From NCBI GenBank assembly GCA_011109175.1, contig RDEW01000106.1, positions 31,001 through 64,000 on the forward strand: a stretch of 33,000 bases of DNA. The letters are read 5' to 3'. The first letter of the stretch is position 1; each line of letters starts with the position of its first letter. Under the pieces are notes generated by a model. The model had not been told where the DNA came from and did not search any database. It saw only the letters and a list, made by a program, of their open reading frames with translations. Of the stretch, positions 1-33,000 are shown one piece after another. Made by a program: the position numbers and the translations under genes. This DNA is from Dicyema japonicum (lineage: Eukaryota > Animalia > Dicyemida).

Positions 1-604
1 GATTGATCTCTTGGAACCCCTGTTTTTTGTTGTTACCCCCCGTTAGCCACCGGGTTCCTTAAAGAGACTGGGGGTAAATTAATGAAAATATCAACGATCA
101 TAGAATCACTTTACTTGCAACTGAGTGATGAAGGATATACACATTTAGTTCAATAGGTAGCCTCAACCTTCTGCCAATTAGCTACTAGGTCAACAGGACT
201 GGGAGGAATTGATGAGAAAATATAATGTCCATGTGATTTCTCCGAGAATAGACCGACCATAAGTCCCAAGGTCAGAACTAAGAGATGATATATTGATAGA
301 AAAAGGGTAATTTGAATACCCCTCGTCGATATCCACTAAAACAAGCCAAAACCAACACGTCTAGCTTAAAATTATCTACAAATTTAAATATATTTTTAAA
401 ATTCACATTTATTGCTAAATTCCCTAATCTGGAGTAGTTGGCTAAAGTTGTTGATTATTATTGTAAAAATTTATTGAAGTGAAAAAAGTAATTGTGACTT
501 TGATGGAATTGGAATTTTATCGAAAAATGCTTAAAGAAATTACGCAATGTTGGTGTATTTGATGCGCCAGATTAACATTAAAATTTATTTATTTTTAATT
601 TAAT

Positions 605-930
605 TAATTAAGCACTACCGCGTTGCCATAAGCACGTAAGATGCCTAGGGTTTCGCTTGTGCAGAACACACACTTTATTTAAGTAAAGAACAGTATTTAT
701 AACTAATCGTAGAGAAAGAACCAAGGAGTGCTCTTCACTTCTTTTTTTTCTTTTTCTTGTGTGTATGTCCATTTGACTATCCAGTTCCGAAGTGAATCTC
801 CACTGATGATGGCGTCACTCGTTAAACCCTTTTGGCATCGTAGATGCGTGGAACCTCCCACCAGGTGAACAGTAGCGAGAATCGAACCCGTGACCTAAGC
901 CACTTTAGCCCGACACCTAACCACTGGCTG
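605..930 (-). mobile_element. tRNA-derived SINE, copy 1 (near full length)
   Basis: Minus strand has A-box-like GCCAGTGGTTAGG (916-928) and B-box GGTTCGATTC (879-888). The body is closely similar to 31040-31350 and to the copies at 3040, 9210 and 17322. Confidence 0.85.
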
Positions 931-969
931 ATTTTTCAATAAATTCTTATTTGTCTCTCAGTACCAACT

Positions 970-1770
970 GTTTACATAGCTCCTATGGAAAGCCGTCATG
1001 CTTTGTCCACGGCTAATCCTTTATTCCTTCGTCTTCTGAACGAATGCACTCGTTGGACCCAGCTCTGTTTTGGAATAAAAAAAGTATGTTGTTCTACAGC
1101 TTTAAACAAATGTTACTTGGATGAGTGCACTATTTGTAACCAAAGAATGTCTCGGATAATCTGAGAAATTTAATCTTCAACTAGAGACCCTCGGCCTAAC
1201 TCTAATCATTTCGAAATATGAGAACAAAGAGTGGAATCAGTGAAACTAACAAAAGAACAACTTAAATAGACATTTACACGTCGGGAGATGTTGAACACAC
1301 ATACATCCGTTTTCCTGCTCTTATCAAAAATTAAACTACATTTTTAAAGTTTCACCTTGTTTTCCTGAACAATCGACTCCCTTTTCAAGGTTAACGTCTC
1401 AAGAAAGTTAAATTTGACGACTAAGGTCACTTCGGTGGTCTGGGAAACCATTGACTTCTGATTTCCATGTTGATCAAAATGATTCCCAATATTAGAGGCT
1501 AATAAAGCAATCAACCAACAACGACTCATCTGTTTTGTTACTGGAAGATGCGAAACGGGGGCTCTTGGATCAATGACCTCCCGATCAGAAGCGTTGGGAT
1601 CTATCATGAAAAAATGAGTCTGCTGGATACTTTAAATCCTAGAACCGGTTAACCTAGACAGAGGAGACGGAAACGATGCCATCTGAAGTAAGAACTGAAC
1701 AGTATTCTCCCATATCTCGTCATATGGTGGGGGATGCCATCAGTGTGGAATGCTACGTGCATCTTTGTCT
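970..1770 (+). mobile_element. Decayed CRE-like non-LTR retrotransposon (RT core, thumb and RLE remnants, internally deleted)
   Basis: Broken frames read SSYGKPS..LDPALF, YLDECTI (YLDDGT-like RT motif), LETLGLTL..SKYE, KVKFDD..FGGLG, LEPVNLDRGDG and WNATC, in the same order as CRE-clade ORFs and as the 31385-32641 element. Confidence 0.75.
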
Positions 1771-2044
1771 TTCAAACAACTATACACCACGAAAAAGGGT
1801 GAGAAGGACAATGTGTTATTGACAGGTTCACGTTCTGAAGTGTTATGGTGAAACAACTGAAGAAAAAAAAGAATTTCATTTTCCCAAGAAGATTGGACTT
1901 TCATGATGTAGGTGAGACCAAGGGGATGACAATATAATCTTTAGCCAGAAATTCGCTTAAATTATTCTATCCAAATCTTAGTTGTAACGAGATGGGATAG
2001 CTAGATAAGTGCAGATAAATACAACTCTATGTATGTTATGTTGT

Positions 2045-2380
2045 TTAATTTAGTCGTATCCGACCCTTGGAGATCTCATGAACAAGTTTCCTCCACTCTC
2101 CCCGATCCGTTGCAATTTGAAGTAGCCTTGATATAGGCATATGCGTGACGTCTTCCACCGTGGATAGCCACCGAGTCCTTGGTCGGCTAGGTCTTCTCTT
2201 CCCAATAATATTGCTCAGCATAATGGTTCTTTCTAGTGATTCAGACCGGACAACATGCCCAAAGAACGCCAATCTGTGTTTTACAATTCTTCCCTCTAGC
2301 GAAATGTCAGTCTCTACCCGTTTGAGTACATTGATGGTTGTTACTCTATACATCTTCCCTAATCCGATAATATCAATCAC
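2045..2380 (-). mobile_element. RTE-clade LINE 3' fragment (RT C-terminus)
   Basis: RLAFFGHVVRSESLERTIML..GKRRPSRPRTRWL..DRGEWRKLV is the typical RTE/BovB-like ORF end. Confidence 0.85.
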
Positions 2381-3039
2381 TATTTGATTTCATGAAATGG
2401 AGGAATAAGTGGAAAATCGCTTCGCTTCCTAAAGAAACTTGGACGCTTAGCTACAATAAAAAGCCACGACGCACGTGAGACACGGTGGCTACTCCAGTTG
2501 ATCTCTGTTGCAATCGTGAGTGGCAACGCAACGTCGATAATGTCGGCGGGGTCCACTTTGGATGGATGGCAGTTTTAAATAAAAGAATAAATTGAAAAAT
2601 TAATTTTCTTTATTGTTTGTGATTTGATTTCATTCTTAACAATTTTTATAGGCTTTTTAATTTTTAGGTAAAAATGTCGTTAATTCCCATAAACCCCATC
2701 AAAGGACAGTACTTATATCCGTAGACGTTCAACTCAATTTTATAGGTAAAAATATGCTATTTTCGGAAATTATTCGCTACTAAAAATTGCTACAAATTAG
2801 TGAAAATTGACATAATTAAAATTAATAAACATTTCTCAATTATTCCAATATAAATGGCAATTAAAAATAATTAATTAAAAATTTACTTATATAAACTTTT
2901 CACTGTGTTATAACCTGAAGGGGGTCATGAGAACCAAGATGACCGACCTATCAGCATGTCACTCTATTCTAACCATAATAGTTATTTTGTACAATTTTAA
3001 GTCGTTGTTAGCCCTTACTGATACCAGTCTATTGTTTTC

Positions 3040-3240
3040 TAGACTTTGTTTTTTCTTTTTCTTGGGTGTATGTCTTATATAGACAATCAGGTTCCGCAGT
3101 TAAATGTTCACTGATGACGACATCACTCGTCAAGCCAGAGCATATTAATGCTTGGAACCTTCAACTGAATGTACAGTATCGAGATTCGAACTAGCGACCT
3201 TAAGGCCTCTTGCCCGGCAACCCTTACAGTGCGTTACCCA
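3040..3240 (-). mobile_element. tRNA-derived SINE, diverged copy
   Basis: Shares CACTGATGAC..TCACTCGTCAA, GGAACCT and a GAGATTCGAAC B-box remnant with the copies at 605-930 and 31040-31350. Confidence 0.7.
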
Positions 3241-3768
3241 GATTAGAAAAATTACTAAGAATCTAAGAATTCTATATTATCTAGTCAAAATAGATGTAAC
3301 CTCACTTCAACCTCTTCTTGATGACATGTGAACTAAAGAGACATGTGAACTAAAGAGACATTGAATATACGAAACCTCAAAATAAGGAAGCGTCAATACA
3401 CTATGTTTGGGATTAGAATCTCATTGGCACTAAATTTGAAGGAACTTTGACAAGTCTACTTTGAGGAACTGGCCTCTGAGTCTTTTGTAATCGAGCTTTT
3501 TAATATTTATGAAATTTATGAACGGGACTCACGAAGAAAATGTATAAATTTGAAACGTACGTCAGCAAATAGTAAAACTCCCATCACTTATATAACAAAG
3601 TAGTCCCTCTTCAGTATCCTTAAAATCTTAACCTTATTGTGAACACCAAAATAAAGTAATTTTAAATTTATTGAAGCAAAATAATATTAAAAGTAGCCGA
3701 AATGAACAACAATGATGAAATCAACATACTACTATTCTTTAAGAATTCTACTAATCTCAATCAAATCA

Positions 3769-4542
3769 CTAGCCATAATGGGTTTTTTCTGAATTAAACA
3801 TAATTTTAAAAAAAATTGCATTTTGAATATCGTAGAGTTTTTTGGCAGCCATGCAACGATAGTTATTATTTATGAAATATGAGGACATTCGATAAACGAA
3901 GTCTCGATATCTCAGTAGAAGAGACAACAAGTGATAGGCATCAATTTGGTTTTGGACGTCGAGTATATTTGGCTGTTGAAACTGCGGAAGATCAGATTTT
4001 ACAAGTTCACTAATAGAAAATGATTTATTGGAAGGCCTCGCTTTGGGCTTATTTTTTATAAATGGTGGTTCCTCCTTGGGGACATCCAAAATTGGACATC
4101 CGTTGTAGAAAGGAGCGATTGTCTAATCAAATAAGCTCTAACACAACTATGTTATTATTTTTTTTCTTCACAACACGGAGTTTTACTCTCTTCCAATTAT
4201 CGATGTTAAAGTTACTGTCGACATCTCCCGCATGTTTGGAAATGATATGCATCTTCAAAGTATTTCCCTGGCTTGATCTGTATCCACATGATCCACAAAA
4301 GTATGGCATTTCTTCTAAAAATAAAAAAAACCAACACTTGTATGAATTCTCATGTGGACAAACACATTGCTGTAGTGAATTGTCTTATAATTGCAGAATG
4401 TGCACTGGTAGGTCTTTTTATTAGAGACAGGCAAATCTGCTTTCTGGTTTTTCAGTTTGTATGCCTTTTCTGGGTTTTTACCATTTTCAAGTTTTTGTTG
4501 ATTTGGCACAATCTCTGGATCATCTTTTTTGTTGGTTCCCAT
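3769..4542 (-). CDS. C2H2 zinc-finger protein (two fingers, eh1-like FSISELV motif), ~242 aa, two mini-introns
   Basis: Removing GT-AG introns 4315-4337 (23 nt) and 4123-4144 (22 nt; alternative donor gives 25 nt) joins three ORFs into one frame. It reads CTFCNYKTIHYSNVFVHMRIH-TKEMPY-FCGSCGYRSSQGNTLKMHIISKH, so splicing restores an HTxExPY linker. The start ATG at 4542 is uncertain. Confidence 0.85.
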
Positions 4543-5424
4543 TATGCAAAAATATATTTACGAAAATCTCGCTAATTCTTAAATATATAATATTTGTGGT
4601 TTATGCTGTAATTCCGTGGAAATGTACTCTGGTGAATATTCTACCACAATATATGTTATGTAAACTAAATTTAAAGTACTCGTGGGTTTATAACATAAAC
4701 GATTATCAATTATAATAAATTATATTTTATCAGAAAATATCAATTTGGTTTTAAGTTGAAAATTAATCAGAATATCCAAAATTCTAATTATTTACCACAA
4801 TACGTGACTTTTTCAGGTGTAAAGTTCAGTCATCAAAATAATTTGTGAGATTATGTCATGATTGGTAACCATGATTTCTATGTTGGTAGTAAGTTATGTC
4901 ATTCATTAACAAAATTCTCGAATCACCACATTTCTATGACATTGATAATATTTCGTTAGTGTTTTTTTATTCTTAATTTTTATTAAACGTTTTTAAGTTA
5001 GTTCTTAAACTATAGTAATTAGGGCAATTAGAAAATTGCAATTTTTAAAATATAAATTGCAAAAAATAATTAATTGTAGAAAATTGCATTATGGAAAAAT
5101 AAACGAAATCATTTATTGTAATGCAAAATAAAATATTTCTGAACATTTTCAGGTTTAAAGTTTCGATTTTTAGTCAGAAGTTTGTCATAAGAGATATCAC
5201 CTTTTCAACTAAGGTTGAGCTTCTGCAACAATTTTGAAGGTATGAGTAAATTTCTGGCGAAATAGTTTTATTTAGAAATCAAGAATACTTAGTATCCCAA
5301 ATTTCTGAAGCTTTTTTGATATATAATTTTTTTATATTGCACCGATCTGATGAAAATTCTATGCTGTTCAGATCTCCATAAGATTTTTTAATTCAATATT
5401 CGAGAAAATCAAGATTAAAAAATA

Positions 5425-5680
5425 TGTCGAATTTGGAGACCGCTTTTGTTTTGTACCGGTGGCAATCGAGACGTCTGGTGCCGCGGGAAGTATCACATCC
5501 TCTTCTTTGAAAAAAATCGGGGGAAATTGTCCCACCGTAAAAAAGACGTGCGGGAAGCGGTCTGGCTGAGGCAACGAATTGGAATTGCAGTTGTCCGCGG
5601 AAACGCGTACTCCGTAATGTTAGCAGCCGCTCTTCCTTATAGTTAATAAAAAATATTTTATTGTAAAATAAAACGCAGTA
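5425..5680 (+). mobile_element. CRE-like retrotransposon 3' end fragment
   Basis: FVPVAIETSGAAG..(frameshift)..REAVWLRQRIGIAVVRGNAYSV* followed by an A-rich tail matches the RLE-domain C-terminus. Confidence 0.85.
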
Positions 5681-6488
5681 GTTCGGTAATTGAAATCATT
5701 TCAATTAAATCCAAATAGTTTTAACTGATTTTGGTTAAACTTGGAAACAACGTGGAAATATTAACTGATTATTTTTTTATTTAACCCAAGATCACGGTAA
5801 AACCAAACTAATTATCACGTGTTCCCGATGCATTCTAACAGAGACCTCATCTTTGCCAGATGTTCTTCCTTCGTGCCCGCGCATGAACGTACAGGCTGCC
5901 TAAATTTTCAAGACCACCTTCCCGTGATCTGGAGTCTAGTCTCATAAGGGCCTCCAGAGGCGTAGGTCCGGTTCGGTGATCTTCACAAATCCAACGCACC
6001 GACAAAATCAACTTCCCGAGTGTTCGAAATCCTCCATAGATATTAAGAACCAATTTCTATTCTTTCCATCAATGATTCACCTGCTAACTGATTGAATTTA
6101 TACAAGGATGGTTAGAACAGTTTAAAAATTTGTTTAAATTGAAAAAAAATCATCATGATGAGTCATAACCCAAAATTATGATCGTTCTGCAATATGTGAA
6201 TTTCTTAATGCAACCAAAACTATATCCAATTGTAGAAAACCTACCACGTGGTGTCATGTAATGCCATGTGGATGCTTATTAATTCTAGGAGCTACTGAGT
6301 TTTGTGAACATCATAGCTTCTCAAAGTGTCTTTTTCCTTGGAGGAAGAAATAGTCTCCGGATGGAGTAGAGTGAACGGTTCTCCTTCTATATTATTAGCA
6401 ACATTCGTATATTAACTTTCGTTCATACGTGCAACATCTGACAAAATCCTCCAAGTTCTTTCAATTTGGGACTGAACTCTGATAAGTC

Positions 6489-6515
6489 GTACATCCCGTA
6501 CATCCCGTACATCCC
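6489..6515. repeat. 9-bp tandem repeat (GTACATCCC)x3
   Basis: Three exact units seen directly. Confidence 0.9.
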
Positions 6516-7198
6516 ACACTTCCATTGTTCAGTACTTTGCTTTCGTATGTCTCATCAGTCAAAAAATAAAAAATGACACAAAATAACACATAAACTTTTT
6601 TTGAAATTATAAAACATTTATATATTAATTTTTTCAAATAAATTATTTCGATTCAATTTCATATTTTCTAAATTATGAAGATTGGTTCCAAACATGAAAA
6701 CGTAACTATATTTTGTTATATTTCTACGTTGCATGCTGATTATTGCAAAATTGAAATATTATTATTCAAATGAAACCAGGCAACTTAGAACCCTACTCTC
6801 TATACATAAGAGTAGGAACACCATACTAACGTTGGCGCCACGTGGCATTTTCACGTGGCATATCAATTGAAGATTCATAGATATTGAGGGACAAATTAAT
6901 AATTTTTTAATTGAAATGAGCAAATGTTGAATTTTTGTGCTATCCTTTATTTTTAAGTGGAATTTTCAAGGAACCTCGTCTATCCTTAAAAGTGCATTTA
7001 TTTGAACCACCAAACCACATTATGAGTCTCTTTAAATGTCAATATGAATGATTGTATGAGAATTTTTATTAATAAAGTATGGCTTTTCAAAAATGGAAAA
7101 ATTGTTAAAACATAATTACATAATATAAATCAATAAAACACAAAAGCCTCAAAATTAACGAAAAAGTCAGGCAAGTTGTTTTTTTTGCTTTGGGGAAT

Positions 7199-7283
7199 TC
7201 TGAGTTTCTCCTCCTCTGTGTGGGCTAATTTGCATTTATCCCTAATCGGCAATGAAATAATCACACAACCTTGTCTTGTAGTT
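7199..7283 (-). pseudogene. Degenerate CCCH (TIS11/ZFP36-like) zinc-finger fragment
   Basis: NYKTRLCDYFIAD / frameshift / RDKCKLAHTEEEKLR resembles YKTxLC..F...G.C.YG.KC.FAH..ELR with the second Cys region deleted. Confidence 0.45.
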
Positions 7284-8451
7284 CCTTGGCTCTTTTTTAT
7301 GAGAATCCGTTGAGTTCTCCTCTTTTACTGGCTATCATCAATTTTTTTTGACTTACTGTCGTGTAGTGGATCATTCCTTACAAAATTATCGGCGTGAGTT
7401 ATTAAGGGAAATAGAAAACCGTTAACGGCAAACGAAAATCTATCGAATTTTCAGTGTAACAAATCGAGGTTTTAACTTAAACTTTATGGAATATTATAAA
7501 TAAAACGTATCAATTTTTTTGTGGTGTATTGTAAAAAATGTCCAATTCTACTCCCAAATATAAATTTATATCTGCATTTCCACTTAAAGAAAAAAAAGAA
7601 ACTCAAGACTCACTCAGTACAAACTGTGGTTATGAATGAGAATGTCGAAATAAGAGTGAACATTTTCATTAAGACTATTCAAAAACAATAAATATTATAA
7701 AAAATTATTTTTTTGTTAGGAGCCCTTTTCTTGTGGGCCTTACGAGTATTCTTATCCCCCCCAATGTTGTTTTTGGACTTAACTTTTGTCTTAATTTATA
7801 GAAGGAATATTCTTTTTCCACGTGCGATATAGAAAAAAACAAACCTCCCCAATCTTCACCTAACCTTTAGGGGGAACCACAAAAGTTCATTTAGCGTCTC
7901 GATTAACATTCAAGTGCGTGCTTTAGTCTGAATGGGAGAATAAAGGAAAATATCTGAAAGGTAATCAGAGGAGACTCAAATATACGGAAATGGCACATCA
8001 GATTGACAAAGTCCTTCTTAGAACTCGGATGTTTTCAAGGACTTTTGGTCTTAATTGGAATATACCTTTGAGAGAACCTTCTTGCGTTTATTGGTAATAA
8101 CTTTGGGGATATGCGAGACCTACTTGATATCTCAGATAAGGTGGAATGGATGGGGATATTAAGAGAAGAGTACTAGTTAATGAATAACATTCTTTTTTTC
8201 AATATACTTTAAAATCTTTCATCCATTATAAACTGCCACGTGTGTTCTTCGGTTGCAAAAAAGAGTAGTAATCAAACTTGGGTTTGGAGACATTAGAGAC
8301 ATTGAGTGATGAGGACGCAAAACTCATGTGACCACTTCAAATGAAACCATGTGAATCGGAGACTTTGTACTAATGATGGAAGTAACATAAACGTGATGAG
8401 GGTTCTGGTGAAGATTCCAAACCTCATAGGGATGATTCGTTGTTACCTACG

Positions 8452-9206
8452 TTAATTTTTATACGTTTTTTTTAGATCCCGAACAACTATCCCAGAAAGA
8501 GACGATGTTAACAAGGTAAACGAGAAAGTTTCACTCTGACGGCTCACGGAAGCAGTTCGAAGCGCTTTGTCTAAGCTCCAGTATCTTTTTCTCTTCGAGG
8601 GTTCATATGCCACGTGCAGACAGAAAGTCATGTATACTTTAGTCTTGTCTTTTGTTGGAGGTAGGATTTGTCTGAGTGTTCTTTGGAGATCCGTGAATGT
8701 TCTTCGTACGAGTTTGTGTTTTGTGGATTCAAGTAATGGGAAGGTTGGATGGTTGGGGTCAAGCGTTTGTCTGATATACTGTAGGTTCTTCAATTCAAGG
8801 TGGTCACCTAAAGCAGGATTTTCGACTCCTTGTGTAAGTCCCTAATGGGAGATGATTTAACAGCCTGTTACAGCCCTCAATACATAATTTTGTACCTGTG
8901 CATGTTTTGAAAAGGAAGAGTGATATGCATGGAGCCCAGCTTGAGGGCCTCCCCAGAATCATCCTGATGAATTGCATATACATGAGCGTTAGACACTCTT
9001 TTTGACGGCCATTCGAGTGACCAGCTACTACTCGAAGGATGTTTGAATTTCGCTTTAGTGCAAAGTTGTTCAACGTGTTCGTTGAAGCAAATTGACGTGT
9101 CAAAAATAACTCCGAGAATTTTAGAATATTTAACAACTGGGGGAAGTTCGCTGTTGAGGTATATACTAGGACAGTTGTGTATACTAACTCTTCTCCGTAT
9201 AATCAT
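8452..9206 (-). mobile_element. I/Jockey-like LINE, RT C-terminal fragment with frameshifts
   Basis: KILGVIFDTSICFNEHVEQLCTKAK / NILRVVAGHSNG..KECLTLMYMQFIR across frames matches the post-catalytic RT region of APE-type LINEs. Confidence 0.75.
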
Positions 9207-9209
9207 ACT

Positions 9210-9475
9210 CTACTTTAGTTATAGCTCCTCCCAAGCAGGACACACACTTCATTGTAAGTAAGAACATCTAATCGATAGGGAGAACCAAGGAATGGTCTTC
9301 ATTTTTTTTCTTTATGTTGCGTGTGAGTCCATAGACGATCCTGTTCCACAGTGAGATGTACACTGATGACTGCGTCACTCGGCAGGCCAAAGCCTCGACA
9401 TGCTTGGAACCGTCAGTCGGAATGTACATCAGCGAGATTCAAACTAGGGGTCATCAGGCCTTTTGCCTGGCTTGA
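9210..9475 (-). mobile_element. tRNA-derived SINE, diverged copy
   Basis: GCAGGACACACAC, AACCAAGGAATG, CACTGATGAC..TCACTCG and GAGATTCAAAC motifs are colinear with the 31040-31350 copy. Confidence 0.75.
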
Positions 9476-10759
9476 ATAAAAAATAAATTATTAAAATTAA
9501 AATAAATAAAAATAAATTAAAATCAATTAAAAAGAAAACTAAGTGGTTTATTATCATTATCAAAATACGGACGAATATCAGCAAAGTCAAGGTCATCACC
9601 ATTAATATTATGAAAATTAATAATAGAGTTGACCATCATCATCACATTTGACATACAACTCATTCTACCGCGAAATTTGATACACTTTACACCAATCACT
9701 GCCTTCTCATGCAACTTCTCCACCGACAAAACATACACCAGAATATTTAACAAAATCATCAACAAATCAGCAGAAAGTTCAATTCTAATGGAATCTGTCA
9801 TATATCCCTTCGTACAAACACTACATATCCACAATAACTACCTTTGAACAAATAGTGTGAATTTTGAGAGGACGCAGGTGGGTAAAATAGGACAATACTC
9901 TCTAAAAGTCTCCATTAAGCACGTGACTATCATTAATCTTAATAAATACCAACTTTACCTGTTTGAGTTGGTAATTTTGATAATATCAACATATTTGATC
10001 CTTTTAACGTCGAGGTCTTCACTTTTTGCACTTTGAAGTTTTTTATTAGTTTGATCCGGTTTTATTTGAAAATTGAAATATTTTATTTTTAATTTATTAA
10101 TATTCTTTAATTTTATTAAAATAAACTAATTTGTATAAATTTAACATCATGTTGTCCAGCTGGGGACATTCCCTTTGTTCGGCAAAATTACGCAGAAAAG
10201 TCGATGAGATCGCGGGGAAGAACTGAATTGCTGAGACTTGACGAGATTTTACGTTACTGTCATAGAGTGTTGTGAGAAAGCTGTAAATTACGTCACTTTC
10301 AGACTGCAAGGTTACTAACTGAGAATACATGAATATTCTTCCTTAATACTTTGTCAATCTTGTTAGCTATTTGTTCATTAATTGTAAAGTCTGATGATGG
10401 GTCTGTAAATTCGTGACTTTCCTAATAAAAATAAATTATCAATCAACTTGTGCGTTTGTTATGTATTTACGTATTTTATGCATCACTACACTTGTTTTTA
10501 AATATTTTTTTAATTTTTTTTATATAATTTATTTATTATTATTAATACTCCAGGATCACTGGGTAAAAGAGAAATAAATAAAACTTTTCAACTAACTAAC
10601 TGATCGCAGACCGACAAGAGAGAGGACGAGTTTGGCTGGGTCGAGAGTCTTGTAATACTCTCCTTATAGAGTCATATGTCCCGCCTTCTCCTTTCTAGGG
10701 AAGAGTAGATACGTTGGAATTCAGGCAGAACCAATGAGGATCAGTAACTTCCGTAAAAT

Positions 10760-11765
10760 GGGTGGCTAATACAACTACAAAACCCCTAGAGGTCCCCTTT
10801 GCAACCTTAGACCAATAATTCTACTAACTTCCATACGCAAAAAGCACTACCTCTCATTGTACTACACTGGATAAAACAGTGGGGTCTGTATGTTCATTCC
10901 TATCCCCAGCCAAAGTGGATTTCGGACAGGCAGGTTTACAGATTGTATTGTGCTCTATGGCAAAAGTATAAAAAATCTATTGAAATACTTGGCAATGATA
11001 TGTCCCGTGAATTCGATTCGATCACCGGAAAAAACTTATGGAGGTTCTGAAGAATTTTCTTTACCCTGGCGACGTACAAATAATACGCCTGCTCATGCAG
11101 AACATTCATTTTTCTGTCAAAATCGGTTTTTTCTGATTTCACGTGATTTCCACATGGGAACTCACTATCCTCGGTCCTCTTCGTTGTCTACCTAGAAGCT
11201 GCACTAAAAGAGTTCAGGGCCTTGATTGGAAACAACTATGACAAGATAATTTATGCGAAGATCTGGATTTTGTCTCTGAGGATACTCAAACATTTCAACA
11301 CGTGGTCAGCGTACTCCCACACATATCTTCGAAATGGTTCTTATCCGTAAATTCCAACAAACAGAGTTTACAACGCTTACACGTACTGATCGGGGATCGG
11401 ACGAGTCATGGAGAAGGCAAAAGAAGGTTGGCTCGCTTCTAAGACACTCTGAAGATGTTACTCGTAGGAAGATCCTTGCTATAAATCCACTGAAAAAATA
11501 TCGTTAATATGAGACCACTTTGGCCACGTTTACCTCTAAATTACTAGGTCCCCGCAAATGTCGCAATGGACAACTACTTCACACAAGAACCGGATTCTGT
11601 AGAAGGCCAAGAACGATACTTCCGACTATCTTGAACGGAGACCTATCGACGATTGGTATGAGACTAATTCGGCAGACGACCTTAGAGAAATAGCTCGCAG
11701 TAGAAGATCATGGTCGAGACTGACGGAGAGTATGATTCTGAACACCGAACAAGGGAGACTTAATT
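10760..11765 (+). mobile_element. RTE/RTE-X-like LINE remnant (RT domains to 3' end, multiple deletions)
   Basis: Broken frames: LRPIILLTSIRK, SQSGFRTGR, DMSREFDSI..RKKLMEVL, VLFVVYLEAALKE, YA(D)DLDFV, KKVGSLL..EDVTRRK, RRPRTILPTILNGDL..DDLREIARSRRSW. Confidence 0.85.
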
Positions 11766-12249
11766 AATTTATGTTCTCTCGGTCTGGGAAAATTAAAGAC
11801 ATTAGCTGAAGCTTCAAGGAATCAATAAACTGTTTCTGGATCGCTGCAATAAACTGTTTCTTATGACTTTTTAACCTAAAGATGTCGAGGACCTTGGTAA
11901 AATGTGCCACTTATTCATATGACCCTTTAAAATCAATTTTTATAAGATTTAAAATAAATGACTTTTTTACCTAAAAAAGTCATTCACATTCTAAAATATC
12001 TCGTGATGTTTATTGATGAACTTGTCTAAAACTTGACAAAATTGGAGGCCATTTTAAATGGGAACCTTGGAGACAGCTATTTTTCTATTTGGGAGAGAAA
12101 AATCAGATATACAGGCCGTTGAGTTGATTGGGGGTGCTCACGTGTCTCAAAATTTATACAAACTGTGGGGTCTGTCTGTTCAAACCACCGACTAATGACC
12201 AGAAGGAACTGCTACTGAGTTTACCTGCAGGGACATCACTGTCAACTTG

Positions 12250-12660
12250 ATTCAGGCTAACGTTGAGCTATGGGGGACCATTTACCTTGATTGCCTCATA
12301 CTCTGATGACCTAAGACTGTTTAGCCAGACTATTGCTAACTTCAAAGTTGAACTAGAGAGACCTTCTAAGAGAGTCAAAGTATAGTTCATTGTGGATATG
12401 AATGGGATTGCCAAAGAGAGCAATGCTATTTTGGTGGAGAAATACAGAGGAGGTTGAGGATGTATGACAGATTCCGCTGAAAATTTCCGTAAAAGATTCA
12501 AATTCCCAAAAACTCCCATTCAAACGGATATCCCCTATGGAGGTTAGGGGAAATGAAGATGAGTAGGATAAGCTAGTGGAACAGTTGAAATGAACTGCTG
12601 TTGTTCATTAGACTTGAAATGGTGTTGGAAGCCTTGAAGAACAGACTGAGGATTTAATAC
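12250..12660 (+). mobile_element. Possible highly decayed non-LTR RT remnant
   Basis: IASYSDDLRLF resembles an AYADDL motif and a later LVEKYRGG*G resembles a GGLG thumb motif. Many stops. Confidence 0.3.
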
Positions 12661-12909
12661 TCAACTCCGCTCTGATTTTGAGAGACATCTTCAGCCCTAC
12701 ATAATTCCTGATTATTTCTCAACCACAAGTTGAAAAACGAAATGAAAGCAGATGAAAGCTTACAAAATAAGGGTTGAGACTACACTTGGATATGATTAGA
12801 AAACTTCGTATTCCGAAATACATTTATTAAAATTTCGGATTAATTTATTTTGTTTTTTATTATACATTTAAATGAGTTTACATTTTAAATTTAAAATCTC
12901 ACAGTGTTA

Positions 12910-13340
12910 CGTGGTTAGAAAAAGGACGAGATTTCTATTTCATAGAGAAGAATGATTTGTGAGATAAAATACATCAAGATGACTTTGAAAGAATTATTCC
13001 ATATTTGTGAATAATTTCGACACTTTCATAAATCCTAAAAATTGTAAAACTATGATTAACAAGTAGATACACCCAGTGGTAAACAATAATTCACAGATTT
13101 CAAGGATGAATGCAATCAATGGTTTGATTACTGAAGATATCATCATTTCAAAAGCTAAGGTATTTGGTGAAAACCTTGAAATAAACGATCACGAATTTAG
13201 AAAAGGTTACGCAGATATAAGGGGACTTAATCCTAAACTAAAACTTCCTCATGGAGAAGCTAACAATTAATTTGAATGGACAAATATGATTAAGTTAAAA
13301 GTCGACCCTGACGTATTTGCTAACATGGATGAATTGGAAT
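12910..13340 (+). mobile_element. pogo/Tigger (CENP-B-like) transposase remnant
   Basis: psq-like RKRTR..ICEIK..MTLKEL, then LITEDIIISKAKVFGENLEINDHEF (Tc5/CENP-B HTH), KLPHGEA and DVFANMDE (N-x-D-E motif of the first catalytic Asp). Confidence 0.7.
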
Positions 13341-13589
13341 CTCCACATATGAGGTTTCATTTTCATTCAAAAGTCCTAAAAAATGTTCGGCAACAATCTC
13401 AATTTTTCTCTATTATGTGACATGAGCAGTCCGCTACATTTTTGACCTTGAAAAGGTCTTTTGATTATCCGACATTTAATTTTTTATATTCGATCTTATC
13501 ATGTTAGATTATTTTTTATTCATAAACGTTATGATTATAAAGATTTATTTTTTATAGCGGCTAACCTTAATTTCTAGCGTGGAAGATTA

Positions 13590-14670
13590 TTTTGTCGCAA
13601 TGGGTTCTTTCAAGTGTTTTGTGAAAGACAGCGTGGAAATTTTAAAAGATGCTTTGAATAATAAATTTCCCGAAAATCTTCCGAGGCACAGAAAATATAG
13701 GCTTGTTAAGAAGATAGAGGATTTTTTTACTATCAGTGATGGATTTGTTCAATAAATGTACAGACTGTATCTTAGATGCAGTGATCTCAAGTTAGTCATA
13801 TCCCTGGATAATGAAACCGAAATGGAGTTCGTGGCGAAATCAATACACGAGATTTCACACGGGGGAGTAAATAAAATTGAGCATCAATGTCGGCAAAATA
13901 ACTTCACTGTCCAGAATGAGATTTTCGAAAAAGTCATTCGAAATTGTGAAATTTGCAAATTTTCGCGTCCTTTAAAGTTTTAGATTTCATAAATTGGAGA
14001 TATAAATCACCACGTGTTCGCTTTTTGTCAAATGAACGTTTTAGAGTGATCTTATAGATGTAAAAAAGATATTCAACAGTGAATAAAAAATTCAAACGGA
14101 TTTTAACGGTAATTGCCATATATATCGTAGTTTCGTTTTTTAAACCAATTTTTATAGACTCGCATTTGTCTGACCACGCTCTAATAAGTCTGGAAAAGCT
14201 TCAGTCAGACAATGACTCTAAATTCATAAATCAAGAAATAACAAAACTTTACACTGACTTCAACATCAAGCGAATTCACGGAAGGTCTAACAATCCCTGT
14301 CGAAAGATTCAATCAAACGATAACGAGGCATTGGCTGTGTTTTTTACGTTGCTATGACTTTTTCCAGGATAAATTTCATTTAAAATTTTTAAAAATCAAA
14401 ATAAAGATGGAATCTAATAACTACTTAAGAATAAACTGCGAAAGAAAAGAAGATGGAAAAATGATGAAGAATCGTTGAATGTAAGAGACAGAGTCATTCT
14501 ACGAATGGACTGTGATTACAATCAAACAAAAAAAAGGTTCATTATATGAGCACTTGGACACTACAGTTTATCTAGTATTGGATATTCAAGGAACTATGGT
14601 CCACGTGGATGGTGGCAACTCTGAAATAATGATAGTCCACCATAGGCGAGTATAAGATTATTTTAAATGA
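13590..14670 (+). mobile_element. Ginger-like / retroviral-type (rve) integrase transposase remnant
   Basis: HEISHGGVNK..VIRNCEIC (HHCC zinc motif), KLQSDNDSKFINQEI..IKRIHGRSNNP (DDE core) and LNVRDRVILRMDCDYN (C-terminal block). No RT or protease is seen next to it. Confidence 0.75.
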
Positions 14671-14925
14671 CTTTCCATTCAAGAAATATTTTTTAATTTT
14701 TTGCCATAACGTGGAGATTAGATTTAGTTGTTGATTAGGAATGAGATTAGGTATTGATTATGGTTGATGTTGAAAATTGCTTTATGGATAAGATCACAAT
14801 TATGTATTTTTAGGAAAGGAATTTGAATTCGTCAAAGTTATGGTTAAATTAGAATTAGATATGGATGGTTAAGGGATAGGTTTTATGATATTTTTAAATT
14901 TAAGAATAAAACTTACGGTTAAAAG

Positions 14926-15022
14926 TTAGGGTTTATATTTAGGGTTATGGATTTGGGTTAGGGTTAGGGATTACGGTTAGGGATTTCAGTTAGGGGTTAG
15001 GGTTCTTGATTAGGGATAGGGT
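14926..15022 (+). repeat. Degenerate interstitial telomere-like (TTAGGG)n tract
   Basis: Eight exact TTAGGG units between 14926 and 15015 with variant units between them. More decayed TTAG/TTATGG-rich sequence extends back to ~14710. Confidence 0.8.
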
Positions 15023-16809
15023 GTAAGTGTTATGTTCGAGTAGGAATTTTAACAGTATGGAACATATGTTAGTTAGTAAGGGAAAGGGCTAAAAAAAGAA
15101 TAATTTTTTAATATTAAAAGTTAATTTTCGCTTAGTTTTTTATATTTAAATGTTTAATAGATTTTCGACATTAATTGTATTGAATTGTTTCAGGTTGTTA
15201 TAATTTTATTTTTTGCATTAATAATTAAGGCTAGACATCCAACGGATTTGAAAAAATTGGTATATTTAACTAAATAAAATAATTAGAGTCAGGAAAAATG
15301 TTATAACAATGCAAAAAAATCGATAGAGTTCCACGTACGGACTATTACATTTTTTATTTTAGTTATAGACAATTGGGATGCATGTCCAAAACAGTTTTAA
15401 AAAGGTTCTTTTCCATTTGTGAGGGAATAATTTAATTTGTAATAGGAGCATGGGTGTGTACTATGGATGACTTTTGAGAAACTGGTCCACAAGATATGGA
15501 AACCAGTCTGCAGCAATCATATCCTTTATATTTGTTCTGTTGAAGGTTAGAACCCACCTCAACCGATGCTAATAAGCCTTGCAGGGCCTTCTTCCTCTTT
15601 TGAAGTGATTGTCATATAATTGAGGGGTAATTCTCTTGTACGTTCTCAGAGTTCTACTGGTACAGGGCACTTCACGTAGCTCACCTTGTGTCCATCACTT
15701 CCAAGTTGACGCACTTTTCTTTTTGAATAGCAAGCCTTTCGTATTGAGTACATCTTGGAATCTCAAAACTAATGCCCATGTTCGACGGGCCTTGCTTTTT
15801 TGTTTTGGGAGTATGGTTGATGAAAATATCAGTGAAATTGCCAAACAGCTACTCAAGTGGTGGATGATAGTTTTTTTATGGACTCCTTTTTGATTTATAC
15901 GATTAATAGAACAAAGATTGTTTCATCTTGTGGAATGGTCGGTGTAATTTTGTATAAAAGTTCTAACTATACACAATTGTGTCCACAGATATTACATGGA
16001 TATTTGAAAGTGATCCAAGGATTGTTTCAAAAGCACCTTTACGCCGGGGTTGTAGCGACTAAACCTGAACTTGCAGAAATTGAATAACATATGCATGATC
16101 TCAACGACCAGAAACCCATGGCCCATAAAAACGGGGAGACAAGTGACCCATCTAACTTTTTTGTATTCTTAAAAATCATGCTAGGAGGACGTGTAGTCAA
16201 ATTAAAAAAAATTTCTTTGAAAGGGCTAACGACAGCTCACCCTCTTGCCTATTGAAGTAATAGTTTGAGCTCCTCCAAGAATCCTTTTTTCTATTAGGCA
16301 TTACGTACATAAAAAATGAAAAAGCAAAGTTACAGTCAATGTCACTGATTTGGTAACAAGATATGGATGTTACAAACATGGGGGATTGATGAATCTTGTT
16401 ATTTCAGGCTATAACCACCTGGTCTTGAATGGGTACCTTTAGCTTTCTAAAATGCCTGAAACTAATTTGTTTAATAGTTTTTTTATATAGAAATCACTTG
16501 TGGGTTTGTGTGATGCATGGCAGACAAGGAAGATAGAGAGCCCGCTCCACGAGTTCCCAAATTGGGGGAACACTCTCTTACTTTGTTAGATACAATCTGT
16601 AAACTTTACTGTCAAATTCCATTGGACATCTTTGAAAGAGATCTTCTAGTCATCTATAAGGTAGAAAGGACACAGCGACGAGGCTGATTGTCTATATCTG
16701 TCAAATAGTCTTTAAATCATTATGTGGACACGAACTCCCAACGTATGGAAGTTTCCTCTTCACATCAAATTAGTAAATTTCTCGAGGCTTTTTTCCATTC
16801 ATGCACACG

Positions 16810-16910
16810 TGGGAACTCCCAGTGGAGTAGGGGAGAGAAAATGATCCCTTTACATACATCCCTGGGATTGGGCACCACTTGAGACAGATGGGTCACATGA
16901 CGCCACTCTT
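16810..16910. repeat. ~90-100 bp dispersed repeat module, copy A
   Basis: CCAGTGGAGT..AGAGAAAATG.TCC..AGACAG.TGG.TCACATGACGC.ACTCT is shared, in the same orientation, with 27905-28003. Confidence 0.75.
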
Positions 16911-16914
16911 TTGA

Positions 16915-17290
16915 AAAGGGGTTGCCTCTCATGAACCCTATGGAGACCAACTGGATAAACCAGCGTGTTTCGGAGTCGTCGTGGATTCTGAGAAAGGCAT
17001 ACGTTTGAGTTTCTTGATGATTATTGCTCCAGCTATTCCAACAGCGGAAAGTATATCTGTCGAGGAGTCTTCTATACTTATTTTCTAAGCTCCCATTGCT
17101 TTCACGTCAGTAGAACGTGCCTTTGCTGGGCTCCCGATAGGATATGGAGGGACAGAGTCGACACATGCTGTACACAAACAAACCGTTTCCCTCCTCAAAT
17201 GGAAAGATTATTACTTCGTCCAGTCGCTTTCCATTTCCCCTGTCCAGAGAAGCAGAATCCACTATGGAAGCGTGTCCAACAGAGTCTAAT
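16915..17290 (-). mobile_element. Decayed CRE-like RLE / 3' fragment
   Basis: SLDRGNGKRLDEVIIFPFEEG, KYRRLLDRYTF and ETRWFIQLVSIGFMRGN match RLE-end motifs (DGKRPDG..FPF, KY..L..Y.F, QR.S.A..RGN). Confidence 0.75.
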
Positions 17291-17321
17291 GTGCGTTTCA
17301 CGACATCATTCGAGTTAGTGT

Positions 17322-17497
17322 GATGCGGGAACTGGATAGTCTAGAAAGGACCTACACACAAGAAAAAGAAGTGAAGATCATTCCTTGGTTCTACGATTAA
17401 TTAAAATTAACTGTTCTTTACTTAAATAAACTGTGTGTCCTGCCTATGCGGAGCTATAAATACTATAGATCTCGTGAAAAGTCTTTTATTATTAAAT
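17322..17497 (+). mobile_element. tRNA-derived SINE, 5'-truncated copy
   Basis: Near-identical reverse complement of 31040-31208, including the TTTATTATT tail. Confidence 0.85.
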
Positions 17498-17504
17498 GAG
17501 TTCT

Positions 17505-17650
17505 TTGTCGACGGCAACGTTGCTCTTTTTCGAAGATGCCCAAGAGAAGTCGTAGTTGTTTTCTGTGGAAAAAGTTGAGGTTCTTTGGCGGTTAGGCTCA
17601 AGGTCCTCTCGTTATAAAGTAGAATTGACTCAATAAAGGAGTTGTACAAA
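17505..17650 (-). mobile_element. RTE-like LINE RT C-terminal fragment
   Basis: YNSFIESILLYN..(ETW)SLTAKE / FHRKQLRLLLGIF across a frameshift is a typical RTE motif. Confidence 0.7.
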
Positions 17651-17769
17651 AATAATAAAATTGTCTCATTTTTTTCTAAGATGTCCTAATTGTACTATTT
17701 TGTTTTTAAAATGTCCTAAAAATGTCCTATTATTTCCGCCCTAGTTATTAATTTTGTTGGTGAAGCCTT

Positions 17770-18300
17770 TTGAAAAAAGAAAATCAGTTTTTACAGATCG
17801 TACTCGAAAAAAGAGAATTGAAATAAGAAATGCCCGATCGAATGAAACTATGGAGCAACATAGTGATCGTTTAATGCAATTGAGGATACATTCACAACAA
17901 ATGCGGGCTGAAGAATCAGCAGAATAGCAGAAACTTCGTTTAACGAATTGAAGAGACATGAACAACACATGCGAGCTGAAGAATCAGCAGAACAGCATAG
18001 CAGTCTGTTGACTGAATTGAGAACACATCCACAACAAATGGGGGCTGAAGAATCGGCAGAACAGAATAGCAGTTAGTTAACTTAATTGAGAACACAAACC
18101 AAACAAATGCGGGCTGAAGAGTTAGTTTTTGCGTTTAAATAAAATTTGGTTTTCAAAAAAAGAATCAGCAGAACATCAAAAACATCTCTAACCGAATTGA
18201 GGACACGAACAACAAATTCGAGCTGAAGAATCAGCAAAACATCATAGCAGTCGGTTAACTGATTTGAGAACACATGCCCAACAAGTCCGGGCTGTGGAAG
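17770..18300 (+). repeat. 69-bp (23-codon) tandem coding repeat, STPR-like; probable Helitron N-terminal remnant
   Basis: GAAGAATC anchors at 17910, 17978, 18047 and 18116 give spacings of 68, 69 and 69; about 7 units in all. The consensus peptide is ~EESAEQHSSRLTELRTHAQQMRA, preceded by KKRKS..RNARSNETMEQ. Stops and indels are present. Confidence 0.65.
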
Positions 18301-19149
18301 TCCCAAAAGAGACTCAGCGTCTTTTGTAAAATAATAGATGCTCGCGACAGGCCCTCCACAGGAGCTAGAGCATGTGCACGCGGAGCGATTGCCTCATTTG
18401 TCAGGAACTACCAAAAATGCCTCATTTGTCAGGAAACTCCGAACCAAAATAAAAAATCAAAATTGGAACGACATTTAAAACAAAGCATGCGAATTTTGCA
18501 AAAAAATCCAATTGGCGACTCACGAATGAATGCTGTGTAAGAACTTGCAAAAAATATTCAGATTGAGAGTTCAGTTAAGAGATCGCAAAAAAGGGGAAAA
18601 TTATTTCACGATTTTTCAAATAAGACAGAAATCGTGAATAAAATGAAGAATATAAGTTGCTTTTCTGTTTAATGAACTCGACTTTTTTCATTTTTAATGC
18701 TTTCATTAAAAAATAATGAATAAATTTGTCAAAATTTTAAAATCAATTTAATAAATTTTTTAAGAATAATCAAGATTATTTATTTAATTTTTTCATAAAA
18801 TGAGTTATTAACGATTTTCACTTTTTTAATTTCTAATAAAGTATTACCAGAATTCCGAGAATTGATAATCCACTATTTCCGTATTTTAAAAGTATTTTTA
18901 AAGTTCTTCAATATGATTTATCGCGTCTGCATACCCAATTTCCTTTAATTTTTTTAAAGTTCATTGTTATCTTCATCTCTTCAGAGCTTTTACAGCTTGA
19001 CTCTTAGATTTTTTCCAAGAATTCTACATAATTAAACAAATTTTTATCGATTGTAGAAAAGTTATTGAAATCATATTTATTTTTGAAGTTGAAGTTATCT
19101 AGGGTTTTATTCGCAATAAATTCAATTGATACATAACACTCTAAGAACA

Positions 19150-19550
19150 ACAACTAGAGACAACATTCAGACGTCTGGAGATGCTAGACGCACATACTTC
19201 CCTATTCCTGCTGAGAACGCCTTTATCAGTACAGAAACTGAACTACGTTCTTCGGGGGGCACCCTGCTACCTGAAAATACAACAGCTCGATGCTATAGAT
19301 TCCCTCTTCCGGACCACTATTGAACGTACTACCAATGTGAAATTTGACGACCGTGGTGGGACTAAGCAACCCTACCCGTTAGCTTGAGTGGACTGAGAAT
19401 CCCTTCACCAAAAATCTGGCTTGCCCCGAGTATCTGTCCTATTTAGGCTCCAGCCGACTGCTTATCAGGATGATTCTCCTACTTCAAACAGAATCATCTG
19501 AAATCACAGATATGGAGCATTTGAAAGGGATGATGTCTGAGCAGAAGAAA
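19150..19550 (+). mobile_element. CRE-like RT thumb fragment
   Basis: LDAHTSLFLLR..VQKLNYVLRGAPCY..TNVKFDD..ATLPVSLSGLRI is homologous to LDSHTSFFLMR..LPKLLYLLRCSPCY in the 31385-32010 segment. Confidence 0.8.
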
Positions 19551-19629
19551 TGTTTCCATAAAACTTAGTTTTTGACATTAATGGTTCACAGTCTATAATG
19601 ATTATGCAATTTAAGTGAGATAGAGATTG

Positions 19630-20075
19630 TAGATAATTTTTTTGCTAACAGTTAGAAATAATTTCAGCATACATTACTCCATGCATCTGAGATTATTGTT
19701 ACCACTTATCACAAGAGGTAGATTCTCCTGACAATGCTATGAATTTTAATTGATGCCTCTCTTTGAAAGGGAAGAACCTTGAGATACTTCATAGGCAAGG
19801 GGTCTCTTGATTAGTTAGTCTTGACGTTCCCTTCTTTGTGTTAAATAATGACCATTCAAAATGCACTGAATTGACGGCGATGTAAGAAATCATTAGATAT
19901 GAATAAAGGAATCCTCTTTCGATAAACGGTAGAATATTTTTTATTCGAAAAATAGTTCCCTTGTTTGCATTGTAAATGATAGATAAACTCCTTTCAGAAT
20001 GTTCCTTTTTTAAGATATGATCTGCAATCTTCAATTTTGTTTCATGATTCAAACGCACCACAATCAACAAAAAAA
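19630..20075 (-). mobile_element. pogo/Tigger transposase remnant, internally deleted
   Basis: RLNHETKLKIADHI..SERSLSIIYNANKGTIFRIK (psq HTH), FKERHQLKFIALSGESTSCD and IISDAWSNV..IISNC. Confidence 0.75.
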
Positions 20076-20248
20076 ATTTGAATGAATCGTGACTTTTAAA
20101 ATATTTATTTTTAAAATCGGTTAAATAAAATCATATAATTATTTTAAATAATAAAAAAGTAATGCCCCAACTCGAGGTGCTAAATTTAATCGACTTGCCA
20201 GACATTTGGTATAAAATTTATAGATCGCCCCAAAACGGAGTTTTCCCC

Positions 20249-20860
20249 GGTTCTAGGTAAATTCATCGCGGTAAATTATCGCCGTAATTTCATCGCTGGT
20301 AAATTCATCGCTGGTAAATTCATCGCCGGTAAATTCAAGCGACCACGTGGGTTCTTCAAAAAGAGGTCGAAATTTTGATTTTTATATTATCATTAAAATG
20401 TAATTTTGGAGATTAATTTGACGATATGAGTCACGTGGCCAGATCCCAAGATAGAAGAAATTTGAAAACCTCAATTCTCCAAATAGTGTTAGATTTACTC
20501 AACGATGTGCACCACACGTGTGTGTATTGGTTAAAGTGATAGAAAATTATTGATTATCTTACTGATTATTGATTAATAACAAAGGTCAAACTTTAGAAAA
20601 AATAGGTCCCCTCTCTTCAGTTTTCATAGTCCTACCGTCACGGATACATGATTCATATCGCCGAATAATCTCCAAAATCGCAATTTAACTATAATATAAA
20701 AAATCAAATTTCGACCTCTTCTATTTAGACACCAGCCCACGTGGTTCTTTGATTCAACTGGGATGAATTTACCTCGCGATGAATTTACCTAGCGATGAAT
20801 TTACCGGCGATGATAATTTACCTTGCGATGAATTTACCGGCGATGAATTTACCGGTTACC
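20249..20860. mobile_element. Non-autonomous foldback MITE with ~200-bp imperfect TIRs and 9-bp TSD (Mutator/Phantom-like)
   Basis: GTTTTCCCC lies directly on both sides (20240-20248 and 20861-20869). Each arm has ~6 units of GGTAAATTCATCGC(C/T) in inverted orientation, and inverted similarity continues to ~20440 and ~20640. Confidence 0.85.
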
Positions 20861-21159
20861 GTTTTCCCCAAAAAGAGATGCCCTACCTCGGAGGTGCCCT
20901 GAATATAGGTCGACTGTATAAAGTCATTGCTTATGTACAACTCGGTACACGGGGGTCACCGAGCTTCTATTTCTAACAAAATCAAAAGGCTCATGTCTTT
21001 ATAATCACCCATGGGGTTAAATTTAATGAGTAAAAGAGAGATGGGAACTTTAGAGAAACACAATTGTCATATGGAAAAAAAAATTCGAAACGTGGCACCT
21101 TAGTTAATATAACGTTTTTTTGGTTTTGTGAAAGTGCTTTTTAATAATAAAGTATGACC

Positions 21160-21830
21160 TCCGTTTGGGACAGACCTCTGGCTTGGGGAACCTCTATTTT
21201 TGTGGAAACCTGTGTTTTTGGGGTAGTTTGAAAATGGCATAATTTTTATGCGGCACTTTCCAATTTGAAAATTATCGGAACCTCTAAGTGGGGCACTGGA
21301 TTTTTAATTTATGTACATATTTGCCATTAATATTAAAATTAATTATTTGAATCTTCGTGTAATTATTGCATTCTTGTGGTTATGGCTCGTAAGCTTAGTC
21401 TTGAGGATTAAAATTGCTAAGGAAAAAGTGAAAATGAACATATTACTGAACGAGATATTGTAAATAAATACAAAATTAGTAAAGGTTGTTTAATAATTTC
21501 AGTTTTTAATCACTGTATCACGGATAAAAAATTATCTCAATTTTTTAATACAGGAACTGTTTAAACAGATTTTCCAGAAAAAAGTCAATGCTCTCCTAAT
21601 ACTTCATCTCAAAAATTGAATAAAATTGTTTTTGAGGTTTTACCAAGACAAGGAAGAAAAGGTCACGATTCTTTTCTCAATCAGTGCTTGTGGGGAAAAA
21701 TTGAATCCGTTTTTAGTGGGGGAAATTTAAATCTCTATAGTGTATGAAAAACTTTAACCCTAAGAACATGGAGTTTTCTATTCATCATCCAAAAATTCTT
21801 GGATGACATCAGAATTATTTATTACTTGGC
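21160..21830 (+). mobile_element. pogo/Tigger transposase remnant with subterminal motifs
   Basis: MARKLSLED..ITERDIVNKYKISKG (psq HTH), EVLP and SACGEKLNPFLVG..SKNSWMTSELFITW (DDE_1). The AACCTCTATTTTTG-type motif at ~21190 recurs at ~22467. Confidence 0.8.
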
Positions 21831-21869
21831 ACACCATTACAAATGAACAATTGATTAAGCGATCGATTC

Positions 21870-21960
21870 CATAAACGACTCAAAATTCCAGCGTTGCAGG
21901 CGCAGGGAACCAGACGTCTCAACGGCGAGTGGAACAAACAAAAAATCCTTGTGTAGGCTT
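21870..21960 (-). mobile_element. Short CRE-like RLE 3' fragment
   Basis: FVPLAVETSGS motif on the minus strand. Confidence 0.55.
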
Positions 21961-22020
21961 TCTCAGCGCAGAACACGCTCAATATAAGACACGCTTTTTT
22001 CCCGTTTCATCTTCTCGGCC

Positions 22021-22225
22021 ATATTATTATTATAAGCACTTATCGCTATGTCATAGGACTTGACAAAGCATGTGCAACACGAGTTAGCAAATCACTGGTT
22101 AGTTTCATCCACTTCCTTCTATTCAAAGCCGCAGTGCGCAACCAGTCAAGATCCTCTCCACTTCCAAGATGTTGTCCCATTTCTTTGAGGTCCTCGTCGA
22201 GAACGACTGCCAGTGTCGTCCTTGG
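22021..22225 (-). mobile_element. 5'-truncated RTE-X-like LINE 3' end with (TAA)n tail and 11-bp TSD
   Basis: PRTTLAVVLDEDL..LGSGEDLDWLRTAALNRRKW, a TTATAATAATAAT tail, and TCTTCTCGGCC at 22010-22020 and 22226-22236. Confidence 0.8.
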
Positions 22226-23112
22226 TCTTCTCGGCCTTCTCAGCGGCAAAACACGCTCAATATAAGACAGATTATTTTCGTGTATTAGAATAAAAAATAA
22301 AATAACAGATATTTTAGTGTAATAGAATAAAAAAATTTTTTCTGTTTTAAAAAAATACATTAGTTATAGAATTAATGGAAAACATGCTTTAATGTTCATA
22401 AAAATACTTATTGATAAAATTAATGGAAAATACGTTAAAACTGTTAAAGTTTTTATAAAAATGTCGGACCTCTATTTTTGGGGAAACCTCTGTTTTTGTG
22501 GCAATTTTTTTAAAATGGATGCCCCAAATGGAGGTTATACTGTAATATGGAATATTTATCAAATAAGTTGTTTTTGCTAGATTCCATGAGGCACAACCAC
22601 AGCTAACGATTGGCCCAAATAGTGAGTACATAGAGAATCTAATGTTGAACATGAGCTACCGTATTGCTGAGAATCATCACTTAATTAGAAATGAAATTAT
22701 TCCAAAGACTGAGAGTAAAACCAAACTAACTAATATCGTTGTCCTGACGAGTACCGGTAGAACCCTCATCAAGGAACAGTGATCCAGAGTACATTAACCT
22801 GCAAGTTCAGACTCGTCCCCATGAACAAAATAGTTTCCCGGTTGAATGAAGAGATGGATCCAAATGACATTTTATATTTCCTGAGTTAGGCGGACTCGAT
22901 GACGTCACTAGATGGAAGGAAGAGAAATATTCAATCAAGTAACCACATGGCGTGACGTAAGCTTTAATTTTTTTAATCTGAAATAAACTTAATATGATTT
23001 TTAATAAAAAAATTATTAGAATTTGAATATTTAATAAATTAAGATTAATTTAAAATTAATTTTTTGAAATTTGAAAAAAATAGAAAGAAATAAAATTTAA
23101 ATAATATAACAA

Positions 23113-25597
23113 ATGATCAACTCGAACGGATCTAATGAAAAACACGATGGTTCAATACAAAAAGCTGAAAAGTCTGTATATGAACCAACAGAGCACGTGC
23201 TAAACTCAAGTCATTTACAGAAAATGACGGAATATAAACGAATGTATTACATGTCTGTCATAAATCCTAAACAATTTTGGGGACAAATTGCAAGACAATT
23301 TTACTGGAAAAATTTTGAAGACAACAACAATGTCACGTGGAACTTTGATATATCAAAAGGTCCCATCTTTACAAGATGGTTCAGGGGAGCCAAAACAAAT
23401 ATGAGCTATAATTGCCTCGACCGGCATATTATCAATGGACGTGGGACAGAGTGGCTTTCTTTTGGTGAGATTTACCCTTAATAATTTTGTAGGGAAGGAA
23501 ATGATCCCTCTGATAGCAGAAAAATCACATACAAGCAGCTTCATCAGCAAGTTTGTAAACTGGCAAATGTGCTAAAATCAAAAGGTTATTTTCTAAACAC
23601 AATAATACCACATGTGCCACGCCTTATACACCTAAACCTCTAATTACCTACACATTAATACATTCTGTAGGGTTAAAGAAGGGAGACACTGTTTCTATCT
23701 ACATGCCCATGATCCCCGAACTCATAGTGGCAATGCTGGCGTGTGCTAGACTTGGAATTATTCACTCAATTATTGTAATTTTGCTTAATTAGTCAGTTTG
23801 CTGGATTTTCGGCAAATTCTCTCTGTGTTCGGTTTATTAGTGCAAAGCCGAAATTGGTGATCACTGCTGGTTTATAATAGTGTTACCATTAGATGCCTTT
23901 TGGCGGGGGACAAAACTGATAAATTTAAAAAAGATATGTGATGAAGGAATCGAATTGTACGAAAAACAGTAGAATATATTTTTATACGAATAAAGGGGCA
24001 ATTCCATTATTGGTGTGATATGGAAGAGACATTTGAATCCAGGCCCTCATCAGACGGCTAAGGAAGAACTGGGATCTCGACCTTACAATGTGGAGGTACC
24101 TTTAAGCTTAAATGAAAGATAAATATTAAAAAAGGCAGAGATACTTCGTGGGATAAGGCAATGGAGAAAGTGAGTGTTTTATGTGACCCCGTTTGGCTTG
24201 ATGCGGAAGACCCTTTATTTATGCTTCACACAAGGTTGATTCCTTTGCTTAGAATTAGCGGTTCTACGGGAATTCCTAAGGCAATTTTGCATACAAACGG
24301 GGGATACATGTTATATACAGCCACCACATTCAAATATTCGTTTGACTACAATCAACGAGACATTTACTGGTGTACCGCGGACCTCGGTTGGATCACAGGA
24401 CATTCTTACATATGCTATGGTCCTCTTCTAAACTGCGCACGGAGTGTTATGGTTACCTTGCATGTAAACATCGGCTAGTTTGAGGGGGTAATGACATTCC
24501 CAGACGTCAGCAGATTTTGGAGAATTTGCGATAAATATGAAGTGAATCAGTTCTACACATCTCCCACTGCTATTCGGTCACTAATGTCATACGACGAGAG
24601 TTACGTGACAGAGTAATCTGCCTTGAGATTATTTCGCAGGACAAGCAACCGTGATTCCCTCAGAATTATCGGAACTGTGGGGGAGCCAATAAATCCTGAC
24701 GTTTGGGAGTGGTATTACAGAGTAGTAGGAAAATCTCGTTGCGCAGTAATCGACACATATTGGCAGACAGAAACAGTTTTTTTAATTTTCCATTTTGTAG
24801 GGAGGGCACATTATCACCCCCATGCCATGCTTTAAGGCCAAGCCAGGATCAGCTGTAAATGTTACTCAAACATTTTAGACTCTTCCGTTTTTCGGGATTG
24901 TGCCCGTGATTCTGGACGATAACGGAAAGAACTCAAAGGGAAGGCTGATGGTTACCTGGTATAGCCTTACTCTGAGATTAGGGAGTCAAACAAGCCTGGC
25001 CTGGGATGATGAGGACTATTTATGGAGATTATGAACGTTTTAAGAAAACTTACTTTGAACGATTCCCAGGGTACTACATTACTGGGGATGGTTTAATCAC
25101 ACGTGACTTTGTTAGGCGCTCATCGAGACGATGATGGATATTTCTGGATAACGGGCAGAATTGACGACATGCTCAACGTGTCTGGACATTTACTGAGCAC
25201 TGCTGAAGTTGAGGCTGTTCTGGTGCAACATCCCAGCGTCGTTGAAGCTGCTGCAGTGACTGCTCCTCATAGTATTAAGGGAGAGTGCATATATTGCTTC
25301 GTTTCACTCCACCAGGGAGAGGAATTTACTCCACAAATCGAAAAGGAAATAAGAATGGAAGGTAAAAACAGGAGTCATTTAGTTCGCAATACGATCGGTC
25401 CGTTTGCAGCGCCAGAATATGTACAGCACGCCAAGGCATTGCCAAAAACACGATCAGGAAAAATAATCAGACGCGTTTTGCGTCAAATTGCAAAGGGATC
25501 GACAGAATTTGGGGATCTCTCCTCCATAAACGACTATTCCGTCATCGCTGATCTTCAGGCTGGGTACGAACTAATCCTTCGATCAAAGCAAGCATAA
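23113..25597 (+). CDS. ACSS2: Acetyl-CoA synthetase, cytosolic ACSS2 type, ~693 aa, 15 exons; two apparent 1-nt frameshifts
   Basis: Motifs [87 protein letters not shown] and LPKTRSGK. Introns: 23465-23492, 23585-23670, 23775-23796, 23870-23892, 23969-23995, 24096-24118, 24235-24258, 24452-24478, 24613-24639, 24776-24800, 24855-24878, 24959-24981, 25091-25115, 25362-25382. Exons total 2080 nt; adding one G at 23443-23445 and one A at 24926-24928 gives 694 codons. Confidence 0.95.
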
Positions 25598-25707
25598 TTC
25601 TCGACATTTACTAACAATTTTAAACTCAAAAATGAAAATGTTAAATTTGCTGTAAAGCTATAAGCGTGACTCCCACCAAAACCCCGTGAATGACTAAATT
25701 TAAGAGA

Positions 25708-26110
25708 TCAAACAACCATTAAAGGATTCCCCTTGGAGAGGACAACACATTCGATAACAACATCGGTCTTCAACTTCCCGGAAACAATTCCATTTTTAAC
25801 GAATGTATACACAGGGGTGGTTTCAACCATTTTATTGGTCATTTTGAGGAAATAGTTCCCATTTCCACAGACTCCAATCGTATTAGTGTTATTTCCCACA
25901 AACACATGCTTGTCATTCGCCTGATATATGTCCCAGCCAGCTAGATGTCCTCTATGTTCGAGCATATATCTTTGTCCCGTAGTAGTTGTTGTGGCAATGA
26001 ATCTGTCACAAGTTACATTTCCTGGTTTCTCAAATGTATTTTGAGTTGTCAGAAAACCTTAAAGTCAAATATTCTTAAATACATAGAAGTAACGCAAGGT
26101 GGACGAACAT
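25708..26110 (-). CDS. Small predicted secreted protein of unknown function (~125 aa)
   Basis: ATG at 26110 plus a 25-nt GT-AG intron (26058-26082) gives MFVHLALLLCFLTTQN, a signal-peptide-like start in frame with the 85-aa ORF. The 3' end is uncertain because another mini-intron is possible near 25694-25716. Confidence 0.65.
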
Positions 26111-26539
26111 TTCATTTTTGTCGTTATTTGACTAATTAAGCTTGTTATTTTTCGTTAATTTCCTGTTTAGGAAACTTCAGTTAACAATGAATGTTGTTCG
26201 ATTTGAATTTATTTAAATAAATTATATTTTAATAAAATGTTTTAGTTTAAATTTTATTTAATTTAATGGTTTTATTTTATTTATTTTATTTAAACCAAGA
26301 ATCACCGATAGATTAATCCAAGATTTCAAAACTAACCGCAGGAAAAGGACTGGTATGGACACCGGGATCACTTAATTAGACGATAACTTTTATCCCTTTT
26401 CTCGTGATTTCGGGGTTAATAAAATAAATAAATTAGGAGGGAATAAATGGCCGTTAGGTGATCCCGGGGTCCTTAAGCACCATCTCACTTTCCTTGTTGT
26501 TCGTCCCGAAATATGCATGTCGGTGTTACTTTTGGGAAC

Positions 26540-26760
26540 TTTGGAGGTTTCAATAAGGCCCCCGTTCTTTTCACAGCGTCTCGAAAGGAGTTTTTCTTAG
26601 CAGTGAGGTGAAGACTTGGATCTTTTTTCTATTGGACAGGTTTGTCCCCCATACAGCCATAGCTGATTGTCAGTTGTATTACAGAGTGAGCTTACGTTGA
26701 GTTTTTTTATCAAACAATTTTATGAGACCAATGGTTGTAGTATCAGTGGATCATTTAATT
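26540..26760 (-). mobile_element. Possible LINE RT C-terminal remnant
   Basis: YG.AVWGTNLSNRKKIQVF..LRKTPFETL*KERG resembles the YG..VWG..QN..LR..TP..L.E region of APE-type LINEs. Confidence 0.4.
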
Positions 26761-27276
26761 CGTCAGATTATGTGGACTTAATTCCGAAATACTGAAGGTA
26801 GCCCAATCAAACGACCTTGTCCAGAATCAGTCTGATGTAATGTTTCAAGGATACGTGTAATTTTCAGTTGTTGGTTATTTCAATCATTGGGTTACTTCCT
26901 ATTTTAGAAAGTCCCCGATAATGGGGAATATTATCAAAGACTGGGGGAAGTATCTATTTCCTTTTTTGGAGACAAAATTGACAAAAAACCAAAGTGACAT
27001 TCCGCGTAGTTATGAATATTGATTAAATTGAGTAAGGATAAAATTTGTGGGAGATCACAGCCAATGGTCTCTCCTAAAATTCCATATTTACCCCCGGACC
27101 CTTCAAGCGAAGGAAACTGGTGGCTAACAAGAGCTTAGTTACCAGGACCAGAGGTTTCCACCTTTTTTACACGCCTCCCTCAGAAAAAATACAATCTTGC
27201 GCCTCCCTTTATATTCCATGATATAATAAAAATATTATTTTTAACAGAAACAATTTTTTAACACAAAAACTTAGTG

Positions 27277-27425
27277 CTTGCCAGGAAAAAAAGGATCAAC
27301 AAGAAGGGTTCTGACTGAGACAAAAGATTGGAATGGCCATTCTCCGAGAAAACTCGTTCGCGATTTACGCAGCAGGCTCCTCAATTAACATTTGTTTCTT
27401 TGTTAAAAATTGTCTTTAAAAAAAG
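27277..27425 (+). mobile_element. Severely 5'-truncated copy of the same CRE family as 31385-32641
   Basis: Highly similar to 32477-32630 (ORF end, 3'UTR, A-tail). It is flanked by AAAAA(C/G)TTAGTG at 27265-27276 and 27420-27431, a probable TSD with one mismatch. Confidence 0.85.
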
Positions 27426-27904
27426 TTAGTGAAATAATTTTTTTCATTCTTGACAATTTTTTAAATCTCTGTGTCATTGAGGAGAGTGATACCCTAGCGC
27501 ACCAATAAACGAGTTTGATATTTAGATTCCATTGCATCTAGTGCAGAAAATCCAGTTTCGAATAAATATGAAGTAAAAATGGAAACTTTCATGCTTTTAT
27601 CTACAAAATTTCATATTTTTTACACCGATAATAATGGCAATTCTATCGATTTTTTTTTCAAAAGTTGTCAATACAAGTTATCAATGAACAGATCATGTAT
27701 CCATCCAAACGTTTTACATGCGAAATCTTCAAAATAGTGAGCAAAAATGCTTTGACAAACAATTAAATTTATCAACCCTGGATACACCGAGAAAGAAGTT
27801 AAAGTAAACAACTAATTAAGTGTATCCAGTTTCCACTTTTACAGAGACAAAGCCATCCGGAGTCAACATAAAAGGAAAAAGACGTCCATATATGTGCAGT
27901 TGTG

Positions 27905-28003
27905 GAAACCCCTCCAGTGGAGTGGGAAAGAGAAAATGGTCCTTTTTCGTGCCGGCCAGGCACTAGGCGCCACCTAGACAGGTGGATCACATGACGCTAC
28001 TCT
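27905..28003. repeat. ~90-100 bp dispersed repeat module, copy B (inside the hAT remnant)
   Basis: Colinear similarity to 16810-16910. Confidence 0.75.
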
Positions 28004-29679
28004 AATAGGAAGAGAGAGATGAAACAGACAAAAAAACATAAAACTTAAACCAATTAGCCACGCAGCACCACATGGTTCCACGCGGCGTAATTCATACGGA
28101 CAAACAATATTCAAGCAAAAATGCTTTTGTTTGCTTGAATATTGTCTATGGCCCAAAAAGTATTTAACAGTGAGAACATGTCATAGATTTTTTATATAAT
28201 AGATTTCCATAACTTCAGTTTTTTAATGAATTCTACTTTGTGTGAATGAATGTGCTCCCTGCATAGATTTATGCAATACACTCAATTTCCCAAAAATGTC
28301 AACCAAATAGGCCAATTTACAACAAAATTATCATTCCTGGACAATTTTGCATCTTCAATGTCATTTTCCTCAATAAAATCCGCAACTTGATCCTTGAGTT
28401 CAACCACCCTTCGAATCACTTTTCACAGCCAGCGCTCACAGTAATATAAAATGCTGTATCATTTGCATCAACATCTTCTCAAAAAGCTTAGCTTAAAAAA
28501 CTGTGTTTTATGTAGTTTATAACTTTTGGAATTTTTGTAAAAATATTAAGTTCTAGGCTCATTTGAAACACGTGCTGATTTGTGAGGCATGCAGTGCGTC
28601 CAGATATATTGTGCGTTTCTTGTATTTTGCGATTTTGTAAGAAACTTTGTACGAAGCTATTTAACGTTTTCGTTTGGTTATAGCACTATTCTAATTTTAT
28701 TTAAAAAATTCTTTAGACATGGACATATTCAGAATGAATCGTTTCAAAATGTCTTCTTAATTTGCATGGCCTCATACTATCTGCTACAAGTGTTTTGAAA
28801 CAAAGCAAACAGAGGGGTATTTCAAAGGTATCAACAAAAATACCAGTGAATGCTAGCAATAAGTAGGTTGGACAATATTTTCTTGTCTTTGGAGTCGTAT
28901 TGATTATATTCAAATTATTTTGACTATTTGAGCTCTTCACTATTCGTCAATTTTCTTTTACAACCACCCAAGAATTTATCCATACTGTCAAACTGATTTA
29001 AATTGAATTGATTTTTGAAAAATATAATTTTTAAATTATTAACTATTATTATTTTCATATAATCACGATTTTTATATAGATTTAATTTTACAAAAAAATA
29101 TTTCTGATAAGTTTTTCGCGACTCCCTGTACGCTCATTGTTTACAGCCATTTTCTTGAGCTCAGTCACAGATATAGCAGTACTGAATCTATCACTGCAGA
29201 GCTCCGCCAAGTATGGCCAGCCATCAGGGGGCATTTAGGATAGCGTGTTACAAACCTAGGGACTACCTCATTTGGGTCAGTTGCCACAACGCTCTCGGAT
29301 ATGGCAAGAATTACATTCTTACCATCTGTAACGTAAGTGACCCTTCTTTTTTTTCCTTCCAACATTTTTACCCATTCGAGGGAGTTATAACGTCACCGAA
29401 TCCCACAGTGCATGTTATCGACATCCAGTAACCCTTATATTGACTGAAATATATGTTTGACTGGTTTGACGAGTGAAGACAACGGTAAAGCAGAACCCTA
29501 ACGTGGGAGTGCTTTTAACTAACTGATTTAACGTGTTTTTTAATAAACCATTTTGGTTAACGACAAAGTTAGAGTTAGATCCCCGCAGCTTTGATTGCGA
29601 GGTTATTCCCCCTCTGAATTGCACGGGAAATCCGTTCAAATAACCACCACCGTTAAGGGTCTCATGAGCGGAATGAGAT

Positions 29680-30125
29680 AAGGTTTCTGAGTATTTAAAA
29701 AAACTCTTAGGGTGAGTGTCGAGGACTCCAGATGTTTTCATAGCTGGTGGAACGAATGTAAAATCACCGGGGCCAACATATAAATTTGAATGTCGGGTCT
29801 CTTAGCAGCTGACACTATCGAATGACGTTGTCCAATGCTTACGTAAAGTTTTGTTAGCACTTTTCCTGCAAGCGAGTGAAAAGTCCAAATCATCAATTCA
29901 CTAGCAATGTCTGATCTGGTGTGGCTTACAAATCTTCAATCCAAGGCGCAGTGAGACTCCTACTTCAATGGAATCGTCGTTGATTAGTTAGAATACTCCG
30001 TTTAGAATGACGTTGAGCTATGCCTTTCCTTGGGAGAGGCTCCGGACAGTAGAAGGTGTTGGTGGAGGACTCCAAAATCTTAAAATTATTCCTGCAAACA
30101 ACATCGTCTAGACTGGGAAAAGCGA
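29680..30125 (-). mobile_element. Decayed CRE-like retrotransposon (thumb end, zinc knuckle, RLE end; deleted)
   Basis: DDVVC, SGA, INDDSIEVGVSLRLGLKICKPH, LACRKSA and FTFVP.AMKTSGVL appear in CRE order. Confidence 0.75.
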
Positions 30126-31039
30126 GAACGAAAATGATCTCGGGTAGATGACCGACTTCTCGTCAGAAGATCCTAAGCATAGTCGACCCTCGCGACCTGG
30201 CCATTTTTGGTTCCTAGAATTTTATTTTTTCTGATTCTTGCAATTTTCTAAATAATTTCATTTTCATTAAATGCAAAAAATGCGGCCATGGTAGATATTA
30301 AGGCATCATATAGAAAACCAACAAGAAATTCGATTTTCGAAAAAAATACCTTTAGACTCTACCACCTCCATCCATTCTGCAAACTTCTCTTCAAGCTTTG
30401 GAAACTTTGGCTTTAAAAGAAGGTCGATATTTTTTAGAATCTATCAAAATAGTGTCCTTTTTCAGTATAGATTATTGTTTTTTTTCGTTTTTTGATACAT
30501 TTATTTATCAAAAACACAAAAATCAATCAAAAATGATCTCACTAACATAATCGACGTTGCCTTCACGATCGCAACAAGATCAAATTGAGAAGTCACCAAT
30601 ATCCACGTGCGTCGTGGCTTTTTAGTGTAGCTAGGCGTCCCGCTTATTCGTCCTGTTGTTTCAACTACGAGGGGGCACGTGAACCGATCGTGCAACACTT
30701 CCTATTTTTTCCTTTGCTTTCATTGTTTTTTTCAGCGGCATGCAGAGTGTCTACCGCGCTCCCGACTATGTTGATGGCAAAGGGGTCGACGTAAGTAGCA
30801 TCCCATACCAAAGGATTCCCTCCTCGGATGGAAAAATTGTAATTTCGTCCGTTCGTTTTCCATCTCTTCTGTCCGGGCCAACAGATTCAAGTATGCAGGG
30901 GTATCCATCAGACTCCAGGACTCGCTTAACAATTCCGTTCATAGCCTTATGTCTTGGGAATCGTCCTGCACTTATTCGGGAAAAAAGAGCATGCTTTCCA
31001 TTATTTTCTCGACACGAGAAGCATTGGAAGACGTGTTAA

Positions 31040-31350
31040 TAATAATAAAGCCTTTTCACTAGAGCCATAGTATTTATAGCTCCGCATAGGCAGGACACAC
31101 ACTTTTTTAAGTAAAGAACAGTTAATTTTAACTAATCGTAGAACCAAGGAATGATCTTCACTTCTTTTTTTCTATTTTGTGTGAGTGTCCTTTCTAGACA
31201 ATCCAGTTCTGCAGTGAGTATCCACTGATGACGGCGTCACTCGTCAAACCCTTTCTGCATCGTAGATGCGTGGAACCTTCCACCAGGTGAACAGCAGCAA
31301 GATTCGAACCCGTAGCCTAAGCCACTTAAGCCCGACACCTAACCACTATG
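31040..31350 (-). mobile_element. tRNA-derived SINE, full-length-looking copy
   Basis: Minus strand has AGTGGTTAGG A-box-like and GGTTCGAATC B-box sequences, the shared body and a TTTATTATTATT tail. Confidence 0.85.
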
Positions 31351-31384
31351 CACAAATTTTATTTTTTTTCAATTTCTATTAAAA

Positions 31385-32641
31385 GGCATCCCAGCCTTTG
31401 TCCGATTCCAATCATCAAAGAATCGTCGTCCAAAAAGGTCCCGAGGTTTGGGCAAGGTATTGCACCAAGCCATGCTCCACTCCCTCGACTTAAAGCTGAC
31501 ACCAAACAAGCCAGACGATGTTGATTTGCTTCTTTTTTAAGGTCTTCCAAAGTTTTGGAGCAGACAATGTCATCCCAATTACTTTGCTTCGTTGTGTCTT
31601 CGGGGATTTTGAGTCCGGACCCGTTCCATTTCCGACAAGCTTCGTCAAATGACTCATTCCAGCGAAGTCCAATAGTGTTATGAAGGACTTGCCGTGTCAA
31701 ATGGCTGCAGCTTGAGAGAGACGATAGATATGCCGGGTACGCAACCTCCAGCGCCGATCTTATTCCGACACCCCCAAATCCAGAGGGAAGCTTACATTGT
31801 TTCCAACCAAGTTCGTCGAAGCGGACGTTAATTAGTGACTCAACAGTTTGCTTGAGAGACTTGTCTATTGAAAGTAGAATGTCATATTGTTCGTAGCAGG
31901 GTGAACATCGGAGTAGATATAAAAGCTTGGGTAGTCCGATGTTGTTTCTCATCAGGAAGAAAGATGTGTGAGAGTCAAGACATGATAATCTTTTCGCAAG
32001 GCGTGTTAATGGCTGGGACTAGACGTTTGCAGGAGCACCGATGCCGATGCGGGAAAACAGTCGATGCGAAAGGATTGCACCCGCTATCCTGCAGAAGAAG
32101 CGCCGGAAGGGGACCACGCCATGCCGCTCTGAACGATGTGATCGTCAGAGCTCTGAAGGCTTCAGGCTTCCCAGCACAGCTTGAACCAGTGGGTCTTGAT
32201 CGAGGAGATGGGAAGAGACCTGACGGGATGACCCTTTTCCCCTTCACGTCTGGAAGATCTTTGGTCTGGGACGCAACTTGCATAGACACGTTCTCAAGCG
32301 CGAACATTTTTAAATCGGTTTAGACACCTGGATCAGCTGCTTCGACTGCGGAAAACCAAAAAATCAAGAAATATTCTTGCCTCGGGAATCGCTACCGATT
32401 TACTCCTGTTGCGACCGAATCATCGGGAGCCGTTGGTCCAATGACGGCTGAATTCTTGCAAGAACTCGGAGGATTGCTTGCCAGAAAGAAAAGGGATCAA
32501 CGAGAAGGGTTCAGACTGAGACAAAAGATCGGAATGGCCATTCTCCGAAGGAACTCGTTCGCGATTCACGCAGCAGGCTTCCTCAAATAACATTTGTTTT
32601 TTTGTTAAAAAATTTTTTTGTATTAAAAAAAAAGAAGAAAA
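31385..32641. mobile_element. 5'-inverted, 5'-truncated CRE-like non-LTR retrotransposon with A-tail and 14-bp TSD
   Basis: 31389-~32010 encodes the RT thumb on the minus strand, ending in GQRLG. ~32011-32590 encodes LGLDVC/EHRCRCG..H..C, DGKRPDG, WDATC and the ORF end on the plus strand. A-rich tail at 32625-32641; AATTTCTATTAAAA at 31371-31384 and 32642-32655. Confidence 0.92.
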
Positions 32642-32734
32642 AATTTCTATTAAAATAATTTCAAAAATTGTGGCCAATTAATAATAAGAACTGTCTTAAA
32701 TAATAGAACGTTTTCCCAGGCACTCCTGTCTTAA

Positions 32735-33000
32735 CATGACATTAAAGAATTCCCTTGCCTCTGCTGGACACCATTGCCTGTTAGAACCTGCTGGTCTTTC
32801 CCGAAACGATGGAAACGCCCTGATGGGATGACGACTTTTCCATTCGCCAACGGACGAAACCTGATCTGGGACGCGACGTGTGTTGATACTTATTCCCCGT
32901 CTAATTTGGTTGCTTCTGCTTCAAACCCAGGACATGCTTCAAAGCAGGCCGAGGAACGAAAGAGGAGGAAGTATCAGAGAATTTCGGAGAGTATCTTTTT
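32735..33000 (+). mobile_element. CRE-like RLE fragment of a different subfamily, running off the window end
   Basis: SLASAGHHCLLEPAGLSRNDG/KRPDGMTTFPFANGRNLIWDATCVDTYS..AEERKRRKY. Confidence 0.88.

What the first reader, a model, noticed from the sequence alone, without database searches (positions are those of the whole stretch)
31371..32655. Twin-priming-type 5' inversion in a restriction-like-endonuclease (CRE) retrotransposon
Seen: the order is TSD AATTTCTATTAAAA, an antisense segment, a sense segment, the A-tail, then the identical 14-bp TSD. The antisense segment's coding end (..GIGQRLG) abuts the left TSD, and the sense segment begins at the same point in the protein (LGLDVC-EHRCRCG; compare RLGLKICKPH in the 29680-30125 copy). 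GGCTGGGA is present at both breakpoints (31389-31396 inverted, 32011-32018). The inverted part is open for ~210 codons, so the insertion is young. Established: this geometry is the twin-priming product described chiefly for APE-endonuclease mammalian L1; RLE elements such as R2 are known for simple 5' truncations. Inference: this CRE family makes a staggered second-strand cut early enough for internal priming. I am not aware of this being described for the clade, but could not check the literature.
Basis: partly seen in the sequence, partly recalled or inferred. Interest (0 to 1): 0.82.

Follow-up and report, generated by a model that had tools for sequence, protein, structure and literature searches.

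The report
Half-inverted retrotransposon copy, twin-priming type
One dead, truncated copy of a 3-kb jumping gene has its front half flipped in the way expected if both cut DNA ends started copying the same RNA; this "twin priming" is well known for mammalian L1, but I found no report of it for this endonuclease class, and it is rare here (about 1 copy in 100).

Summary
An exact 14-bp duplication (31371-84 and 32642-55) flanks one composite. Window 31389-32010 is the reverse complement of element positions 1880-2501. Window 32011-32645 is positions 2494-3125 plus an A-rich tail. GGCTGGGA (2494-2501) lies in both pieces, so the pieces tile one 5'-truncated copy with an 8-nt overlap.

Three corrections:
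- Four unmatched bases (GGCA) sit between the left duplication and the inverted piece.
- The internal junction is blunt.
- The window lacks one base after 32029.

Short-read unitigs from one sample span the left and internal junctions. The junction sequence is unique in the assembly.

The family is a roughly 3.07-kb single-ORF LINE: PHD finger, reverse transcriptase, CCHC knuckle, then a PD-(D/E)XK endonuclease. A confident model of that endonuclease region matches only R2 proteins strongly. The family has at least 269 dispersed copies with 10-15-bp duplications. So "restriction-like-endonuclease LINE" is supported. "CRE clade" is not: the family is not site-specific and has a PHD rather than a C2H2 finger.

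Twin priming is the best explanation (about 0.8). Snap-back synthesis, reported for R2 proteins, does not fit. Of roughly 95 copies that could be phased with sequence anchors, only this one is inverted. It is a rare by-product, not a family habit.

The parts
31371..31384 (.). Left copy of the 14-bp target-site duplication AATTTCTATTAAAA
31385..31388 (.). Four extra bases (GGCA) between the duplication and the inverted piece; not templated by the adjacent element sequence
   Evidence: the element continues CTAG after GGCTGGGA, not TGCC; matches start at query base 5
31389..32010 (-). Inverted 5' piece, equal to element positions 1880-2501 (end of the RT/linker region up to ...GIGQRLG); open for 211 codons on the minus strand
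   Evidence: 98.7% identity to L031
31389..31396 (-). TCCCAGCC, the reverse complement of GGCTGGGA (element 2494-2501); first copy of the 8-nt overlap
32011..32018 (+). GGCTGGGA (element 2494-2501); second copy of the 8-nt overlap and start of the sense piece
32011..32590 (+). Sense 3' piece, coding part: CCHC knuckle and PD-(D/E)XK endonuclease domain up to the ORF stop; broken by a 1-nt assembly gap (or stop) after 32029 and a stop at 32321-32323
32591..32641 (+). 3' UTR and A-rich tail (…TATTAAAAAAAAAGAAGAAAA)
32642..32655 (.). Right copy of the 14-bp target-site duplication
31067..31351 (.). Left flank: a very high-copy short repeat (not part of the element). Unique target DNA is only about 31352-31384 and 32656-32708
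   Evidence: depth and loose ends at 31348-51; no tRNA or Rfam match
32709..33000 (+). Right flank: a fragment of another high-copy family encoding a related endonuclease C-terminus (43-53% aa identity)

Best explanation
This is a single retrotransposition event of a non-site-specific, restriction-like-endonuclease (RLE) LINE, made by twin (dual) priming.

Inferred steps:
1. The bottom-strand nick primed cDNA on the A-rich 3' end of the RNA.
2. Before that cDNA passed position about 2494, the top strand was already cut 14 bp away.
3. The top strand's 3'-OH (…CTATTAAAA-3'), after gaining 4 extra bases (GGCA), primed a second cDNA inside the same RNA at position 2501. That cDNA ran to 1880.
4. 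The first cDNA ran 8 nt into the region already copied by the second one.
5. The two cDNA ends (1880 and 2494) were joined bluntly, probably by host end-joining.

The result reads: duplication, GGCA, reverse complement of 2501..1880, then 2494..3125, A-tail, duplication.

SHOWN: the geometry, the duplication, the overlap, the class of element, and the local reality of both junctions.
INFERRED: the order of cuts, the identity of the primer, one RNA as template for both cDNAs, and the joining pathway.
For: 1. An exact 14-bp duplication flanks the whole composite. No random pair of stretches from the window reaches 14. Full-length copies of the family also make 10-15-bp duplications. That is the length range in which L1 5' inversions occur (PMC4245944).
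2. The two pieces tile one truncated copy, 1880-2501 inverted and 2494-3125 sense, with an 8-nt overlap. By chance, an inverted fragment would end within 10 nt of the sense start in under 1% of cases for a 3-kb element.
3. The inverted piece has no tail, and its element-3' end faces the upstream duplication, as the model requires.
4. Both halves share diagnostic variants with the same sub-lineage (L008, L022, L026, L030, L049).
5. The junction 26-mer is unique in the 67.5-Mb assembly, so this is one event and not a propagating variant.
6. Unitigs from runs X3, X4 and X5 cover 31324-31422 (X3 to 31418) without a difference. Unitigs from X3 and X5 cover 31981-32050 and 31965-32044, at depths similar to the left junction.
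7. The element carries an R2-type endonuclease.
Against: - No microhomology exists between the presumed primer (…TTAAAA) and the RNA at 2501. Instead there are 4 untemplated bases. The internal junction also has no microhomology.
- The sense half has 2-3 times more private substitutions than the inverted half. Asymmetries of similar size occur in uninverted copies (L008, L018, L025).
- Only one such copy was found among about 95 phased copies. The family shows no general tendency.
- The supporting reads come from one sample, which may be the assembly's own.
- The right-hand junction was skipped by the read tool as a simple repeat.
- No empty allele was found.
- A later inversion with one breakpoint at the element's 5' end gives nearly the same picture.
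Confidence: 0.8

Rival explanations
1. An ordinary 5'-truncated insertion (1880-3125) was inverted later across its first 622 bp. This could happen by break repair, or by recombination between an 8-bp inverted repeat that happened to lie in a 12-nt 5' filler (GGCATCCCAGCC) and GGCTGGGA at 2494-2501.
For: The final arrangement is formally the same. Inverted copies of the 8-mer sit at both ends of the flipped segment.
Against: One breakpoint must fall within 4 nt of the element/target boundary. In the repeat version, a filler must by chance contain the complement of an 8-mer 614 nt downstream. No uninverted allele was seen.
Confidence: 0.08
2. The inverted piece arose by snap-back or another template switch. 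The first-strand cDNA folded back and copied itself, as reported for R2 proteins in human cells, or the enzyme switched to another nucleic acid.
For: R2 proteins give 5' junctions with antisense cargo next to the upstream target (PMC11371274). Two other copies here (L037, L051) carry inverted 3'-terminal fragments in front of a full-length 5' end.
Against: Snap-back copies the cDNA already made. The antisense piece would then duplicate sequence downstream of the sense start. Here 1880-2493 occurs only once, inverted, and only 8 nt are duplicated.
Confidence: 0.04
3. Two independent insertions lie side by side: a truncated sense copy and a fragment of another copy in the opposite orientation.
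For: The neighbourhood is full of fragments of related elements. Convergent or nested pairs exist elsewhere (C101:61277/61504 and C79:223765/225214).
Against: The inverted piece has no 3' end, no tail and no duplication of its own. It ends exactly where the sense piece begins. The 14-bp duplication embraces both.
Confidence: 0.03
4. Assembly artefact: two reads of different copies were joined at a repeat.
For: The family has hundreds of copies 95-99% alike. The window has a 1-nt error after 32029.
Against: Short-read unitigs from three runs reproduce the left junction and from two runs the internal junction, at comparable depth. The junction word is unique.
Confidence: 0.03

Closest known systems
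Twin-priming 5' inversions of mammalian L1 (Ostertag and Kazazian 2001; analysed in PMC4245944 and PMC2912911)
   Same: A duplication of 10-20 bp flanks the whole insert. The 5' part is inverted and tail-less. The inversion point carries a small duplication. The insert is truncated and dead.
   Different: The element has a C-terminal PD-(D/E)XK endonuclease instead of an N-terminal APE. No microhomology is visible at the second priming site; there are 4 extra bases instead. Frequency is about 1% of phased copies, against roughly a fifth to a quarter of human L1 insertions (the L1 figure is from memory, not from a tool).
'Snap-back' 5' junctions made by avian R2 proteins in human cells (PRINT, PMC11371274)
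   Same: An RLE-LINE protein; antisense element sequence abuts the upstream target.
   Different: Snap-back duplicates sequence already present in the sense cDNA. Here the antisense piece is the missing upstream part and occurs only once.
R2 and the ordered two-cleavage model (PMC6895275, PMC10499050)
   Same: The fold and motifs of the linker, CCHC and RLE region; a single ORF; target-primed reverse transcription.
   Different: R2 is specific for 28S rDNA, has zinc-finger/Myb N-terminal domains, and cuts the second strand late with a stagger of a few bp. This family is dispersed, has a PHD finger, and leaves 10-15-bp duplications.
[quoted passage not shown]
   Same: Size (3.2-3.7 kb), a single ORF of about 1000 aa, dispersed insertion, C-terminal CCHC plus endonuclease.
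   Different: BLAG has CCHH fingers and a 'Blag' motif. Neither is evident here. The relationship was not tested by a tree.
The single Nimb-2_DR 5' inversion in chicken cells (PMC4245944)
   Same: A rare 5' inversion in a non-L1 LINE with duplications of about 12 bp.
   Different: Nimb is an APE-type LINE, and that event was seen in a cell-culture assay.

Membership tests
RLE-bearing (R2-like, early-branching) LINE | Single ORF with a reverse-transcriptase domain | tested here: met
   RVT_1 matched at E = 1e-12. One natural copy has an open frame of 780 codons and another has 502 C-terminal codons. The best solved-structure sequence hits are R2 proteins.
RLE-bearing (R2-like, early-branching) LINE | CCHC knuckle downstream of the RT/linker region | tested here: met
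   C81, C83, H93 and C97 are invariant in 40 homologues. The spacing is CX1CX9HX3C, which differs from the CX2-3CX7-8HX4C quoted for R2 (PMC5678591).
RLE-bearing (R2-like, early-branching) LINE | C-terminal PD-(D/E)XK endonuclease with a distant catalytic K | tested here: met
   P140, D141, D157 and K187 are invariant. The model has pLDDT 93.3. The seven Foldseek matches at E <= 0.001 are all R2 proteins (E 1e-5 to 8e-4); weaker matches include Holliday-junction resolvases, Prp8 and cap-snatching nucleases.
RLE-bearing (R2-like, early-branching) LINE | N-terminal zinc-finger/Myb DNA-binding region | tested here: not met
   The N-terminus is a PHD-type finger. It matches PDB PHD domains, and PF00628 is present in homologues. 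No Myb domain was detected.
CRE clade (CRE1, CRE2, SLACS, CZAR) | Site-specific insertion (spliced-leader genes) | tested here: not met
   Copies lie on many contigs, each with a different 10-15-bp duplication in AT-rich DNA.
CRE clade (CRE1, CRE2, SLACS, CZAR) | Grouping with CRE elements in an RT phylogeny | not testable with these tools
   No CRE, NeSL, HERO or R4 reference sequences could be obtained. Only R2 is in the solved-structure set.
Twin-priming product | One target-site duplication flanks the inverted and sense pieces together; the tail is only on the sense piece | tested here: met
Twin-priming product | The element-3' end of the inverted piece abuts the upstream duplication and coincides (give or take a few nt) with the start of the sense piece | tested here: met
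   Inverted piece 1880-2501, sense piece 2494-3125, 8-nt overlap
Twin-priming product | Both pieces derive from one RNA | tested here: inconclusive
   Sub-lineage variants are shared, but private divergence is unequal. The overlap is too short to compare the pieces directly.
Twin-priming product | Complementarity between the top-strand 3' overhang and the internal priming site | tested here: not met
   There is a 4-nt filler (GGCA) and no match between …TTAAAA and the sequence downstream of 2501.
Twin-priming product | The structure is real in the DNA (spanning reads) | tested here: inconclusive
   Unitigs of 71-99 nt span the left and internal junctions. There are no long reads over the whole 1.3 kb. 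The right junction was skipped as a simple repeat. All supporting runs come from one sample.

The most novel reading that the evidence does not exclude
In RLE-type LINEs that leave long (10-15-bp) duplications, the second-strand cut can precede completion of first-strand synthesis. The freed top-strand 3'-OH can then be used by the element's own reverse transcriptase without base pairing, after untemplated addition. This differs from the strictly ordered 'first cDNA, then second cut' scheme derived from R2. The inverted 3'-terminal fragments in front of two full-length copies (L037, L051) would be products of the same top-strand priming, started at an RNA 3' end.
Probability: 0.2. Interest if true: 0.55.

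Novelty: new member of a known kind. Interest (0 to 1): 0.4.

Why it matters
5' inversions are treated as a near-specific signature of L1 in human cells. They are used to argue about when the second strand is cut and how long the overhang must be (PMC4245944).

A clean twin-priming-type copy in a LINE with a different, R2-type endonuclease has two implications:
- The geometry depends on the long staggered cut rather than on the APE endonuclease.
- It gives a natural data point on the timing of second-strand cleavage in RLE LINEs. That question is now also relevant to R2-based gene insertion tools.

The weight is limited. This is one old, dead copy at a frequency of about 1%, and the mechanism is inferred from the end product.

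Tried and rejected
- A genome-wide census by fetching copies was cut short. I replaced it with exact anchor words at element positions 1788, 2230, 2472, 2619 and 2841. Listings are capped at 100 rows, so I phased copies by hand.
- The anchor screen can only see inversion points between 1788 and 2841, and only inverted pieces long enough to hold an anchor.
- A 5'-truncation hotspot at 2494 was considered and rejected. Counts fall gradually: at least 269 at 2841, 257 at 2619, 197 at 2472, 98 at 2230 and 73 at 1788.
- Snap-back synthesis was rejected on geometry.
- L051's inverted fragment is only 93% identical to that copy's own 3' end, so it is not a fresh self-copy.
- Pfam does not recognise the C-terminal domain. 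The left flank gave no tRNA or Rfam match.
- The right flank (32656-33000) found no empty-site copy elsewhere in the assembly. No empty-site joint appeared in the reads.
- The protein atlas gave no clade name.
- No family consensus was built. A natural copy (L031) served as the ruler.

Full report
WHAT IS THERE

The window is contig C8:31001-64000 of a 67.5-Mb, AT-rich eukaryotic assembly. AATTTCTATTAAAA occurs at 31371-31384 and at 32642-32655. It is the longest word shared by the two flanks. In 2000 pairs of equally spaced stretches drawn from the window, none shared 14 or more bases.

Between the two copies lie, in order:
- four bases, GGCA;
- a 622-bp piece that is open on the minus strand for 211 codons and ends ...GIGQRLG;
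- a 580-bp plus-strand piece that starts at the same point of the protein and runs to the ORF stop;
- a short 3' UTR and an A-rich tail.

THE FAMILY AND THE RULER

The 1257 bp between the duplications hit more than 30 other places in the genome. At each, the reverse complement of bases 5-626 is followed directly by bases 624-1257 on one strand. The normal element is therefore collinear, and only this copy is flipped.

Many copies share one 5' end, (A)CACGTTTATTAAGTGG. The full length is about 3.07 kb. I built no consensus. A natural copy, L031:6701-9830, served as the ruler.

On this ruler, window 31389-32010 is the reverse complement of 1880-2501 at 98.7% identity. BLAST extends the sense alignment to 32008-32645 = 2491-3125 at 93.0%. 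Inspection puts the true start of the sense piece at 32011 = 2494.

GGCTGGGA (2494-2501) is present in both pieces. The two pieces therefore tile one 5'-truncated copy, 1880-3125, with an 8-nt overlap. The four bases GGCA next to the left duplication do not continue the element, which reads CTAG there. The internal junction is blunt.

WHAT KIND OF ELEMENT

Natural copies give an open frame of 780 codons (L036) and a C-terminal stretch of 502 codons (L032). The ORF of about 950 aa starts roughly 40 nt from the 5' end. It encodes:
- a PHD-type finger (matches to PDB PHD domains; PF00628 in homologues);
- a reverse transcriptase (RVT_1, E = 1e-12);
- a C-terminal region that Pfam does not recognise.

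In an alignment with 39 homologues of 36-58% identity over this part, these residues are invariant: C81, C83, H93 and C97 (a CCHC knuckle), R106-H107...N111, P140-D141-G142, W156-D157-x-T159, and K187.

An AlphaFold model of this 262-aa part has mean pLDDT 93.3. Its seven matches at E <= 0.001 among solved structures are all R2 retrotransposon proteins of silkworm, zebra finch and turtle (E from 1e-5 to 8e-4, probability 1.0). Weaker matches include Holliday-junction resolvases, Prp8 and viral cap-snatching nucleases. That is the PD-(D/E)XK neighbourhood described for RLE LINEs (PMC5678591). The RT also matches R2 best by sequence. 'Restriction-like-endonuclease LINE' is therefore supported.

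'CRE' is not supported. The classical CRE clade is site-specific (PMC4640811). This family is dispersed and makes a different 10-15-bp duplication at each site: AAGACAATTATTTA, AATTGTTCGA, and about AATTTACAAA. Its N-terminal finger is a PHD, not a C2H2. The cockroach BLAG elements are similar in size and habit but have CCHH fingers and a motif not evident here (PMC7650587). I could not obtain reference sequences of the other RLE clades, so the clade remains unnamed.

IS THE STRUCTURE REAL

Four public runs were laid on 31000-33000.
- Unitigs of runs X3, X4 and X5 (one sample) cover 31324-31422 (X3 to 31418) without a difference. That span takes in the flank, the duplication, GGCA and 30-34 nt of the inverted piece.
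- Unitigs of X3 (31981-32050) and X5 (31965-32044) cross the internal junction with at least 30 nt on either side. Their depth is close to that of the left junction in X3 (290 against 317).
- These unitigs carry one extra T after 32029. The window therefore lacks a base there, and the codon reads TAG where other copies have CAG.
- The right junction was skipped as a simple repeat.
- No joint matching an empty site was listed.
- The fourth run, from another sample, is too thin to say anything.

A 26-mer across the internal junction occurs once in the assembly, even with three mismatches allowed. The unique 53 nt of the right flank occur only here. The insertion sits in about 86 bp of unique DNA between a very high-copy short repeat (up to 31351) and a fragment of another RLE-LINE family (from 32709).

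ONE EVENT OR TWO

The inverted half differs from the majority of 30 uninverted copies at 10 sites. Five of these are shared with 8-13 copies. The sense half differs at 21 sites, about 14 of them private and some clustered.

The shared variants of both halves point to the same sub-lineage: L008, L022, L026, L030 and L049.

The excess of private changes in the sense half is unexplained. Uninverted copies show the same kind of asymmetry, though. Nearest-neighbour identities for the two halves are 98.9 against 96.6% in L008, 99.2 against 94.1% in L025, and 98.7 against 96.9% in L018. I do not read the asymmetry as two origins.

The inverted piece has no 3' end, no tail and no duplication of its own.

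MECHANISM

The arrangement is the one predicted by twin priming:
- The bottom-strand nick primes on the tail.
- The top-strand 3'-OH, freed 14 bp away, primes a second cDNA inside the same RNA.
- The first cDNA stops where the second began; here it overran by 8 nt.
- The two cDNA ends are joined.

The 14-bp stagger fits the finding that L1 5' inversions go with duplications of 10-20 bp and that a 5-bp overhang does not support them (PMC4245944).

There are two departures from the L1 picture:
- No complementarity between the overhang and the priming site, with four extra bases instead.
- A blunt internal joint.

Priming without base pairing, and extra nucleotides at junctions, are reported traits of R2-type enzymes. 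That statement comes from my own knowledge and was not tested here.

Snap-back synthesis is the known way in which R2 proteins place antisense sequence at the upstream junction (PMC11371274). It would duplicate sequence already present in the sense cDNA. Here 1880-2493 occurs only once, so snap-back does not fit.

A later inversion needs a breakpoint within 4 nt of the element boundary. It cannot be excluded without another allele.

HOW OFTEN

Counts of matches were:

| Element position | Matches | Mismatches allowed |
|---|---|---|
| 2841 | 269 | 0 |
| 2619 | 257 | up to 2 |
| 2472 | 197 | up to 2 |
| 2230 | 98 | 0 |
| 1788 | 73 | 0 |

Counts fall smoothly towards the 5' end, as expected for 5' truncation. 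There is no step at 2494.

I phased neighbouring anchors by strand and spacing. About 95 distinct copies have at least one correctly spaced same-strand pair. Only C8 (this copy) has an upstream anchor on the opposite strand in divergent order: 2230 on minus at 62643, and 2619 and 2841 on plus at 63135 and 63363.

Two convergent opposite-strand pairs look like neighbouring or nested insertions: C101:61277/61504 and C79:223765/225214.

The screen sees only inversion points between 1788 and 2841, and only inverted pieces that contain an anchor. The listings are also capped. The estimate of about 1% is therefore rough.

LITERATURE

Only one paper in the searchable library holds both 'twin priming' and 'restriction-like endonuclease'. 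It merely says that L1 twin priming may be related to second-strand synthesis (PMC6895275). Further searches found no report of a twin-priming-type copy of an RLE LINE. Absence from this library is not proof of absence.

VERDICT

The clade name is unsupported. The generalisation to the family is not borne out. This is a new member of a known kind of product, of moderate interest.

Noticed in passing
L037:345-470 and 3240-3270 (C301:82244-82369, 85139-85169): A full-length copy is preceded by T9 plus the reverse complement of the last ~65 nt of the 3' UTR, followed by a partly duplicated 5' end. The composite is flanked by AAGT(T/C)ATTAAA on both sides. This could be top-strand priming on an RNA tail or a tiny earlier insertion. 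The inverted bit is only ~81% like the reference copy's 3' UTR.
   Followed up: partly
L051:298-486 (C321:87497-87685): The reverse complement of element 2886-3066 abuts the 5' end of a full-length copy. No clear duplication was found. The fragment is 93% identical to that copy's own 3' region, so it is not a recent self-copy.
   Followed up: partly
window 32029/32030: The assembly lacks one base that the junction-spanning unitigs have (T, giving TAG). Uninverted copies have C (CAG) at this position.
   Followed up: yes
window 31389-32600: The sense half of the copy has about 2-3 times more private substitutions than the inverted half. Several uninverted copies show the same 3'-half excess, which suggests the 3' 600 nt of this family is more heterogeneous (possibly recombinant lineages).
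   Followed up: partly
window 2396-2551, 5393-5634, 16912-17328, 19148-19378, 27275-27439, 29841-29987, 30808-31035, 32709-32989: The window holds at least eight further fragments of related RLE-LINE families (30-72% aa identity to this family's C-terminus). The one from 32709 belongs to a family with at least 170 near-identical copies.
   Followed up: partly
window 31067-31351: A short repeat with extremely high unitig depth (about 1e6 in run X3, against about 300 for unique junctions). Its end at 31348-51 is marked by loose ends. It looks like a SINE head, but ARAGORN and Rfam find nothing.
   Followed up: partly
G000:C101:61277-61521: Anchor 1788 on the plus strand lies 227 bp from anchor 2841 on the minus strand, in convergent order. 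This is probably a copy nested in, or abutting, another copy. The DNA could not be fetched.
   Followed up: no
G000:C360:123776-123906: A copy with a ~130-bp internal tandem duplication around element position 2494-2590, the same neighbourhood as the inversion point.
   Followed up: no
L040 and L041 (C315:33800-37700, C367:900800-904800): Two full-length copies share the same flanks on both sides. This is a segmental duplication, not two insertions.
   Followed up: no
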